64,000 nucleotides of DNA from NCBI GenBank assembly GCA_043765155.1, contig JAYUJP010000053.1, positions 14,116 to 78,115 of the forward strand, in the 5' to 3' direction. Both the position numbers and the translations under genes were made by a program. The stretch is from a bacterium (lineage in GTDB: Bacteria > Patescibacteriota > Minisyncoccia > Phycocordibacterales > UBA5272). The first letter of the stretch is position 1; every line of letters starts with the position of its first letter. The notes beneath the pieces were generated by a model that did no database searches, had not been told where the DNA came from, and saw only the letters and a list, made by a program, of their open reading frames with translations. Positions 1-64,000 of this stretch are shown here, piece after piece.

Positions 1-281
1 GGATATATCAGTACTCTCTGATACCAGCACAATATACACGGCTTATCGCCATACACTACTTCTTGAATATTAGCACCAACTATGCCCGCTCCAAGTACAA
101 AAATAAGAGCATAAATAAAATATTCATAATTAGTTTTGTTTAATAGTTTTTCGCTTTTAATTTTATTTGCAAAAAATAAAACTAAAAATATTATATTTAA
201 AATAAATAATGCGATTATACCTGCGCTTGTAAGGTTAGCGAACTGCTGAAAATTGAGTCCTAAAAATATTGCGTCTTTCAT
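1..281 (-). CDS. DsbB/BdbC-family disulfide oxidoreductase (partial; runs off the window start). Not in the supplied ORF track.
   Basis: My own translation of the minus strand from the ATG at 281-279: MKDAIFLGLNFQQFANLTSAGIIALFILNIIFLVLFFANKIKSEKLLNKTNYEYFIYALIFVLGAGIVGANIQEVVYGDKPCILCWYQRVLIY. The hydrophobic N-terminus plus the C-x-L-C-W-Y-Q-R motif is the DsbB/BdbC signature. The start is 14 nt downstream of the stop of the 478-aa gene. Confidence 0.55.
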   Translation of the reverse strand, partial: MKDAIFLGLNFQQFANLTSAGIIALFILNIIFLVLFFANKIKSEKLLNKTNYEYFIYALIFVLGAGIVGANIQEVVYGDKPCILCWYQRVLIY

Positions 282-295
282 ATGTGTGTATTAAA

Positions 296-1732
296 TTAGA
301 ATTTTGTATTAATTGATGCAGAAAAAGTAACAACCGGAGTCGAAAAATTAGATTTTCCTTTTATAAAAGTAGCTGGAAATGCTCCAATTTCTAAACCATT
401 AAATAAAGAATTTTTGTTACTGTAAACTAAAGCAACATGCATGTGAGGTGATAACTTACCACTATTTATATTGGTAGTATAACCATATTGAAGTCCACTT
501 TTTATAACAAAATTAAAATTGGAATCAAAAATTGGCATAACACTTTTATAGCCTGCCGTAACTACTATTCTGTTGCTGGCCATCTGATAACTTCTACTCC
601 GCTTTAACTCTTTTTCTGCTCCGGACAAAGTCCCCACAGCCAACCTATCTACTCTACCTCCTATAGATTGAATTTTTTCTGCTCCGTACCCCTGACTATT
701 ATTAAATATTGAAAAATACGCCTCTACAGAACTTTCTTTACCACCTTCTGTTCTGCCTGAATCTTTACACATTGTAACCTCATAAGTTGGATGTATATTG
801 TTATAGGGTATATTACTGACTGATTTAGAATCAGGATTTAGATGTATAGAGCCAGCTAGTGTCGTCTGAACTTTTACATCGTTTATATTACATCCTATCA
901 GGCGGCTTAATGACTGAGCTACAATTTTACCAGGCTCTTCAAAAGATTTCATAAGACTGTATATTTCTTTGTTGCCAATAGGGGGTACACCTGGACTAGA
1001 TTTGTTATTATCTAATTCAAAGCCTACGCCTTTGGTAACTTTGTAGGTCTGAATAGACTCATCTCCATATTCGCCTCCCATGTTACCAATATGCTCTGGG
1101 CCTTGTTTTTCTTTCTTATTTATTTCTTTTAGAGAAAACTTTGGCCTTGATGCAAATAAGGACTCTAGGGCATTAATATTGTCTTGCATACTCTTTAATT
1201 CACTAATGTCCTTAGGACCAGATAGTATATTTCTAGGTGTATTTAATTTTTTGTTTAACTCAATCACCATCTCACTTGATCCAGTTTTTATATAGGCACT
1301 CTTTAAAAAGCTAGATGGTAGTTCTAAATTAAGCCCAGAACCATCAATTAAATTATCTTTTAAAGCGTCCGCATTAGATTCAGAGATGGTTTCTAGTGTT
1401 AACTTTTCTAATTTACTAACACGCTCTTTTACTTCTATATTAGAATATATATTCTCACAAATATTTTGAGACTGAAAACAAAGTTCATTACCAATCTGAG
1501 ACTCTGTCTGCTTGTCCTGAGCAGAAGCACCCTGAGATACTAGAAATGGTACTGCTAATGCACCTATTCTTATAAGTTCAAAAATATTATCACCCATAGA
1601 CTTAAGAGATTTTATCAAGTCCGCAGACGCTTCTTGTAATTTAAGTGAATCTAAAGCTTCTTTTAAATTTTTTTTATTTACAGACTCTTTTTTTTCTGTA
1701 TTAAATGTGGGACTCATTCCAAAATTCATCAT
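296..1732 (-). CDS. Hypothetical protein, 478 aa, no recognisable domain
   Basis: Long intact ORF with native AT-rich codon usage. An extended -10 (revcomp of attataacac near 1757-1768) lies upstream. Contains 5 Cys. Followed by the DsbB-like ORF. Confidence 0.6.
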   Translation of the reverse strand: MMNFGMSPTFNTEKKESVNKKNLKEALDSLKLQEASADLIKSLKSMGDNIFELIRIGALAVPFLVSQGASAQDKQTESQIGNELCFQSQNICENIYSNIEVKERVSKLEKLTLETISESNADALKDNLIDGSGLNLELPSSFLKSAYIKTGSSEMVIELNKKLNTPRNILSGPKDISELKSMQDNINALESLFASRPKFSLKEINKKEKQGPEHIGNMGGEYGDESIQTYKVTKGVGFELDNNKSSPGVPPIGNKEIYSLMKSFEEPGKIVAQSLSRLIGCNINDVKVQTTLAGSIHLNPDSKSVSNIPYNNIHPTYEVTMCKDSGRTEGGKESSVEAYFSIFNNSQGYGAEKIQSIGGRVDRLAVGTLSGAEKELKRSRSYQMASNRIVVTAGYKSVMPIFDSNFNFVIKSGLQYGYTTNINSGKLSPHMHVALVYSNKNSLFNGLEIGAFPATFIKGKSNFSTPVVTFSASINTKF

Positions 1733-1827
1733 ATTTTTTATTTTTATACTAATATTGATTATAACACAATAAAAGAAAAAACAGGCGACCTAATGGACGC
1801 CTGCACTCGCAAAGCGAGAGAGCAAAC

Positions 1828-2388
1828 TTACAAACTTTCAAGCCTTTCAGCAACATGCTTGCACATCGCTTCAAGATCGTGAAAAGGTTCGATTCCTGGT
1901 AATCTTGCCCAGTGGTGTTCGGACTTCATTTTCCATGCATCTGTTGGATAACCCCAAACAATCTGATCCTTTATTTTTAAATTCTCATAAGCTCTACCAA
2001 GCCAAAATCCAAGCTCAGTATTAGTTACTCTTCCGGGCAACTGCACTTCATGGCGAGGTACCCAAAAGAACTTCATGGTAGAAGACATAAGCCTTTCTAT
2101 TTCCCAGTCCACTATTTCCATTGGGAAATTTTCTTTAAAGCTCCAGTCATTTTCACATGGCTCAGGGACATAAATTACTCCCTTGTAGCCAGCTAGGCGC
2201 AGATAATGTACAGCAAGTGCTCGCCACTTGTACTTGAGCACATCTTGCCTTGACGATGGCCCAGCCAGAAACAGTGAGATTATTCCTTTTGGAGCAAACT
2301 CAAGACTCTGATAATGAAAAACTAAAGGGTCGTCCCACATTGCACAAGTGAGATCAAGCATTTGTTGAAGTTTTTGACGATTATCCAT
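1828..2388 (-). CDS. Nucleoside 2-deoxyribosyltransferase-like protein (NDT/SLOG-like fold)
   Basis: Shows the FLAGP...(N)TELGFWLG pattern expected of the NDT family (Rossmann-like glycine loop plus catalytic Glu in an E-x-G-(F/Y) context). Start moved to the internal Met (MDNRQ...) because a canonical SD (AAGGAGG, revcomp of 2394-2400) lies 5 nt upstream of it. GC content is clearly above the window average. Confidence 0.5.
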   Translation of the reverse strand: MDNRQKLQQMLDLTCAMWDDPLVFHYQSLEFAPKGIISLFLAGPSSRQDVLKYKWRALAVHYLRLAGYKGVIYVPEPCENDWSFKENFPMEIVDWEIERLMSSTMKFFWVPRHEVQLPGRVTNTELGFWLGRAYENLKIKDQIVWGYPTDAWKMKSEHHWARLPGIEPFHDLEAMCKHVAERLESL

Positions 2389-2835
2389 AACGGCCTCCTT
2401 TTTAAAAATTAAGAACGAAACAATGAGCGGACACTTAATATAACACAAAAATATTTAAATGTCCAGCAAATTTTTTGAACTTTAAAAACTTTAATATACA
2501 AAAATCTTTTTAAAAATACAAAAACCCTCAAATTAATAAATTATTTCGAGGGTTTTTGTATTACATTCACTGACATATATAATATTACTTCTAACTTCTT
2601 ATGAACTTCCTTTTTGTTCCACTTTTTAGCTCGCTAATCCTTGTGAATTAGTAAAGAAAAATTTAATTTTCTAACATATAGTGAGACTTTTGATATATTT
2701 CGCAATATCGCGTATAGTTTATTATAAAGTTCTATAAAAACTTTTAAGACGAATAGTTATTCTCTTGCGAGAGTCTTGTTCACTTGTCAATCGCCGAAAT
2801 GCATGCACCCAATTGGGTGTGCACGATTTCCAATT

Positions 2836-4360
<1,525 letters not shown>

Positions 4361-4674
4361 AAAGTGGAACAAAAAGATTGTACATAAGATATTCACATCG
4401 CACTTATACCTCTTTTTGTAAATTCTCATAAATAAATATGAGAACAAATATAAGTGTTGATAAATGTGAATATTAGTTGGATTGAAAATAGCTTATAACA
4501 AAAGCGTTTGAGAACCTTTGTGTCTATTTTCGTAATATTATATTGTCAATGAACGTGAGAGCAAGTATAGCATAATGAAAATAAAAATGCAAGCAAATGT
4601 CCTTGGACACTTACCTGCATATTGGTTAACTAGAATTTCCTGAAAGAACTACCCTAAATTTAAGAGTTTATTTT

Positions 4675-4887
4675 CTAATTACCTCCAAGCATGGCACCAC
4701 AAGCATTGCATCCGTATGCAAGATTGTCATCCCACAGGTCATCGCTGCCGCAGTGTGCGCAACGACCCGTATGGTGACCAACAGCCTGATTATTTGGATT
4801 ATTTTTAGCTCTCAGCTCTGCCAACTCTTTTTCATCTTTCGGCAGTTTTGGTTTAAAAATTGAAAGATTTTCTGTAGTATAATTCAT
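4675..4887 (-). CDS. Small zinc-ribbon protein (C-x2-C ... C-x2-C), 70 aa
   Basis: Intact ORF with the motif CAHCGSDD...GCNACG. A canonical SD (AAGGAG, revcomp of 4895-4900) lies 7 nt upstream. GC is elevated relative to neighbours. Confidence 0.5.
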   Translation of the reverse strand: MNYTTENLSIFKPKLPKDEKELAELRAKNNPNNQAVGHHTGRCAHCGSDDLWDDNLAYGCNACGAMLGGN

Positions 4888-4924
4888 TTGATAGCTCCTT
4901 AAAAAATTAAAATAAAACTAGCTT

Positions 4925-5050
4925 GAACTTTACGAAAAGCTGCAACATCATTATCGCAACTTTTCTCCGCTATGAATACTACAATAAAAGTAATATTTTT
5001 GCAAATGTTACAAAATAAAAAGCAAGCTCAGATTTCTCATTGCTTGCCTG
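4925..5050 (-). repeat. Copy A of a ~125-bp intergenic cassette-boundary element (hairpin terminator plus T-tract plus promoter/SD region)
   Basis: About 85% identical to 5474-5597. Contains the hairpin GCAAGC-N14-GCTTGC followed by TTTTTATTTT on the minus strand, and TTGCAAC/TCGCAAC direct half-sites. Confidence 0.7.
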
Positions 5051-5111
5051 TTAACTTATTGACTAAAAAGGATTGATCAAGCTAAGCGAGCTGAAAAGAT
5101 TTACAGGTTGC

Positions 5112-5438
5112 TTATAACCGACTCAGACTACACTCTTTAAAAAACCTCACATGACGACTACCACCAAGTGTAGAGGTTTTGTTTTTCCACTCGAACAAGT
5201 TACTACTTAGTAAGAGATCAATTAACTGATCAGCATAAACTATACGACTTTTTATAAAAGATTCGAATGCAGGATCAGAATCTGATAATTTTAATAGGTA
5301 GTTAAAAAAACACAGTTTAAAATTATCTATTTCGTCATATTCAATACTCACAATTTTTTTCTTTTTTACTTCTGCCGCGAAAATGCTTAAGCAGTATTTA
5401 TTTTTTTCTTCCAATTGACTATCATTAAGAATTGCCAT
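5112..5438 (-). CDS. Hypothetical small protein (about 108 aa)
   Basis: ORF 5112-5456 trimmed to MAILNDSQ... because the SD GAAGGAG (revcomp of 5450-5456) lies 8 nt upstream of that ATG. No domain recognised. Confidence 0.45.
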   Translation of the reverse strand: MAILNDSQLEEKNKYCLSIFAAEVKKKKIVSIEYDEIDNFKLCFFNYLLKLSDSDPAFESFIKSRIVYADQLIDLLLSSNLFEWKNKTSTLGGSRHVRFFKECSLSRL

Positions 5439-5473
5439 GACAAATATCTCCTTCAAAATTTGAGTTCAAGTTG

Positions 5474-5597
5474 AATTTCCTAAAAAGTTGCAACATAATT
5501 ATCGCAACTTTCTCCGTTATAAATATTACAATAAAAATAGCATTTTTGCAAATTATGAAAAATAAAAAGCAAGCGTAGATTTCTCATTGCTTGCTTG
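5474..5597 (-). repeat. Copy B of the ~125-bp cassette-boundary element
   Basis: Aligns base for base with 4925-5050 (the same GCAAGC...GCTTGC hairpin, TTGCAAC...TCGCAAC, and tttttgcaaat...aaaataaaaagcaagc). Confidence 0.7.
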
Positions 5598-5632
5598 TGT
5601 CGTGTTTGCTAATATAATAGCTTTTCTGCCCT

Positions 5633-5839
5633 TTAACTTACCACAGAAACCATGCCGGAAAGAATAAATTCTTTTAGCAGCTCCATGCGTTCTTTGAGCT
5701 TTGGAGCTAGCCCCATCTTTACGCCTTTTCGTGGATCTGTTTCATCTGCTTTACCTGAGACTAGCGCTACATACTCGTCCAAGATTTCTTTGGGATCCAT
5801 TTCCTCCAAAGGCTTATCGTAATTTGGTTTTTGGCTCAT
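5633..5839 (-). CDS. Hypothetical small acidic protein, 68 aa
   Basis: Intact ORF with an SD-like AAGGA 9 nt upstream. GC is around 43%. No domain recognised. Confidence 0.45.
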   Translation of the reverse strand: MSQKPNYDKPLEEMDPKEILDEYVALVSGKADETDPRKGVKMGLAPKLKERMELLKEFILSGMVSVVS

Positions 5840-5970
5840 GTTTAAAAAATCCTTAAAAAGAACAGTAGATAAAACTATCTACTTGGACTTTGTATAATAC
5901 AATATTTTTAATATTTTTGCAAATAAAGAAAAAGAGTTTTAAAATATGATATAATATACCCAAGAAAAAT

Positions 5971-8900
5971 ATGAATCCAGTACACTTGCGCAATCATACT
6001 CATTACTCCCTCTTAAGGGCTTTGCCTGATGTGTCTGAGCTGGTCAAAAAAGCTGTCGAGTATAATTATACCGCGCTTGCCATCACCGATACAGATAATA
6101 TGTACGGCGCTATAGAGTTTATAAAAGAATGTCAGAAAAAGAAAATTAAGCCAATAATCGGAGCTGAGCTAAAAATAAAAAATCATAATCAGTATTATGA
6201 CATAGTCCTAATAGCTAAGACTTTTGTCGGTTATCAGAACTTGATGCGACTAGTATCCGTAGCTAATACAAAAGAAATTAAAAATGATAATCCGCATCTT
6301 ACTTTTGAGGACTTTGTGCCGAGCAAAAAGAATAACTTGGTGATGGAGCCAAGAGGTGCCGCCTTTGGATACACCTCCTCTGAAGAAATAAAAAATAGCC
6401 TTGGAATAATTTGCCTCTCGGGCGGACCTACTGGCGAGCTAAGTATAAGCTTACAAAAATATGAAGACAGAAATATTTTAGAAGCTAAGAATATTTTAAA
6501 TAGATATGTAGAAATATTTGGCGATGATTTTTGTATTGAGATAACCAATCATATTCATATGAGTTATGGAAAAGAAATGAGAACAAATACCCTAGATTTT
6601 TATAATAATTTTGTCAAAAATAATTTCCCGCAGAATAAAATAGTAGCGACTCAAAATACTCATTATATCTCTATAAATGATAAGCCGGCCCATAAAGTCA
6701 TGATACAAATAGACAGCGAGATAGACTCAGAAGAATACTATAAGGCGCATTTCGCGCAGGCCGATTACTCATTTTTAACAAAAGAAGAATTTATAAATGC
6801 CTTTGCTGATATACCTGAAGCAATAGAAAATACTAGTAAGATAGCGGACTCTATTAACTTTGAAGTAGAGCTAAATAAATGGGTATTTCCAGATATAGAA
6901 TTTGAAAAATCATATGATGAAGACCTACGCAAATTAGCCTATGAAGGTCTAGAAGTTAGGAAAAAAGAATTAACAGACGAAGTCAAAACTAGGCTCGATT
7001 ATGAATTAGAAGTTATAAAAAATAAAGGATACTCGCCGTACTTTCTTGTTGTGTATGATCTTTTAAGATACTCTAGAGAAAATGGAATACTTACTAATAT
7101 TAGAGGGTCTGTGGCTGGATCACTGGTAACTTATCTTCTTCGTATTACAAAATGTGACCCGCTCGAATACAAGCTTCCATTTGAGAGATTTTTAAATCCA
7201 GAACGTCCAAGTGCGCCGGACATAGATATGGACTTTGCGGACGACAGGCGTGATGATGTGCTTAATTACGCTCGCCGTAAATATGGAGCTGATCATGTGG
7301 CGCAGATCGGGACATTTGGTACGATGATGGCAAGAGGTGCCGTGCGTGACGTAGCACGCGCGATGAGCTTTCCTTATACTGTAGGTGACAGAATATCACG
7401 CATGATACCACCACCAAAGCAAGGCTTTCCAATGTATATAAGCAAGGCATTAGAAGAAGTACCCGAGTTAAAAGAGGCTTATGACACAGATAGGGATACA
7501 AGTATAATTTTAGACATGGCTAAGCAAGTCGAAGGTAAAGTACGCCACATTGGAGTGCATGCTGCGGGTACTGTTATATCCCCTGCACCGCTTACTGACT
7601 GGACCCCAATACAATATGATCCAAAAGGTGAAGGTAAACTCATCTCACAATATGACATGTATACTATCGAGGAGGCAGGGCTACTCAAATTTGACTTCCT
7701 GGGTATACGTAACCTCTCTATACTAGCAACAGCCATAGGCATAGTAAAAGAAAAATATAATATTGATGTCGACATAGAGGCCATACCTCTTGATGATGCT
7801 AAGACTTTTGAGATGTTATCAAAAGGAATAACTGAGGGACTATTTCAACTGAACGGATCCGGCATGACCAGATTTTTAAAAGAATTAAAGCCATCTACAA
7901 TTTTTGATATTAACGCGATGGTAGCACTGTATCGCCCAGGACCACTCGAGATGATACCAGAATATATTAAAAGAAAACATAATCCAGAGCTAATAGAATT
8001 TCTAGACCCTCGCCTCGAGCCTATACTTGATCAATCATTTGGAGTTATAGTATATCAGGACGACGTGATGTTAACGGCGATACATTTGGCGGGCTACTCT
8101 TGGCTTGAGGCTGATAAGCTACGTAAAGCCATGGGTAAAAAAATACCCGCAGAAATGGAGGAGCAAAAAGAAAAGCTCATGCTCGGATTTCAAAAGTATG
8201 GCCTTAGTAAAAGTAAAGCTGATGAGCTGTGGACAAGAATAGAGCCGTTTGCGGCTTATGGATTTAACAAGGCCCATGCTGCTAGTTATGGACGCGTAGC
8301 ATATCAGACAGCATATATGAAGGCGCATTATCCGCATGCCTACATGACCGCCATTATGAGTAATGAGACAGGTGATATAGAAAAGATAGCGACTATTATC
8401 GCAGATTGTAAGAGACTTAATATAAACGTACTACCACCCGATATAAACTTTTCAAATGGTGGATTTGAAGTTATTAGTAAAAATATAAATATTAATAGTG
8501 AAGATAAAATAGAAGAAGAAATTAGATTTGGATTATATACAATTAAGAACTTGGGTCAAGATATCGCAGACGCGATAATAGATGAGCGTAATAAAAATGG
8601 AAAGTACACAAGCTTTGAAAACTTTTTGACCAGAGTCACTCATAAAAACTTAACCAAAAAAAGTATAGAGGCACTCACCATGTGCGGGGCTATGGACACT
8701 CTAGCTGAGCGTAATAGTATAGTGCTAAATATAGAAGAAATTTTAAATTATCACAAACAAGTTATAAAAGATAACTCAGCCCAAGATGACCTGTTCTCAA
8801 CTATGCTGAGTATACAAAAACCAGAATTCAAATTAAAAAAAGTAACGCCTGCAACTGGCGACCAGAAATTAAAATGGGAAAAAGAATTACTAGGGTTATA

Positions 8901-9246
8901 TGTATCAGGATTCCCACTTGATCCGTGGAAAGATAAAATATTAGCTAGAAATATAGACATAGAGCGCATACAAAATGAGCTCAGTGATGACGCTGAGGTG
9001 TCGCTCGCTTGTATAATAGAAAGTCTAAAAGTAACCAAAACAAAAAAAGGGGACAGGATGGCACTCATCGGCATACGTGACTACTCTTCTAGTCTTGAAT
9101 GTGCAGTATTCCCAAAAACATATGCAAAAATAAAAGATAAGTTAGTTCTAGATACACCGCTAATATTAAAAGGTAAAGTCGCAAGCCGTAACGGGGACAA
9201 GACTTTTATTTTGGACGAGGTGAAGAGGTTGGATCAAACAAATTAG
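5971..9246 (+). CDS. dnaE: DNA polymerase III alpha subunit
   Basis: The N-terminal PHP domain (HLRNHTHYSLL...ITDTDNMYG) and overall length and architecture fit DnaE. An extended -10 tgatataat sits about 15 nt upstream. Confidence 0.95.
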   Translation: MNPVHLRNHTHYSLLRALPDVSELVKKAVEYNYTALAITDTDNMYGAIEFIKECQKKKIKPIIGAELKIKNHNQYYDIVLIAKTFVGYQNLMRLVSVANTKEIKNDNPHLTFEDFVPSKKNNLVMEPRGAAFGYTSSEEIKNSLGIICLSGGPTGELSISLQKYEDRNILEAKNILNRYVEIFGDDFCIEITNHIHMSYGKEMRTNTLDFYNNFVKNNFPQNKIVATQNTHYISINDKPAHKVMIQIDSEIDSEEYYKAHFAQADYSFLTKEEFINAFADIPEAIENTSKIADSINFEVELNKWVFPDIEFEKSYDEDLRKLAYEGLEVRKKELTDEVKTRLDYELEVIKNKGYSPYFLVVYDLLRYSRENGILTNIRGSVAGSLVTYLLRITKCDPLEYKLPFERFLNPERPSAPDIDMDFADDRRDDVLNYARRKYGADHVAQIGTFGTMMARGAVRDVARAMSFPYTVGDRISRMIPPPKQGFPMYISKALEEVPELKEAYDTDRDTSIILDMAKQVEGKVRHIGVHAAGTVISPAPLTDWTPIQYDPKGEGKLISQYDMYTIEEAGLLKFDFLGIRNLSILATAIGIVKEKYNIDVDIEAIPLDDAKTFEMLSKGITEGLFQLNGSGMTRFLKELKPSTIFDINAMVALYRPGPLEMIPEYIKRKHNPELIEFLDPRLEPILDQSFGVIVYQDDVMLTAIHLAGYSWLEADKLRKAMGKKIPAEMEEQKEKLMLGFQKYGLSKSKADELWTRIEPFAAYGFNKAHAASYGRVAYQTAYMKAHYPHAYMTAIMSNETGDIEKIATIIADCKRLNINVLPPDINFSNGGFEVISKNININSEDKIEEEIRFGLYTIKNLGQDIADAIIDERNKNGKYTSFENFLTRVTHKNLTKKSIEALTMCGAMDTLAERNSIVLNIEEILNYHKQVIKDNSAQDDLFSTMLSIQKPEFKLKKVTPATGDQKLKWEKELLGLYVSGFPLDPWKDKILARNIDIERIQNELSDDAEVSLACIIESLKVTKTKKGDRMALIGIRDYSSSLECAVFPKTYAKIKDKLVLDTPLILKGKVASRNGDKTFILDEVKRLDQTN

Positions 9247-9277
9247 AAAAGTCTAGCTAGTAAAAATATTAAGAAAA

Positions 9278-9532
9278 TTATGATTTTATAAATTGTAAAA
9301 TTTTAAATATTATAAAAGATAAAGTAATTATGAAAATGACTACAACTAAAAACATAATAATGATATCTACCCATCCATAACATGGAAAAGAATTTAAAAT
9401 ATTTTGTTTACAAGGGTAAATAGAATTTATAATTTTACCAAAAAATCTACTTGAATTAGACAGAGTGAAAAGATAAATACAGATTATATTTAAAATAACA
9501 AGCATGTAATTATTTGTAAGAAGTTTTATCAT
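9278..9532 (-). CDS. Possible small membrane protein (low confidence; AT-rich, low complexity)
   Basis: ORF only; hydrophobic and very AT-rich. May be non-coding spacer. Confidence 0.2.
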   Translation of the reverse strand: MIKLLTNNYMLVILNIICIYLFTLSNSSRFFGKIINSIYPCKQNILNSFPCYGWVDIIIMFLVVVIFIITLSFIIFKILQFIKS

Positions 9533-9555
9533 AATGATTTATATTTTATAAATAT

Positions 9556-9586
9556 CCAAAAATTTGACCCGCATTTAGCGGGTCAG
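9556..9586 (-). terminator. Rho-independent terminator downstream of tRNA-Ser
   Basis: Hairpin GACCCGC-TAAAT-GCGGGTC followed by AAATTTTTGG on the minus strand. Confidence 0.6.
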
Positions 9587-9597
9587 ATTTGTGATTG

Positions 9598-9684
9598 CGG
9601 AGACGGAGGGATTCGAACCCTCGGGAGGCGTAAACCCCCGTCTCGTTAGCAGTGAGGTGCCTTCGACCACTCAGCCACGTCTCC
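9598..9684 (-). tRNA. tRNA-Ser (anticodon GCU), class II with long variable arm, no encoded CCA
   Basis: Folded by hand. Acceptor stem GGAGACG/CGTCTCC, discriminator G73, anticodon loop CUGCUAA (U33, GCU, A37), a 5-bp variable-arm stem, and T-loop TTCGAAT. The anticodon stem has two non-Watson-Crick pairs (C27.A43 and A31.C39). Confidence 0.75.
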
Positions 9685-9810
9685 ATTGTACATTTCAGAA
9701 CTGTACTAGTTCATATTTTTATAAAACATTTGAATATTTTATAACTTGTATTATATCACAATTTTGGAGAAATTAAAACAAAGAAATTATAATAATATGA
9801 CTTATAATTA

Positions 9811-9839
9811 TTGACATATACCCCCACAAGGTATATACT
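9811..9839 (+). promoter_or_regulatory. Sigma70-type promoter (TTGACA-17-TATACT) with an embedded CsoR-type operator palindrome; drives a leaderless csoR
   Basis: TTGACA at 9811-9816 and TATACT at 9834-9839. The inverted repeat ATATACC-N7-GGTATAT (9817-9837) fills the spacer and -10. The ATG at 9846 is 7 nt after the -10. Confidence 0.6.
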
Positions 9840-9845
9840 TATAAC

Positions 9846-10127
9846 ATGCATGGAGTACATAAAAACCAACATAATATCATTAATCGTCTAAGTCGTATCG
9901 AGGGTCAAGTTCGCGGTATACAAAAAATGATCGAGGAAGATAGATACTGTATTGATATTATCGTGCAGACAAGCGCTATCAAGCAAGCTATATCAACTAT
10001 AGAGGATATTATGCTCGAGAGCCATCTTAATCACTGTCTAGCTGAGGGGTCTATTACCAAAACAAAAAAGACTAATGAGACTTTGCATCAAGAGATATTA
10101 AAAGTCTATAAACTAAAAAGAAAATAA
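9846..10127 (+). CDS. csoR: CsoR/RcnR-family metal-sensing transcriptional repressor
   Basis: RLSRIEGQVRGIQKMIEEDRYCIDIIVQTSAIKQAI plus the conserved Cys/His/Cys positions (YC..., HLNHC) characteristic of the CsoR family. Confidence 0.85.
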   Translation: MHGVHKNQHNIINRLSRIEGQVRGIQKMIEEDRYCIDIIVQTSAIKQAISTIEDIMLESHLNHCLAEGSITKTKKTNETLHQEILKVYKLKRK

Positions 10128-10130
10128 TAT

Positions 10131-10712
10131 ATGAAATGTAAATACTGCTCTATGGACGGCATATACAGAAAAGAAGAAGCTGATGTCATCTCATTTTTCT
10201 GCGAGCATCATGCGCCAGACGGATCTGAGCTAATAGGTAAAAACAAAAAAGACTTTACCCCATTTATCATAATACTCACCTCTATACTGTTACTGTCTAC
10301 GCTTAGGCAATTTACCCAGGGATTAGACGGGATGTTGTGGATGATGGACTTTATGGGAATATTTTTGGTAACTTTTGGTCTATTCAAAATAGTTGATCTA
10401 AAAGGATTCAAAGAAGGATTTGCCACTTATGACCTTATAGCAAAGAAAATGCCAGCTTATGGTTACGCATTTCCATTTATAGAAATATGCCTTGGTGTTA
10501 TGTATCTCGCGGGATATATGTATCCTTGGCAAAATATTTCTGTCCTAATCATTTCTATAATCGGATCTTTGTCTGCATACTTAGTAATTAAAAATAAAAA
10601 CCAAATACAATGCGTATGCTTGGGCACAACATTTAAAATTCCTATGACATGGGTAACTTTTGGAGAAAATATGACGATGGGAATAATGGCAGCTTGGATG
10701 ATACTCTTATAA
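10131..10712 (+). CDS. Membrane protein with N-terminal Cys-rich (TRASH/YHS-like) metal-binding motif and a DoxX/MauE-like 4-TM domain
   Basis: N-terminal CKYC-x17-C-EHH motif, then four hydrophobic segments and a C-terminal CVCLG motif. Immediately follows csoR. Confidence 0.5.
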   Translation: MKCKYCSMDGIYRKEEADVISFFCEHHAPDGSELIGKNKKDFTPFIIILTSILLLSTLRQFTQGLDGMLWMMDFMGIFLVTFGLFKIVDLKGFKEGFATYDLIAKKMPAYGYAFPFIEICLGVMYLAGYMYPWQNISVLIISIIGSLSAYLVIKNKNQIQCVCLGTTFKIPMTWVTFGENMTMGIMAAWMILL

Positions 10713-10740
10713 ATTAAACAAAGAATAAAAGGTAAACAAT

Positions 10741-11193
10741 ATGAAAATAAATTATAAATATACAACAATAATATTAGCATTAGCTCTTATTGTAACTTAT
10801 TCGTGGCACTGGAATGATATTTTCTTTCACAAAAATAACGAAATGAAAATGGGAGTGGAGATGAATAGTATGCACAAAATGCCGGGCGGAGGCATGATGA
10901 ATATGTCAGATATACAAGGCAATAGCATGCAAAAAGATATGAGCATGGACTCTATGATGACGGATATGCTAGCAAATATGAAAGGCAAGGCTGGCGCTGA
11001 GCTAGAAAAAACATTTTTACAAGACATGATAATACATCATCAAGGTGCCGTAGACATGTCTACAGCATTATTAAAAGATAAATCGGTGAGGCAAGAATTA
11101 GCAAAATTTGCAAATGATATTATCTCAGCGCAGACCAGCGAAATATCAATGCAAAAGAAATGGTTAAAAGATTGGTTCAATATAAACAAATAA
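10741..11193 (+). CDS. DUF305-family protein with Met-rich N-terminal region (putative periplasmic Cu-binding)
   Basis: Signal/TM segment, then a Met-rich stretch (MHKMPGGGMMNMSDIQGNSMQKDMSMDSMMTDM), then the MIIHHQGAVDM motif typical of DUF305. Confidence 0.65.
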   Translation: MKINYKYTTIILALALIVTYSWHWNDIFFHKNNEMKMGVEMNSMHKMPGGGMMNMSDIQGNSMQKDMSMDSMMTDMLANMKGKAGAELEKTFLQDMIIHHQGAVDMSTALLKDKSVRQELAKFANDIISAQTSEISMQKKWLKDWFNINK

Positions 11194-11194
11194 T

Positions 11195-11674
11195 ATGAGT
11201 AGCCCTGAAAAATCTTTTGCCTCTCATATGCTACGCTATGTAGGGGTAGGACTAATATCTGGATCAATAGTTCACGCTGGTACACTTGGTGGTAATGTAA
11301 CTCAGTATGTAGCGCTAATAGTCCTAGGAGTAATAGCATTTATATATGGCACATATTTAGAATATGATAATAGGATAGATAAAAAGTTTGTATCATTTAT
11401 ATTGATCTCGGTAGTGATATCTATCGGGACCGGCATGGTTAGCGGCGGCACTCAGCATTATCTAGACGGTCCGGTATTTGCGTCTATTATATTACCTATT
11501 GGTCTACTTGTCGCGTATATCGCTTATTTATATAGGGATTACGGAAATAAAATGTCCATAAAAAGAATCTTAACTGCTATATGTCTAACTTCTCTACTTA
11601 GTTTTGTACTTTATACAACAGCACATCAGATACCAACGGCAGAAAATCATCACGCCTTAAACGAGGAACACTAA
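11195..11674 (+). CDS. Hypothetical integral membrane protein, 159 aa
   Basis: Four to five hydrophobic helices. Last gene of the csoR operon. Confidence 0.5.
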   Translation: MSSPEKSFASHMLRYVGVGLISGSIVHAGTLGGNVTQYVALIVLGVIAFIYGTYLEYDNRIDKKFVSFILISVVISIGTGMVSGGTQHYLDGPVFASIILPIGLLVAYIAYLYRDYGNKMSIKRILTAICLTSLLSFVLYTTAHQIPTAENHHALNEEH

Positions 11675-11682
11675 TGGAAAAG

Positions 11683-11716
11683 CAAAAAGTGCAGACGAAG
11701 GCCGCACTTTTTGCTT
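11683..11716. terminator. Bidirectional rho-independent terminator between the csoR operon and rpoC
   Basis: AAAAGTGC-N11-GCACTTTT hairpin with T/A tracts on both sides. Confidence 0.6.
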
Positions 11717-11764
11717 TGATTACTATTTTTATTTATAAAAAATTTAAAATAAATTCTTATCTAA

Positions 11765-14700
11765 TTAAATTCCCCTTATACCTGTACCTGCTGGTATTAG
11801 CTTACCTATGATTACATTCTCTTTTAGTCCCATCAAGTTATCAACCTGACCGCGAGTAGCGGCTTGGATTAGAACCTTGGTGGTGCTCTGGAATGAAGCG
11901 CTCGATAGCCAAGACGTAGTAGTTAGTGACACCTCAGAGACTCCAAGTATTAGATTGTTAGCCTCAGCTACTTTTCCATTACTTGCTTTTACTCTGTTGT
12001 TCTCATCTCTGAATGTTGAGATCTCGATTAGGTCTCCTTGTGAGAATCTACTGTCGCCTGGAGACGTTATACGTACACGGCTAGTCATCTGCTTGATGAT
12101 AACCTCAAGATGCTTTCTTGAAATAGCAGCACCCTGTAGCTCATATACTTTTAGTATTTCTGTTACAATGTACTCCTCAGCATATTCTGGACCTGCGTAC
12201 TTGTAGATCTCATCTATATCACATGATCCGTCGGTTAGTATCTGACCCTTTTTGACTCTATCGCCCTTTTTGACAAGAGTAGATCTTCTTGGACCCATGC
12301 TATACTCAACTATTTTACCCTTCTTATTACCCTTAGCAGTATCTGCCTCATCGGCTAATATAACTATAGTACGGTCTCCCTTTTCTGTTCTGATATCATA
12401 CACCTCACCGTCTTCATGAGCGATAGTCGCTGGTGACTTTGGCATACGTCTTTCGAATATCTCTTCTACGCGTGGTAGACCTGAAGTGATGTCAGTACCC
12501 GCCACACCTCCGGAGTGGAATGTACGCATAGTTAGCTGTGTACCCGGCTCACCTACGGCCTGAGCAGCGACTATACCTATAGCCTCACCAAGATTAACAT
12601 ATTTGTTACGTCCCATGTCAAGTCCATAACATTTACGACATACGCCGTGTAATGATGTACACTTGAGCGGTATAAATACATGTACCTCTTGTATATCTGA
12701 TGCCTCTATTGCTAGGGCCTCAGGTACAGTTATAAGATGCTTCTCGGCTAATACCACTCCGTTTAGATTTAACTCTTTTGCTAATATTCTACCGCGGACA
12801 AATTTGGCTATTGATATTTCATTTCCAAATATATTATGTCTTCTAAAAGTCTTATACTCTTTTGTACCACAATCTTCTTCGGTAATGATAGCGTCTTGGG
12901 CAACGTCTACAAGTCTACGAGTAAGATAACCAGCCTGAGCTGTCTTAAGGGCCGTATCCGAGTTACCTTTACGAGCACCGTAAGTAGTAATAAAGTATTC
13001 CATTGGTGTTAGACCCTGTATATATGATGACAATACCGGATAGTCTAGCTGCTTACCCGAGTTGTTAACGATAATACCTTTCATACCGGCTAGCTGTATT
13101 AGCTGTGCCATCGAGCCACGCGCACCAGAAGTTATAAGGTCATATACTGAGCTACTATTTGTTACGTTTTTAGCCAATACATCCTGCACGCTTTTTCTAA
13201 TATCTTGCCATACATGTATAGTCTTTTCATATCTTTCATCATCTGAGAGTAGTCCTTCGCCAAAGTTTTCATTTATACTCTCAACTTTTTTCCATCCGAC
13301 ATCTATCATCTCATACTTTTCTTTTGGCTCTGTTACTGCGGTTAAGTTCCAAGTAGTTCCTGACTTTGCAGCATACTTGAATCCAAAAGATTTTATCTTA
13401 TCGATTATTCTTGGCGCTTCATCAGCTGAGAATTTAGAAAATACGTCCTCCATGATTTGATTCATTTTCTTTTTGTCTACTGCCTCATTGATATATGCAT
13501 ACTCAGATGAGAATACGCTATTCCATAATAATCTTCCTACTGTTGTCTCAAATACTTTACCTTCAAATTGTGCATACTTTAGCTTATCAGTTGGCATAAC
13601 ATGTATCTTGGCTCTCATATCTACTATACCAAAGTCATTAGCGGTTATGGCTTCATTTGGGCTGGTAAAGTATTTACCTTCACCATGAGCGCCAGGTACC
13701 ACTGTGGTCATCCAAAAGGCTCCGAGTATCATATCCATGCGCGGATTAACTATAGAGTCTCCTGATCCCGGCTTAAGTAGATTACGATGCGCAGCCATCA
13801 GGTCACGAGCTTCACGCTGAGCCTCATCAGAAAGCGGAAGATGTACGGCCATCTGGTCTCCGTCAAAGTCCGCGTTAAATGCCTCACACACAAGTGGATG
13901 CAGCTGTATAGCTTTACCCTCAATTAGTCTTGGCTTGAACGCTTGTATACCTAATCTATGTAGTGTTGGCGCACGATTAAGTAGTACGTACTTACCCTGT
14001 ATAACTTCCTCAAGTATAGCCCATACTTCTGGTATGCTGTCTTCTATTAATTTGTTAGCTCCTCTTATGTTAAAAGTAAATTCTCTTTCTATAAGCTTAG
14101 AGATTATGAATGGCTTGAATAATTCCATTGCCATGTTTTTAGGCAGTCCACACTCTTCAAGAGTTAGCTCTGGACCCACCACAATAACTGAACGAGCTGA
14201 ATAGTCCACACGTTTACCAAGTAGGTTACCACGCAGTATACCTGTCTTACCTTTTAAATTATCAGAAAGTGATTTTAAGACTCTTTTTTGACCAGTAAGG
14301 GCTACAGCTGCATCACCATGACGAGCCGAATTATCAATAAGAGCGTCAACAGCCTCTTGAAGTATACGCTTTTCATTTCTAAGAATCACGTCTGGCGCGT
14401 CTATTTCAAGAAGTTTCTTAAGACGAGTATTTCTGTTTATAACTCTTCTGTAAAGATCATTCACATCACTAGTCGCGTGACGTCCACCCTCAAGAGCAAC
14501 CATAGGTCTTATACCTGCTGGTACTACTGGTAACGCTGACATAAACATCCACTCTGGGCGCTGGCCAGAATTTTTAAATGCACGCACTAGTGACAATCTC
14601 TTTTCTAATTTCTCCCTGTCTGTAGATCCAGAATCAGCAAGTAGCGCTGCTACGTCCTTTTCTAATACTTCAAGGTCGATATTTTTAAATATATTATGTA

Positions 14701-15352
14701 TTGCCTCGGCTCCGATAGCAGCCTCAAAACATGTGCCATAACGCATAGCGTATCTGTGATATACTGACTCATCTATTATTTTCCAGGGTCTTAGATCTTT
14801 TATTTCTTTTTTAGCAGCGTCCATCAATTCTATAAGTCTATCTCTTGTCTTTTCGTCTTGAGTTGATTTTATCTTCTCTTTGAATTCTGACTCAAGGGAC
14901 TTGATAACTTCTGCTTTTGTCTCCTCATTCACACTTGTGATTATGTATCCAGCAAAATATATCACCTTCTCAACGTCAGATAGCGTAGACCCTAGCATCA
15001 TAGCTATACGTCCTGGTACATTACGGAGAAACCATATATGCGCTACAGGTACAGCTAGGTCAATATGACCCATACGCTCACGTCTTACTATGGACTTTGT
15101 GACTTCCACTCCACACTTCTCACATATTATGCCCTTATATCTAATACGGCGATATTTACCACAGTAACATTCATAATCTTTTTCAGGTCCAAATATCTTT
15201 TCGTCAAATAGTCCATGTCTCTCACTTCTACCTGTACGATAGTTGATAGTCTCAGGTCTTGTTACTTCACCGTAACTCCAAGATCTTATTGATTCTGGAC
15301 TTGCTATACGAAGTGTCAGCGCATCGAAATTTTTTGTATTTATTGTTTTCAT
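11765..15352 (-). CDS. rpoC: DNA-directed RNA polymerase subunit beta prime
   Basis: NADFDGDQMAVH catalytic motif, zinc-binding Cys near the N-terminus, 1195 aa. Confidence 0.97.
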   Translation of the reverse strand: MKTINTKNFDALTLRIASPESIRSWSYGEVTRPETINYRTGRSERHGLFDEKIFGPEKDYECYCGKYRRIRYKGIICEKCGVEVTKSIVRRERMGHIDLAVPVAHIWFLRNVPGRIAMMLGSTLSDVEKVIYFAGYIITSVNEETKAEVIKSLESEFKEKIKSTQDEKTRDRLIELMDAAKKEIKDLRPWKIIDESVYHRYAMRYGTCFEAAIGAEAIHNIFKNIDLEVLEKDVAALLADSGSTDREKLEKRLSLVRAFKNSGQRPEWMFMSALPVVPAGIRPMVALEGGRHATSDVNDLYRRVINRNTRLKKLLEIDAPDVILRNEKRILQEAVDALIDNSARHGDAAVALTGQKRVLKSLSDNLKGKTGILRGNLLGKRVDYSARSVIVVGPELTLEECGLPKNMAMELFKPFIISKLIEREFTFNIRGANKLIEDSIPEVWAILEEVIQGKYVLLNRAPTLHRLGIQAFKPRLIEGKAIQLHPLVCEAFNADFDGDQMAVHLPLSDEAQREARDLMAAHRNLLKPGSGDSIVNPRMDMILGAFWMTTVVPGAHGEGKYFTSPNEAITANDFGIVDMRAKIHVMPTDKLKYAQFEGKVFETTVGRLLWNSVFSSEYAYINEAVDKKKMNQIMEDVFSKFSADEAPRIIDKIKSFGFKYAAKSGTTWNLTAVTEPKEKYEMIDVGWKKVESINENFGEGLLSDDERYEKTIHVWQDIRKSVQDVLAKNVTNSSSVYDLITSGARGSMAQLIQLAGMKGIIVNNSGKQLDYPVLSSYIQGLTPMEYFITTYGARKGNSDTALKTAQAGYLTRRLVDVAQDAIITEEDCGTKEYKTFRRHNIFGNEISIAKFVRGRILAKELNLNGVVLAEKHLITVPEALAIEASDIQEVHVFIPLKCTSLHGVCRKCYGLDMGRNKYVNLGEAIGIVAAQAVGEPGTQLTMRTFHSGGVAGTDITSGLPRVEEIFERRMPKSPATIAHEDGEVYDIRTEKGDRTIVILADEADTAKGNKKGKIVEYSMGPRRSTLVKKGDRVKKGQILTDGSCDIDEIYKYAGPEYAEEYIVTEILKVYELQGAAISRKHLEVIIKQMTSRVRITSPGDSRFSQGDLIEISTFRDENNRVKASNGKVAEANNLILGVSEVSLTTTSWLSSASFQSTTKVLIQAATRGQVDNLMGLKENVIIGKLIPAGTGIRGI

Positions 15353-15353
15353 A

Positions 15354-15390
15354 TTTTTGATTCAGTAGAATCACCTACTGGGTATTTATT
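15354..15390 (-). repeat. 35-nt conserved 5'-region element (copy 1, rpoB-rpoC intergenic); second copy at 45263-45298
   Basis: Minus-strand sense reads AAATACCCAGTAGGTGATTCTACTGAATCAAAAAT-ATG. It matches the recO upstream region at roughly 90% identity and contains the inverted repeat CAGTAG-N6-CTACTG. Confidence 0.55.
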
Positions 15391-15410
15391 TTTTATTTTA
15401 TGAATGTTAC

Positions 15411-18400
15411 TTAGTTGTTAATAATTTTATTTTCTGTATCATGACCCGAGGTTCTCTCTTCTTCTGTATATTCCTCGCTACCAGCTATTTGTCTTGGGAC
15501 AACGTCAAGTCCTAGGCCACGCAGATTATTAAGTAATACATTAAATGAAGCTGGCGTACCTGGCTCATCTATATCTTCACCCTTGATAATAGCGTCATAT
15601 ACTTGTGAGCGACCTTCTATATCGTCCGACTTTATAGTTAACATCTCGCGAAGTGTGTGGGCTGCACCGTAACCTTCTAGCGCCCATACTTCCATTTCTC
15701 CAAATCTCTGACCTCCTCCCTGAGCTTTACCTCCTAGTGGCTGCTGAGTGATTAGTGAGTACGGACCTATAGAACGTTGATGAAGTTTATCTTCAACCAT
15801 GTGATGCAGCTTGAGCATGTACATAGTACCGACTGCTATAGGCTTTTCAAATGCTTCACCAGTACGTCCATCATAAAGTGTAATTGTTCCCGACTTATCC
15901 ATACCCGCTTTTTCAAGTTCTGTTTGTATCTCATCCACGCTCGCACCTTGGAATGCTGGCACTACTGCCTGATAGCCTAATTTCTCAGCTGCATAACCTA
16001 AATGCATCTCGAGTATTTGTCCTAGATTCATACGTGATGGTATACCAAGCGGTGTTAATATAACGTCAACCGGTGTACCGTCTGCCATGTACGGCATCTC
16101 TTCTATTGGTAACACTCTTGAGATTACTCCCTTATTACCATGACGTCCGGCTAGCTTGTCACCAACTGTAATATTTCTGATCTGTGCTACTTCTATATGT
16201 ATTCTTTTGATAACACCACTATCAAGTGAGTCACCACGATCACGTGAGAATATTTTTACTCCAACTATTCTACCTCTCTTACCATTATCAAGTCTAAGGC
16301 AAGTATCTTTTACGTCACGAACTTTTTCGCCAAATATAGATCTAAGCAGTCTCTCTTCTGGAGTTAATTCTGTCTCACCTTTTGGTGTAATCTTTCCTAC
16401 AAGTATATCACCTGGCAGAACTTCGGCTCCGACACGGATAATACCATCCTCATCTAGATTCTTAAGCTTAACCTCTGACACATTTGGTATGTCATGAGTA
16501 GTAACTTCTTCTCCAAGCTTAGTGTCACGAACATTACAGATAAATTCTTGTATATGTATTGATGTAAACTTTGAATTCTGTACTAACTTTTCTGAGATAA
16601 TAATCGCATCCTCATAATTGTATCCGCTCCATGGCATAAATGCGACAGTTACGTTTTGACCCAGGGCTACCTGACCATTTTCTGATGTAGATGAGTCGGC
16701 CATAATTTGTCCCTTTTCAACTTTTTGTCCTATACTAACTACTGGTGACTGATGAAATACATTGAACACATTAGTCTTGGCAAAAGTCACAAGATTATAA
16801 TCTTTTTCCTTTTTACCGTACTTTACGCTAATCTTTTTAGCATCAACATAAGTCACAGTACCCTCGTCCTCAGCGTATATCATACGACCTATATCACGCG
16901 CTGCTGTCTCCTCTGTACCTGTTGATACATAAGGGGCCTCACGTACCATTAGTGGTACAGCTTGTCTTTGCATGTTACTTCCCATCAGTGCACGGTTGGC
17001 GTCATCATGCTCTAGGAATGGGATCATTGATGTTGCTACTGAGTAGGCCTGATTGGTCGCTACGTCCACGTACTGCACCTCACTCACATTCACAATAGCT
17101 GGCTGAGAATATCTACGTGCTGATATTTTCTCACCTTGTATTTTCATATTCTTGTCATAGTCTATAGAAAGCGGAGCGATAATATGCTTCTCTTCTTCAA
17201 ATGCATTCATGTATACTACCTCTTCTGTTATTTTGCCATTTTTAACTTTGGCATATGGAGTCTCGATAATACCAAATTCATTGATACGTGCATAATTAGC
17301 TTGTCTTAAAATTAGACCGATATTTGGACCCTCAGGAGTTTGTATAGGGCATACACGTCCATAATGACTTGTATGTACGTCACGCACCTCAAATCCAGCA
17401 CGCTCGCGAGTAAGTCCGCCGGGACCGAGGGCAGAAAGTGTACGCAAAGATTCTATCTCAGAAAGTAGATTCTCCTGATCCATGAATTGTGACAATTGAT
17501 TCACTGTAAAGAATTCTTTGATTCTAGCTTGTAATGGGCGCTGATTTACAACAGTAATAGGAAGAGTTGTGTCAACGTCGATAACTGACATCTTATCTTG
17601 TATATTTCTCTTCATCTGTAACATACCTTTACGCACTTGCTGGGCCATCATTTCTCCTACAAATCTAACACGTCTTGAACCAAGATGATCTATATCATCA
17701 GGCTGACTACTAGCATCTTTGTTAAGTTTGATTAGTTCCTCCACGATCATAACTATATCCTCTTTTGAAATAGTTTTTCTTATTTTCTTTTCATCAGTAG
17801 GTAGATCAAATCTTTTGTTAAATCTAAAACGTCCAACAGGAGATATATCATATCTCTCTTCTCCAAATAATCCGTCAAAATATTCTTTTGCATTTTCTGG
17901 AGTAGCCATATCACCATCACGCAGCTTTTTGTATATTTCTACATAACTTTCTGACTGTGACTTTATCATATCTTTTGCAAGTAGGGCGCGTATAAATTCT
18001 TGTGACTCTGCGTTAAAAGCTTTTAAGATCTGATCATCAGTACCAAGTCCAAACACGCGCAGTAGTGGTATAATACCAAATTTTCTTTTCTTGTCGATAC
18101 GCACTGATATCTCATTGTCCGGCTCAGAGAGTATCTCAGACCAGGCTCCGCGGCTAGGTATAACTTTTGCTAAAAAGTATCTTTTGCCCTTGATCTCATC
18201 TGTGTCGAAGAACACACCAAAAGATCTAGCGAGTTGAGGTACCACTACACGCTCAACACCGTTCACGATAAATGTACCGTGTACTGTCATCACTGGAAAG
18301 TCAGCCAAAAAGATATCCTGCTCCTTTGAGGTACCGAGTATCTTATTGGTAAGCTTTATCTTGCCGCGCATAGGCGCCTCATAAGATAGCTTATTATCTT

Positions 18401-18638
18401 TTGCATACACCTCATCATGTTTTGGAGCTGATATCTCGTATGACAAAAATTCTAAAGAGAACTTTTTGTCTGAGTAATCATTTATAGGAGAAAATTCCTT
18501 GAATATTTCTGCTACATCTTTTTCGACTAGGTTTTTATAAGAAAGTAATTGATTTTCCACCATGTTTGGGAGGTCTATCAAGGGTTTGCGATATTTTGCA
18601 AATGTTTTTTTGGGTAAGCTTGCTACACTTTTGTTCAT
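15411..18638 (-). CDS. rpoB: DNA-directed RNA polymerase subunit beta
   Basis: Full-length RpoB (1075 aa) with conserved blocks throughout. Preceded by a 298-nt non-coding leader rather than rplL. Confidence 0.97.
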   Translation of the reverse strand: MNKSVASLPKKTFAKYRKPLIDLPNMVENQLLSYKNLVEKDVAEIFKEFSPINDYSDKKFSLEFLSYEISAPKHDEVYAKDNKLSYEAPMRGKIKLTNKILGTSKEQDIFLADFPVMTVHGTFIVNGVERVVVPQLARSFGVFFDTDEIKGKRYFLAKVIPSRGAWSEILSEPDNEISVRIDKKRKFGIIPLLRVFGLGTDDQILKAFNAESQEFIRALLAKDMIKSQSESYVEIYKKLRDGDMATPENAKEYFDGLFGEERYDISPVGRFRFNKRFDLPTDEKKIRKTISKEDIVMIVEELIKLNKDASSQPDDIDHLGSRRVRFVGEMMAQQVRKGMLQMKRNIQDKMSVIDVDTTLPITVVNQRPLQARIKEFFTVNQLSQFMDQENLLSEIESLRTLSALGPGGLTRERAGFEVRDVHTSHYGRVCPIQTPEGPNIGLILRQANYARINEFGIIETPYAKVKNGKITEEVVYMNAFEEEKHIIAPLSIDYDKNMKIQGEKISARRYSQPAIVNVSEVQYVDVATNQAYSVATSMIPFLEHDDANRALMGSNMQRQAVPLMVREAPYVSTGTEETAARDIGRMIYAEDEGTVTYVDAKKISVKYGKKEKDYNLVTFAKTNVFNVFHQSPVVSIGQKVEKGQIMADSSTSENGQVALGQNVTVAFMPWSGYNYEDAIIISEKLVQNSKFTSIHIQEFICNVRDTKLGEEVTTHDIPNVSEVKLKNLDEDGIIRVGAEVLPGDILVGKITPKGETELTPEERLLRSIFGEKVRDVKDTCLRLDNGKRGRIVGVKIFSRDRGDSLDSGVIKRIHIEVAQIRNITVGDKLAGRHGNKGVISRVLPIEEMPYMADGTPVDVILTPLGIPSRMNLGQILEMHLGYAAEKLGYQAVVPAFQGASVDEIQTELEKAGMDKSGTITLYDGRTGEAFEKPIAVGTMYMLKLHHMVEDKLHQRSIGPYSLITQQPLGGKAQGGGQRFGEMEVWALEGYGAAHTLREMLTIKSDDIEGRSQVYDAIIKGEDIDEPGTPASFNVLLNNLRGLGLDVVPRQIAGSEEYTEEERTSGHDTENKIINN

Positions 18639-18936
18639 ATTTAAAATAAATAATTATTAAAAATTAAATAGCATTTTAAAAATAAGAAAATCACACTGGA
18701 CGTTTTATGGCTTTAAAGTGTGAGAATTTTTAAAATAATATTTAGATAATTAATTTTAATGGGAGATTGATAATTATAGACTTACTAGTTAATTAGCTTG
18801 TCTTTCGGCACCGATTTCTTGTCGCGCTGGTCTATACACAATCTTTAGCGTTTGCATATTATATCACAATTTGGATTAAAAGCAAGCGCTTTTCCACATA
18901 ATTTCGCTTAAATGTCTACACATTACATTTTTGTAC

Positions 18937-20403
18937 TCATATCTTATATTTATAGTATATATCTTTTATATTTTCTATCAGTTTTTCAAGTTCTCTTTTA
19001 GTAGTAGCCCTACCCATAGTGATGCGAATATTTTCATTACTTTCCTTTTCGCTAGCGCCCATAGCGCGCAGTACATATGACCCCTCGCCTATTTCGTTAC
19101 TACTGCATGCCGACTTGTGAGATACACAGAACCCCTTGTAGTCTAGCCTTATAACCATCTCGTCACTCAGTATGCCCGGCAGGCCTATGTTTATGTTATT
19201 AGGTAGCGACTCCAGATTAAAATAGTTAATTCTAGCGCTAATTTTATTGTTATCTACAGCCAGATTTCCTTTGTTAATTTTATTAAAACTATTTTTTAAC
19301 CAGCTATTTAATATATTTTCTTTTTTATTAATAATTTTATTTACATCATTTTTATGAGTGTATATTTTTATCTCTGATATTTCTTTTTTAACTTTCTCTA
19401 AAAAGTAATTTTGTAAGTCTAACATTCTTACGATTTCAATATCTCTTTTCTCTTTTGCTATTTTAAGAGCATGCGCTAGACCGACTATTTTAACCACATC
19501 TTCTGTGCCGCTTCTGAGTCCTCTTTCTTGGCCACCACCATGGATTATAGGCGTAATATTTATACTTTTATGTTTGTATAATAAGCCTACCCCTTTTGGA
19601 CCATAAGTCTTGCAGCCATTTATGCTTAGCATATCGGCTCTTAACTTTTTAATATCTAGGTCAAGATAATTCCCCGCCTGCATCGCATCTATGTAATAGG
19701 CTATTTTATTGTGCCTGTCTCCGGTGCGCGCTTCGCGCGCACCGGCACTATTATTGTTTATACTAGTATTATACAAATCTATAATTCTCCCAATCTCCTT
19801 TACCGGCTGCACACGACCTGTCTCATTATTAGCATACATTATACTAACTAAAATTATATTATCTTTATTTTCTAATCCGGAATTTTTAAGTATTTCTCTA
19901 AGGTGATTTTCATCAACACGTCCAGTCTCATCAACTTCTAAGTATTTAATTTTTACTAGGCCTTTGCTTTCTAAATGTAAAACAGGGTTAAGTACTGCAG
20001 AATGCTCAATGTTACTTGTAATTATAGTGGGAATAGAGTTTTTTATAGGATCAGATTTTGAGTTTTTGTTTTCATTTTCTTTTAGATAATTTTCTATATA
20101 ACCAATTAGTCCCATATTTAAACTTTCTGTACCAGATCCTGTAAAAATAATTTCCTGACTTGCGCAATTTAAAACACTAGAGATTATTTTTCTACTTTCT
20201 TCTATTTTATTTTTGGCCTCTACTCCCATTCTATATATTCCTGACGGGTTAGCATACAAACTCTCTGCCTCATGCATAGCTTTTACGACTTCATCGTCAA
20301 CAGGTGTCGCAGCAGCGTGGTCTAGGTAAACATTATTATAAGCATTATTATTATGCTTTTTTTCTACAAAAATGTTTTTAAGGTTTATATTTAAAAAATT
20401 CAT
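18937..20403 (-). CDS. Cysteine desulfurase (NifS/IscS family, class V aminotransferase) with low-complexity insertions
   Basis: VYLDHAAATP N-terminus, the PLP-Lys region (...NGCKTYGPKGVG), and a C-terminal active-site Cys (HKSACSS). Contains N-rich insertions and an all-GC palindromic segment at 19721-19745. Confidence 0.85.
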   Translation of the reverse strand: MNFLNINLKNIFVEKKHNNNAYNNVYLDHAAATPVDDEVVKAMHEAESLYANPSGIYRMGVEAKNKIEESRKIISSVLNCASQEIIFTGSGTESLNMGLIGYIENYLKENENKNSKSDPIKNSIPTIITSNIEHSAVLNPVLHLESKGLVKIKYLEVDETGRVDENHLREILKNSGLENKDNIILVSIMYANNETGRVQPVKEIGRIIDLYNTSINNNSAGAREARTGDRHNKIAYYIDAMQAGNYLDLDIKKLRADMLSINGCKTYGPKGVGLLYKHKSINITPIIHGGGQERGLRSGTEDVVKIVGLAHALKIAKEKRDIEIVRMLDLQNYFLEKVKKEISEIKIYTHKNDVNKIINKKENILNSWLKNSFNKINKGNLAVDNNKISARINYFNLESLPNNINIGLPGILSDEMVIRLDYKGFCVSHKSACSSNEIGEGSYVLRAMGASEKESNENIRITMGRATTKRELEKLIENIKDIYYKYKI

Positions 20404-20433
20404 AAATTACACTTACACTTTTTATTCATCTAA

Positions 20434-20925
20434 TTATCTTACATCCCCCATCACCTCTTTTGTATGATCAGCAGGTTTTACACTCTCGTATATTTTTTCT
20501 ATTTTACCATTAGTATCTATCAGTATGCTTTTGCGCAATACTCCTAAGAATTCTCTTCCCATAAATTTTTTCGGTGCCCAGGCATTATAACTTTTTATCA
20601 TCTCAGTACTTTCATCTGATAAAATAGGAAAGTTAAGATTATATTTTTCTGCGAACTTTTTGTGACTTTTTATACTATCTTTGCTCACACCCAAAATTAC
20701 AAGTCCGCATTTTTCTAATTCACTACTACTATCTCTAAAGTTACAAGCCTCCGTAGTACATCCTGGCGTATCATCTTTTGGATAAAAATATATGAGGACT
20801 TTTTTATTTTGTTTTGTGTATTGTGACAAACTTCTCTCTATACCGTCTTGATCGAGTAATTTAAAATCAGGAGCTATATCTCCAATTTTTAATATTGCAT
20901 TTTCTTTTATTTGAGCTTTTTCCAT
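20434..20925 (-). CDS. bcp: Peroxiredoxin Bcp (thiol peroxidase)
   Basis: FYPKDDTPGCTTEAC active-site motif. Confidence 0.9.
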   Translation of the reverse strand: MEKAQIKENAILKIGDIAPDFKLLDQDGIERSLSQYTKQNKKVLIYFYPKDDTPGCTTEACNFRDSSSELEKCGLVILGVSKDSIKSHKKFAEKYNLNFPILSDESTEMIKSYNAWAPKKFMGREFLGVLRKSILIDTNGKIEKIYESVKPADHTKEVMGDVR

Positions 20926-21012
20926 ATTTTTTATTTATATTATAATTATAACACAACACAAAAATTTATATATACTTATATTGCATACGTAACTTATGAT
21001 CATTATACAAAA

Positions 21013-21387
21013 CTATTTCTTCATATAACCCTCAACATAATCAACCCACTCTAAATATAAACCATTTTCAAATCCACCTCTAGCTTTTTTCTTTTCATCT
21101 CTTATTTTTAAGACCTCATCCAAGGAGATATTATTATGATGTAGTACGGCATCAATAACTTCTATTAGGTCACCTAACTCTTCTTTTAAGTCACTCTTAT
21201 CAGTCTTATCATAACTTTCTATTACTTCTTGCACTTCTTCTTGTATTTTATCTTTTAGCTTTTCTAAAATTTCTTCTTTGCTTATATACTTGTACGATAT
21301 ATCATCATATACTCCTCCTATCTTTTTATCATTATCCCAAATATCAATCATCTTGTCTCGGACTAATTTGTTATAAACTTTTTTCAT
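21013..21387 (-). CDS. MazG-like nucleoside triphosphate pyrophosphohydrolase (small all-alpha NTP-PPase)
   Basis: KLVRDKMIDIW start, EELGDLIEVIDAV (EExxD/E metal-binding helix), and a C-terminal KKKARGGF. Confidence 0.7.
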   Translation of the reverse strand: MKKVYNKLVRDKMIDIWDNDKKIGGVYDDISYKYISKEEILEKLKDKIQEEVQEVIESYDKTDKSDLKEELGDLIEVIDAVLHHNNISLDEVLKIRDEKKKARGGFENGLYLEWVDYVEGYMKK

Positions 21388-21460
21388 AAATTAATTATAA
21401 CACAACACAAAAATTTTATATATTTTTGTAAAATATAAAAAGTGTGTTATATTCTGTATT

Positions 21461-23737
21461 ATGAAGTTACTAATAGTAGAGTCACCAGCCAAAGCAAAAA
21501 CTATCGAGAAATATCTCGCTGGTGAGTATGTCGTGCGAGCATCTATTGGTCATGTGCGTGACCTGCCAGTATCAGAATTTGTCTATTTTGACGCAAAGAA
21601 AAGAGTGATAAAAGGTGACGAGCTAAAGCGTACCAAAAAAGTTGATAAAGTTTTGTTAACCAAAAAGTATGCAGTTGATATAGAAAATAATTTTAAACCA
21701 TTTTATATGGTGGATGAAAAGAAATTAAAAGTCATAGACGAGATACGCCAGCTCGCTAAAAAATGTAATACTATATACCTAGCGACTGACCCCGACCGTG
21801 AAGGCGAGGCTATAGCTTGGCATATCAAGGACGAGTTAGGGCTAGATACCGCTAAGCGGGTCAAGTATTATGAGATCACCCCAAAAGCGATAAAGGAAGC
21901 CTTGGAGCACCCCACCGAAATAGATGAAAATTTAAAAGAGGCGCAGGAAGCTCGTAGAGTTTTAGATAGACTTGTCGGTTACGAGCTATCCGATATTATC
22001 TGGAAAAAGGTAAGATACGGCTTATCAGCTGGACGTGTACAGAGTCCAGCTCTACGTATACTTGTTGAGCGTGAAAAAGAAATACAAGCGTTCATCCCTG
22101 AAAAATATTTTGAGCTAACCGGTGACTTTAAGACAGTAGGCAGAGCCAAAGAATCTAAAAGTTATAATCTTATTTTTAGCTGCGACGAGGTGCCAAAAGA
22201 AATAGAAAGGGTGAACGAGATCAAAAATCTAGGTGAAAATGAGCATTGGAAAATAGCAGAAATAAAAGAGTCCGACGCTAGTCGCTCGCCAAATGCTCCG
22301 TTCACTACTTCTTCACTACAGCAGACTGCGAGTAATAGACTAGGCTACTCCCCAAAACGTACAATGCAAATAGCGCAAAAGCTATACGAAAAGGGATTTA
22401 TAACTTATATGCGTACTGACTCAGCTTCACTTAGTAAAGACTTTCTAACTGAAGCTAATGAGTACATAGTAAAGGTGTATGGGACTGATTATGCAAATAG
22501 GACCGAATACAAAACTAAAAATAAAAATGCGCAAGAGGCTCATGAGGCGGTACGCCCTACACACGCGAGTACAAAAGATGCTGGTACTAATGACGAGGAA
22601 AAGAAACTTTATAATATGATATGGTCACGCACTCTCGCATCTCAGATGACAGCCGCCAAAATAAAAAGAACCAAAATAATAGTAGACACAAATAATAAAA
22701 AGGTGGCGAGCTTTTCACTTAATGGATCTGTTCTCGTCTATGACGGATGGCTCAAGCTTGACGTCGCATCACGCGGGGACGATATAGAACTACCTAAATT
22801 AGAAGCTGGAGCTGATATCAAGTTAGAGAAAATTAATTATGAAGAAAAGGCTACCACCCCGCCTAACAGGTACACCGAGGCGGGCCTGGTCAAGGAACTT
22901 GAAAAAAGAGAAATAGGTAGGCCTAGTACTTTTGCTAGTATAGTCTCTACAATACAAGATAGAGGTTATGTTGATAAAAATGGTAAGACACTGTTTCCGA
23001 CCACAACAGGTATAGTTGTCTCAGACTTTTTGACTGCGCACTTTGCAAAATATATTAGTGATGACTTTACAAAAGATATGGAGGATAAATTAGACAATAT
23101 CGCAAATGGTACTGAAAAGTACGCGGATATGCTGCGTGAATTTTACACGCCATTTCATAGTGATGTAGAATCAAAGCAAGATATAGACAAAGCAACCGAC
23201 ATTAATCCAGCCCCAGAAAATATAAGATGTCCACTGTGTGCTAGTAGTATGTTAGAGAAGTTAGCGCGTAATGGGACATTCTACTCCTGCGTAGACTTTC
23301 CAAAATGTATGGGGGCGAGAAAAATAGATGGTAGCATAATGGAGCCGCCAAAGGCTCTGGATAAAAAATGTCCTAAATGTACTGAGAAAGGTGTCGACAA
23401 TAATCTGGTCGAGCGTGACGGAAAGTTTGGAAAATTTATAGCCTGCTCAGCTTATCCAAAATGTAAATACATAGAAAAGTCAGAAGAAGAAAAAGCCAAA
23501 AATAATACTGGAGTCAAGTGTAACAAATGTAGTGACGGATATATGGAGGAAAGAAAAGGTAGATTTGGACCATTTTTCTCTTGTAATAATTATCCTGATT
23601 GTAAGCATATAGTCAAAACCAAGCCAACAGGAGAGTTCTGTACTGTCTGTAATGAGATGATGATTGAGGGTACCAAAACAATACCAACAAGATGCAGCAA
23701 TAAATCTTGCCCAATGCATAATCCGCATAAGATGTAA
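21461..23737 (+). CDS. topA: DNA topoisomerase I with four C-terminal C4 zinc ribbons
   Basis: Toprim N-terminus (LLIVESPAKAKTIEKYL), the active-site Tyr region, and four C4 zinc ribbons at the C-terminus. Confidence 0.95.
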   Translation: MKLLIVESPAKAKTIEKYLAGEYVVRASIGHVRDLPVSEFVYFDAKKRVIKGDELKRTKKVDKVLLTKKYAVDIENNFKPFYMVDEKKLKVIDEIRQLAKKCNTIYLATDPDREGEAIAWHIKDELGLDTAKRVKYYEITPKAIKEALEHPTEIDENLKEAQEARRVLDRLVGYELSDIIWKKVRYGLSAGRVQSPALRILVEREKEIQAFIPEKYFELTGDFKTVGRAKESKSYNLIFSCDEVPKEIERVNEIKNLGENEHWKIAEIKESDASRSPNAPFTTSSLQQTASNRLGYSPKRTMQIAQKLYEKGFITYMRTDSASLSKDFLTEANEYIVKVYGTDYANRTEYKTKNKNAQEAHEAVRPTHASTKDAGTNDEEKKLYNMIWSRTLASQMTAAKIKRTKIIVDTNNKKVASFSLNGSVLVYDGWLKLDVASRGDDIELPKLEAGADIKLEKINYEEKATTPPNRYTEAGLVKELEKREIGRPSTFASIVSTIQDRGYVDKNGKTLFPTTTGIVVSDFLTAHFAKYISDDFTKDMEDKLDNIANGTEKYADMLREFYTPFHSDVESKQDIDKATDINPAPENIRCPLCASSMLEKLARNGTFYSCVDFPKCMGARKIDGSIMEPPKALDKKCPKCTEKGVDNNLVERDGKFGKFIACSAYPKCKYIEKSEEEKAKNNTGVKCNKCSDGYMEERKGRFGPFFSCNNYPDCKHIVKTKPTGEFCTVCNEMMIEGTKTIPTRCSNKSCPMHNPHKM

Positions 23738-23906
23738 GGCTGTATAAGGTTTATAATGCAAGATTAAATAAATTATGTAAAAGACTTGACAAATAATTAT
23801 GATTAGTGTATAGTATATGTTATACAAGTCGTATTTAAAAACTCTCTCTATAAATTTTAAAGAAATTTAAATTTATTTAGAGTAAAATAGTCAACAATAA
23901 AAATAT

Positions 23907-24092
23907 ATGTCAGCACCACACACAGAATCAGAGGGAATGGGAGCAGTAGGAAAAGCAATACTAGTAGGATTTTTAATATTAATACTCGCCAATGGTAACC
24001 TATCAGGACCTATGCAGTTCGCAGTATTAGGAGCAATAATAACTTACTTTGTAGTAACAAAGGGGGCAAAGTCAGAAGGTGGAGCTCATTAG
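23907..24092 (+). CDS. Small hydrophobic membrane peptide, 61 aa
   Basis: Sits between a strong promoter (TTGACA-17-TATAGT at about 23798-23826) and a strong terminator (24121-24150). Two predicted TM helices. Confidence 0.4.
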   Translation: MSAPHTESEGMGAVGKAILVGFLILILANGNLSGPMQFAVLGAIITYFVVTKGAKSEGGAH

Positions 24093-24120
24093 TTCTTATT
24101 CTCTTCTCAACATAATAATA

Positions 24121-24150
24121 GGCGACACCTTCGGTGTCGCCTATTATTTT
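24121..24150 (+). terminator. Rho-independent terminator (UUCG-tetraloop hairpin plus T-tract)
   Basis: GGCGACACC-TTC-GGTGTCGCC followed by TATTATTTT. Confidence 0.7.
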
Positions 24151-24166
24151 GTGTTATAATATTTTG

Positions 24167-25234
24167 ATGCAAGATACTAATTTAAAAAAAGAAAAAGAAA
24201 GTAACTCAGAAAATAAAGATTTAAATAAATATGACTCAAACAAATATTTAAAAATAGAAAAAGAGTCTTTTGAAAACTATTCGCTACTGAGTGATCTAAA
24301 TCAGATAAATCAAATACCAAAGCAGTTATATTTTTATGGAAATAAGGAGTTACTGGATGCTAAGAAAAATGGCAGTAAAATATTGTGTGTAATAGGCTCA
24401 CGCAAAGCGACAACTTATGGCAAGGAAGCTGTCGACTATTTAATATCTGGACTACAAGGTGAAGATATAATTATAATCTCAGGTCTCGCCCTTGGCATTG
24501 ACTCATGCGCGCATAAAGCAGCGCTCAAATATAATCTCAAGACTATAGCCTTCCCAGGATCCGGCCTTGATGATGAGGTGTTATACCCGCAAAGTAATAT
24601 AAAACTTTTGAACGAGATCATAAGTAGTGGCGGCGCTGCAGTATCAGAATATGAACCCGATAGTAAGTCACAAATATATTATTTCCCCGCGCGTAACAGG
24701 CTTATGGCTGCAATTTCAGATTTAGTTTTAGTAATAGAGGCAGAGGAAAAATCTGGAACGCAGATAACAGCGCGCCTCGCCCTCGAATATAACCGAGACG
24801 TCGCCATAGTCCCCGGCTCTATATTTTCAAGTCATTCACGCGGCACTGCCAAGCTATTTAAAGACGGCGCCTACCCAGTGATGTCTAGTCAGGACATACT
24901 CGAACTACTAAAAATAGATAATAATTACGACTATGTAACCAACCCTAATTCTCTCTTTGATAATGAAAACCTAGATGATGCAAAAAATAAAAATCTTAGT
25001 AAAAATTCTAATAAAAATAACTCCCAAAATCAAAAAACTTTTAACTCTAAACTTTTTGAAAGTCTTAGCGATCAGGAAAATGCGATTTTAAAACTTATAA
25101 GTAGCCCAGTACAGAAAGAAGACCTGATAGAAAACAGCGGGTTACTCGCTCATGAGGTGCTAATAGCATTAACTAATCTAGAATCAAAAGGCATAATACG
25201 CGATAACTTTGGCGAGCTGATTAGGGTAAAGTAA
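24167..25234 (+). CDS. dprA: DNA processing protein DprA/Smf with C-terminal extension
   Basis: GSRKATTYG...SGLALGIDSCAHKAAL...FPARNRLMAAISD...VVEA...SGTQITA Rossmann core. Start set to the ATG at 24167 (MQDTNLKK), because the track's GTG at 24134 lies inside the upstream terminator hairpin. The extended -10 tgtgttataat ends 6 nt before this ATG, so the mRNA is leaderless. Confidence 0.85.
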   Translation: MQDTNLKKEKESNSENKDLNKYDSNKYLKIEKESFENYSLLSDLNQINQIPKQLYFYGNKELLDAKKNGSKILCVIGSRKATTYGKEAVDYLISGLQGEDIIIISGLALGIDSCAHKAALKYNLKTIAFPGSGLDDEVLYPQSNIKLLNEIISSGGAAVSEYEPDSKSQIYYFPARNRLMAAISDLVLVIEAEEKSGTQITARLALEYNRDVAIVPGSIFSSHSRGTAKLFKDGAYPVMSSQDILELLKIDNNYDYVTNPNSLFDNENLDDAKNKNLSKNSNKNNSQNQKTFNSKLFESLSDQENAILKLISSPVQKEDLIENSGLLAHEVLIALTNLESKGIIRDNFGELIRVK

Positions 25235-25235
25235 T

Positions 25236-25478
25236 CTACCCAAATACTCTTTTGACCTTATCACGGATTAGGAGAAATATTTTTTCTATTTTTGGATATT
25301 TTGAAAATTTATTTTCTATATAAGATTCAAGTCTAGGATTCTCTATACTGAGTATTATAACACCGGCTACAATCAAAACAATTCCTGGCATAACTGGTAC
25401 TATCCAGCCAATAAAACCTAGTATAATGAGTAATATTGCAATGGTATAGTTAAAAGATGATTTGAGATGAGCCCTCAT
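25236..25478 (-). CDS. Small membrane protein (PGPGW-like transmembrane motif)
   Basis: GWIVPVMPGIVLIVAG motif, 2 TM helices. Confidence 0.4.
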   Translation of the reverse strand: MRAHLKSSFNYTIAILLIILGFIGWIVPVMPGIVLIVAGVIILSIENPRLESYIENKFSKYPKIEKIFLLIRDKVKRVFG

Positions 25479-25515
25479 ATATAGATACTAACAACTTAAT
25501 CTTAATTCTGTGACA

Positions 25516-26757
25516 TTAGCCCCGTACTGCCCTAGCCACTATATCAACACAGGTCTTGTCGAACATATCAGGGAGTATTTTTTCGACTGACAGGTCTGAG
25601 ACATGATAAGCTAACTCTACTGCTATTTTTACAAAAATCTCTAGCTCTATTTTCTTATAAGTCCCTGCATACTGAGCGTCCAGCACTCCGCGCCAGAATC
25701 CCGGAAAGACTAGTGAGTTATTGATCTGATTAGAATAATCACTGCGTCCAGTAGCTATTATGTACGCCCCAGCCTCCTTGGCCTGCTCGGGCATTATCTC
25801 TGGAGTCGGATTAGCGAGGGCAAAAATAATAGGCCTATCATTCATACTTTTAATCATCTCCTCGGTTAAAACATTTGGTTTGGATAGGCCTATAAATACA
25901 TCTGTACCTTTGACAGCATCTGATAAGTCGCCAGAAACTATTTCAAATTTATTTTCTTCTACAAAAAAGTCTGCATAATTATTAATATTAGAATTATTTA
26001 AAAGTTCTATTTTCTCTTTGGTTAGACTTTTTGAGTCATCTCTATTTTTATTTATTATTCCCTTACTGTCCACATAAATAATATTTTTAACTCCATAACT
26101 ATTAAGTAGTCTCGCAGTCGCTACGCCAGCAGCACCAACTCCAGAGATTACCACTCTTACTTGTTCTGGTTTTTTATCAGCTAATTTTAGAGAGTTAATA
26201 AGTGCAGTAAGTGCCACAGTCGCAGCTCCCCACTGATCATCGTGCATCACTGGTATATTAAGCTCGGCTCTCAGTCTCTCCTCTATTTCAAAACATCTTG
26301 GAGCTGCTATATCTTCTAAGTTTATACCGCCAAATACAGGGGCTATATTTTTGATTATCTTTATAATCTCTTCTGTGTCTTGGGTGTCAATACAAATTGG
26401 GAATGCATCTACTCCTGCAAAGCTTTTTAGTATTGCAGCCTTACCCTCCATTACTGGTATGGCAGCATATGAGCCAAGATTACCCAGGCCGAGTATGGCC
26501 GAGCCGTCACTAATAATTGCAACTGTATTTCTCTTTAGGGTATAGTCGCGAGCGGCGGCTTCGCCGCCGCTAATACCTGCACTTTTATAAGCATCACCAA
26601 TAGCAATACTCACAGCCCCAACTCCAGGTGAATAAGCTATGGCAAGATCATCTTTGTTACTCAGTGCAACTTTCCCATTTGTCTCTAATTTACCTCCATA
26701 CTTTTTGTGTAATTCTAGAGCTTCTGCGTTGTAATCATGATTTTTTTCTATACTCAT
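25516..26757 (-). CDS. NAD(P)-dependent malic enzyme (short bacterial/archaeal type)
   Basis: LAIAYSPGVG, ISDGSAILGLGNLG, and the Rossmann GVGAAG motif. Confidence 0.85.
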   Translation of the reverse strand: MSIEKNHDYNAEALELHKKYGGKLETNGKVALSNKDDLAIAYSPGVGAVSIAIGDAYKSAGISGGEAAARDYTLKRNTVAIISDGSAILGLGNLGSYAAIPVMEGKAAILKSFAGVDAFPICIDTQDTEEIIKIIKNIAPVFGGINLEDIAAPRCFEIEERLRAELNIPVMHDDQWGAATVALTALINSLKLADKKPEQVRVVISGVGAAGVATARLLNSYGVKNIIYVDSKGIINKNRDDSKSLTKEKIELLNNSNINNYADFFVEENKFEIVSGDLSDAVKGTDVFIGLSKPNVLTEEMIKSMNDRPIIFALANPTPEIMPEQAKEAGAYIIATGRSDYSNQINNSLVFPGFWRGVLDAQYAGTYKKIELEIFVKIAVELAYHVSDLSVEKILPDMFDKTCVDIVARAVRG

Positions 26758-26769
26758 ATTTTTTATTAT

Positions 26770-26967
26770 TTAAATTTTCACAACTTTCTTGGCTAGACTC
26801 TTTTCCTTTTTAAATTTATTGCGGCATAATGTACTGCAGAATTTTACCTCATCCCAATTACCCCTACTAGAAAGAGACTTTTTGTTAAAAAATAATCTAC
26901 CGCATGCAGCGCAGTCTTTTGATTCTTTTGTATGAGCCACACCTTTAAAATTAGATTTTTTATTCAT
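26770..26967 (-). CDS. DUF2256-like zinc-ribbon protein
   Basis: C-x2-CGRLF...WDEVKFCS-x2-CR pattern. Confidence 0.55.
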   Translation of the reverse strand: MNKKSNFKGVAHTKESKDCAACGRLFFNKKSLSSRGNWDEVKFCSTLCRNKFKKEKSLAKKVVKI

Positions 26968-27077
26968 AGTGTCTTTTTTATTTATTCACTACATTATATC
27001 ACAATTTTATTTATAATTTAATATATTATATGCGGAACTTTTTAAATAATTTACATTAGAAATATTTTGCGAGAATA

Positions 27078-27527
27078 TTACGCACAGACTTTACATAGTC
27101 CATATACTTCAAAATTAACAATATTTGAAGTGTTAAACTTTTTACTTTTCTTAACTATTTTCTTAAGTAGGTCCTCAGTATTTATACCTGAGACTTTTTC
27201 TATAGTCTCGCAGTTATTACATATAACTTTGTGATGATATTCGCCTGTATTAACTTCATAATGAGCGTGACTATGGCTATCACTTGATATTTTATGTGCT
27301 GACTTTTTAATAATACCCACCTGCTCCAAAGAGGTAAGATTGCGATATACAGTAGCCTGATCTATGTCATACTTTTTCTTTATGTCCTCGATTAACTTAT
27401 GAGCTGAGATTGGTGACTTGGACTTAGCTATTTTAGTCAATATATTATATCTATGCTCAGTATATTTTAATCCGGCCTCTTTTATCATTTCGACTATTTC
27501 ATTTTGGGTGTATGATTGCATTTCCAT
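27078..27527 (-). CDS. Fur-family metalloregulator (Fur/Zur/PerR)
   Basis: ATVYRNL DNA-binding helix, HSHAH...H-x-C-x2-C and C-x2-C metal sites. Confidence 0.85.
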   Translation of the reverse strand: MEMQSYTQNEIVEMIKEAGLKYTEHRYNILTKIAKSKSPISAHKLIEDIKKKYDIDQATVYRNLTSLEQVGIIKKSAHKISSDSHSHAHYEVNTGEYHHKVICNNCETIEKVSGINTEDLLKKIVKKSKKFNTSNIVNFEVYGLCKVCA

Positions 27528-27599
27528 ATTAGTATAGCATTTTAAATATTATGTGTAAAACAAGATAAAAATTTATGTTATTTATAATATAATAAGTAT

Positions 27600-29126
27600 A
27601 TGAATATAGATACAAACTTTAAAATAGAAATAGATAAAAATATCTTGGATACTTACTCGACTGATGCTAGTATATTTAAAATTATGCCTAGCGGAGTGGC
27701 AAAGATTGGTAGCGTGGAACAAGTAAAATATCTTATAGAAAATAAGATAAAATTCTCACTACGAGGAGCTGGTACCTGTATGAGTGGTGGATCTTTGACT
27801 GAGGAGATGCTAATAGATACTCTTAACCTAGACAAGATAATAAGTCAAGACGAGCACTCTATAACTACGCAGCCTGGTATTATGACTCGTGACTTACTTA
27901 CTTATCTTGAAAAAAGTGGACAGATATTTGCACCATATACTAGCTCCAAAAATCTCTGCTCTATTGGAGGTATGCTAGGTAACAATTCTAGCGGGGAAAA
28001 GTCTCTTATGTATGGCCCAACTTCTAAAAATGTTTTGGAATTAAAAATACTTTTAGCTGATAATAATATATATCATGCAAGAGAAAAAGAAATAGGCCGG
28101 GAAAATAATTTTGAAAAAGAAATACTAAAATTGATAATAGACAATCAAGAAATTATAAAAAATAATAAACCTAATACTCACAAAAATGCAGCAGGATATA
28201 ATATTTGGGACTTGCTAGATTTTGAAAAAAAGACTTTTAACTTAACCCCTCTTTTTATCGGAGCTCAGGGTACGCTTGGATTCATAACTGAGGCTAAGCT
28301 TAAAACTATAAAAATACAAAAACATAATAACATGATGGTAGTGCCTCTAGAGCATATACATGATCTGCCATATGTAGTGCAGACTATGCTAAATTATAAA
28401 CCTACCAGTGTAGAATGTTTTGATAATGAGACTTATGACCTAGCCAAAATACATATGGCCAAAGATGCTGAGCATGCGATACTATGTAAAAATAAAAAGA
28501 TAATAGTATTTGTAGAATTTTGTAGTGATGACGTCGAGGAAAATATATCTAAATTAAAATCACTACAAAGTGAAATGCATGCAGCAACTATCAACTCTTA
28601 TATTTTAGAAAATGAAGAAGAAAGAAATGCTTATTGGAATATAAGACGAGCGAGCTTTGGCCTACTTCGTGACTTTGCGCCGTCCGGCTATAAAGCTATA
28701 CCAATTATCGAGGATACTATAGTAAGCATTGAGCATTATGACAATTATCTAAAGGAGCTACTTGAGATAATATACAAGTATGATATGCGCTACACTTATG
28801 CTGGTCATATCGGGGACGGATCAATACGCTTAATACCACTTGTCAAAATAGGTAAAAGTCAGGACGAGAATAATATGATAAAAGAAAATATTTTAAAAAT
28901 GGCTGAGGAGGTGTACGCCCTAGTGCAAAAATACAAAGGCTCCATATCATGTGATCATAATGATGGGCTAGCTAGGTCATACACTCTGGGCACTCAATAT
29001 ACGCCAGAGATTTTAGAAATATTTAAGAAAATAAAAAATATACTTGACCCAGATAATATTTTTAATCCTGGCAAAAAAGTTTATGCAGAAAGTAGAAACT
29101 ATGTGAAGAGTAAGATAAATATTTAA
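27600..29126 (+). CDS. FAD-linked oxidase (GlcD/D-lactate dehydrogenase-like, PCMH-type FAD-binding domain)
   Basis: LRGAGTCMSGGSL FAD-binding motif. Length 508 aa. Confidence 0.7.
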   Translation: MNIDTNFKIEIDKNILDTYSTDASIFKIMPSGVAKIGSVEQVKYLIENKIKFSLRGAGTCMSGGSLTEEMLIDTLNLDKIISQDEHSITTQPGIMTRDLLTYLEKSGQIFAPYTSSKNLCSIGGMLGNNSSGEKSLMYGPTSKNVLELKILLADNNIYHAREKEIGRENNFEKEILKLIIDNQEIIKNNKPNTHKNAAGYNIWDLLDFEKKTFNLTPLFIGAQGTLGFITEAKLKTIKIQKHNNMMVVPLEHIHDLPYVVQTMLNYKPTSVECFDNETYDLAKIHMAKDAEHAILCKNKKIIVFVEFCSDDVEENISKLKSLQSEMHAATINSYILENEEERNAYWNIRRASFGLLRDFAPSGYKAIPIIEDTIVSIEHYDNYLKELLEIIYKYDMRYTYAGHIGDGSIRLIPLVKIGKSQDENNMIKENILKMAEEVYALVQKYKGSISCDHNDGLARSYTLGTQYTPEILEIFKKIKNILDPDNIFNPGKKVYAESRNYVKSKINI

Positions 29127-29232
29127 AATAAAAAAAATATAAAGTATAAAAATACTAATTTATTAAATAAAAATAAAAAACAGGACTATGATTTCTCATA
29201 ATCCTGTGTAAAGTTTTAGGTTTTTTTTATTT

Positions 29233-30315
29233 CTAACCTAAGACTAAATTAAGTCCTAGACCTGCTACTGCCACAAAAACTGTATAAAAAGATATTAAGC
29301 GTATTGCCGTCATCTTATCATACATCTTTGCTAGTATAAACATTTGCGGTATGCTGGTGAGCGTAGCCGCTAACATCCAAGCTACTAGGGTTCCAGTAGC
29401 AACGCTACCAAATACTCCGGCCATAAGGGCGAGTGATGAAGCCGCATTCACATCAAGCGGTACCCCAATCAAAGCAATTAGCGGAGCATACCATGAGTAT
29501 GCAGCTGACTTGAGCAGCTCGACAGGCACTGCGTTAAAATGAAATAACGCCGCCGCGAATGCTCCAGTCAGAATGAGAGCAACTAATAACTTAGCCATCA
29601 AATGCCTCGTCTCGCGAAAAGCTTGCAGAAATACGTTCGTCTTAACTTCACAGTCAAAACATTTGACTACTTCTGTATTAAGCTTCTCTCGAGTAATACC
29701 GATCCAGCCTGCGAACTGCGCTGTAAGTAATGCCCCGACAAAACCAATAACTAGGTAAGCTGCCACAAGTGGTATGCCGCCAATATAAGCCATAACTGCT
29801 ATAGCAAATACGTTCATAGACGGTGCCGCAAATAAAAATACAGCTGATGACTTGGTTGACGCCCCGCCTTGTATTAGCCCTGCGTATATAGGTGCCACCA
29901 CACAAGAGCAGACAGGGGTAATCATACCAAGCAAGAATCCTTTTGACTGCCCCACTAATCCATCATCGCCGATACTATTTTTCAGATACCTTGTAGGTAT
30001 AGAAAGGCGTATAACTGACAAGACGTAAGTAGTGACTCCCAGAATAATTGGGAGCTTGACCACCTCATAGATAAAGTACGCAGCAGTCTTTTGCACTACT
30101 CCAGGCTCCATCCAAGACGTAGACCATGCTCCGATATATTTTCCAAAATTAGCCACTGATTTTTCTGGATTCCACATATTAACTTTGAAGTTCGCATTAC
30201 CAATCGAATGCGTTACAACTAGCCATATCACTCCTAATATAGCTAAAAATATGGCCATAAAGACCAGATTTTTATTTATATTATTTTCTACTTTATGATC
30301 CATAATTTTCTCCAA
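29233..30315 (-). CDS. ArsP/UPF0718-family permease (TP-x-CSC motif)
   Basis: ITPVCSCVVAPI motif, about 8 TM helices. GC is well above neighbours. A canonical SD (GGAG, 8 nt upstream) is present, unlike native genes. Confidence 0.6.
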   Translation of the reverse strand: MEKIMDHKVENNINKNLVFMAIFLAILGVIWLVVTHSIGNANFKVNMWNPEKSVANFGKYIGAWSTSWMEPGVVQKTAAYFIYEVVKLPIILGVTTYVLSVIRLSIPTRYLKNSIGDDGLVGQSKGFLLGMITPVCSCVVAPIYAGLIQGGASTKSSAVFLFAAPSMNVFAIAVMAYIGGIPLVAAYLVIGFVGALLTAQFAGWIGITREKLNTEVVKCFDCEVKTNVFLQAFRETRHLMAKLLVALILTGAFAAALFHFNAVPVELLKSAAYSWYAPLIALIGVPLDVNAASSLALMAGVFGSVATGTLVAWMLAATLTSIPQMFILAKMYDKMTAIRLISFYTVFVAVAGLGLNLVLG

Positions 30316-30379
30316 TTTTTAAGTTAAGAACTATTTCGGTTTTACCCTGGCAATAATACTATCACAAAAATATTACGGA

Positions 30380-30394
30380 TGCAAGTAACTTGCA
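30380..30394. promoter_or_regulatory. Perfect 7-1-7 inverted repeat TGCAAGT-A-ACTTGCA in a divergent promoter region (candidate operator)
   Basis: Read directly. Lies between the permease (-) and the COG0523 gene (+). Confidence 0.4.
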
Positions 30395-30427
30395 TTTAGA
30401 CAAAATATACTATATAATAATTATCAT

Positions 30428-31888
30428 ATGAAAACCAACGAAAACCAAAATCAAAATAAAAATGGAAAACCTAATTTAAATTCAGAAGAAGCTAAAGAAT
30501 TACAGCAAGAATCTAAGCTAACAAAACCGATTAGAAAAATACCAGTTACAGTATTGACTGGATTTTTAGGTTCTGGTAAGACTACTCTTTTAAATAAAAT
30601 TTTAGATGAGTGCAAAAAGAATGGAGAGAAAGTTGGTATTATAGAAAATGAATTTGGAGCTATATCTATTGATACTGACTTAATCTTAGGAAAAGATGAA
30701 GAGATAATGGAGGTCAAAAATGGCTGTATGTGCTGTACGGTTAGGCGTGACCTAGTTAGAGTGCTCAGAACCCTCATAGAAAAAGGTAATCCATATGATA
30801 GGTTAATAATAGAAACTTCTGGAGTCGCTAACCCGTCACCAATAGCTCAGACATTTTATGGCCTAGAAGATATATACGAGAATTTTGATTTGCAAGGTAT
30901 AGTTACTGTAGTAGACGCTAAAAATATATTAGACCAAGTAAAAACAGAGCAAGTGATACAAGAGCAAATTGCTTTTGCTGACCTACTAATAATGTCAAAA
31001 ATAGACCTTGTAGACGAGAAACAATTAGCTGAAGTTAATGCTATGGTCAATACTCTTTCTAACGGTGTTGAGATATTAGATATGAGCAATGCTCACGCTG
31101 ACCTAAATAAAATAATAAACTTGTCTGGCTTTAATCCTGAGAGGGCGTCAATCATAGACCCAAGATTTATGCAGCAAGATACACCGTATAAGTGGATAGG
31201 AGCTTATCATTTTGAAAAGGGAATATACAATATGGACTTTTATGCATCTGGTACATCTCATACTTCTGAGTTATTTTTACTAAGAAAAGAAGATAAAACT
31301 ATAGACCAGGAACTAATAAATAATAAATCAAAAGAAATATTTGACACTTTTTTCCTAGATCAAAAAGCCATGCGGGCAAATGGTAAAATAACAGTGAGCG
31401 ATGTCACATTAGAAAAAGCTTTAGAAGATAATAAGGTAGCAATTAAAATAGAAATAAAAGAAGCTGGAGACTATATGCTAGTCACTCAGCATATACCTGA
31501 AAGCATAATAATAAAAAGTGAGCAGAATGACAAAGTGGAAGTAAAATATTATCTAGAAAATAAAATAGAAACAAAATATAAAGAAAAAGAGGGTCTAGGC
31601 TCGGTCGCTATGACTAGCGATGAAGATGCTGACCCGATTGATATAGACGGATTTTTAGAGTGGCTAATAATGAATCCGGAATATAATATACTCAGAATAA
31701 AAGGTATATTTAAAATCAAAGGTAAAGAAAATCTTTTTGTAGTGCACAGAGTAAATACTGTGACTGAGACATATATGATACCAAGAAAAAATCAAGATCA
31801 GAAGACACAATTTGTCTGTATAGGTTACAGGTTGAATAAATTAGATATACAAAAAGAATTTAACTTTATATTTAATAAAGGGGAATAA
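30428..31888 (+). CDS. COG0523-family G3E GTPase (CobW/ZigA/YeiR-like metallochaperone), paralog 1
   Basis: P-loop GFLGSGKTTLLN, the metal-binding GCMCCT motif, and a CobW_C-like C-terminus. Confidence 0.85.
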   Translation: MKTNENQNQNKNGKPNLNSEEAKELQQESKLTKPIRKIPVTVLTGFLGSGKTTLLNKILDECKKNGEKVGIIENEFGAISIDTDLILGKDEEIMEVKNGCMCCTVRRDLVRVLRTLIEKGNPYDRLIIETSGVANPSPIAQTFYGLEDIYENFDLQGIVTVVDAKNILDQVKTEQVIQEQIAFADLLIMSKIDLVDEKQLAEVNAMVNTLSNGVEILDMSNAHADLNKIINLSGFNPERASIIDPRFMQQDTPYKWIGAYHFEKGIYNMDFYASGTSHTSELFLLRKEDKTIDQELINNKSKEIFDTFFLDQKAMRANGKITVSDVTLEKALEDNKVAIKIEIKEAGDYMLVTQHIPESIIIKSEQNDKVEVKYYLENKIETKYKEKEGLGSVAMTSDEDADPIDIDGFLEWLIMNPEYNILRIKGIFKIKGKENLFVVHRVNTVTETYMIPRKNQDQKTQFVCIGYRLNKLDIQKEFNFIFNKGE

Positions 31889-31920
31889 TAAAAATAAAAT
31901 AGCTTAGCTAAGACAAAAAT

Positions 31921-33306
31921 ATGCAAGATGAAAATGCCAAAGGTGAAAAAATTATAAACAAAAAAATACCCGTAACCGTTATAACTGGATTTTTGGGTGC
32001 TGGTAAGACCACTCTTATCAATAGCATACTTGGCGGCAAGCATGGTATAAAGTTCGCAATTATAGAAAATGAATTTGGAGAAATAGGTATAGATAATGAG
32101 ATACTCGAACATGCCGAGGAGGAAATAGTCGAGATGAATAATGGCTGTATATGTTGTACTGTACGAGGTGACCTCATAAATATAATTAAAAAACTTTTGG
32201 CCAGAGACGTGCCTCCAGAGCATATAGTCATAGAGACTACTGGTCTCGCCGATCCGTCACCTGTGGCTCAGACATTTTTAACTGATTCAGAGCTAATGCA
32301 AAAAACTTATCTGGACTCGATACTTACAATAGTGGATGCCAAGCATATGTATATACATCTAGAGAGTAGCCCGCAATACAAAGATCAAATAGCTTTTGCT
32401 GATACTATACTGCTTAATAAAATAGACTTGGTGGATGCCAAAGAAATAGAAAAAATAGAAAATGACATACTTAAAATAAATAGATTCGCAAAAATATATA
32501 AAGTCCAAAATAGTATTATAGACATAAAGAAAATACTCGGCATAAATGGCTTTGATGTAGAAAAAGCTTTGGATGTTAATTCAAAATTCTTAGAAATAGA
32601 ATACCCTTTTGAATACGGAGCTCTATATAACTTTAAGGCAGATGATTACACTCTAGAATTAAATAAAAATGGTGACGAGGATAAGATAAAAATCTTACTC
32701 GGTCCTATGACTAGGTCCATAGAGATGTCAGACCTTATGACAATAGCTAATCCGCTCGCCCTACTATTTTCAGAAAAAAATCAAGATATATTACTTGATG
32801 GCATGAGCATACCTCAGGAGCAGCAAGTCTTTACTTATGGATTAAAAGACTCGGTTAATATATTCAAATTTAGCCTAACTCAAGATTCTAACTTTTTCTT
32901 ATTTTCTGAGCATCACGCTAATGAGTTTGATTTAAAAATAAAAAATAGTAAAGGAGAAATAATAAAGCCTGCTGTATACAATAATTTTAAACCAGAACAT
33001 GAGCATGACGATGAAGTGTCTAGTGTGGGTATAGAAATAAAGGGGGAACTTGATCCTGCTATGTTTATCTATTATATAGACACGATTATAAAAGATTATG
33101 GTGTAGACCTTTATAGATACAAAGGAGTAATAGCTATAAACGGTGAGGATAAAAAGATAGTATTGCAGGGAGTGCATATGCTATTTAATATGACTCCATC
33201 TAAAAACTGGAATAATGAGGAGAAAATTAGTAAAATAATATTTATAGGTAAAAATCTAGATAGAGATATCTTAACTCAGGGATTTATAAGTTGTAAGATA
33301 AAGTAA
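31921..33306 (+). CDS. COG0523-family G3E GTPase, paralog 2 (tandem duplicate)
   Basis: GFLGAGKTTLIN and GCICCT motifs. Collinear with paralog 1. Confidence 0.85.
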   Translation: MQDENAKGEKIINKKIPVTVITGFLGAGKTTLINSILGGKHGIKFAIIENEFGEIGIDNEILEHAEEEIVEMNNGCICCTVRGDLINIIKKLLARDVPPEHIVIETTGLADPSPVAQTFLTDSELMQKTYLDSILTIVDAKHMYIHLESSPQYKDQIAFADTILLNKIDLVDAKEIEKIENDILKINRFAKIYKVQNSIIDIKKILGINGFDVEKALDVNSKFLEIEYPFEYGALYNFKADDYTLELNKNGDEDKIKILLGPMTRSIEMSDLMTIANPLALLFSEKNQDILLDGMSIPQEQQVFTYGLKDSVNIFKFSLTQDSNFFLFSEHHANEFDLKIKNSKGEIIKPAVYNNFKPEHEHDDEVSSVGIEIKGELDPAMFIYYIDTIIKDYGVDLYRYKGVIAINGEDKKIVLQGVHMLFNMTPSKNWNNEEKISKIIFIGKNLDRDILTQGFISCKIK

Positions 33307-33328
33307 ATATAAAAACTATTTTGTCATT

Positions 33329-33361
33329 AAAAGAGCCGCCCGTAGGGCGGCTCTTTTACTT
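33329..33361. terminator. Bidirectional terminator
   Basis: AAAGAGCCGCCC-GTA-GGGCGGCTCTTT hairpin. Confidence 0.7.
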
Positions 33362-33379
33362 ATTTTTTATATATATCAC

Positions 33380-34450
33380 TTAGTGAGAGTGCCCACTTAA
33401 ATGCGAATGACCATGTGAATCCCCTACTCTATCTTTTAGATCTGCTACCTTTATAAACCTCACCGCGAAGTAAGTAGTGAGTGGTATAGCCAAAAGTAAG
33501 CCAATAGAAGAAATGGTCGCCCTAAAAATCTCAGTAGCAACAACTTCAGAATTTAAAAGTATATTAAGCGGTATATCGGAAGTATATAAGAACATAAGCT
33601 GCGGTATAGAGCTAGCCACATAGGCTAGTATCAGAGTGTTTATCATCGCGCCGCCATGATCACGTCCTATATTCATAGCCCTCTTATAGCAGTCATAATT
33701 GGTGATATTTTTATTCAGAGTTTTTATCTCTTCTACAATTTTGGCCTGAGTTATCGCCCCATCATCTACTGCCCCTATCACTCCGATTATTATGCTAGCT
33801 ATTATTAGGAACGATAAGTTAATATAACTACCAGGACCACTCATTCCATTTTCTATATAATAAGATCCAGCATCGGTATAACCACCCAGCTTTGAGTATA
33901 TAATAATAGCATAGGACATTAACACTGTTATAAATATAGAAATACTACAACCAAGTAGAGCTGCGTACGTGACCTTACTCTTACCATGTGTTATAAACAT
34001 ACTGAGAGCAAGCAATAATGTCGCTATGCCGGCCGAAAGTAGTACTGGATTATAGCCTTTGGCCATAGCTGGTATAAGAACTAGAAATATAACTAAAAAG
34101 GATACGGTAAGTGAGAATAACGCCCTAAATCCTTTGAGACCAAAAATACTTATAACTACAGCACAAAATATAAATATAGACCCATATATTTCTGGGCTGC
34201 GTATCTTGTCACCAAGCGCAATATAAGAAGAGTCTGGAGCCTGCACTTGCTTAACATATACCCTGTCTCCGACCGAGTATTTATTACCCTCAGAATACAC
34301 CTCAGTGGTCGAAGACACTCCACTCTTATCTAAAAATTTTATAATATAATTGGGTGGTAATACTTTATCATTACTATATATTTCACTACTTGTGTTATTT
34401 TTAATTTCTATTAGCTCGCCCGGTATATACTGCGTTTTGTTTTGATTCAT
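33380..34450 (-). CDS. YibE/F-like polytopic membrane protein with C-terminal His-rich tail
   Basis: N-terminal extracytoplasmic segment, then about 7 TM helices. C-terminus GDSHGHSHLSGHSH. Confidence 0.5.
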   Translation of the reverse strand: MNQNKTQYIPGELIEIKNNTSSEIYSNDKVLPPNYIIKFLDKSGVSSTTEVYSEGNKYSVGDRVYVKQVQAPDSSYIALGDKIRSPEIYGSIFIFCAVVISIFGLKGFRALFSLTVSFLVIFLVLIPAMAKGYNPVLLSAGIATLLLALSMFITHGKSKVTYAALLGCSISIFITVLMSYAIIIYSKLGGYTDAGSYYIENGMSGPGSYINLSFLIIASIIIGVIGAVDDGAITQAKIVEEIKTLNKNITNYDCYKRAMNIGRDHGGAMINTLILAYVASSIPQLMFLYTSDIPLNILLNSEVVATEIFRATISSIGLLLAIPLTTYFAVRFIKVADLKDRVGDSHGHSHLSGHSH

Positions 34451-34500
34451 AAAAATTATTTTGAATAAAGATTTATTTTGATTGTCATATTATAACATAA

Positions 34501-34560
34501 AAAAGCCTCGCATACTTTTTGAGTAGCGAGGCTTAGCGGCTGACCTTACGGTCAGCCGCA
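34501..34560 (-). terminator. Tandem hairpins (GNRA-loop hairpin plus T-tract hairpin) terminating the 34572-35189 gene
   Basis: GCGGCTGACC-GTAA-GGTCAGCCGC and GCCTCGC...GCGAGGC followed by TTTTTT on the minus strand. Confidence 0.65.
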
Positions 34561-34571
34561 CTAACAAAAAA

Positions 34572-35189
34572 TCAATGCACATGCACATGCTTACCTTTTA
34601 ATAAAAGAAAAAAGCTTGAAATTACGCAGCCGATCACCCCACCAATCATCACAGAGTGTAATATCCCTCCGCTATTATTGTGTACATGTCCTCCCATACT
34701 TTTTTGCAGCTCGAGAGCCTGCTTAAGTAGTGGTGACATTGCAAACGGTGACTGTGTAGGCGCTGGCACATAAAAGTACCAGAACATAACGCCAATAATT
34801 ACAAGCGCAGAAACAAGCAATACATGAGCGTACTTACCATAATGCACCCTAGCCTCGACAAAGAGAAACATGAGGTCAAAAATAGCGTGCACCCCGTAAA
34901 ATGCTAGCTCACTGTTGCTGTAGTGATTACCATGCAGCGCATGATGATACCACTCTATGCCCATATGAGCGACTAAGAAAAATGAAGGCGCATAGCCATG
35001 ACTTTTGTGAGCCCATAACGCAGCGACTAATCCAGCAAATAATCCTAACACCATATGCCATGAACCAAGGCCCATCTGGGATACATGAGAGATTAGTAAT
35101 CCAACATAAGCTAGCAAGAAAAATATAAAGAACGATTTGTGGTGACTTAACACCTTTTGAAACGAAAACAATTTTTGATGAGTTAACAT
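34572..35189 (-). CDS. His-rich integral membrane protein, 205 aa
   Basis: About 15 His including a C-terminal HVHVH. Elevated GC. A canonical SD (AGGAG, 7 nt upstream) is present. Confidence 0.55.
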   Translation of the reverse strand: MLTHQKLFSFQKVLSHHKSFFIFFLLAYVGLLISHVSQMGLGSWHMVLGLFAGLVAALWAHKSHGYAPSFFLVAHMGIEWYHHALHGNHYSNSELAFYGVHAIFDLMFLFVEARVHYGKYAHVLLVSALVIIGVMFWYFYVPAPTQSPFAMSPLLKQALELQKSMGGHVHNNSGGILHSVMIGGVIGCVISSFFLLLKGKHVHVH

Positions 35190-35202
35190 CTAAATCTCCT
35201 AA

Positions 35203-35232
35203 GAAAAAAGGCGTCACGTGTGACGCCTTTAT
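35203..35232 (-). terminator. Rho-independent terminator
   Basis: GGCGTCA-CGTG-TGACGCC followed by TTTTTT on the minus strand. Confidence 0.65.
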
Positions 35233-35251
35233 AAAAGTTTTTGAATTAATC

Positions 35252-35941
35252 TTATGCAGCTAGCGCAAGCGGCTCTGCAACAGCTTCTCGGACTGCTATT
35301 AATGCCTGACGTACATCATTTGACATCTCAAGAGACGCTAATGGTAGAACATTTAGCTCAGTCCACATCCGCTCATAAGACCTAACCTCGGCTTCACACA
35401 TATCAGTAGGCAGTACACGAATCGTGTCAAAGTCTACATTGTGAACCATTTTCCCAACTCCTTCACCCCAGCTACGCCAGTGATTCAGAGCGCGATAAAA
35501 GTTTGTATTTTCGAAATTACTCTCGATAGACGTGATGCCGCAGCCACAATCATGATACGATACAAATCGCATTCCATATTTTGCCAATGCTTTTTGTAGC
35601 AAATCCACATTACGCATCCCTAAGCAAAAAGCTAAGAGAGCATCATGAAATGGGATCATTCCCTCTGTCTGATAGCGCTCACCAGTCTCAAAATGCATTG
35701 CCGAGAATGGCATTAAGGCTACACCGCTAATGTTATGTGACCATTTTTGATGATCAAGACGATGAGCGAGTGTAACAAGAGCTACAAATACCGCAGCTTT
35801 AGGCTTGGCGTTATCGGTAATTGCGATATAAATATCGTCAATTACTTTGGGGCTAAAGCAGCCGTGACGAGATTTCAAAATCTCCACGTCACCCTTGTTA
35901 ACTGGGCGATCCCAATTATTACCTGATTGAACTGTACACAT
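35252..35941 (-). CDS. Cys-containing hypothetical protein, 229 aa, probably horizontally acquired
   Basis: GC is around 45%, versus about 33% locally. A canonical SD (AAAGGAG, 7 nt upstream) is present. Contains a YHDCGCG motif. No family assigned. Confidence 0.5.
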   Translation of the reverse strand: MCTVQSGNNWDRPVNKGDVEILKSRHGCFSPKVIDDIYIAITDNAKPKAAVFVALVTLAHRLDHQKWSHNISGVALMPFSAMHFETGERYQTEGMIPFHDALLAFCLGMRNVDLLQKALAKYGMRFVSYHDCGCGITSIESNFENTNFYRALNHWRSWGEGVGKMVHNVDFDTIRVLPTDMCEAEVRSYERMWTELNVLPLASLEMSNDVRQALIAVREAVAEPLALAA

Positions 35942-35998
35942 AAGCTTCTCCTTTGTTGTGCGTTAAAAAGAACTACTAACTTTGCGGGAATTATTTCC

Positions 35999-36036
35999 CA
36001 CATATTTATTTACAAAAAATTATAAACAAATATGTG
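35999..36036. promoter_or_regulatory. 16-6-16 near-perfect inverted repeat (candidate operator) upstream of the 35252-35941 gene
   Basis: CACATATTTATTTACA-aaaaat-TATAAACAAATATGTG. 14 of 16 arm positions are complementary. Confidence 0.5.
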
Positions 36037-36056
36037 AGAAATAATATATTTAAAAA

Positions 36057-36917
36057 CTATGCTTTTGATTTTTTAATAGTATGAAAATCTTGCATACTAT
36101 TTAGATTACCTCTCCTTCTTAAACTTTTAACTTTTGCTAAAACATTTTGCATTGACTCTTTGGTCTCATCTTTTACTAAGGCATAATCATAACTCATAAC
36201 GTTTTGGTCAAAAGGAATCTCACCTAAAATATTCATACTATTTTTAGCGACAAAATCATGATAAAAATCATTTTCGGCCGGCTTATTAACAACAGAGAAG
36301 CATGGTATCATTGTCTTTCTGCATATTTCTTGTATCTGCTCAAATACTTTTATACTATTTCTGTGCGGCTCTACAACACCAATAACAGCGTCTATACCAG
36401 CATATAATCCATAATTAAGCATATCGGCACCAGCCACGCTATCTATAACTACAAATTCATCACCCTCACTGAGTAGTCCTAGATAATACTTGAGCGGGCC
36501 AGACAGTCCGTGCGCACATTTGTCGCTAAATAAAACATCAGGGCTACCAAGACCTACATTTATAAGCGATATCTTTTCTGTGACTTTATTACTGATTGAC
36601 TGAGTATAGTCATCTGCAGGCTTAAGTGTAAAAGTTGGGAGCGCTCTTTCCGTCTCTGTGATAAGGCGTGACCACTGCTTATCCTCAGCAAGGCCAACAG
36701 CCTCCATAAATATCTTGTCTGTCTTGTGCATTAGTATTGTCTTTTCTGGATCAAGACCAAGATTACTGGTCAGGTCCATATTGTGATCAGCATCAATAGC
36801 CAACACAAAATTACCCATATCCTCTATGGTTTTAACAGCTAGCCAAGATACTGAACTTTTTCCGCTTCCTCCTTTTCCTACAAATGCAATTTTCATAATT
36901 AGAATAATATTGTACAC
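36057..36917 (-). CDS. CooC/MinD-family P-loop ATPase (deviant Walker A; metallocentre-maturation-type)
   Basis: IAFVGKGGSGKSS...LAIDADHNMDLTSNLGL, which matches the CooC-type pattern KGGVGKT...DADPN.NL. Confidence 0.65.
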   Translation of the reverse strand: MYNIILIMKIAFVGKGGSGKSSVSWLAVKTIEDMGNFVLAIDADHNMDLTSNLGLDPEKTILMHKTDKIFMEAVGLAEDKQWSRLITETERALPTFTLKPADDYTQSISNKVTEKISLINVGLGSPDVLFSDKCAHGLSGPLKYYLGLLSEGDEFVVIDSVAGADMLNYGLYAGIDAVIGVVEPHRNSIKVFEQIQEICRKTMIPCFSVVNKPAENDFYHDFVAKNSMNILGEIPFDQNVMSYDYALVKDETKESMQNVLAKVKSLRRRGNLNSMQDFHTIKKSKA

Positions 36918-36943
36918 TAAATGCGAATAACTTGCAAGTATTA

Positions 36944-38110
36944 CTATTTTATTACCCCACCGCCCAGCACTCTATTATTTTTGTCATACATAACTAAACT
37001 TTGGCCGCTCACACACAAAATATTACTATTAGTAGTAAAAAATTGTTTTTCTGCATTATATTTTATTTCAAATAATTCTCCTCTGTACCTAGATCTAGCC
37101 AATACTTGATTTTTAAATATTTCTAATTCTTTTTTATTATTTATATCTATCAATATATTTACTTCTTCTAAATATATTTTATTATTAGAATCTGGATTAT
37201 TTAAATTATTATCTTTTGAATAAATTACACTTTGCGTTAGTTTATCTTGCGAGACTATTAAAACATTATTTTCTAAGTCTTTTTCTATTACAAAATAAGG
37301 TGTATTGTTTTCATTTTTATCTGAGTTTTTTTGATTTATTACAAAGTCGTGGCGCTCACCTATCGTATACAATATTACACCTTTATGCTCACCAATAATT
37401 TCTCCTAATTCATTTTTGGTTTGCCCCTTTTCTGGATTAAGCTCTCGTATAAGAAAATCTTTTACACTCACGTCACCACCCAGCATGCATATACCCTGAC
37501 TATCTTTTTTGTCCGCTACCCACAAGTTATTTTCTTCTGCTATTTTTCTTATCTGTGATTTTTCCAGGTTAGCAAGTGGGAATAATATCCGGCTCAAGTT
37601 TTCTTTTTGTATCTGATATAAAAAATAAGACTGATCTTTGGTCTTGTCCTCTGCAGCAAAGAGTTCGTATCTTTCTGTACTATCTTTTTCTATTTTAGAA
37701 CTCTTAACTATTTTTGCATAATGTCCCGTTGCTATATAATCAGCACCATTACTCATAGCATAATCTAAAAATGCTCCAAACTTTATATACTTGTTACACA
37801 TCACGTCCGGATTAGGGGTTCTATTATTTTTATATTCTGACAAGAAATAATCTATCACAAACTTTTTATATTCTGACTCTAGATCTAATGTTATAAACGG
37901 TATGTCTAGCTGGGCACATACACGCATAGCATCCAGCCTATCCTCTTTCCAGGTGCACTCAATATAATCTGGCTGCCAAGTCTTGATAAAAAACCCCGTA
38001 ATATTATGCCCAGCATTTTTAAGCAGTAGCGCCGTCACGCTACTATCTACGCCGCCTGACATGCCGACAAATATTTTTTCTACTTTTTGTTTTTCTTTAC
38101 CGAAATTCAT
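36944..38110 (-). CDS. mnmA: tRNA-specific 2-thiouridylase MnmA (with N-rich insertion)
   Basis: PP-loop VGMSGGVDSS, catalytic Cys, 388 aa. Confidence 0.9.
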   Translation of the reverse strand: MNFGKEKQKVEKIFVGMSGGVDSSVTALLLKNAGHNITGFFIKTWQPDYIECTWKEDRLDAMRVCAQLDIPFITLDLESEYKKFVIDYFLSEYKNNRTPNPDVMCNKYIKFGAFLDYAMSNGADYIATGHYAKIVKSSKIEKDSTERYELFAAEDKTKDQSYFLYQIQKENLSRILFPLANLEKSQIRKIAEENNLWVADKKDSQGICMLGGDVSVKDFLIRELNPEKGQTKNELGEIIGEHKGVILYTIGERHDFVINQKNSDKNENNTPYFVIEKDLENNVLIVSQDKLTQSVIYSKDNNLNNPDSNNKIYLEEVNILIDINNKKELEIFKNQVLARSRYRGELFEIKYNAEKQFFTTNSNILCVSGQSLVMYDKNNRVLGGGVIK

Positions 38111-38165
38111 ACTTAGTATTATATCACAAACACTAATTAACCTAAAAATATGATATAATTAGAAT

Positions 38166-38675
38166 ATGAATAACACTTTTAAGAAATATCTGCCTAGTCT
38201 GGTATATGGTGGTAGTGACGGGGCGGTATCTTATTTTTCACTTATGGCCGGCGCCTACGGCGCCGGTGTCCCTCTAAAAATACTTATAGCAATTGGAATA
38301 TCAAATGTAATGGCTGATGGTCTTTCTATGGCTAGCGCCGACTATTTATCTGAGGACTCTAAAAATCAAAAAAATACCAATCCTTTATTTGATGCTTTTT
38401 TTACTTTTATATCTTTTGTTTTGCTTGGTCTTATACCACTAATGCCAACGCTATATGCTTATAATTTTTATGGGCCAGACTCATTACTTTCTTTTTATAC
38501 ATTTATAGTATCGACGCTTGTTACCCTCTGCGCATTTATCTTTATAGGTTATGTACGCGGTAAAGTTTTAAAAAGAAATTTATTTAGAACGATATTACAG
38601 TCTGTATTTATATGCTCCGCTTCAGCAATAGTCGCTTACTTTGTTGGTGAATATGTGGCTAAGATTTTGATATAA
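38166..38675 (+). CDS. VIT1/CCC1-family Fe/Mn transporter (short form)
   Basis: GGSDGAVSYFSLMAGAYGAG...NVMADGLSMASADYLSE. Confidence 0.7.
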   Translation: MNNTFKKYLPSLVYGGSDGAVSYFSLMAGAYGAGVPLKILIAIGISNVMADGLSMASADYLSEDSKNQKNTNPLFDAFFTFISFVLLGLIPLMPTLYAYNFYGPDSLLSFYTFIVSTLVTLCAFIFIGYVRGKVLKRNLFRTILQSVFICSASAIVAYFVGEYVAKILI

Positions 38676-38695
38676 AAAAGTATTTTTCGTATATA

Positions 38696-40234
38696 CTATT
38701 TAAACTTTTCTAGCTCTGAAGTTGATATTTTAACTTGGAACATACCAATAGCATAAGCCGCTACTTGATACTGACCAAAATGTATAACTAGAACTTCTTT
38801 ATCTGTTGTATTGTCTGTACTTATATCCTCAAACCAAAAAGCAGAATAATTAGTACTTGTTGCCGCTGTACCATCTTCTAACCATGCTACGTCGACCATG
38901 TCAGCCGCACCATTTTCTATCATCTGATTTTTAAGATCTACTCTACTATAGCCCTCTATATATTTATATATATCAAGACTTTTCCCATCTTTATCATAAA
39001 CAGTTTTGCTATAAACCTCTTTTAGATTTTCTACATTTTTATTAGTCTTTTTATCAATAACATACGCATTATTAAAAGTTAGCGGGTGAGCGCCGCCAGT
39101 ATAAGTATAATTATTATAAACATAAGAAATATAATTCCTAGTTTCTGATTTTTCATAACTTGAGTCCCACTCATAAGGCCTATTATCATATTCACTCAGC
39201 CCTCTATCGCTATCTTTTTTAAATGGCGAGTATATATCTAGTATCCAGCTCTTAACGGCTTTATTATTTTTGGGATATTCTATTTTTGCATTTATCTTTG
39301 TATTACTCTCTGTGAATATTTCTTTCTCATCTTCATCTATATTTTCTTTTTTATTATTAACACTTGTAATGTCTCCAAAAATATTAGAGGTATTATTATT
39401 TTTGTTTATAATATTTTCTCCGTTGAGAATCTGACTCATAAGTCCTATTATAACTCCTAAAAATATAAATAACACTCTCTTTAGAATTTTTTTATCATCA
39501 TATTCACGTAGGTACGAGGTGAGGTCATAAGCGCCGACATATAAAAAGCTAGCAGCAGATATGGCAAGTAAGGCACTACTTAAATCTTCTAACTTTATTA
39601 TATAAAATAGGGCGACTCCTATAAACATAAAAGCAGAGGATGCAATAGTTAGCCAAAATAAATTTTTACTATTTTTATCATCCTCTTGTTTGTTCTTAGA
39701 ACTTCTTATCATCACGCCGCTCATCATAGGTATATGATGCAAAGATATAGCGATAGTAGTTATAATACCCAAAAATATATTTACAGCAAAGCTACTCGCT
39801 ATCACCACTCCATCAGCTACGCTGTGTATGCTTTGCCCTATAAATATAGAATATGACCCATTTTGTTTTAACTCTGAACTTTCTATATTGTGTAAGTTTA
39901 TCTGTTTATGAGTGTGAGTATCATGCTCATCATCATGCTCATGATTATGTGTAGTCCAGCCAAGTATATAAAAACATAATAATGAAAATAAGAATACTAA
40001 ACTATTTATATTTATCCCAAGAATACTCAAGCTTGACCCGCCAGAATACACTTCGGGCAATAGATGGACTATAAGAACCGTCAACATAATACCGATAGCT
40101 ACAGCTACTACATTTTTAGTTTTATTTGATCCCTCTCTTATAAAAGGACGACGTATCACGTACGCTAGCGCTATAAGTATAGCCAATACCGATATAACTG
40201 GCAAGATTATTTGATTTGTTATTATATTTTGCAT
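38696..40234 (-). CDS. Fusion protein: ZIP-family (ZupT-like) metal transporter plus a C-terminal DUF4163/DUF3298 (RsiV/PdaC-like) extracytoplasmic domain
   Basis: N-terminal half has HNHEHDDEHDTHTH, HSVADGVVIASSF and SLHHIP (ZIP signatures). C-terminal half has YTYTGGAHP (DUF3298 signature). Confidence 0.65.
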   Translation of the reverse strand: MQNIITNQIILPVISVLAILIALAYVIRRPFIREGSNKTKNVVAVAIGIMLTVLIVHLLPEVYSGGSSLSILGININSLVFLFSLLCFYILGWTTHNHEHDDEHDTHTHKQINLHNIESSELKQNGSYSIFIGQSIHSVADGVVIASSFAVNIFLGIITTIAISLHHIPMMSGVMIRSSKNKQEDDKNSKNLFWLTIASSAFMFIGVALFYIIKLEDLSSALLAISAASFLYVGAYDLTSYLREYDDKKILKRVLFIFLGVIIGLMSQILNGENIINKNNNTSNIFGDITSVNNKKENIDEDEKEIFTESNTKINAKIEYPKNNKAVKSWILDIYSPFKKDSDRGLSEYDNRPYEWDSSYEKSETRNYISYVYNNYTYTGGAHPLTFNNAYVIDKKTNKNVENLKEVYSKTVYDKDGKSLDIYKYIEGYSRVDLKNQMIENGAADMVDVAWLEDGTAATSTNYSAFWFEDISTDNTTDKEVLVIHFGQYQVAAYAIGMFQVKISTSELEKFK

Positions 40235-40459
40235 ATTATTTATATTTTAAAACTTATTTATTGTTTTTGTATAACTATAATTATTATTCACCCTCTTCTA
40301 TTTTTTGCACACTTGTAGAATCTACGCTGTTAGCAATATTTTCTGTCTTGGCTTTAGCTCCAGATATTAGTGAGTCTTTTTTATTTAATGTCATGTACAT
40401 AAAAATACCAACATATATGATAAGTAGGCCAGATAAAAGAGTAAAGGATTTCATGTGTC

Positions 40460-41398
40460 TTAATTTTTATTTGTAAAAACTTTATAATATTCAAAATACT
40501 CAGCGGCTATTTTACTAACAGCTTCATCTCTATTTATTTTTCCCTCTTTGTATTCCATAAGTGGATTCCAAAATATCGTACGCCCGACTGCAAATCCTAG
40601 TACCCCCCCAACCTCACGTCCTGCCTTTATCCACTCCATAACATGCTCCTTGGTCTCATTTCTTCCTAATATTATTATACCTACGCCCGCTCTACTCTCT
40701 GTATTTATAGCAGCTTTTACAACCTCCTCATATTGAAACTTTTCATACAAACCTTCTATTTTCCAGACATCCGCCTCTATACCATAATCTTGCATTTCTG
40801 TTATCATTTGCATCAAGTCTATATATCTAAAATTATGGTCAAAATCTGACTGTTCACCTCTTACTTTTATTAGCGGTTCTATAAGTAGTCCAATATTATT
40901 TTCTTTTACAAAGTCACTTAAATTTTTAAGGTTACCCAGCTGCTTTGTATTATCTTCAGACACATCATACCTGACCAATGCCTTTGCATAGGTTGGCATT
41001 ATATTTAAAAGATGAGTCTTATAATTTTCTACTTTCTTATAACTATTTTCTCCGCTAACATTTTGGTCTTCGTCTGTACCATATTCAAATTCAAAATGCT
41101 CAAGTCCAGACTTTTCGGTAGTCTGCATAGTTACAAGACCTTTTTCTTTTGCGTCTTTTATAATTTCTAGTCCATATACTTCGTCGACCAATACTGCTGA
41201 ACACTCCTTTGGTACACCCATTTCTATAGCTTTAAATATCGCATCATAGATTATTTTCTTGTAGCTAGTTACTGTGTCTTTCTCCTGCTTACTTAAAACT
41301 TCACCATAACCTAGCATTTTTTGAGCAAATCCTGCCCTATGATCAAAAGGTAAGACGAATAAGTTTTTAGGGTTGATATGTTTAGTTATATTTTGCAT
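40460..41398 (-). CDS. Class I aldolase of the LacD/DUF2090 family (TIM barrel)
   Basis: LFVLPFDHRAGF start and ADVWKIEG, the putative Schiff-base Lys context resembling LacD. Confidence 0.45.
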   Translation of the reverse strand: MQNITKHINPKNLFVLPFDHRAGFAQKMLGYGEVLSKQEKDTVTSYKKIIYDAIFKAIEMGVPKECSAVLVDEVYGLEIIKDAKEKGLVTMQTTEKSGLEHFEFEYGTDEDQNVSGENSYKKVENYKTHLLNIMPTYAKALVRYDVSEDNTKQLGNLKNLSDFVKENNIGLLIEPLIKVRGEQSDFDHNFRYIDLMQMITEMQDYGIEADVWKIEGLYEKFQYEEVVKAAINTESRAGVGIIILGRNETKEHVMEWIKAGREVGGVLGFAVGRTIFWNPLMEYKEGKINRDEAVSKIAAEYFEYYKVFTNKN

Positions 41399-41434
41399 AA
41401 ATTTATTTTGTAATTTTATTATAACATAGAAAAT

Positions 41435-42355
41435 CTACTTAAAACTTTTTAACTCAAGCATCACTGGGCAGTGATCACTACCAAAAAAGTCATCCATTAT
41501 TTTGGCGTCTAGTATTTTATCTTCCAAAGACTTTGAAGTAAAAAAGTAATCAATACGCCATCCGACATTTTTAGCCCTGCTGCTAGTTTTCATATCCCAC
41601 CAAGTATACTGGACCTTGTCACCATTTACCTTTCTGTATGAGTCTACAAAGTTCTCTATAAATTTTGCCAACCTGTCCCGCTCAGGCTTGGTACAGCCAA
41701 GCTTATCTTTGTTATCTTTTGGCCTAGCCAGGTCAATATCGGCTACTGTCGCATTTATGTCGCCTGTAAATATTACAGGTTTACAAAATATTTCTTCTGC
41801 TCCGTCTACAACTCTCTTATGTTTCTTTTTCTCTAGCTTTTGCATTAGCTTAAGAGTCTTGTCATAATAAGCAAGCTTATAATGATAATGTTCCTCACTT
41901 TTACCACCATTTGGCCAATAACAATTCATCAGGTAAAAGTCCTGATACTCAGCGACCAGTGTGCGCCCCTCATTGTCTAGAAATATCTTATACTTTTCGT
42001 GATCATCTAACTTTTGAAAAGATTCCTCACTCTCAACTCTTGGATGCTTTTCACCCAGGGCAGTAAGTATGCTATTAGTAACTTTTATTGGCGTACTTTT
42101 TGTGTATATAGCAACTCCCGAGTAACCCTTACGCATGCTTGAGCTCTCAAAATAGCTAATATATCCAGCAAAATTTTTCATCTCGTCAGTTAACTGATCA
42201 GGTGTACACTTTGTCTCCTGGAGCACAAAAATATCAGGATTCTCTTGTTCCACAAGTTTTTGTAATGCACCCTTTTTCCATACTGCCCTTAGACCATTTA
42301 CATTCCAAGATATAATTTTTATTTTTTTACTAGAACTACTTATTTCTTTTTTCAT
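41435..42355 (-). CDS. xth: Exodeoxyribonuclease III / AP endonuclease
   Basis: IISWNVNGLRA, QETK and a C-terminal SDHCPV. Confidence 0.85.
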   Translation of the reverse strand: MKKEISSSSKKIKIISWNVNGLRAVWKKGALQKLVEQENPDIFVLQETKCTPDQLTDEMKNFAGYISYFESSSMRKGYSGVAIYTKSTPIKVTNSILTALGEKHPRVESEESFQKLDDHEKYKIFLDNEGRTLVAEYQDFYLMNCYWPNGGKSEEHYHYKLAYYDKTLKLMQKLEKKKHKRVVDGAEEIFCKPVIFTGDINATVADIDLARPKDNKDKLGCTKPERDRLAKFIENFVDSYRKVNGDKVQYTWWDMKTSSRAKNVGWRIDYFFTSKSLEDKILDAKIMDDFFGSDHCPVMLELKSFK

Positions 42356-42375
42356 CGTGTTTAGTTAAAGGCTGT

Positions 42376-42699
42376 TTATCTAATAGGAAAAGCAAGGCGC
42401 GACTCCTTGCAACTAGTACCCAGATACGAGCTTATAAAGGTCGGGCATTGTAGGTTAATTACATCTTCTTTTGTTTCTGTCTTGATACGAAAATCACAAG
42501 ATATATATCCATCACCATCAGTATCTTTACCTTGGCATACCCTGCCTACTATTGCGTATTCGGCGTACATTTTTTTAATGTAATTTTCACCTTCTGATAA
42601 TCCCCTATTGGCCCTAATAGTATTTGAACCTATATAATAAAAGTAAATCCCTCCTACCAAAATTGCCAATATGAATATGATGTAAAAATATTTTTTCAT
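42376..42699 (-). CDS. Small secreted/membrane-anchored Cys-containing protein
   Basis: N-terminal TM/signal segment, 4 Cys. Confidence 0.4.
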   Translation of the reverse strand: MKKYFYIIFILAILVGGIYFYYIGSNTIRANRGLSEGENYIKKMYAEYAIVGRVCQGKDTDGDGYISCDFRIKTETKEDVINLQCPTFISSYLGTSCKESRLAFPIR

Positions 42700-42771
42700 A
42701 ATTTTATTATATCATAAAAGCACATAATTTTAAATTGCACACTTTTATATAATATTTAATTATAAAATATA

Positions 42772-43278
42772 TTAAAAAGAAATACTGGTATTCTTTATAT
42801 CTACATCCATCATTTTGTACATATCCGAGACGGTGAGGGTGCTGCGACTCTCTGCTTTTAACCCAAAATAATCTTCTACTTTAGTCAAATCTTGATCTGA
42901 CTCAAACTCTATTTCTACATAGGGCTTTATCTTAGGCCACTCATCGTAACATATTTGACAGCCATCCATAAAAGCTTCATGTCTTATATTCTCTTGTACT
43001 GCTCTAGGTTTTGAATTAATATATTCTAATATAGATAACATCTTATCAAAATCTGAGACTATCACCTCTTCTTCAAGACAAAATCCATCATCTTGTTCTT
43101 CTTTTATTGTTAAGGTGGTCTTATCTGATTCCAAACGTAATCTCATCCAACCTTTTTTACCCTTAACATCAAAAACAGCTCTCTTCATTTTTATAATCTT
43201 ATAACTTTCTAAGGTCTTCATTTTTTCTAACACTTTTTCTATATTTTCTGTATATTTATATTCTTTTTCTATTTTCAT
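42772..43278 (-). CDS. CYTH-domain protein (class IV adenylate cyclase / triphosphate tunnel metalloenzyme-like)
   Basis: N-terminal EKEYK (ExExK) and YVEIEFE motifs. Confidence 0.6.
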   Translation of the reverse strand: MKIEKEYKYTENIEKVLEKMKTLESYKIIKMKRAVFDVKGKKGWMRLRLESDKTTLTIKEEQDDGFCLEEEVIVSDFDKMLSILEYINSKPRAVQENIRHEAFMDGCQICYDEWPKIKPYVEIEFESDQDLTKVEDYFGLKAESRSTLTVSDMYKMMDVDIKNTSISF

Positions 43279-43333
43279 ATTATTATGATAACTTATTTAT
43301 TGGCACAGACCCATCGTCAAACCTAATAATAAG

Positions 43334-44617
43334 TTAAATGGTTGGTATATTTAGCTCAAACTTTTTGAGTAATATACTATTTTCTCCTCCTCTCACTTTT
43401 CCAAAAAGTTCAAATTTTATATTCGTGTTTGGAGTCTGCACATCTTTTCCTATATCCATTATTAATTTTCTCTTTTCTTGCGGATTTATTTTTTCAAATT
43501 CTGTGTCATCATTTTTATCAAAATTATACTTTTTGGATCCTTGTGTTGCTGTAACTACAAAGTCTGAAATATAATTTTCGGACACATTCTCAAAAGACAT
43601 CTCTAATACATTCTGAAGATTAGATTCAAAACTTTTCTTTTCTACGTTACTAACTTTTAATTTAAAGTCATAAGCAATAGGAGAACCTACCAAAAATACT
43701 TCTTGAGATGATTCGGATATAAGAGACTTTATGTTTTGATTTTCATAAGTCGAGACGCTAGCTACAAAAGTCTTACTGGCGCTGAGTGAGCTTTTGAAAA
43801 ATCCAGACACATTATACTCTCTCTCTTCTCCTATTTTTAAATTTTTAATTTCTACTTGGGCTGGATTATCAGCACTCTCTTTTTTGATTGCAAATCCAGC
43901 TGGTACATCAACTTTTAAAACAAGTGACACATTACTAGTATATGAGACATTTTTAACTTTTAATTTGAGTAGGTATTCATTATTTTCTATAACTTCTTTT
44001 AAGGCTTTTATATTTATGGTTACGCTTGGACTTATTATTTTTACTTCTTTTATTAGCTCTTTTTTAAAGGTAGAATTAGAGCCTAGAACTTTGTATTCTA
44101 GTATCGCTGATATTTTTCTCTTGTCTCCCTCTTGCCCGTTAAATATATACTCAGTGTCAGTCGCTGTATATATATTTTGAAGTACATCACCCAACTTATA
44201 AATTTTTATATCTTGGTCTATAACTCCGTCTCTAGACATACCCTTTTGTATTTTGACAGTTAGGGTCGTATCTAGCATGGCGACTTTGTTATTATTAAGT
44301 ATAGAAGTAGTGAGCCTACCCTCTTGGCCACCTTTTACATTGTCTTCTATATTTAGATTAAGATTAATCTTTTCATTTGAAATAGTATTAGACTGCGAAT
44401 AATACTGATAAGCGCCATACAGGGCTGCTATTAATAATAACGAGGCTGCTGCTACAAAAAACCAAAAGAACATTGATTTTTTATGTTCTACCTGATCATC
44501 ACTATGCCCTGAATAATTCTCTGCAAGATTTTCTGCGCCATTATTTTCAGATGAAAAATTATCACTTCGTAAATGATCCCAATTACTATGTATTTCTGAT
44601 CTTATATTTGGCTGCAT
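43334..44617 (-). CDS. Hypothetical membrane-anchored extracytoplasmic protein, 427 aa
   Basis: Single N-terminal TM helix, then a beta-rich low-complexity domain. Confidence 0.5.
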   Translation of the reverse strand: MQPNIRSEIHSNWDHLRSDNFSSENNGAENLAENYSGHSDDQVEHKKSMFFWFFVAAASLLLIAALYGAYQYYSQSNTISNEKINLNLNIEDNVKGGQEGRLTTSILNNNKVAMLDTTLTVKIQKGMSRDGVIDQDIKIYKLGDVLQNIYTATDTEYIFNGQEGDKRKISAILEYKVLGSNSTFKKELIKEVKIISPSVTINIKALKEVIENNEYLLKLKVKNVSYTSNVSLVLKVDVPAGFAIKKESADNPAQVEIKNLKIGEEREYNVSGFFKSSLSASKTFVASVSTYENQNIKSLISESSQEVFLVGSPIAYDFKLKVSNVEKKSFESNLQNVLEMSFENVSENYISDFVVTATQGSKKYNFDKNDDTEFEKINPQEKRKLIMDIGKDVQTPNTNIKFELFGKVRGGENSILLKKFELNIPTI

Positions 44618-44663
44618 GAATCCTATTTTTATTAAAAATATCTAATATATTTTGTTAAATATA

Positions 44664-45218
44664 TTATAACATACTACTCTCTATAGCAATGCGCAGGTTC
44701 TTAACAACTTGATCCTTGCTTGTGACAACTTTTATATATATATCATCCGTATTACTAACTTTATACTCCTCTAGATTCATGTCTATAGACTGCGTATCCA
44801 TGTAACCAGAAGTTATCATAATATCAGCAAGCATACACAGCTTAACAATGGAAACGTCCAAGTCTTTTACTGTGATGTACTGACTCAGTCTGTCATATAG
44901 CTTTATATTTTTAACTTCAAATCCTAAAAATCTATTTACCATTTGGGACATATGCGGGACTATTTTATTTTTATGATTATTCATCTCACTCTCACGCGCG
45001 CCAGCTATTCTGTACAATTCGCGCCCCTTAACCACCGTCACATTTGTAAACCTGTGCGGCATTATATGAGGCCTAAGCTTGACACTTTTCTTGAGTGAGG
45101 ACTGCTTTGCTGTTATCACCCCAAAATCTCTGGTGTATATTTTACATACGGCGTCACTCTCGCCGCTATCATAAGCTGCTAATACTAAGCCCTCAGTTGT
45201 AAATTTTTCTATGGACAT
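44664..45218 (-). CDS. recO: DNA repair protein RecO (short form)
   Basis: EGLVLAAYDSGESDAVCKIYTRDFGVI OB-fold N-terminus. Start set at MSIEKF, because the upstream part of the track ORF lies in the conserved 35-nt element. Confidence 0.65.
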   Translation of the reverse strand: MSIEKFTTEGLVLAAYDSGESDAVCKIYTRDFGVITAKQSSLKKSVKLRPHIMPHRFTNVTVVKGRELYRIAGARESEMNNHKNKIVPHMSQMVNRFLGFEVKNIKLYDRLSQYITVKDLDVSIVKLCMLADIMITSGYMDTQSIDMNLEEYKVSNTDDIYIKVVTSKDQVVKNLRIAIESSML

Positions 45219-45262
45219 ATTATTGTATTTTTGTTTTACTCTCTGTTTTATCTCCTGTTGTA

Positions 45263-45298
45263 TTTTTCGATTCAGCAGAATCACCTACTGTGTATTTT
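45263..45298 (-). repeat. 35-nt conserved 5'-region element (copy 2, upstream of recO)
   Basis: AAAATACACAGTAGGTGATTCTGCTGAATCGAAAAAT (minus-strand sense). Compare 15354-15390. Confidence 0.55.
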
Positions 45299-45360
45299 GC
45301 ATTTGACAAAAATTCTTCCTTTTGATACAATTATATTAACGAAAAGAAACCCTTGCGACG

Positions 45361-45735
45361 CTACGTGCCCGCCGGGGTCTTTTCTTTTGTAATAAGGCTT
45401 TTTATCTCTTCAAGAAAGATGATTTTTAAAAAACTTTTTATTCTTAAAATTTTAGAACTAGACTTTTTATCTGCTGGCATCAAATTAACTTTTATACTGT
45501 TTTCATTTGCATAATCAAGCAACATTGAAAAATCACCATCACCGCTTAAAAGTACGAGCTCTTTTAAATTGGCCGTAAAATAATATATTTCGTCTGCTCT
45601 AAACTTATGTTTTAGATATACTTGTAACTTTAAAAAATCTAAATCTATGCCTAGCCTTTCGCAAGATAATATTATATTCGCGGCGTCGATATAGGCTATC
45701 ACTTTTTTATTCTCGTTTTTTTCCATGTAATACAA
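45361..45735 (-). CDS. NYN/LabA-like nuclease-domain protein
   Basis: IAYIDAANI...LVLLSGDGDF pattern. Confidence 0.6.
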   Translation of the reverse strand: MYYMEKNENKKVIAYIDAANIILSCERLGIDLDFLKLQVYLKHKFRADEIYYFTANLKELVLLSGDGDFSMLLDYANENSIKVNLMPADKKSSSKILRIKSFLKIIFLEEIKSLITKEKTPAGT

Positions 45736-45843
45736 TTATAGCATAAGAATAAAAGTTTTAAATTTATTTCAAAACCTCTAAAACTTTTTACAAATATGTG
45801 TTACAATATTTTTAGATAAATTAAAATATAAAACAAAAACTCT

Positions 45844-46557
45844 ATGAATAATCCAATAACTACAAATTCTATGTCTGCCTTCTCGCAATTTTTTGAGATT
45901 TCTAATTCACCCTTTTCAATAATATTCTTGTCTATATTTGGAGTATTATGCCTTGTGTTATTTTTGGCTATATTTTCTAAAAGAATTACAAAGATACTAA
46001 GAAGATATCACATATTAGAAGAGAGCGAAACACCTAAGAACTTTCTGATTTGGATACTTTCTATTATTATAATAATAAGGACCGTGCAGGTATTTATTAT
46101 ACAGCCGTTTCTAGTTGATGGTGCTAGCATGTATCCGACTTTCCAAGATAATAACCTGCTCATAGTAGACAAGACCTACAAGTATAGAGAGATATCTCGT
46201 GATGACGTAGTAGTATTTAAGTTTTTAAAACAAGATTCACAATATAGCGGTAGATATTTTATAAAAAGAATTATAGGGCTACCAGGTGAAACTGTTATAA
46301 TAAATGGTACGACTACTACTATAATATCTAAAAATGGTGATCAGACAAAATTAACAGAAGAATTTGTCAAAAACCCAAAGCTAACTCAATATGTCGAGAC
46401 CAAGTTAAAAGATGATGAGTACTTTGTTATGGGTGACAACCGCGACGGATCATATGACTCGCGCGCTTGGGGTCCAATACACAAGTCACAACTCGCCGGC
46501 GAGCCAATCGTTCAGCTCTTTCCAGTGGTGAGATTGTATCCAGGAAGTGTGAAGTAG
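45844..46557 (+). CDS. lepB: Signal peptidase I
   Basis: GASMYPT (catalytic Ser) and GDNRDGSYDSR (Lys box) motifs. Confidence 0.85.
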   Translation: MNNPITTNSMSAFSQFFEISNSPFSIIFLSIFGVLCLVLFLAIFSKRITKILRRYHILEESETPKNFLIWILSIIIIIRTVQVFIIQPFLVDGASMYPTFQDNNLLIVDKTYKYREISRDDVVVFKFLKQDSQYSGRYFIKRIIGLPGETVIINGTTTTIISKNGDQTKLTEEFVKNPKLTQYVETKLKDDEYFVMGDNRDGSYDSRAWGPIHKSQLAGEPIVQLFPVVRLYPGSVK

Positions 46558-46603
46558 TCTTGACTCAAGAATCATTTATGATATAATAACTTTATGAATA
46601 ATT

Positions 46604-46710
46604 CCTATAGTAACTATTTTGAAATCAATACGCAAAAAGCAAAGAAAACAGTAAAAAAGTCTAGCGTATATAACGTGTCTGACTTTTTAAAATTGGTTAG
46701 GACTTGGTAG
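46604..46710 (+). CDS. 38-codon mini-ORF immediately upstream of the YafQ-like toxin (candidate remnant or short antitoxin). Not in the ORF track.
   Basis: My translation: MNNSYSNYFEINTQKAKKTVKKSSVYNVSDFLKLVRTW. Its stop is 3 nt before the toxin ATG. A TTGACT-16-TATAAT promoter at 46563-46590 makes it leaderless. Confidence 0.3.
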
Positions 46711-46713
46711 CTT

Positions 46714-46995
46714 ATGTTACAAGTAAAAATATCAAGCAGATTCAAGACGTCTTTTAAGAGAATCTCAAAACATAAGAGCTTTAAACAAGAATCTTTTGAC
46801 TATGTTTTGTTTATGCTCTCTAGCCAAATAGAGTTGCCGGTTAAATTTAAAGATCACAATCTTTTAGGTAAACACAAAGATAGTCGCGAGTGTCACATAG
46901 CTCCGGATATATTACTTATTTATAGAGTGGAAGACGATAAAATATTTTTAGAACTTTTAGATATTGGTACACATGCGAGTATTTTTGGGATGTAA
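46714..46995 (+). CDS. YafQ-like (RelE/ParE superfamily) type II toxin, mRNA interferase
   Basis: HNLLGKHKDSRECHIAPDILLIYRVED matches the YafQ pattern HxLxG...RECHI.PDxLLIY. Confidence 0.7.
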   Translation: MLQVKISSRFKTSFKRISKHKSFKQESFDYVLFMLSSQIELPVKFKDHNLLGKHKDSRECHIAPDILLIYRVEDDKIFLELLDIGTHASIFGM

Positions 46996-47054
46996 TTTAC
47001 TCTTTTACATAATTTGCCCTAAACATAAAAAGAGAGTATAATAATAAGTAAGAT

Positions 47055-48395
47055 ATGAAAACAATAAAAGAGGCATCTGCAAAAGCAGAAAGTAAAAAAG
47101 TAGAGACTAAAAAATCTACGACCCCTATTACAAAATTAAAAGGTACAAAAGATATACGCGGACAAGATTATTATCAGCTACAAGGAATGTTTGAAAAGGC
47201 TCAGGAGATATCAGAATATTATGGATTTAAGCCGATGGATACTCCGATACTCGAGAGATCAAGCATATACGAAAAAGCTCTAGGTGAAGTTACTGACGTA
47301 GTAGAAAAAGAGATGTACAGCTTCTCAATAAAAGGTTCAGAAAGGGTCGCGCTGCGTCCAGAATTCACAGCGGGCATATTACGCTCATACATAGAAAATG
47401 GAATGGTAGCTGAGCCGCAGCCAATACTGCTATATTCATATGGGCCAGTATTCCGTCATGAGAATCCGCAGCTAGGAAGACTCCGAGAATTCCGCCAATT
47501 TAACCTGGAGATACTTGGTACAGAAAAATCTATTGCTGACGCGCTTATAATCAAAACTACATATGACATACTCACCGACTTTGGATTTAAGGACCTAATC
47601 ATAGATATTAACTCTATGGGTGATAATGACACTAGAAATAGTTATATGCGTGAACTAACTAGCTATTATAAGAAAAATATTTCTAATATGTGCGGAAATT
47701 GTGACACACGCCTCAAAACTAATCCGCTAAGATTACTCGACTGCAAAGACGAGTTGTGTCAAACATTTAAAGAAAAAGCTCCGCAATCTATAAATAGTAT
47801 ATCACCTGACGCACGTAAGCATTTTAAGGAGGTGTTACAATATCTTGAAGAGATGGAAATACCTTTTAGAATCAATCACTCACTAGTACGCGGTCTAGAT
47901 TATTATAAGCGTACAGTATTTGAAATAATAAAAGAACACACTACAGATGCTGGCGATACAAAAGAAATTACAATATGCGGAGGTGGTAGATATGATATGT
48001 CCAAAATGTACGGATCTAAAAAAGATATACCGAGCGTAGGTACTGCTCTTGGCTTTGACCGCTTAACCATGATGCCTGAATGCGAAAAGTTAATGCCTAA
48101 AATACTTAAGACTCCAAAAGTTTACTTTATACAACTTGGATTTGAGGCTAAGTTAAAGTCACTACACGTTATAGATGTATTACGCCACGCAAAGATACCT
48201 GTGCATCAAAACTTATCAAAAGACTCTCTAGGAGCGCAGCTCAGCGCAGCCGAAGAAATGGGTATACCTTATGCTATAATATTTGGTCAAAAAGAAGCCA
48301 TAGATGGTAACGTTATAATACGTGATATGAAAAAGCATACCCAAGAGGTTGTCAAAATAGATAAGCTGTGTGACTATATAAAACATCTAAAATAG
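47055..48395 (+). CDS. hisS: Histidyl-tRNA synthetase
   Basis: Class II motifs (FRHENPQLGRLREFRQFNLEILG; GGGRYD). Confidence 0.9.
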   Translation: MKTIKEASAKAESKKVETKKSTTPITKLKGTKDIRGQDYYQLQGMFEKAQEISEYYGFKPMDTPILERSSIYEKALGEVTDVVEKEMYSFSIKGSERVALRPEFTAGILRSYIENGMVAEPQPILLYSYGPVFRHENPQLGRLREFRQFNLEILGTEKSIADALIIKTTYDILTDFGFKDLIIDINSMGDNDTRNSYMRELTSYYKKNISNMCGNCDTRLKTNPLRLLDCKDELCQTFKEKAPQSINSISPDARKHFKEVLQYLEEMEIPFRINHSLVRGLDYYKRTVFEIIKEHTTDAGDTKEITICGGGRYDMSKMYGSKKDIPSVGTALGFDRLTMMPECEKLMPKILKTPKVYFIQLGFEAKLKSLHVIDVLRHAKIPVHQNLSKDSLGAQLSAAEEMGIPYAIIFGQKEAIDGNVIIRDMKKHTQEVVKIDKLCDYIKHLK

Positions 48396-48471
48396 ATTTG
48401 CGAAAATAATTAAAATATGTTAATATATATAACAATATAAACTCATAAGTAAATATAAACGAAAAGCAAAT

Positions 48472-48723
48472 ATGAATACAGTAAACGTAAAAATAGAAAA
48501 AAATGGTGGTGAGCCTATAGCTTCTACACTAAGAAGATTTCAAAAGAAAATACAAGAGTCTATGGTATTACCTACTGTAAGATCAAAAAGATATAATACT
48601 AGACCTCTTTCTGACCTTAAAGTAAAAAGAGGTAAGATGAAAAGACTAGCGGCCGGCGTAGAATACACAAGACTAAAAAGACTTGGCGCTGTTATAGAAA
48701 AGAAAAAAGGCGGAAGAAGGTAG
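48472..48723 (+). CDS. rpsU: 30S ribosomal protein bS21
   Basis: LRRFQKKIQESMVL...RSKRY...K.KR pattern. 83 aa and basic. Confidence 0.7.
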   Translation: MNTVNVKIEKNGGEPIASTLRRFQKKIQESMVLPTVRSKRYNTRPLSDLKVKRGKMKRLAAGVEYTRLKRLGAVIEKKKGGRR

Positions 48724-48731
48724 TAAAATAT

Positions 48732-48768
48732 AAAAGGCGCTAGCGAAGCTGGCGCCTTTTATATTTTA
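48732..48768 (+). terminator. Rho-independent terminator
   Basis: AAAAGGCGC-N11-GCGCCTTTT followed by a T-tract. Confidence 0.7.
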
Positions 48769-48813
48769 TATGATATAATAATCGTAAGAAATAACTTAGC
48801 GTAAAAAATAAGT

Positions 48814-49230
48814 ATGGTAAAAGAGTATAACAATTTTGAAATAGTATATAAAGAAGCTAAAAAAGACGACTTTATTTGGGATTTACCATTTTTAAAAATA
48901 AAAAATGAAATACTAGGCAAGGACTTTGTAGCTAATCTTAACTTTATAAAAAATGAAGAAGCTAAAAATCTAAACATACAAAATAGGAATAAAGATTATT
49001 ATCCAAATGTTTTGACTTTCCCACTTGACGACAAATGCGGCGAGATATATATATGTAAAAGTGTTGCCAAAATGCAGTACAAGGATTTTGATATGAGCTA
49101 TAAAAACTATATAATATTTCTTTTTATACATGGCTGTCTGCACCTAAAAGGTACACATCATGACACTACAGAAAACGAAAAAAATATGGTAAGATTAGAA
49201 TATGAATTTTTGGGAAAATATAAAAGATAA
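48814..49230 (+). CDS. ybeY: rRNA maturation endoribonuclease YbeY
   Basis: HGCLHLKGTHHD (H-x2-HG-x-LHL-x-G-x-DH zinc motif). Confidence 0.85.
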   Translation: MVKEYNNFEIVYKEAKKDDFIWDLPFLKIKNEILGKDFVANLNFIKNEEAKNLNIQNRNKDYYPNVLTFPLDDKCGEIYICKSVAKMQYKDFDMSYKNYIIFLFIHGCLHLKGTHHDTTENEKNMVRLEYEFLGKYKR

Positions 49231-50356
49231 AAAAACACTCTCAATAGATATAGGCTCAAAACATATAAGATGCGTAGTATCTGACGGTGAGGAAATATTA
49301 AAAAGTTACTCTTTTGATAGTTATGGTGTTGAATACGGCATAATAAGTAACGAAAAAGCTTTTAGAGAAAATATTAAAAATATACTTGGAAATATCGCTT
49401 CTGACTTTAATCTTATACCCAAAAATGTACTATTAACAATATCAACTATGGAGCAGAACTCGGCCTCTCTGTCTGTAGTTACTTATACCAAAAGAGCTGA
49501 CGGAGTTATCACTGATCTAGATATAGAAAATATTAAAAATAACGCCAGGAAAAAAATTGATCATCTTAAAGATAAAATAATCCTGCATGAGATAATAATT
49601 AAAAATAAAGTTGACGGTAATATAGTATTAGGTGAAATCAAAAAATATAAAGGTGCAAAAATAGAATCTAAAGTCCTTTTTATATATGATGATCTACATA
49701 ATTATAAGATACTAAAAAAAGTTTTTGAGTCACTAAATGTAGAAATAGATAAAATACTCTCAGGCCCCCTAGTAGAGGCAGAAAATATATTAACAGAAAA
49801 GGAGAAAAGGCTAGGTACTGCAGTTCTTAATATAGGCCATCACATAAGTAGCGTGTGCGTATACGAGCGTGGCGTACCACTGCTATCTTCTTGTATAAAT
49901 TATGGAGGTGAATTTATAACTAGCGAGATAGCACTACTACTTAGAGTCGATCCAGATGCTGCGGAGGATATAAAAATAAATCTTAACTTAAAAGATTATA
50001 GCAAGAGAAAATGCGAAGAAATAATAGAAAATAGTATATATAAATTTTCAGAAGAAGTTAATCTAGAATTATCTAGAATAAAAAGATCAGGACTATTACC
50101 AGGCGGTATACGTATAATTGGTGGTAGTAGCGGACTAAGTAAAATAGAAAGTTATTTAAAGTATGACTTAAAACTACCAAGCATAAATACTTTTTTTGAT
50201 CCAAAATATTCTGAGATGCGAGGTGACCTAAACTATATAAAAAATTATGGGGCAAGCCGTTATTCTGATAATACAACCGAGATGTCCATATACAAAGATA
50301 TGCTCAAAAATAATTATCTAAAAGTTCATAGCTTTGTAAATAAATTCATGCCTTAG
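49202..50356 (+). CDS. ftsA: Cell division protein FtsA (actin-like ATPase)
   Basis: LSIDIGSKHIRCVV phosphate-1 motif and NIGHHISSVCVYERG phosphate-2 motif. Overlaps ybeY by 29 nt and precedes ftsZ. Confidence 0.75.
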   Translation: MNFWENIKDKKTLSIDIGSKHIRCVVSDGEEILKSYSFDSYGVEYGIISNEKAFRENIKNILGNIASDFNLIPKNVLLTISTMEQNSASLSVVTYTKRADGVITDLDIENIKNNARKKIDHLKDKIILHEIIIKNKVDGNIVLGEIKKYKGAKIESKVLFIYDDLHNYKILKKVFESLNVEIDKILSGPLVEAENILTEKEKRLGTAVLNIGHHISSVCVYERGVPLLSSCINYGGEFITSEIALLLRVDPDAAEDIKINLNLKDYSKRKCEEIIENSIYKFSEEVNLELSRIKRSGLLPGGIRIIGGSSGLSKIESYLKYDLKLPSINTFFDPKYSEMRGDLNYIKNYGASRYSDNTTEMSIYKDMLKNNYLKVHSFVNKFMP

Positions 50357-50471
50357 CATGTAAATAAATGTTAAAAATACGACACGTTAACCACAAGTGT
50401 CAATATTTTTATACTTTGTAAATTCTGTTATACTATATATTATATAAATATAGATTAAAACTTACAAAAAT

Positions 50472-51800
50472 ATGGCTAAATTAAATTACGCTCAAATAGA
50501 AACTGCTGCAAACATAAAAGTAATAGGTATAGGAGGCTCTGGAAAGAACGCTCTTAATCATATGGTTAACTCAAAACTAAAAGGCGTTGAGTTTATAGCC
50601 ATAAATACAGATACCCAAGATCTGCATAATTGCCTTGCAGAAAAGAAAATTCATATTGGCAAAAACTTAACACGTGGTCTTGGTGCTGGTATGGATCCAG
50701 AAGTTGGTAAAAGATCAGCCGAGGAGACAAGGGAAGAAATAATGGAATCAATCAAAGGGGCTGATATGGTATTCATTGCTGGTGGTTGTGGTGGTGGTAC
50801 ATTTACTGGGGCCGCTCCTATCGTCGCGGCCATTTGTAAAAACGAAGGTATACTTACTGTCGGTGTAGCTACTAAGCCATTCTTTTTTGAGGGTAATCAG
50901 CGTATGAGACTAGCCGAGCAAGGACTAGCTGAACTAGAAAAAGAAGTAGACGCGCTTATAATAATACCTAATGATAGAATATTATCAGTCGTGGATAAAA
51001 ATACAACAGTCACCCAAGCCTTTGCGATGTGCGACGAGATACTCAAGCAAGCAGTAGAAGGTATCTCGGATATAATAAGACTCTCAGGTAAGATGAATCT
51101 AGACTTTAATGACATAAGAAGGATCTTAAAAGATTCTGGTACTGCTCTATTTGGTATAGGTTATGGTGTCGGAGACAGCAGATCTACAGACGCAGCCACT
51201 CAGGCTATATCTAATCCGCTCCTGGATATATCTATCAATAATGCTACGGGCCTGCTATATGTTATATTCGGATCCGAAGATTTAACACTGCTTGAGACAG
51301 CTGAAGCTTCTAGAATAATAACCGAGTCAGTCTCACGTGATGCCAAGATTATATACGGTATATATAATGATGATACCCTCAAAAAAGATGAGGTAAAAAT
51401 AACAGTAATAGCTACTGGATTCCCAACTGCAAGTAATAGGCGTGACTCAGGACATGATGTATTTGACAGATCTGACAAGTACGCCGAGGAAAAAATAGAG
51501 AGAAATTTTAAACAAGAAAAAGAACAGGCTCCGGCGCCAGCTTTTAATTCTAGAAAAGATGAGGTACAAAAAGAAAATAGAGAAGATATTGATAATAATA
51601 ATATAAACAGTAATAATAAAAGAATAGAGCATTCTATAGATACAAAACCTGCTGAGTCTCATTCAATATTTTCAAAAGTGAGCAAAACCGAAGACTATAT
51701 AGATGACAAAAGAGTCACCAAGCCAATAGTGACTGACGAAGAGGAAGAAGATGACTGGGGATCACTTCCGCCATTTTTACAGAGAAAGAAAAAAGCGTAA
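50472..51800 (+). CDS. ftsZ: Cell division protein FtsZ
   Basis: GIGGSGKNALNHM (T1) and GGCGGGTFTGAAPIVA (T4) motifs, plus an acidic low-complexity C-terminal tail. Confidence 0.9.
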   Translation: MAKLNYAQIETAANIKVIGIGGSGKNALNHMVNSKLKGVEFIAINTDTQDLHNCLAEKKIHIGKNLTRGLGAGMDPEVGKRSAEETREEIMESIKGADMVFIAGGCGGGTFTGAAPIVAAICKNEGILTVGVATKPFFFEGNQRMRLAEQGLAELEKEVDALIIIPNDRILSVVDKNTTVTQAFAMCDEILKQAVEGISDIIRLSGKMNLDFNDIRRILKDSGTALFGIGYGVGDSRSTDAATQAISNPLLDISINNATGLLYVIFGSEDLTLLETAEASRIITESVSRDAKIIYGIYNDDTLKKDEVKITVIATGFPTASNRRDSGHDVFDRSDKYAEEKIERNFKQEKEQAPAPAFNSRKDEVQKENREDIDNNNINSNNKRIEHSIDTKPAESHSIFSKVSKTEDYIDDKRVTKPIVTDEEEEDDWGSLPPFLQRKKKA

Positions 51801-51866
51801 TATAAAACTTAAAAAATATCTCATAAACTTTTTATGAGATATTTTTTATGGTATAATATTATTTAT

Positions 51867-52841
51867 ATGGAAAACACAAATAATAATATCTATGACCTCA
51901 TAATAGTAGGTGGTGGTCCATCGGGAGCCTCAGCTGCTGTGTATGCAAGCAGAAAGCAAATGAAGACACTTTTAATTTTAAAAGAATGGGGAGGACAAAG
52001 TGTAGTGAGTGACGATATACAGAACTGGATAGGTACTCCGCATATATCAGGCAATGACCTAGCCAAAAGCTTTAAGGCTCATGTAGAAGAATATGCTGGA
52101 AATTTCTTAACTGTACAGACCGGCTACAATGTAACTAGCGCTGAGAATATTCTAAATACAGAAAATGAAAACAAAACTTTAAAAAAAGTCATCCTTGATA
52201 ACGGAACAGAGTTTTTAGGAAAAGCTTTGCTAATAACCACAGGATCGATAAGAAGAAAACTAGACATAAAGGGAGCTGAGACTTTTGAACACAAAGGGCT
52301 AACCTATTGCGCCACTTGTGATGGACCTATGTATGGTGGTATGGATGTAGTTGTAGTTGGGGGCGGCAATGCTGGATTTGAATCTGCAGCGCAGCTACTC
52401 GCTTATTGCAAAAGCGTGACACTACTCTCTCGCGGAGAACCACGTGCCGATGCTATAACTATAGAAAAACTAAAAACTAATACAAAATTTAAATTAGTAA
52501 TTGGCGCTACTCCAACAGAAATACTTGGGGATAAATTCGTCTCAGGAATAATATATACAGACTCAAATAATCAAGAAGTAACATTAGAAGTTGGCGGCGT
52601 ATTTGTAGAAATAGGTCAAATACCCGCAACAGATTGGTGTAAAAATGTAGCCATGCTCGACGAATATGGTAAAGTAAAAATTAATCCTTGGAGCCAAAAA
52701 TGTGTAGATACAAATAATATAGACCTTGAAAATACTTGGGCCGCAGGTGACTGTACCAATATACTTTATCATCAAAACAACATAGCTAGCGGCGACGCTG
52801 TACGCGCCACTGAGGATATATATAAGACCATACACTCATAG
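51867..52841 (+). CDS. trxB: Thioredoxin-disulfide reductase
   Basis: YDLIIVGGGPSG FAD motif and the CATCDG redox motif. Start set to the ATG at 51867 (MENTNNN), 8 nt after the extended -10 tatggtataat. Confidence 0.8.
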   Translation: MENTNNNIYDLIIVGGGPSGASAAVYASRKQMKTLLILKEWGGQSVVSDDIQNWIGTPHISGNDLAKSFKAHVEEYAGNFLTVQTGYNVTSAENILNTENENKTLKKVILDNGTEFLGKALLITTGSIRRKLDIKGAETFEHKGLTYCATCDGPMYGGMDVVVVGGGNAGFESAAQLLAYCKSVTLLSRGEPRADAITIEKLKTNTKFKLVIGATPTEILGDKFVSGIIYTDSNNQEVTLEVGGVFVEIGQIPATDWCKNVAMLDEYGKVKINPWSQKCVDTNNIDLENTWAAGDCTNILYHQNNIASGDAVRATEDIYKTIHS

Positions 52842-52967
52842 CTACAAAATTAATCTAACTACTCTATTTACTTTATATTAGTATAAGTATATAATTTGTA
52901 TATAATAAATAAACTAGTAAATAATCACACTTAATCAACAAGTAGCTAATTAGGTTAAATAAAATAT

Positions 52968-53474
52968 ATGTCAGAAATAAATAATATTAGAAATAATAAA
53001 AAAGTAAGGTTAGCGGTAATAATTGTATTGATGGCAGTAGTAGCTATACTCTATTTTAGAAATGTAAACACGGGTAACCTCACAACAGCAGATGGTATCA
53101 AGTCTGAAATGGGACAAAATATGAAGCCAGATACACTTGAGAAAAAAGTGCTAATAGGTATTATGGGGCTGCTTGGGGTTGGTCTAGGCTTAGAGGCTAC
53201 CAATAATGACATAGATCTAGGTAAGCTGATAAAGACTGGTAGCCTATCTGCATCCAAAGTATTGCGTGACAAGTCTGGTAATGTAGTAACCGCAGAAGAG
53301 GTAAAAGCGGGCACAAAAGTAGCAAAAGCTACTGATGAGTATAACTGTGTAGATTTTAAAACTCAGCCCGAGGCGCAGCAATTTTACGACAATGCTGGCG
53401 GCGTTAAGGGTGATACTAATGGACTAGATGGTGATAAAAATGGCCAGGCTTGCCAGGCACTTCCAAAAAGGTAA
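52968..53474 (+). CDS. Membrane-anchored protein with C-terminal Excalibur Ca-binding domain
   Basis: CVDFKTQPEAQQFYDNAGG...DGLDGDKNGQACQ matches the Excalibur consensus. Confidence 0.7.
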   Translation: MSEINNIRNNKKVRLAVIIVLMAVVAILYFRNVNTGNLTTADGIKSEMGQNMKPDTLEKKVLIGIMGLLGVGLGLEATNNDIDLGKLIKTGSLSASKVLRDKSGNVVTAEEVKAGTKVAKATDEYNCVDFKTQPEAQQFYDNAGGVKGDTNGLDGDKNGQACQALPKR

Positions 53475-53669
53475 AGAGAGGCTAAAAATAAAAGCTAATA
53501 CTAATTTATGAGTCAGCGCGTGGGGTTCCCTCTGGGATTAAGCAGGACGAAGAAAATAGTATTAGCTTTTATATTATAAGAGTAAATATATTTGTATATT
53601 GAAATAAACTTCAAAATGTGTTAAAATATTGAAACTTGATACTCATACTGCTGTATGAATATCAGGTAT

Positions 53670-53741
53670 GGCCCCATCGTCTAATGGTTAGGACAACGGG
53701 TTTTCAATCCGTTAACGGGAGTTCAATTCTCCCTGGGGTCA
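53670..53741 (+). tRNA. tRNA-Glu (anticodon UUC), no encoded CCA
   Basis: Hand-folded cloverleaf. All four stems pair. Anticodon loop UUUUCAA, T-loop TTCAATT. An extended -10 tgtgttaaaat lies upstream. Confidence 0.85.
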
Positions 53742-53796
53742 CATTCAACAGCTAGCACGAAAGGCGTGCGGTAAAGACTGCTGAATACAGCGCTTT

Positions 53797-56079
53797 ATGA
53801 TTACTAAGATTAATAAAATAAAAGATTTTGGCGTCTTAAAAAACTTCAATGGAAGTGCCTTGCCTGAATTTAAAACATTTAATCTTATTTATGGCTGGAA
53901 CTATTCAGGAAAGACAACGCTTTCAAGAGTTTTTAGATGTTTAGAAAAAGGAAAGTTGCACGATGATTACTTAACAGCAACTTTTGAATTGGAAAATGCA
54001 ACTGCAAAATACGATAACACATTTGCAGTAAAGCCAAACATACGAGTTTTCAATTCAGACTTTGTAAAAGATAATTTAAAATGGGATGCAGATAATATTG
54101 AACCAATATTTTTACTCGGTGCAGAAAATATAGAACTTCAAACCGAACTAAAGCAAAAGGAAACAGACTTAGCAACAGCCGAAATAGATGTCGCAGAAGC
54201 AAAAAGACTGAGAACAGAGAAACAAAACCGTATTAACGGAGCGGTTACAAATAAGGCAAGAGACATTGGAACTTTATTAAGTATCAGACTATTTGATAGT
54301 CGCCACTTTTTGCCAATCGTAGACAAAGTAAAAACTGCAGTTGCTACTTACACTTTAAGTCAAGCTGATTTTGACAAGTATAAAGCACAGGCTATTTCCA
54401 ATGAACAGAAACCACCAATCGGAGAAATAAATATTTCAATTGCAGATTTAGCGACACTTAAAACAGAAGTAGAAACGATTTTGCAAAGACAAGCCGCATC
54501 AGACAATGAAATTCAAAAATTACTGGGCAACAAACCAATAAGCGACTGGGTTGAAACTGGCAAAAGTTTGCACGAAGGCAAAACAAATTGTGAGTTTTGT
54601 GGAAACACCTTGCCAACTGATTTATTAGAGAAATTGAATGAGCATTTTTCAAAAGATTATGAGTTACTAAAAACGGATATTGAAACTAAACTTAAAACAT
54701 TAAACGCTTCAAAAATTGCTATTGCAACTCCTTTGCCAACTGAAACAGCTTTTTACACAGACTTGCTTGCTGATTTCAGAACAAAGAAACCATTGCTTGA
54801 AACTGATATAACAAATTTTAATAATTCAATTGCTTCTCTGATTAAAGATTTGGAAAGTAAAAAAGACAAGCCTTTCGACAGACTTGAAGTTACAGCGTTT
54901 ACAGACAATAAAGCAACTCTTGAAACATCACTTTCTAATTTCAATGTTGTAATTAAAACCAACGACCTAAGGACAGCAGGTTTTACAACAGAAAAGAATG
55001 CAGCAATTGAAAAACTGAAAGACCATTTTGCAGCAGAATTTGAAACAAACGAAACTTATTCGGCAATTCAAACTCAACTTACAAACGAACAAACCGCAAT
55101 TGATGCAAAAGGCTTAGCCATTGAAGGACAAAAAAAAGCAATTATTTTAATCAAATCACAACTTGACGAAACAGTTAAAGGAGCAGGAGTTGTAAATGAT
55201 TATTTAAAAATATTCTTCGGTAAGGATGATGTTCAAATTACGCCAACAACTGATAAAAAGTTTCAACTTTTAAGAGGAACAGATGTAGCCAAAAATTTAA
55301 GTGAAGGAGAAAAAACAGCTATTTCATTTGCTTATTTCACAGCAAAACTTGAGGAGCAAAATAATAAAATAGCTGACACAATAGTTTGCATAGACGACCC
55401 AATTTCAAGTTTAGATTCAAACCATTTGTTTAACATCTATTCGTTTATTAAAAATATTTTTTACGAGTGTAAACTCGACCCGCTCACAAACAAAAAAGTT
55501 CATCAGCCGAAATGTAAACAATTATTTATCTCTACTCACAACTTTGATTTTCATAATTTAATTTATGACTGGTTCAAGGGATTAAAAAAGGACAACCAAG
55601 CATGCTGGATTATTGAAAGACACAAAAATTCATACAAAGACGAGTCTGTAATTAAGGAAAACACTAAACTGTTAACTATTTTTAACTCTGAATATGTATA
55701 TTTATTTTCAATACTTAATAAATTTAAAGAAGCACCTTCTGATCATTATGAATTTTTATATAATTTACCTAACACAGCAAGACGTTTTGTGGAGATATAC
55801 TTAAGCTTCAAGTTTCTCTCTGTAAAAATGGATGATAATATTAATGAGTTTATAGCTGACCCCATCGAGGCAGAGAAGGTTAGAAAATTCATGCACTATT
55901 ATAGTCACGGATTAACTTCAGGTACGCAAGTTAGATTTCCTCAAGTAGATGAATGTATTGGTGCTGTAAGTATAATATTTGAGTCTATAGAAAATAATGA
56001 TAAATCTCATTATGACTCTCTTTTAAAGTCTATAAAAATATATACACATAATACAGATTGTTATAGTGCTATAAAATAA
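53797..56079 (+). CDS. rloC: RloC/PrrC-family anticodon nuclease: ABC/Rad50-like ATPase head split by a coiled coil carrying a CxxC zinc hook, plus a C-terminal HEPN-like nuclease domain
   Basis: Walker A YGWNYSGKTTL; coiled-coil insert with NCEFCGN; ABC signature LSEGEK; Walker B IVCIDDPISSLD; C-terminal ARRFVE (R-x3-E) followed 34 residues later by H (MHYYSHG), matching the PrrC R320/E324/H356 spacing. 760 aa. Confidence 0.8.
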   Translation: MITKINKIKDFGVLKNFNGSALPEFKTFNLIYGWNYSGKTTLSRVFRCLEKGKLHDDYLTATFELENATAKYDNTFAVKPNIRVFNSDFVKDNLKWDADNIEPIFLLGAENIELQTELKQKETDLATAEIDVAEAKRLRTEKQNRINGAVTNKARDIGTLLSIRLFDSRHFLPIVDKVKTAVATYTLSQADFDKYKAQAISNEQKPPIGEINISIADLATLKTEVETILQRQAASDNEIQKLLGNKPISDWVETGKSLHEGKTNCEFCGNTLPTDLLEKLNEHFSKDYELLKTDIETKLKTLNASKIAIATPLPTETAFYTDLLADFRTKKPLLETDITNFNNSIASLIKDLESKKDKPFDRLEVTAFTDNKATLETSLSNFNVVIKTNDLRTAGFTTEKNAAIEKLKDHFAAEFETNETYSAIQTQLTNEQTAIDAKGLAIEGQKKAIILIKSQLDETVKGAGVVNDYLKIFFGKDDVQITPTTDKKFQLLRGTDVAKNLSEGEKTAISFAYFTAKLEEQNNKIADTIVCIDDPISSLDSNHLFNIYSFIKNIFYECKLDPLTNKKVHQPKCKQLFISTHNFDFHNLIYDWFKGLKKDNQACWIIERHKNSYKDESVIKENTKLLTIFNSEYVYLFSILNKFKEAPSDHYEFLYNLPNTARRFVEIYLSFKFLSVKMDDNINEFIADPIEAEKVRKFMHYYSHGLTSGTQVRFPQVDECIGAVSIIFESIENNDKSHYDSLLKSIKIYTHNTDCYSAIK

Positions 56080-56201
56080 TACCAATAAACCTTACCTTGT
56101 AATAAACATCCTAGGTTCTATCTCAAGAACGCTCACAGAAAATAATTTAATATTAACTTAACAAGAGTAGTGATTTTGTGCTATAATATGAAAACAAATC
56201 A

Positions 56202-56274
56202 GATCGATTAGCTCAGTTGGTAGAGCGCTTCCTTGACGTGGAAGAGGTCAGAGGTTCGACCCCTCTATCGATCA
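56202..56274 (+). tRNA. tRNA-Val (anticodon GAC), no encoded CCA
   Basis: Hand-folded. Acceptor stem GATCGAT/ATCGATC, anticodon loop TTGACGT, T-loop TTCGACC. An extended -10 tgtgctataat lies upstream. Confidence 0.85.
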
Positions 56275-56304
56275 CTAGAAAGTTTAAATATTACTAATGC
56301 AAAA

Positions 56305-56342
56305 ATAAAAACTTCTTTTAAAAAAGAAGTTTTTATTTTTTA
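56305..56342. terminator. Bidirectional terminator (tRNA-Val / ftsH)
   Basis: AAAACTTCTTTT-AAAA-AAGAAGTTTT hairpin with flanking T/A tracts. Confidence 0.6.
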
Positions 56343-56371
56343 ATTTTTGTAAAAAGCTATTAACTTATTTT

Positions 56372-58342
56372 TTATTTCTTAATAGCTATACCGTGCGCTT
56401 TTAGTATAAGCTCAAATTCTTCACGTTCTAGATTTTCTTTTTCTACTAGGTCTACCACTATGTGATCTAGTACTGCTCTATACTCTCTGACTATTTTCCT
56501 TGCTGTATCACGTCCGTCCTCAACTATTCTTTTTATCTCATCATCTATTAGCTTTGAAAATTCATTACTATATATCTTGTCCCCGCTACTTCTACCAAAA
56601 GTTATAGCATTCCTGTCTGACTCTATAGATATTGGCCCCACAAGGTCACTCATGCCGTAACGTGTCACCATAGCCCTCGCCATCGCTGTAGCCTGCTCTA
56701 TATCAGAACTTGGCCCTGTACTAGTCACTCCTTCGATCAGCTCCTCAGCGGCATAACCACCAAAAGTCATAGCTATATCATCAATAAAAACATTTTTGTT
56801 GGTAAGTCTACGCTCATCGGTTGGCAGCTTAAGAGTGTAACCTCCGGCATTACCGCGGCTAATTATAGATATCTTATGTACTGGATCAGCATGAGGTAGT
56901 ACAGCGGCTACCAAGGCATGTCCTGCCTCATGATAGGCGACTAACTTTTTTTCCTCCTCACCCATGAGGTGATTCTTCCTCTCGGCTCCTAGCATTATCT
57001 TTTCTATACTTCTTATAATGTCGTACTGAGCTATCTCAGTTCTCTTTTCCCTAGCAGCGAGTATAGCAGCCTCATTCATCAGGGCCTGCAGCTCCGCTCC
57101 TGAAAATCCTGGAGTACGAGTCGCTATCAGCTCTAGATTAATATCATCACCAAATTTCTTGCCCTTGCTATGTACTACTAATATTTCTTTTCTTTCTATT
57201 CTATCTGGTAAGTCTATAATTATACGCCTATCAAAACGTCCAGGTCGTAATAACGCAGTATCAAGTACATCAGACCTGTTAGTCGCAGCTAGGACTATTA
57301 CTTTTTGTGTTGGTTCAAAGCCGTCCATCTCGACAAGTATCTGATTAAGAGTCTGCTCACGCTCATCATTGCCGCCTCCCATACCCACGCCGCGGCTACG
57401 CCCTATACTGTCTATCTCATCTATAAAAATAATAGCAGGAGCTGACTTTTTCGCCTCAGAAAATAGATCGCGTACACGTGAGGCACCAACTCCCACAAAC
57501 ATCTCTATAAATTCTGATCCAGAAAGGTGGAAAAATGGTACTTTTGCCTCGCCAGCTACTGCGCGCGCAAGTAATGTCTTACCGGTACCAGGGGCACCGG
57601 TCATGAGTACACCTTTTGGTATTACTGCTCCTATGTCAATAAATTTCTCTGGCTTTTTTAAGAATTCTACTATTTCGGCCAATTCCTCCTTGGCAACTTT
57701 GGCACCAGCTACGTCCTCAAAAGTTACCTGCTTATCATTATCATCCGGCATTATTTTCTTAGCCCTGGTATTACCAAAACTAAGCGCGCCCATATTAGCG
57801 CCCTTAACACCGCGAAGTAACATAAATATTAAGATACCGAAAAATAATATAGGCAAAAATATACCTACTGCTCCAAGCCAATATTTAAAACCAGAATCAT
57901 CTACTATATTTATTTTTATTTTGGCTAAGCTATCTGGACTTGCCCCAAGATTTTTAAGGGTTTCTGTGACCCCTGATTCTAATTCTTTTTTAGACTTATA
58001 TGACAAAAATGTAGTCGTAGAATTAGAAGAGCTCGCAGAATTTATGCCACTAATTATACTAGTATCTATTATTAACTCCTGGCCTTTTACTTTTATCTCA
58101 GTTACTTTGTTTTCATTTACAAAAGTTACAAGCTCCGACAGCGATATGCTTTTTATATTTTTATCCTCACCACCAAAAATACTTTGTCCTGATATATATG
58201 GATAAAAAAAGAATATAAATATTATAGCGAGTGTGAACCACCAATTTTTTAGAAATTCTACAAAAGAGTTTCTACTATTTTGATCTTTGTTTTTATTATT
58301 ATTTTTTTCTGAAAGATTCTGATTTTTTTTATTTTTGAACAT
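56372..58342 (-). CDS. ftsH: ATP-dependent zinc metalloprotease FtsH
   Basis: Walker [19 protein letters not shown], second region of homology, HEAGHALVA zinc site, N-terminal TM helices. Confidence 0.95.
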
Positions 58343-58360
58343 ATTTTTTATACTACTATA

Positions 58361-59458
58361 TTATATCCCTTCTGCCTGCAAGTCTTGTACTAATTTTTTG
58401 GCCTCTTTTGAAAGTTTTTTTGGTAGCTCTATATTAAGCTTGATTAGGGCGTCACCTCTACTTCTGTTATTTCTATTTGGTACACCTCTATTTGCTACGC
58501 GAACCACCTCATCTATAGATACGCCGCCGGCTAGGCTAATTTCTATAGGACCGTCAAGTGACTCTACAGTATGGGTGAATCCAAGCAGCGCGTCAGATAA
58601 TTTTATCTTATGTTCTGCTATTAAGTCATACCCAGATCTACTCCAAACTTTATCCCTAGCTACCCTTATTTTTACAAACATATCACCGCTAGTACCTGCT
58701 TTTATCGCCTCACCTTGCTCCAGGATTTTTATCATCTCGCCATCATTGATGCCGGCTGGTACATCTATATTTATCTCGCTCCTGCCATGCTTAACTCCTT
58801 GCCCTTTACAGTCAGAACATTTTTCTTTGTAGACTTGGCCTGTAGCGTCACAATCATCACAGTTTTTAACTGTCTGCATAGCCCCCATAAATGTTCTCTT
58901 GGTCTCATACATTCTACCTTGTCCATTACATTTGGCGCAGCTAACTTTACCGCTAGCTTCTTTTCCTCCAGAACCTTTGCAGGTAACACATTTTGAAGTC
59001 TTGTTGATAACAACATTACGAGCTGCACCAAATATACTTTCTTTAAAGCTAATCTCTATGTCCATAGATATATCACGTCCACGTCTCTCTTGCCTACCAA
59101 AACCTCCAAATCCGCCGCCAAACATATCTCCAAATATATCACCAAGATCATCAAAATCTATATTAACACCATCAAAACCCTGTGATCCAAAACCTCCAAA
59201 TGGTCCGCCAGATTGATGCTGAGATCTTCCTCCTGCGTTTGATCCAGCACCAGAAAAAGTCTGACCATACATATCATACTCTTTTCTTTTACCTTCATCT
59301 GAGAGTACTTGATAGGCCTCATTAACCTCTTTAAACTTTGACTCATCACCGCCCTTATCAGGATGATGCTTAGCCGCGAGCTTATAAAAAGCTTTTTTAA
59401 TAACGTCTTTGTCTGCTTTTTTGTCTACTCCGAGTAGGTCATAATAATTTTTTGCCAT
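58361..59458 (-). CDS. dnaJ: Chaperone DnaJ (orphan, not next to dnaK/grpE)
   Basis: J-domain YYDLLGV...HPDK, Gly-rich linker, four CxxCxGxG zinc-finger repeats. Start set at [11 protein letters not shown]. Confidence 0.9.
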
Positions 59459-59499
59459 AGTTTTTATATGATATTTCTTACTATATTTATACCATAAAC

Positions 59500-59526
59500 A
59501 CAAAATCCGCGCAAGCGGATTTTGTG
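59500..59526 (-). terminator. Rho-independent terminator
   Basis: AAAATCCGC-TTGC-GCGGATTTT followed by GTGTTT on the minus strand. Confidence 0.6.
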
Positions 59527-59644
59527 GGACATTTTGTTGTTGATTGTAAGTAATGTGTCTATATTTTTGCAAATATAAATACACTTCTCACATCTGTAAT
59601 TATAGCAACTAGCTATTTTAAAGTCAAATCTTAAGTTATATATT

Positions 59645-61987
59645 TTACTTAAACTTTATATTTGTCTTTGGAGTTGTAGTCGGCTGTGAAGCTTTTAAAA
59701 GAGCCTCATATATATCTTTTGCCTGCTTATAAGTAACATCACCCTCATAAGCTTTTTTGACTACAGCCAAAGCCTCTGCCTCTTTACCATTTGAAGCCAA
59801 GGCATTAGCGTATTCAAATGCTATAAGCTGCTTTGTGGGCGATATATTATAGGCTATTTCAAGATATTTTAGAGATCCGGCATTATCACCTATCTGCCTT
59901 AAATAAGATCCAAAGAATGAAGCGTTTCTAGCTGTAGGTTCAGAGTCTACCATTTTTTGAAAATTAGTTTTAGCAAAGCTTGTAAAATCATTTATTGCGA
60001 CTTTTGACTCAGCCGCTTCAACAGCTGGTAACTTGGTCAAATCTATTTGAGATAACACTACGCTCTTTTGCAGCATTTGCTCCATAACCTCTCCGCTACC
60101 AAAAGTATTTCTATTATAAGCAGACGCAAAGCTAATATAAGACTCTGTGGTTGACGCAGCCAAAGTGTTATATGAGGTTGGAAACTTTTGAAACCCTTTT
60201 ATAATATCTAGATTAGTCATAAGCGGTCTTATCACTGTAAAAGTAAATAGCGCTAAAGCTAAAGCAGAAGCAACAATTATACTCGCGATTATAATATTTT
60301 GGGATACTGCTTTTACTTTTTTGTCTATTTTACTTATGTCACTAGCGATAACACTTTGCGTATCTCTTGTCCTTGACGCCACATAAGCAAGTAGTGCTAT
60401 AAATATAATATAAGATATAAGATTATCAAATACAAATACATTGTGTATAAAGTAAGCAACCAGCGCTCCTGTTATTATAGATTTTTCTATAAGATGTATA
60501 TTGTTTTTACCCTTGCCTATCCACATCATGTATATTGGAGTAAGATATAGAGCAAGATATGCTAATAATCCTAGCACTCCGCCGGCTACAAGCCAGTCCA
60601 TAAACACATTATGGGCACGATCAAACCAAGCCTCCTGTGCGTACATACGTGGATCAAAATTACCAGAAAATACCTTTGAGTAATTATCCTGACCGTATCC
60701 GATCAAAACAGTTTTAGGCGACTCGCTTACACCCTCTATACTCATCTTAGCATTAAGAATACGAGACACGATGGTCGCCTCTCCAAATGTCTGTACCAAC
60801 TCTTCATAGTTACCACTTTTAAGTGTCTCACTCGCTGCTGATAGTGACGGTATCTTGATAGTTGCTACACGATTAAGAACTACAGAGTTTTTTACAAATT
60901 GCATGTCTTTTACAAAAATAAAAGCTATAACAAGAGATGCTATGAGTCCGAGTCCAAACATAGAAATCTTTGCTAATTTTTTGTATTTCTTTCTACCAAA
61001 AATAACTATACATACCATAGTCACAAATGCTCCGCCTATAAGTCCAAAATAAGAACCTCTGGTCTGAGTGTAAGCAAGCAGTACAATATTAAGAGCCGCA
61101 AATATGGCTAGAGGCCAGCTACCCATCTCGCCATTTGCAAGCTTTGAGACAAAACTTTTAGCTGCAAATATTAGAGCTACTATACCTACTAACCACATAG
61201 TTGAACCGATTGAAGAGAGGGTCTGAGCAAGACTAGTGTTAGCTGCTTGCAAGTTATTAGCAAAAAGATTAAACATTCCTTGTGATAAGACAAGCATGGT
61301 TGAGATCACAATCCAGAATACAGACATATAATTCTGAGTACCCTTCCACTTGTTATTTTTAAAGGCAATTAAGCTCGCTATAAAAACAAAAAATAGTGCA
61401 TATATACCATAATAGGCAGCATTACCGAGTGTCGAGTCCAGGCGTAGCCCATTACCCATATGAGTAGGATAAGCAGAGTTGATAACAGCCGTCACCTTGT
61501 CTCCCAAAAAGTTAGTTAAGAAAAATCCTCTTTGACCAAAAAGTTGAAATACAGCCTCGACAGATACTGCAATAGCAGAAGCTGTGAACCAGCCAAACAT
61601 AGCGGACCAGTCCTTCTCAGTCTTATATACAGAATACAAAATAGTAAAGTATAAAAATAGATGTAGATGTGTGAACCATCCCTCCATACGCTCATAATTA
61701 CCAAAGAATGAGAAGTAAAGATTAGCTCCAAATATATTAGCTATACACAGTATTACCAAGAAAAAAGTATATGAGAAAAATACTAGCGACTTTTTAGGTC
61801 TATAATTACTGTCGACAAACGCTAATATAATCCAAGCAACTAATGATATCTCAACCAAGAATCTAAACGCGAATCCTTTACCAGTTATAAATGGGAAAAA
61901 GCTAGATTCAGACACATACCAAGCAAGGGCTGGTATAATCGCGAGTGATGCGTATATTATGCTTTTTAAAAATTTTTCTAATGTCAT
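59645..61987 (-). CDS. O-antigen ligase/polymerase-like (Wzy_C) polytopic membrane protein with C-terminal TPR repeats
   Basis: About 12 TM helices with a large loop, followed by TPR-like AYNISPTKQLIAFEYANALASNGKEAEAL repeats. Confidence 0.55.
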   Translation of the reverse strand: MTLEKFLKSIIYASLAIIPALAWYVSESSFFPFITGKGFAFRFLVEISLVAWIILAFVDSNYRPKKSLVFFSYTFFLVILCIANIFGANLYFSFFGNYERMEGWFTHLHLFLYFTILYSVYKTEKDWSAMFGWFTASAIAVSVEAVFQLFGQRGFFLTNFLGDKVTAVINSAYPTHMGNGLRLDSTLGNAAYYGIYALFFVFIASLIAFKNNKWKGTQNYMSVFWIVISTMLVLSQGMFNLFANNLQAANTSLAQTLSSIGSTMWLVGIVALIFAAKSFVSKLANGEMGSWPLAIFAALNIVLLAYTQTRGSYFGLIGGAFVTMVCIVIFGRKKYKKLAKISMFGLGLIASLVIAFIFVKDMQFVKNSVVLNRVATIKIPSLSAASETLKSGNYEELVQTFGEATIVSRILNAKMSIEGVSESPKTVLIGYGQDNYSKVFSGNFDPRMYAQEAWFDRAHNVFMDWLVAGGVLGLLAYLALYLTPIYMMWIGKGKNNIHLIEKSIITGALVAYFIHNVFVFDNLISYIIFIALLAYVASRTRDTQSVIASDISKIDKKVKAVSQNIIIASIIVASALALALFTFTVIRPLMTNLDIIKGFQKFPTSYNTLAASTTESYISFASAYNRNTFGSGEVMEQMLQKSVVLSQIDLTKLPAVEAAESKVAINDFTSFAKTNFQKMVDSEPTARNASFFGSYLRQIGDNAGSLKYLEIAYNISPTKQLIAFEYANALASNGKEAEALAVVKKAYEGDVTYKQAKDIYEALLKASQPTTTPKTNIKFK

Positions 61988-62111
61988 GTTTTTATTATTT
62001 TTTTATTAATTTATTTCTATACTTTTATATATAAATAATATTATAACATAAAAAATGTTTTAGTTTTATATGGACAAAATATAGTATATGTTACTTTGTA
62101 TTAAAAATAAG

Positions 62112-62152
62112 AAAAAAATACCAACAGAAAAGCGCGGCCTTCGGCTGCGCTC
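62112..62152 (-). terminator. Rho-independent terminator after fusA
   Basis: Bulged GC hairpin (AGCGCAGCC-GAAG-GCCGCGCT) followed by TTTTCTGTTGGTATTTTTTT on the minus strand. Confidence 0.5.
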
Positions 62153-62187
62153 TTGTGTTGGTATTTTTACTTTTTAAATCTTAAGAA

Positions 62188-64000
62188 TTACTTTCTACTC
62201 TCTTGTATTTCCTTTGCTATATTAGCTGGTACTGCCTCATATCTTCCAAATTCCATTGTAAAGCTAGCACGTCCCTCGGTCATAGATCTTAATGATGTAG
62301 CGTATCCGAACATTTCTGATAGTGGTACCATAGCTTTTACAACTTTGTCCATACCACGCTCGTCCATGCCTTCTATTTGGCCACGCTTTGATGATAAGTT
62401 ACCAGTCACGTCTCCGTAGAATTTATCTGGAGTAACTACCTCTACCTTCATCACCGGCTCTAGTATTGTAGGCTTGGCTCTACTTACCGCTTCCTTGAGG
62501 GCCATACCTGCTGCTAACTTGAATGCGATTTCTGATGAGTCCACCTCGTGGAATGACCCATCATATAGCTCACAAGCAACATCCACCATTTTGAATCCGG
62601 CTATAACACCGCGGTCCATAGTTTCTTTTAGACCCTTTTCGACTGCTGGTACATATTCTAGTGGTACTGATCCACCTTTTGTTGCATTTGTAAATTGAAA
62701 ATGATCATAACGCTTGGTATTTTTTGGGAGATCTTCGTCAAGTACGCTATAGTCGATCTGCTTGATTCTAATACGAACATGCCCGTATTGACCGCGACCT
62801 CCTGACTGCTTGACGTATTTACCCTCTGCTTCTGACTCACCTTGTATAGTTTCTCTGAATGCAACCTGGGGTTTACCTGTTGTACATTCTACGTTGAACT
62901 CTCTTTTCATACGATCCACGATAATATCAAGATGTAGTTCACCCATACCTGAAATAATAGTCTCATTGGTCTCTGGGTCAGACATAACTCTAAATGTTGG
63001 ATCTTCTTGGGCTAGTCTACCTAGAGCGATACCCATTTTCTCCTGATCAGGCTTGGTCTTTGGCTCGACACGCATTGAGATAACTGACTCAGGTATAACT
63101 ATACGCTCGAGTATAATAGGATTCTTCTCATCACATAATGAGTCTGATGTTGTTGTATCCTTCATACCTACTATTGCGGCTATTTCACCGGCATAAACCT
63201 CTTTAACCTCTTGGCGATCATTAGCATGCATACGCACTATACGTCCGATACGCTCTGTCTTATTTTTGGTAGCATTATATGCATATGATCCTGCTGTCAT
63301 AACTCCTGAGTATACACGTATGTATGTTAGCGTACCCACAAATGGATCTGACTGTATTTTAAAAGCAAGAGCTGATAGCGGCGCTGCATCTGACACCTCA
63401 CGAGTAATCTCTTCGCCTGTATTTGGATCTATACCTTTTGGTGCTGGTATATCTAATGGTGATGGCAGGTACTCACATACTGCGTCTAGTACTAGCTGCA
63501 CTCCTTTATTTTTAAGAGCTGATCCACAAAATACTGGGAAGAATCTTGACTCTATAACAGCCTTACGCACTGCCTGCTTTAGTTCTTGTACGCCAAATTC
63601 TTTTCCTTCTAAAAATTGGGTCATCATGTCCTCATCAGTCTCAACTATACGCTCTATCATAGCTGCGCGTCTTGTCTTTGCTTCTTCTAGGTATTCAGCT
63701 GGTACGTCTACATATCCTACGTCTTTACCCTTATCACCTTCAAAAGTTACCATTTTCATCATCATTAGGTCTATGATACCTGAAAAATTTTCCTCAGATC
63801 CGATAGGCATTTGCATCTGCGCAGCATTTTTAGAAAGTCTATCAAGTATAGATTTGTATGACTTGTCATATGATCCACCCATACGGTCTAGCTTGTTAAC
63901 AAAACAAATACGAGGCACATTACCCTCACTAGCATATCTCCAGTTAGTCTCAGACTGTGGCTCTACTCCCGCTACCGAGTCGAATACTACCACGGCGCCG
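62188..64000 (-). CDS. fusA: Elongation factor G (partial; N-terminus beyond window end)
   Basis: Domains II-V of EF-G. Continuous ORF to the window edge; upstream G-domain sequence is visible (...VVFDSVAGVEPQSETNWRYA). Confidence 0.9.
   Translation of the reverse strand, partial: GAVVVFDSVAGVEPQSETNWRYASEGNVPRICFVNKLDRMGGSYDKSYKSILDRLSKNAAQMQMPIGSEENFSGIIDLMMMKMVTFEGDKGKDVGYVDVPAEYLEEAKTRRAAMIERIVETDEDMMTQFLEGKEFGVQELKQAVRKAVIESRFFPVFCGSALKNKGVQLVLDAVCEYLPSPLDIPAPKGIDPNTGEEITREVSDAAPLSALAFKIQSDPFVGTLTYIRVYSGVMTAGSYAYNATKNKTERIGRIVRMHANDRQEVKEVYAGEIAAIVGMKDTTTSDSLCDEKNPIILERIVIPESVISMRVEPKTKPDQEKMGIALGRLAQEDPTFRVMSDPETNETIISGMGELHLDIIVDRMKREFNVECTTGKPQVAFRETIQGESEAEGKYVKQSGGRGQYGHVRIRIKQIDYSVLDEDLPKNTKRYDHFQFTNATKGGSVPLEYVPAVEKGLKETMDRGVIAGFKMVDVACELYDGSFHEVDSSEIAFKLAAGMALKEAVSRAKPTILEPVMKVEVVTPDKFYGDVTGNLSSKRGQIEGMDERGMDKVVKAMVPLSEMFGYATSLRSMTEGRASFTMEFGRYEAVPANIAKEIQESRK

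Follow-up and report, generated by a model that had tools for sequence, protein, structure and literature searches.

In an uncultured low-GC stream bacterium, the interval that separates dnaE from the 16S rRNA gene contains an array of three small genes with near-copies of one intergenic block between them, which raises the question of what the block does and how these genes came to lie between its copies. We addressed this question in a window of 64,000 nucleotides (the whole stretch of DNA analysed, GC 35.6%) and in related contigs and public collections. The setting is chromosomal, with dnaE, 16S and rpoBC as neighbours. The conserved left flank of the array is dnaE (5971..9246, plus strand, 1091 aa; an ORF with PHP, DNA_pol3_alpha and other Pfam domains in the L006 gene table), whose transcription points away from the array. 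The conserved right flank is the 16S rRNA gene (2834..4359, minus strand; Rfam RF00177, 1346 bits). Because the 16S gene starts at 4359, the array lies directly upstream of the rRNA leader, in agreement with an earlier sequence-only reading that had placed it immediately upstream of the rRNA promoter.

That reading had described three small same-strand genes, each with a Shine-Dalgarno sequence and an elevated GC content. The genes (g1, g2 and g3) are indeed all on the minus strand, as are all of the array features described below; they encode 68, 108 and 70 aa and are preceded by AAGGA, GAAGGAG and AAGGAG respectively, with AAGGAG 9-10 nt before the ATG. The claim of elevated GC held for g1 and g3, at 43% in a window of 35.6%, whereas g2 has 30.6%. 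The ORF call and homologue search identified g1 (5633..5839) as an acidic orphan protein (pI 5.1) whose sole matches were at 94-97% identity, with no match in Pfam, NCBIfam or PADLOC. The g2 protein (5112..5438), which starts at an ATG behind GAAGGAG (5448-5454), is also an orphan: HMMER, run exhaustively against 1.84 billion representatives, recovered its own cluster alone, and its single-sequence structure model (pLDDT 72) gave no meaningful structural match. By homologue search, then, neither g1 nor g2 is a conserved housekeeping gene. The third gene, g3 (4675..4887, behind AAGGAG at 4895-4900), encodes a zinc-ribbon protein (CxxC...CxxC) with 148 homologues, whose genomic contexts define a family of phages, prophages and megaplasmids. 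Its AF2 model (pLDDT 90) had a lone resemblance in the PDB, to a TFIIB-type zinc ribbon at E = 3.8, and a PDB profile search was empty. The pN/pS ratios of g1 (0.13-0.28), g2 (0.11-0.36) and g3 (0.04-0.13) are all far below 1, i.e. the ORFs are under purifying selection.

The blocks between these genes had been described as two segments of ~125 bp with ~85% identity, and our analysis bears this out: they are direct repeats of ~130 bp with 83-86% identity, separated by 547-548 bp and differing by a one-base indel. Copy 1 (5470..5598) lies between g1 and g2 and copy 2 (4920..5051) between g2 and g3, each combining a predicted terminator, a predicted promoter and a leader hairpin. Self-BLAST found this unit to be the sole intergenic repeat in the 64-kb window, and searches with its motifs gave 2 to 3 matches where 0.00-0.02 were expected. 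In gene sense, the order of its parts is an 8-bp hairpin with a T-run, TTGCAA-17-TA(A/G)TAT, a 14-bp hairpin and AAGGAG. Across eight copies of the unit the -35, -10 and GGAG-hairpin blocks are invariant, while the spacer and the loop vary. A small ORF or antisense RNA on the plus strand inside the unit was considered as a candidate and rejected, as the indel breaks the frame and there is no ribosome-binding site.

The GCAAGC-N14-GCTTGC hairpin and T-run that had been proposed as a terminator for the upstream gene were found in both copies with an 8-bp stem: AAGCAAGC-N14-GCTTGCTT followed by TTTATTTTT in unit 1 (5558..5596; -11.6 kcal/mol, z = -3.7), and AGGCAAGC-N14-GCTTGCTT followed by a T-run in unit 2 (5012..5049; -12.9 kcal/mol). 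All of the stem cells of these terminators are paired across copies. The unit terminators have an unusually large loop of 14 nt, and they failed a terminator scan. The sequence-only reading had also taken TTGCAAC/TCGCAAC as the promoter of the downstream gene. This was not so: these motifs are the two arms of a leader hairpin that lies downstream of the predicted -10 box. The predicted promoter, read from the sequence, sits instead between the terminator and this GTTGC...GCAAC element, as TTGCAA-17-TAATAT in unit 1 (5523..5551) and TTGCAA-17-TAGTAT in unit 2 (4976..5004), with boxes that are invariant in the eight copies. The leader hairpin folds into a 14-bp stem with a 4-nt loop in unit 1 (5482..5513), where it begins just a few nt downstream of the predicted start of transcription, and into a 14-bp stem in unit 2 (4934..4965).

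The two ends of the array carry related elements. Upstream of g1, the promoter scan predicted TTGCAA-17-TATTAT (5894..5922), a promoter-only third copy of the unit promoter, followed by an 8-bp leader hairpin (5864..5883, from folding) with a sequence unlike that of the unit hairpin. A generic promoter scan did not rise above shuffles in this AT-rich region, and of the three predicted promoters it scored that of g1 alone. Downstream of g3, its 3' UTR contains a leader-like remnant, CTTTCAGGAAATTCTAGTTAAC (4625..4646), which is part of the fixed right end of the array. It is followed by the strong predicted terminator of the last cassette (4577..4620; 15-bp stem, 4-nt loop and T-run, -21.2 kcal/mol, z = -6.5), which abuts the 16S upstream region; here 73/75 stem cells are paired across five lineages, and one pair has changed on both sides, from G-C to A-T. 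Degenerate partial copies of the unit had been suggested at ~5900-5930 and ~4578-4600. The first stands, since the promoter at 5894-5924 matches the unit at 28/31 positions; the second is weak, since GCTTGC-T-run-CAT matches at 22/24 positions, a score equalled by 3 to 7 of 500 shuffles.

Both unit hairpins fold better than shuffled sequence, and their stem cells are paired in 140/140 and 108/108 cases among 7 to 8 distinct copies. In each hairpin five stem pairs vary, all by one-sided changes to G-U, and the leader stem also has two invariant G-U pairs, so that the stems are a property of the gene-sense strand alone. When we looked for covariation, neither unit hairpin contained a double compensatory change, the stem changes all being one-sided and G-U compatible; most transitions in the 3' arm would in any case leave pairing intact. 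Both hairpins are thus preserved in a strand-specific manner. The promoters, terminators and transcription starts given here are predictions at the level of consensus sequences, from which we infer that the unit would act as a promoter, a terminator and a stabiliser.

The same conservation could instead mean that the leader hairpin is a shared cis-regulatory RNA or operator, i.e. a protein site or an attenuator acting by premature termination, with the variation between cassettes being incidental. Consistent with this, the 14-bp hairpin with its GGAG 5' flank is the most conserved part of the unit in two lineages, where only the third loop base and wobble-compatible stem positions vary, and with a U-run (CUUUUU) directly behind it the hairpin could attenuate transcription. 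However, its architecture is that of a simple hairpin without multiple stems, the leaders of g1 and of ORF88 (a gene found at this position in a relative) lack the unit hairpin, and Rfam gave no match even with the threshold relaxed to E = 10 (nothing reached its gathering score, and the best scores listed at E <= 10 were 12-20 bits against cut-offs of 40-376). Moreover, the upstream terminator and the promoter are inside the repeat, so the whole module was copied and not a sensor alone. We therefore regard a regulatory RNA as unlikely to be the whole explanation; a cis-regulatory role is compatible with the cassette reading developed below and may operate in addition to it.

The array might also be a plain local tandem duplication without a present role, or a decayed MITE or satellite, with copies that are drifting apart. 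There are just two full copies in the window, ~85% identical, as such an origin would have it, and public scans gave no copies. A profile search with nhmmer recovered no further copies in the window or the collected loci, and none was present in 80 related dnaE loci. Pattern searches gave no matches in JGI metagenomes, none in IMG/VR with three patterns, and four in genome_contigs, equal to the number estimated by hand for chance; the one of these that was inspected, on a Saccharibacteria contig, falls inside a coding sequence. The analysis covers one locus in one clade, and for the source genome the unit search covers the 64-kb window. A MITE or satellite is opposed by the lack of terminal inverted repeats and target-site duplications at the unit and of dispersed copies, and with public matches not above chance the earlier suggestion of a decayed mobile or satellite-like array found no support. 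A simple duplication is opposed by the pattern of change: substitutions stay clear of both promoter boxes (-35 and -10), of the ribosome-binding site and of positions where they would break a stem, and gene conversion keeps the copies alike. In addition, no pairwise similarity was detected among g1, g2, g3 and ORF106 (an ORF that replaces g3 in one relative); the genes that flank the repeats are mutually unrelated, and the repeat is therefore not a duplicated gene-plus-spacer unit. Finally, a sister lineage keeps the block with the same sub-elements around entirely different ORFs. A functionless duplication or relic is therefore very unlikely.

The gene content of the locus differs among relatives. 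In metagenome contigs, which for the variant arrays are short (1.2-3.5 kb), we found at least four arrangements: g1-g2-g3, g2-ORF106, ORF121-ORF148-g3 and ORF121-ORF88. All of them share the 16S side; the dnaE side is seen for g1-g2-g3 alone, and the L122 and L124 contigs stop short of it. In L011 the unrelated 106-aa ORF106 takes the place of g3, and homology ends just upstream of the ribosome-binding site and restarts exactly at the terminator. L122 and L123, from a sister lineage with a 16S gene 97.8% identical, have the order ORF121-unit-ORF148-unit-g3-16S. In L124 (ORF121-ORF88-16S), ORF88 is preceded only by a truncated block, the left breakpoint follows directly on the -35 box, and the leader-like remnant is also kept downstream of it. 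The junction in L019 lies inside the loop of the leader hairpin. In L018, the g1-g2 spacer unit (IG1) is an IG1/IG2/IG1 mosaic, where IG2 is the g2-g3 copy, which indicates gene conversion between the two unit copies. The control blocks are thus conserved while the genes differ, the breakpoints fall within the blocks, and several arrangements coexist in the source samples. Since the same block flanks unrelated ORFs in L011 and L122/L123, the proposal of a cassette system with duplicated terminator-promoter boundaries is supported. Deeper synteny could not be used, because the closest dnaE relatives in JGI metagenomes are merely 62-65% identical and none of the nearest has a 16S gene within 5 kb upstream of dnaE.

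These observations suggest that the array probably consists of self-contained expression cassettes in a hypervariable chromosomal slot, which would be swapped by homologous recombination at their control blocks. The dnaE-16S interval would be a small slot for single-gene cassettes of orphan or phage-derived small proteins, and each block would have three jobs: i) its hairpin and T-run would stop the upstream transcript, ii) its sigma-70-type promoter, TTGCAA-17-TA(A/G)TAT, would restart transcription and iii) it would place a 14-bp hairpin within a few nt of the mRNA 5' end, followed by a strong AAGGAG. The leader hairpin is most likely a stabilising cap against 5'-end-dependent RNases, and the much stronger terminator after the last cassette would shield the neighbouring rRNA promoter region. 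The direct-repeat blocks, together with the highly conserved flanking genes, would provide portable homology; homologous recombination in or near the blocks, the exchange mechanism that we infer, would convert copies and replace, add or remove the ORF between them. This would give close strains their different gene sets while leaving neighbouring expression undisturbed.

Homologous recombination has a site-specific competitor, in which the leader hairpin, or else the terminator hairpin, is a folded single-strand recombination site like attC and a putative recombinase inserts and excises the cassettes. An integron has an IntI-type tyrosine recombinase, attC sites with a GTTRRRY core and mostly promoterless cassettes expressed from a common Pc, and a CALIN is an attC cluster without an integrase. 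The array resembles these systems in being one-directional, with small single-ORF cassettes in one orientation, hairpin-forming boundaries and a content that varies by strain; both hairpins are kept on one strand by G-T/G-U compatible changes, as are attC bottom strands, and the L019 junction lies in the leader hairpin loop. In contrast to integrons and CALINs, the array has neither an integrase nor an attC core: the hairpin arms GTTGCGA / GTTGCAA violate the attC cores R''/R' (RYYYAAC / GTTRRRY), no recombinase or transposase domain was found in any cassette ORF or in the ~10 kb to each side, and Phage_integrase had no match in the L006 gene table. Each cassette also has its own predicted promoter, with a conserved -35/-10 pair, and public pattern scans contained no real copy of the unit elsewhere. 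The breakpoints lie after the -35 box, in the gap between hairpin and ribosome-binding site, in the hairpin loop or at the terminator; as they differ between variants, they are unlike a fixed crossover point. An integron-like system is therefore distinctly unlikely.

The phage affinities of g3 raise the further alternative that the array is what remains of the early region of a prophage, or that it consists of phage morons. Homologues of g3 occur in prophage and phage modules for replication or nucleotide metabolism, and on megaplasmids, and each unit is moron-like in forming an independent predicted transcription unit (PMC3594210). However, the flanks are dnaE and 16S, with no phage genes, integrase or att-like repeats within ~10 kb of the array. 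The unit profile found no unit at 18 g3-homologue loci (five prophage/plasmid-like contigs and 13 from IMG/VR), IMG/VR scans gave no exact motif match, and neither g2 nor g3 matched any of 50,697 GenBank phage records. Nothing significant was found in Pfam, NCBIfam, PHROGs or PADLOC for g1, g2, g3, ORF106, ORF121, ORF148 or the L019 ORF; six of the seven cassette ORFs have no Pfam or PHROGs family, those other than g3 having zero PHROGs matches at E <= 0.05, and ORF121 and ORF148 are singleton clusters without a match in either. A prophage origin of the array itself is thus highly improbable. Morons are defined in the sources as single genes with their own promoter and terminator (Juhala et al. 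2000; review PMC3594210), and the array shares with them single genes that have a predicted promoter and terminator and lie between unrelated neighbours; one of these single genes, g3, is of phage/plasmid type. It differs in lying outside any prophage, in having boundaries that are paralogous copies of one block, and in that the GC3 of g3 (0.33) equals that of the host dnaE (0.33), whereas the GC of morons is unlike that of their neighbours.

The swapping of cassettes at control blocks has two closer parallels, and the array may best be read as a cellular counterpart of both. The first is the promoter-early stem-loop (PeSL) regulatory cassette of T4-type phages (Arbiol et al. 2010, PMC2839356; Comeau et al. 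2014, PMC4122927). The PeSL motif comprises an upstream stop codon, an AT-rich stretch, sigma-70-like -35/-10 boxes, a ribosome-binding site and the downstream start (PMC2839356), with a stable promoter-associated stem-loop acting as terminator or attenuator; PeSLs occur in many copies in hyperplastic phage regions and yield excised mini-circles by recombination between flanking motifs (PMC2839356; PMC4122927). The array shares this composite order from stop codon through AT-rich stretch, promoter and stem-loop to ribosome-binding site and start (here predicted), small ORFans between blocks, ORFs that are inserted, deleted or replaced from one close relative to the next, crossovers at differing positions within the blocks, and cassettes that are predicted from sequence to be transcriptionally insulated. 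It differs in lying in a cellular chromosome and not in a T4-type phage, in having 2 to 3 copies at one locus (two full and one partial in 64 kb) against dozens per phage genome, in having no sequence similarity, with stems that are not of the GGGG/CCCC type, and in having two hairpins per block, upstream of the -35 and downstream of the -10. The second parallel is the minimal mobile element (MME) of Neisseria (Saunders & Snyder 2002), by the definition quoted in PMC3787668. An MME is a region between specific conserved flanking genes whose content varies among the closest relatives. Like MMEs, the array has no mobility genes of its own, and exchange is ascribed to homologous recombination; its content varies beside a 16S flank common to all arrangements, with the dnaE flank seen for g1-g2-g3. 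In MMEs the homology arms are the flanking genes, and regulatory boundaries repeated inside the element are lacking, whereas the internal blocks of the array are repeated and carry the breakpoints.

If the cassette reading is right, the array would be a compact natural case, in the chromosome of a bacterium, of genes turning over around an expression module that can be used repeatedly: one ~130-bp block would insulate, promote and probably stabilise any small ORF while supplying the homology for exchange. It would bear on how orphan genes get tried out and spread, on how small proteins of phage type get into streamlined genomes with no integrase involved, and on the generality of the PeSL mechanism beyond T4-type phages. 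The wider claim is that an uncultured bacterium, probably one with a small genome, has in its chromosome an ORFan slot of PeSL style, in which the conserved block beside the rRNA gene is a standard docking and expression module where new or phage-derived small genes are captured, immediately expressed and swapped between strains. This claim is one to which we give slightly less than an even chance; if true, regulatory-cassette shuffling would be a general mechanism and not special to T4-type phages. A bolder version would make the strand-specific leader hairpin the recognition site of an unidentified recombinase, in a promoter-carrying integron-like system.

Some minor observations concern the flanking genes. 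Matched against 16S probe sequences, the 16S gene carries the EUB338-II variant and lacks TM7 probe sites. A CPR/Patescibacteria-like affiliation is suggested by gene sizes, by GC content and by where the dnaE relatives come from. At the other end, the TTGCAA of the predicted g1 promoter is palindromic, and on the plus strand it scores as a -35 box for dnaE as well.

Three small minus-strand genes, g1 (5839..5633; 68 aa, pI 5.1), g2 (5438..5112; 108 aa) and g3 (4887..4675; 70 aa, two CxxC pairs), lie between dnaE (5971-9246, plus strand) and the 16S rRNA gene (4359-2834, minus strand; Rfam 1346 bits). The sequence-only reading had described an array with duplicated boundary segments, and this was confirmed by repeat comparison and by motif counts set against expectation. 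The direct repeats at 5470-5598 (IG1, between g1 and g2) and 4920-5051 (IG2, between g2 and g3) are 83-86% identical with a one-base indel, and are spaced 547-548 bp apart; sub-motif searches returned 2 to 3 matches where 0.00-0.02 were expected. Repeat and motif counts both exceed chance and the array is therefore real. Self-comparison showed this pair of units to be the sole intergenic repeat of the 64-kb window.

In gene sense, each unit starts with a predicted terminator, an 8-bp stem of the form A(A/G)GCAAGC-N14-GCTTGCTT followed by TTTATTTT, with computed folds of -11.6 and -12.9 kcal/mol in the two copies. Next comes a predicted promoter, ATTTGCAAAAAT, i.e. a -35-like TTGCAA, 17 nt and TA(A/G)TAT, and then, ~7-10 nt past the predicted -10, a leader hairpin of 14 bp with a 4-nt loop, (A)GAAAGUUGCGAUA-AUNA-UGUUGCAACUUUU(U). 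AAGGAG is found ~30-45 nt beyond this hairpin, with the ATG 7-9 nt further. The TTGCAAC/TCGCAAC motifs, previously assigned to the promoter, proved to be the two arms of the leader hairpin; since both arms come after the predicted -10 box, they are part of the 5' leader. A generic promoter scan gave no enrichment of predicted promoters in this AT-rich DNA, and the predicted terminators of the units, which have 14-nt loops, failed a terminator scan.

Degenerate copies had also been proposed at both ends of the array. The one at ~5900-5930 holds as a promoter-only third copy ahead of g1 (5894-5924, 28/31 identical to the unit promoter); the g1 leader has its own 8-bp hairpin, unlike that of the units. 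TTGCAA at 5917-5922 is its own reverse complement and scores as a -35 on both strands, so that the predicted g1 promoter (5894-5922, minus) and an opposing predicted TTGCAA-17-TAAAAT (5917-5945, plus, toward dnaE) would be a back-to-back divergent pair with a common -35 box. At the other end, ~4578-4600, some likeness to the unit terminator stands, and it is weak (3 to 7 of 500 shuffles score equally). The predicted terminator of the last cassette, past g3 at 4620-4587, has a 15-bp stem (-21.2 kcal/mol, z = -6.5) and is much stronger than the unit terminators. A 22-nt stretch in the g3 3' UTR (4625-4646), CTTTCAGGAAATTCTAGTTAAC, is similar to the part of the unit 1 leader that follows the hairpin, CTTTTTAGGAAATTCAACTTGAAC. 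It is also found after ORF88, an alternative cassette gene in the related contig L124, suggesting that the array has, as its fixed right end, a truncated leader joined to the terminator.

We compared 7 to 8 distinct unit copies from the window and related contigs to see which sub-elements are constrained. The -35 block, the -10 block, GGAG(A)AAAGTTG and GATAAT-ATGTTG were invariant, and the promoter spacer and third loop base varied. All stem cells were paired, both in the two unit hairpins (140/140) and in the 14-bp leader stem (108/108). Variable pairs of the unit hairpins all arose by one-sided changes to G-U, and the leader stem contains two fixed G-U pairs; because these would be A-C mismatches on the opposite strand, the structures are meaningful only for the transcript or the sense single strand. 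As neither unit hairpin contained a double compensatory change in these copies, the pattern is consistent with selection for pairing, short of proof. The last-cassette terminator was paired in 73/75 cells across five lineages, with one G-C to A-T double change. An Rfam search of the window left the unit unmatched, even at E = 10.

The exact window sequence was found again in several ENA and Logan assemblies of the same study, which we take to be glacier-fed-stream metagenomes, and variants at 93-98% nucleotide identity (L010, L017, L018, L020-23, L121) keep g1-g2-g3. In one of these, L121, dnaE is called as two ORFs (1145-4393; 92 aa with a PHP domain, and 967 aa), suggesting a frameshift or sequencing error near the 5' end. 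Four contigs depart from this gene order. L011 keeps g2 and the second unit and carries an unrelated 106-aa ORF (ORF106) in place of g3; homology to the window is lost just upstream of the ribosome-binding site and returns exactly at the base of the last-terminator stem. L122, from a sister lineage (16S 97.8% identical), has the order ORF121-unit-ORF148-unit-g3-terminator-16S, and an independent contig from another sample, L123, is identical to it; terminator, promoter and hairpin are all present in both units, which are 80-87% identical to the window units and to each other. L124, of the same lineage and from the L123 sample, reads ORF121-ORF88-terminator-16S without g3, its left breakpoint falling directly after the -35 block. 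L019 (1-640) has a 16S gene 97.8% identical to that of the window and retains g3 with the 3' half of the leader; at a junction within the leader hairpin loop (...TATCA|GATAATGATG...) these meet unrelated DNA with a 199-aa partial ORF on the opposite strand that matched nothing in Pfam or PHROGs. The junction may reflect a real rearrangement or a chimeric assembly. Misassembly at the repeats is unlikely: the copies are just 80-87% identical and novel ORFs are joined to the locus on both sides. Pairwise comparison of four ORFs, g1, g2, g3 and ORF106, revealed no similarity, and ORF121 and ORF148 form singleton clusters. Finally, IG1 of L018 combines an IG1 flank, the terminator 3' half and promoter of IG2 type, and a leader of IG1 type; this mosaic indicates that gene conversion took place between unit copies.

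The simplest account is that the ~130-bp block would be a composite regulatory boundary. Its predicted terminator would end transcription of the upstream gene and its predicted promoter would start that of the downstream gene, with a 5' hairpin capping the new mRNA ahead of a strong ribosome-binding site. 5'-terminal stem-loops are linked to protection from 5'-end-dependent RNases, and this is therefore the most likely role of the leader hairpin. By stopping, restarting and capping, the block would thus make each ORF an insulated single-gene unit, and the strong last terminator would keep cassette transcription out of the rRNA promoter region. The sequences themselves establish the anatomy, the differing cassette contents, conversion between unit copies and the pattern of constraint; we infer the promoter, terminator and stabiliser activities, and likewise the recombination pathway. 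As direct repeats between two highly conserved genes, the blocks would provide homology through which recombination could proceed. We favour general homologous recombination over a site-specific enzyme because of the L018 mosaic, the varied breakpoints (after the -35 box, in the interval between hairpin and ribosome-binding site, in the loop, and at or near the terminator) and the lack of recombinase genes within ~10 kb of the array.

The closest functional analogue is the promoter-early stem-loop (PeSL) cassette of T4-type phages, in which a stop codon, an AT-rich stretch, a sigma-70 promoter, a stem-loop and a ribosome-binding site flank ORFans in hyperplastic regions, and recombination, with crossovers in the -10-to-ATG interval or the AT-rich part, inserts, deletes or replaces ORFs (PMC2839356; PMC4122927). 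The array would work alike, its regulatory activity being predicted from sequence; however, it falls outside the family, being chromosomal, with 2 to 3 copies at one locus, two hairpins per block and no sequence in common with PeSLs. It would also fit most of the definition of the Neisseria minimal mobile element (MME), whose content varies between conserved flanking genes in closest relatives (PMC3787668), although the dnaE flank is documented in one configuration only. Phage morons (PMC3594210) are similar as autonomous (here predicted) transcription units, but the array lies outside a prophage. Membership of integrons or CALINs (attC clusters lacking integrase) was rejected on integrase, attC cores and promoterless cassettes, and that of MITE/REP elements on terminal repeats and dispersal. 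The earlier proposal of a cassette system with duplicated regulatory boundaries is thus supported by repeat anatomy and by the other contents in related contigs (L011, L122/L123 and L124), and can be narrowed to an ORFan slot of PeSL-like and MME-like type beside the 16S gene. The mechanism has precedent in phages; a chromosomal case with four coexisting configurations is unusual, and these configurations are directly testable in existing data.

Low pN/pS among strain variants (g1 0.13-0.28, g2 0.11-0.36, g3 0.04-0.13; small counts) means that all three genes behave as coding sequences. Profile and structure searches gave no assignable function for the cassette proteins. Relatives of g1 and g2 were limited to copies at 94-97% identity, and for g2 this held even when 1.84 billion representatives were searched exhaustively with HMMER. 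The zinc ribbon proposed for g3 was borne out by a confident predicted structure (pLDDT 90), the structural neighbours of which were uninformative. Its GC3 of 0.33 equals that of dnaE; the elevated GC noted earlier therefore reflects amino-acid composition, not recent arrival. g3 has 148 homologues at 60-80% identity, sharing the near-invariant core TGRCxHCGSxxLWDDNLAYGCNxCG, in prophage or phage replication and nucleotide-metabolism modules (e.g. a Nitrosomonas ureae prophage with DNMK, SSB and integrase, and contigs with P22 antirepressor, Toprim, NT5C or Nuc_deoxyri_tr2 domains), on 13 IMG/VR contigs, and on Ralstonia and Burkholderia megaplasmids. The unit was missing from the g3-homologue elements searched (GC 42-67%). 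This ~70-aa family of conserved, uncharacterised small phage proteins is without a Pfam model and repeatedly adjoins DNMK, NT5C, Nuc_deoxyri_tr2 and Phage_30_3 in the prophages and viral contigs of bacteria with higher GC (neighbourhoods at L001:5403-6407, L026:5544-7284, L027:401-2072 and L024:5204-6063).

When GTDB representative genomes, JGI metagenomes and IMG/VR were scanned with exact patterns, no real unit copies emerged, and the nearest other dnaE relatives, 62-65% identical, are without dnaE-16S adjacency, which restricts the known occurrence of the system to a single clade. Some distant dnaE-related loci, taken to be from CPR-type bacteria, contain small accessory genes between direct repeats of 40-65 bp, the repeated sequence being the end of an adjacent gene or else a hairpin or promoter-like element (L070:8104-8898, L048:495-1209, L049:8237-8883, L095:896-1550 and L081:956-1675). 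By eye, one resembles a HepT/MNT-type pair between two copies of the dnaE 3' end, another a RelE-type pair, and three a recurrent membrane-like gene of ~190-200 aa. These genomes may often undergo insertions in which a local regulatory or gene end is duplicated.

The 16S rRNA gene is solitary, 23S and 5S genes both being missing from the 64-kb window. Matching of probe sequences to the gene showed an EUB338-II-type sequence, ACACCTACGGGTGGCTGC; the 907-926 region reads GGAATAGACGG, which is unusual. Elsewhere in the window, a 34-bp inverted repeat (91% identical) has arms at 51841-51874 and 62023-62056, ~10 kb apart, and a 71%-identical stretch (30535-30753 and 31962-32174) is common to two neighbouring ORFs, probably tandem paralogues (30428-31888 and 31921-33306).

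What the first reader, a model, noticed from the sequence alone, without database searches (positions are those of the whole stretch)
33380..36917. Candidate metallocentre-handling module: CooC/MinD-type ATPase, GC-rich Cys protein, two His-rich membrane proteins, partly foreign
Downstream of mnmA lie four consecutive same-strand genes, each with its own terminator:
- a CooC-like deviant-Walker-A ATPase (a family used for Ni/Fe-S insertion)
- a 229-aa Cys-containing protein of about 45% GC with an AAAGGAG SD
- a His-rich membrane protein, also GC-rich with an AGGAG SD
- a YibE/F-like membrane protein ending in GDSHGHSHLSGHSH

Together with the nearby COG0523 pair, the VIT1 gene and the ZIP-fusion gene, this forms an unusually dense metal-trafficking neighbourhood. 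The two GC-rich genes look horizontally acquired. Their partner enzyme, if any, is not in the window. The group could represent an uncharacterised metal-insertion or metal-storage system.
Basis: inference. Interest (0 to 1): 0.6.

Follow-up and report, generated by a model that had tools for sequence, protein, structure and literature searches.

The report
Fur-box-controlled CooC-like ATPase metal module
The four genes form a real, conserved metal-handling unit of Patescibacteria: a CooC-type ATPase with a changed metal motif, a cysteine-motif partner protein with no known relative, and two histidine-rich membrane proteins, apparently switched on by a Fur/Zur-type metal sensor, and I found no description of such a system.

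Summary
All four ORFs are present as described, on the minus strand downstream of mnmA. The grouping is not chance.

- **ATPase (36057-36896):** its family is widespread in Patescibacteria. Its only close solved relative is CooC1. An invariant Cys-x-His replaces CooC's metal-binding Cys-x-Cys.
- **Neighbours:** in 80 species genomes the ATPase lies next to a Fur-family regulator (53), YibE/F (33), ZIP (18) and COG0523 (10), with ZnuA/ABC-3 in a few.
- **Partner:** the gene just downstream almost always encodes a protein with a CC/CxC hairpin motif. The 229-aa protein is one form. Its AlphaFold model is confident (pLDDT 95), with no PDB neighbour and no Pfam family.
- **Operator:** a 7-1-7 palindrome, TGCAAnTnAnTTGCA, marks these promoters. 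The window has exactly two strong copies, one over the ATPase promoter and one before the COG0523 pair.
- **205-aa protein:** a strain-variable accessory gene of the same locus.

Best reading: a Zur-type, metal-starvation-induced, ATP-driven metallochaperone and transport module. Zinc is inferred, not shown. The "foreign DNA" idea is only weakly supported. I rate it a new variant of a known kind.

The parts
36919..36939 (.). Fur-family 7-1-7 operator (AAATGCGAATAACTTGCAAGT) overlapping the -35 hexamer of the only promoter-like site upstream of the ATPase (TTGCAA-17-TACAAT, 36937..36909)
   Evidence: PWM built from 81 boxes upstream of ATPase genes in other genomes scores 18.5 here. The next-best site outside the two boxes scores 9.5. 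Promoter scan. Two sites scoring >=18.5 occurred in 0 of 300 simulated 64-kb sequences.
36057..36896 (-). CooC-type deviant-Walker-A ATPase, 279 aa, with invariant GKGGSGKS, DADHNMD and Cys127-x-His129
   Evidence: Pfam CbiA/AAA_31/Fer4_NifH. More than 1280 relatives, 65-77% identical across Paceibacterota. Family profile vs PDB: CooC1 3kje at E = 4.7e-24 over the full length. C127 and H129 align with CooC1 C112 and C114.
35990..36045 (-). Intercistronic 26-bp AU-rich RNA hairpin directly after the ATPase stop codon
   Evidence: Fold z = -5.65. Its G.U pairs work only on the transcribed strand. The closely related strain (L002) has a U-to-C change that turns a G.U pair into G-C. Comparable hairpins occur in 22 of 31 other loci.
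35967..35973 (-). Conserved GUUCUUU leader motif upstream of the partner gene's SD (possible anti-SD)
   Evidence: GTTCTTT occurs in 19 of 45 ATPase-to-partner spacers, 3.55/kb against 0.19/kb background. GTTC[CT]TT is present before all partner families.
35252..35941 (-). 229-aa partner protein (starts MC; motifs PFSA, FHD, HDCGCG, RS): long form of the Cys-hairpin partner family
   Evidence: No Pfam, NCBIfam or PADLOC hit. Only 34 representatives in 1.84 billion proteins. AF2 pLDDT 94.9, pTM 0.91. No Foldseek neighbour in PDB or BFVD. Adjacent to the ATPase in other genomes.
35207..35230 (-). Intrinsic terminator after the 229-aa gene
   Evidence: 10-bp stem plus U-run.
34572..35189 (-). 205-aa His-rich polytopic membrane protein (10 invariant His); strain-variable accessory gene
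   Evidence: No family hit. Family alignment. Absent from the closely related strain as a clean ~700-bp indel. Present at the ATPase locus in L001, L023, L025, L027 and L029. A distant relative in L082 carries an operator.
34503..34559 (-). Double hairpin terminator after the 205-aa gene
   Evidence: MFE -40.9 kcal/mol, z = -7.1; the second hairpin is followed by UUUUUU.
33380..34450 (-). YibE/F-family membrane protein with C-terminal His-rich tail
   Evidence: Pfam PF07907 at 8.1e-62. YibE/F lies within 6 kb of the ATPase in 33 of 80 species, usually directly after the Fur gene. 31 of 34 copies end in an HxHxH tail.
33328..33358 (.). Bidirectional terminator between YibE/F and COG0523 #2
   Evidence: 14-bp stem. 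MFE -24.6 kcal/mol, z = -6.4.
30377..30397 (.). Second Fur-family operator (GGATGCAAGTAACTTGCATTT) in the divergent promoter region between the ArsP-like permease and COG0523 #1
   Evidence: Perfect TGCAAN5TTGCA. PWM score 20.3, the best in the window. Sequence context.
30428..33306 (+). Two tandem COG0523 GTPases (486 and 461 aa; GCMCC and GCICC motifs)
   Evidence: Pfam cobW at 1.7e-54 and 6.9e-58, plus CobW_C. COG0523 genes are neighbours of the ATPase in 10 of 80 loci, and 5 of 10 carry the operator.
29233..30315 (-). ArsP_1-type permease sharing the operator-bearing divergent promoter
   Evidence: Pfam ArsP_1 at 1.8e-22. An ArsP_1 gene in L051 also carries the operator.
27078..27527 (-). 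Fur-family regulator, the presumed binder of the operator; here 9 kb from the ATPase
   Evidence: Precomputed Pfam FUR. NCBIfam PerR/Zur/Fur hits all fall below their cut-offs. Its BLAST cluster sits beside the ATPase in 53 of 80 species.

Best explanation
The region is the local copy of a conserved metal-starvation regulon of Patescibacteria, and of a few other phyla.

**Shown**
- A Fur-family repressor site, a 7-1-7 palindrome TGCAAnTnAnTTGCA, lies over the promoter of a CooC-type ATPase. A second copy lies over the promoter of the COG0523 pair.
- The ATPase is followed by its regular partner, a protein with an N-terminal Cys and a CC/CxC motif at a beta-hairpin.
- Two His-rich membrane proteins lie downstream of the partner: the 205-aa accessory protein and YibE/F.

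**Inferred mechanism**
- When the sensed metal runs low, the repressor leaves the DNA. The metal is most likely zinc, judged from the company of ZnuA/ABC-3, ZIP and COG0523.
- The ATPase then dimerises around a metal bound by Cys127 and His129 of each subunit. This site sits where CooC binds Ni or Zn with four cysteines.
- The ATPase uses ATP to pass the metal to or from the Cys-hairpin partner, which acts either as carrier or as client.
- YibE/F, and where present the 205-aa protein, move or hold the metal at the membrane.
For: **Neighbourhood**
- In 80 species genomes fetched with the ATPase, ORF clustering finds several families within 6 kb. These are a Fur-family gene in 53 loci, YibE/F in 33, ZIP in 18 (Pfam 9e-51) and COG0523 in 10. 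ZnuA (1e-79) and ABC-3 (2.5e-55) occur in several.

**Operator**
- The palindrome is present upstream of the ATPase in 53 of 77 loci, at 3.4/kb against 0.17/kb overall.
- PWM hits of 13 or more lie before ATPase (87), Fur (67), ZIP (13 of 18), COG0523 (5 of 10) and ZnuA (2 of 5). Only 18 of 947 other genes have one.
- The other hits include CDF, ArsP_1 and a 205-aa-like gene.
- In the window the only two strong sites lie before the ATPase and before the COG0523/ArsP pair. Two such sites occurred in 0 of 300 simulations.

**ATPase**
- The family profile matches CooC1 at E = 4.7e-24.
- The invariant C-x-H aligns with C112 and C114 of CooC1. Those residues bind Zn or Ni at the CooC1 dimer interface (PMC6006190).

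**Partner**
- Almost every downstream gene has a hydrophobic-CC/CxC motif.
- hhalign links p229 to c22 at 99%, p229 to c81 at 96% and c4 to c18 at 96%.
- 20 of 21 profile hits in the loci are the gene next to the ATPase.
- Contexts looked up from the partner protein include YibEF<FUR<ZIP>ATPase>p229 and ATPase>p229>COG0523.
- All partner families share a GUUCUUU leader.

**YibE/F**
- 31 of 34 copies have an HxHxH tail. Gaps between Fur and YibE/F are tiny, which fits an operon.

**Outside Patescibacteria**
- A Bdellovibrionales MAG has FUR>COG0523>ATPase>p229-like.
- In Calothrix the C-x-H ATPase overlaps a hemB paralog and lies beside a ThrRS paralog.
- In Anabaena, thrS2 belongs to a Zur-repressed operon induced by zinc limitation (PMC4787780).
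Against: - No experiment supports any step.
- The regulator cannot be subtyped. NCBIfam gives PerR 53 bits, Zur 42 and Fur 42, all far below their cut-offs.
- A Bcp peroxiredoxin flanks Fur in 7 loci. A CDF exporter and an arginase-family gene also carry operators. The signal could therefore be Mn, Fe, Ni or peroxide rather than Zn.
- The PWM was trained on ATPase upstream regions, so hits there are circular. Only the ZIP, COG0523, ZnuA and ArsP hits and the window's COG0523 site are independent.
- In the window Fur is 9 kb away and has no box of its own.
- The 229-aa gene has a hairpin upstream and YibE/F has terminators upstream. Co-transcription with the ATPase is therefore not established.
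- Two distant 229-aa relatives on short contigs (L098, L101) have no ATPase nearby.
- Physical interaction and metal binding are inferred only.
Confidence: 0.55

Rival explanations
1. Same regulon and the same ATPase, but the partner is the client rather than a carrier. It would be a small metalloenzyme, perhaps a zinc-independent substitute made under starvation. Its active-site metal (ligands Cys2, His99, Cys132) would be inserted by the ATPase, as CooC matures CODH.
For: - The partner family has near-invariant Ser80, His99, Cys132-Gly133 and Arg156 plus conserved charged residues. This looks like a catalytic set.
- The model is a compact alpha/beta domain, pLDDT 95.
- Zur regulons commonly hold replacement paralogs (PMC10957091). 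In Calothrix the ATPase directly precedes a hemB paralog instead of a Cys-hairpin protein.
Against: - Partner length ranges from 116 to about 290 aa, and only the Cys motif is truly universal. That fits a metal-handling adaptor better than an enzyme.
- There is no similarity to any known enzyme fold or family.
Confidence: 0.25
2. The module serves a metal or stress other than zinc: nickel or cobalt (Nur-like), iron or manganese (Fur/Mur), or peroxide (PerR). The ATPase keeps a CooC-like nickel role.
For: - The closest solved relative is the nickel chaperone CooC1.
- The best NCBIfam match for the regulator is PerR.
- Bcp peroxiredoxin lies beside Fur in 7 loci.
- VIT1 lies nearby.
- ZnuA-type and ZIP transporters can also carry Mn or Fe (general knowledge).
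Against: - No CODH, urease, hydrogenase or other Ni enzyme was seen in the window or the 80 neighbourhoods.
- The combination COG0523 + ZnuA/ABC-3 + ZIP under one Fur-family box is the classic Zur signature (PMC2770081).
- Cys2His2 is a typical zinc site (general knowledge).
- The cyanobacterial context is that of ThrRS and HemB paralogs.
Confidence: 0.15
3. The ATPase is a ParA/MinD-type positioning ATPase and the downstream protein is its adaptor. On this view the metal genes are neighbours by accident or by horizontal transfer.
For: - Deviant Walker A, and Pfam CbiA/ParA hits.
- A basic C-terminal tail.
- Raised GC in two of the genes.
Against: - NCBIfam MinD scores 24 bits against a cut-off of 202.
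- The best structural relative is CooC, and the metal-motif position is conserved.
- The neighbourhood with Fur, ZIP, COG0523 and YibE/F recurs in dozens of species and in three phyla, with a shared operator.
- No ParB, parS or MinE is present.
- No defence-system hit.
Confidence: 0.03

Closest known systems
CooC (with CooT/CooJ): ATP-dependent nickel insertion into carbon monoxide dehydrogenase
   Same: - Same branch of MinD-class P-loop ATPases, with a deviant Walker A.
- Full-length profile match, E = 4.7e-24.
- A two-residue metal motif at the same position, presumably at a dimer interface.
- Accompanied by small metal-binding accessory proteins. CooT uses Cys2 (PMC6006190), and the 229-aa family also starts Met-Cys.
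   Different: - The motif is Cys-x-His, not the strictly conserved Cys-x-Cys.
- No CODH is nearby.
- Control is by a Fur-family operator together with zinc-type transporters.
- The partner is unrelated to CooT or CooJ.
- A 2022 review lists P-loop ATPase metallochaperones for Ni only (PMC9164220).
COG0523 G3E GTPases (ZigA/ZagA/YeiR type) of Zur regulons
   Same: - Nucleotide-driven putative metallochaperones induced by zinc limitation.
- Cys-rich metal motif (CxCC).
- They sit in the same regulon here, sometimes in one operon with the ATPase (L052, L100).
   Different: - A different NTPase family: G3E GTPase rather than MinD-class ATPase.
- COG0523 proteins have no dedicated Cys-hairpin partner.
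- Both systems coexist in the window, which suggests non-redundant roles.
HypB-HypA and UreG-UreE nickel delivery pairs
   Same: The logic is the same: an NTPase that dimerises around a metal, plus a small metal-binding partner that exchanges the metal with it.
   Different: - Different families and a different metal context.
- No hydrogenase or urease is present.
- The partner has no detectable fold relative.
Anabaena Zur-repressed operon containing thrS2
   Same: Distant C-x-H ATPases in Calothrix and Dulcicalothrix lie beside ThrRS and HemB paralogs, a Fur gene and a COG0523 gene. [quoted passage not shown]
   Different: - The papers I could read do not mention an ATPase of this kind.
- The Patescibacterial version pairs the ATPase with a Cys-hairpin protein and YibE/F instead of paralogous enzymes.

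Membership tests
CooC (CODH nickel-insertion ATPase) | MinD-class fold with deviant Walker A (GKGGxGK[ST]) | tested here: met
   GKGGSGKS is invariant. CooC1 3kje is the best PDB match and the only full-length one, at E = 4.7e-24.
CooC (CODH nickel-insertion ATPase) | Strictly conserved Cys-x-Cys metal site (C112 and C114 in CooC1) | tested here: not met
   The aligned positions are Cys127 and His129, invariant in 29 diverse members. The CooC feature is taken from PMC6006190.
CooC (CODH nickel-insertion ATPase) | Genomic association with cooS/acs (CODH) | tested here: not met
   No CODH-like gene in the window's annotated neighbours or among recurrent clusters in 80 loci. Whole genomes were not examined.
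MinD/ParA positioning ATPases | Match to MinD/ParA models above threshold, and a MinE/ParB-type partner | tested here: not met
   NCBIfam minD_arch scores 24 bits against a cut-off of 201.75, and RepA 17 bits against 348. No ParB or MinE lies nearby.
Zur-type (Fur-family) regulon | Fur-family regulator gene linked to the locus | tested here: met
   53 of 80 species, usually divergent from the ATPase. Also L097 and L099. In the window it lies at 27078-27527.
Zur-type (Fur-family) regulon | 7-1-7 inverted-repeat operator over the promoters of several metal genes | tested here: met
   TGCAAnT-n-AnTTGCA. It lies before ZIP, COG0523, ZnuA and ArsP_1 genes. The window has two sites.
Zur-type (Fur-family) regulon | Zinc as the sensed metal; derepression under zinc limitation | not testable with these tools
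   Only inferred from the gene content. NCBIfam cannot subtype the regulator.
YibE/F (PF07907) | Pfam model above the gathering score | tested here: met
   209 bits against a cut-off of 27.2, covering 239 of 241 model positions.
COG0523 | cobW GTPase domain, CobW_C domain and CxCC motif | tested here: met
   Pfam cobW at 1.7e-54 and 6.9e-58, CobW_C at 1.4e-10 and 2.9e-17. GCMCC and GCICC are visible in the translations.
Any curated family for the 229-aa and 205-aa proteins | Hit in Pfam, NCBIfam, PADLOC or PDB | tested here: not met
   None for either protein, nor for 32 and 8 family members. Foldseek vs PDB and BFVD found nothing for the 229-aa model.

The most novel reading that the evidence does not exclude
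A previously unrecognised ATP-driven zinc-allocation system. It would consist of a CooC-lineage ATPase whose dimer holds zinc in a Cys2His2 site and a dedicated Cys-hairpin protein with no detectable structural relative. YibE/F would act as the associated membrane transporter, and an intercistronic RNA element would tune partner translation. The system would be a core part of the Zur regulon in Patescibacteria and scattered in Cyanobacteria and Bdellovibrionota. This would be the first MinD-class ATPase metallochaperone for a metal other than nickel. It would also give YibE/F its first functional assignment.
Probability: 0.4. Interest if true: 0.8.

Novelty: new variant of a known kind. Interest (0 to 1): 0.7.

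Why it matters
- **Metallochaperones.** NTPase metallochaperones of the MinD class are known only for nickel (CooC). Zinc allocation is credited to COG0523 GTPases. A second, ATP-driven system with its own partner would change the picture of how small-genome bacteria ration metals.
- **Unknown families.** It gives testable hypotheses for three families without function: YibE/F (PF07907, common in Firmicutes), the Cys-hairpin partner family and the His-rich 205-aa family.
- **Patescibacteria.** The operator provides a handle for predicting regulons in these uncultivated bacteria. The ATPase is among their most conserved proteins, at 65-77% identity across the phylum sample.

Tried and rejected
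- **Word-indexed homology search.** It found only 2 relatives of the 229-aa protein and 3 of the 205-aa protein. That wrongly suggested near-orphans. A full HMMER scan and searches of ATPase-centred loci found the wider families.
- **AlphaFold with 3 sequences.** It failed, pLDDT 35. With 32 sequences it succeeded.
- **Literature.**
  - Searches for YibE/F function found nothing.
  - No paper links CooC-type ATPases to Zur.
  - The Napolitano 2012 paper was not held.
- **Rejected readings.**
  - Defence system: no PADLOC hit.
  - Riboswitch: no Rfam hit above threshold.
  - ParA/MinD partition system: see the rival explanations.
  - Horizontal island for the whole module: the synteny is conserved phylum-wide.
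  - Chance adjacency.
- **Upstream Cys-containing fragments.** The fragments upstream of 205-aa homologs in L014 and L016 are not 229-aa homologs. The L014 fragment carries the ICCNGC motif typical of the short partner family c18.

Full report
**1. Observation**

The window carries four consecutive minus-strand ORFs downstream of mnmA (36944-38110, Pfam tRNA_Me_trans 5.6e-75), listed.
- **ATPase, 36057-36917.** This is the longest ORF. All relatives start MKIAF, so the true start is ATG 36896, giving 279 aa.
- **229-aa ORF, 35252-35941.**
- **205-aa ORF, 34572-35189.**
- **356-aa ORF, 33380-34450.**

- The stated SD sequences and the C-terminal GDSHGHSHLSGHSH are present.
- Pfam assigns the ATPase to CbiA/AAA_31/Fer4_NifH and the last gene to YibE_F (8.1e-62).
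- The two middle genes match nothing in Pfam, NCBIfam or PADLOC.
There is also an ArsP_1 permease and, 9 kb away, a Fur-family regulator.
- Strong hairpins follow each gene. Those after the 229-aa, 205-aa and YibE/F genes are canonical terminators. The one after the ATPase is a 26-bp AU-rich stem without an adjacent U-run.
- GC of the 229-aa gene (43.8%) and the 205-aa gene (41.7%) is at the top of the window's gene distribution (mean 35.7%, sd 4.0). It is matched by the ArsP-like gene at 42.6%.

**2. Organism**

The ATPase has more than 1280 relatives. The best 120 are 65-99% identical. Those that carry names are from Candidatus Paceibacterota, Nomurabacteria and Pacebacteria, and JGI labels some 'CooC1'. 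The window is therefore from a Patescibacteria (CPR) genome. The same contig occurs in ENA and Logan assemblies.

**3. The neighbourhood is conserved**

I fetched 80 species genomes encoding an ATPase relative, called ORFs and clustered them.

| Family found within 6 kb of the ATPase | Loci (of 80) |
|---|---|
| Fur-family gene, typically divergent (FUR< ATPase>) | 53 |
| YibE/F, typically directly after Fur | 33 |
| ZIP transporter (Pfam 9e-51) | 18 |
| COG0523 | 10 |
| ZnuA (1e-79) with ABC-3 permease (2.5e-55) | several |

YibE/F usually follows Fur with gaps of -74 to +59 bp, and 31 of 34 copies end in an HxHxH tail.

Relatives outside the phylum keep the theme.
- A Bdellovibrionales MAG has FUR>COG0523>ATPase>229-aa-like.
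- Calothrix and Dulcicalothrix have the ATPase overlapping a hemB paralog (Pfam ALAD 2.4e-152). A second ATPase paralog, a ThrRS paralog, Fur and COG0523 lie beside it.
- In Anabaena, thrS2 belongs to a Zur-repressed operon induced by zinc limitation (PMC4787780).

**4. A shared operator**

The Fur-ATPase intergenic regions contain a palindrome with consensus aaaTGCAAnTnAnTTGCAttt. This is the 7-1-7 layout typical of Fur-family boxes; that comparison rests on general knowledge.
- It occurs upstream of the ATPase in 53 of 77 loci, at 3.4/kb against 0.17/kb overall.
- With a PWM cut-off of 13 there are 134 sites in about 850 kb. They lie before ATPase (87), Fur (67), ZIP (13 of 18), COG0523 (5 of 10), ZnuA (2 of 5) and partner genes. 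Only 18 of 947 other genes have one.
- Those others include a CDF transporter, an ArsP_1 permease, a distant 205-aa relative and an arginase-family gene.

In the window just two sites stand out.
- **30377-30397**, score 20.3. It is a perfect TGCAAGTAACTTGCA, between the ArsP-like gene and COG0523 #1.
- **36919-36939**, score 18.5. It overlaps the TTGCAA -35 hexamer of the promoter-like site immediately upstream of the ATPase.

The next-best site scores 9.5. In 300 simulated sequences, 8 had one site scoring 18.5 or more and none had two. The COG0523 site is independent of the training set.

**5. The ATPase is CooC-like, with a changed metal motif**

A profile of 29 diverse members matches CooC1 (3kje) over its full length at E = 4.7e-24. 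Other MinD, ParA, NifH and ArsA proteins match only around the P-loop.

Invariant residues are GKGGSGKS, DADHNMD, Cys127, His129, Lys136 and Asp152. Cys127 and His129 align with CooC1 Cys112 and Cys114. Those are the 'strictly conserved' pair that binds Zn or Ni at the CooC1 dimer interface (PMC6006190). The family therefore fails one defining CooC feature. It keeps a two-ligand motif at the same place, which implies a Cys2His2 site if it dimerises in the same way (inference).

**6. The 229-aa protein is the ATPase's regular partner**

Context evidence:
- The word-indexed search found only a 96% relative and a 69% relative. The 69% relative sits after an ATPase in a different context, downstream of murG.
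- Searching the ATPase-centred loci and a full HMMER scan revealed a divergent family. It has 34 representatives in 1.84 billion proteins.
- All but one of its 21 members in the 80 loci are the gene next to the ATPase.
- Contexts looked up from the partner protein gave YibEF<FUR<ZIP>ATPase>partner (L099) and ATPase>partner>COG0523 (L100). A short contig gave FUR>partner. Two very distant members on short contigs had no ATPase.

Family structure:
- Where the downstream gene is not of this family, it belongs to clusters c4, c18, c22, c23 or c81. All carry a hydrophobic-CC/CxC/CxCxC motif.
- hhalign joins p229 with c22 (99%) and c81 (96%), and c4 with c18 (96%). The link from p229 to c4 is weak (33%), but the motifs fall in the same order.
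- In the 32-sequence alignment Met1, Cys132 and Gly133 are invariant. Ser80, His99 and Arg156 are at least 90% conserved, and about four-fifths of the sequences start Met-Cys.

Structure:
- AlphaFold with this alignment gives pLDDT 94.9 and pTM 0.91. The Cys motif lies at the turn between strands 124-129 and 133-138.
- Foldseek finds no PDB or BFVD neighbour, with best E = 1.2 and TM below 0.25.
- A sequence profile against PDB also finds nothing.

**7. The 205-aa protein**

It has 5-6 predicted hydrophobic segments and ten invariant His residues, in the motifs AHKxHGY, HMxIEWYxHAxHGxHY and FHGxHAxxD.

It is missing from a strain whose 229-aa protein is 96% identical. The gap is a clean indel of about 700 bp between the 229-aa terminator and the YibE/F promoter. 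Even so, homologs close the ATPase operon in L023, L025, L027 and L029, and precede the ATPase in L001. A distant relative in L082 has its own operator. It is therefore a mobile accessory of this module, not unrelated foreign DNA.

**8. Interpretation**

*Shown:*
- conserved synteny;
- a shared Fur-type operator;
- a CooC-lineage ATPase with C-x-H;
- a dedicated Cys-motif partner without known relatives;
- His-tailed YibE/F.

*Inferred:*
- zinc is the signal, judged from the company of ZnuA/ABC-3, ZIP and COG0523, the signature described in PMC2770081, and from the cyanobacterial context;
- the repressor acts by promoter occlusion;
- the ATPase dimer holds metal and exchanges it with the partner at the cost of ATP, by analogy with CooC, HypB-HypA and UreG-UreE (PMC9164220, PMC6006190);
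- YibE/F and the 205-aa protein act in transport or storage at the membrane.

*Main uncertainties:*
- whether the partner is a carrier or the client;
- which metal is sensed. The regulator cannot be subtyped, and Bcp, CDF and arginase-family genes also appear near boxes.

**9. Novelty**

I found no paper linking CooC-type ATPases to Zur regulons, and none on YibE/F function. A 2022 review lists P-loop ATPase metallochaperones for Ni only. The system follows a known logic of NTPase, small metal-binding partner and transporter under a metal sensor. Its ATPase subtype, partner and regulon setting appear new, so I rate it a new variant of a known kind.

**10.

The 'metal-handling module' reading is supported and sharpened. 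The 'partly foreign' reading is weak, and a nickel or Fe-S role is not indicated.

Noticed in passing
window 35942-36056 (minus strand); also L017, L030, L040, L054, L078, L084 and others: The spacer between the ATPase and the partner gene holds a long stable hairpin just after the ATPase stop (window: 26 bp, z = -5.65). It is followed by a conserved GUUCUUU, 3-40 nt upstream of the partner's start. Hairpins with z < -2 occur in 22 of 31 loci. GTTCTTT is about 19-fold enriched in these spacers and precedes all partner families. UUCUUU can pair with the SD AAAGGA, so this may be a translational control element. It has no Rfam match.
   Followed up: partly
window 29233-30315 (minus strand) with 30377-30397: An ArsP_1-family permease (GC 42.6%, PVCSC motif) shares the operator-bearing divergent promoter with the COG0523 pair. 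An ArsP_1 gene in the unrelated locus L051 also carries the operator. This suggests ArsP_1 permeases are part of the same metal regulon.
   Followed up: partly
window 36944-38110; L030-L038, L049, L013: mnmA (tRNA 2-thiouridylase) lies beside the ATPase locus in 9 of the 80 species and in the window, in different orientations (upstream on the same strand here, convergent elsewhere). I cannot tell whether this is leftover synteny or a functional link such as a metal or Fe-S dependent MnmA.
   Followed up: no
L055 5995-11257 and L057 5995-10101 (Calothrix PCC 7716, Dulcicalothrix PCC 7102): In cyanobacteria the C-x-H ATPase overlaps a hemB (ALAD) paralog by 4 nt. It is flanked by a second, longer ATPase paralog (KKCYHSK motif) and a ThrRS paralog. 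Here the ATPase may serve paralogous enzymes rather than a Cys-hairpin partner.
   Followed up: partly
window 34572-35189; alignment A6: The 205-aa family's invariant His pattern (HxxH, HHxxH, HxxH inside hydrophobic segments) faintly recalls the histidine boxes of membrane di-iron enzymes. I did not test this.
   Followed up: no
L020-L026, L032, L035, L049 (gene after the short partner c4): A further conserved 145-aa Cys/His-containing protein (cluster c9) follows the short partner in 9 species (ATPase>c4>c9, sometimes then the 205-aa homolog). It has no Pfam hit and no detectable relation to the 229-aa family. It may be another component that the window's long-form partner replaces.
   Followed up: no
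window 38696-40234 and 38166-38675: The ZIP-PdaC/DUF3298 fusion and the VIT1 gene next to mnmA have no strong operator. The best site near the ZIP start scores 2.1. Their membership in the regulon is not supported by the motif, although plain ZIP genes in other genomes usually carry it.
   Followed up: partly
L001 10749-11426 (minus strand): In the locus with the 69%-identical partner, a second ATPase-like gene lies convergent to the partner, and the 205-aa homolog precedes the first ATPase. The module is rearranged but kept together.
   Followed up: no
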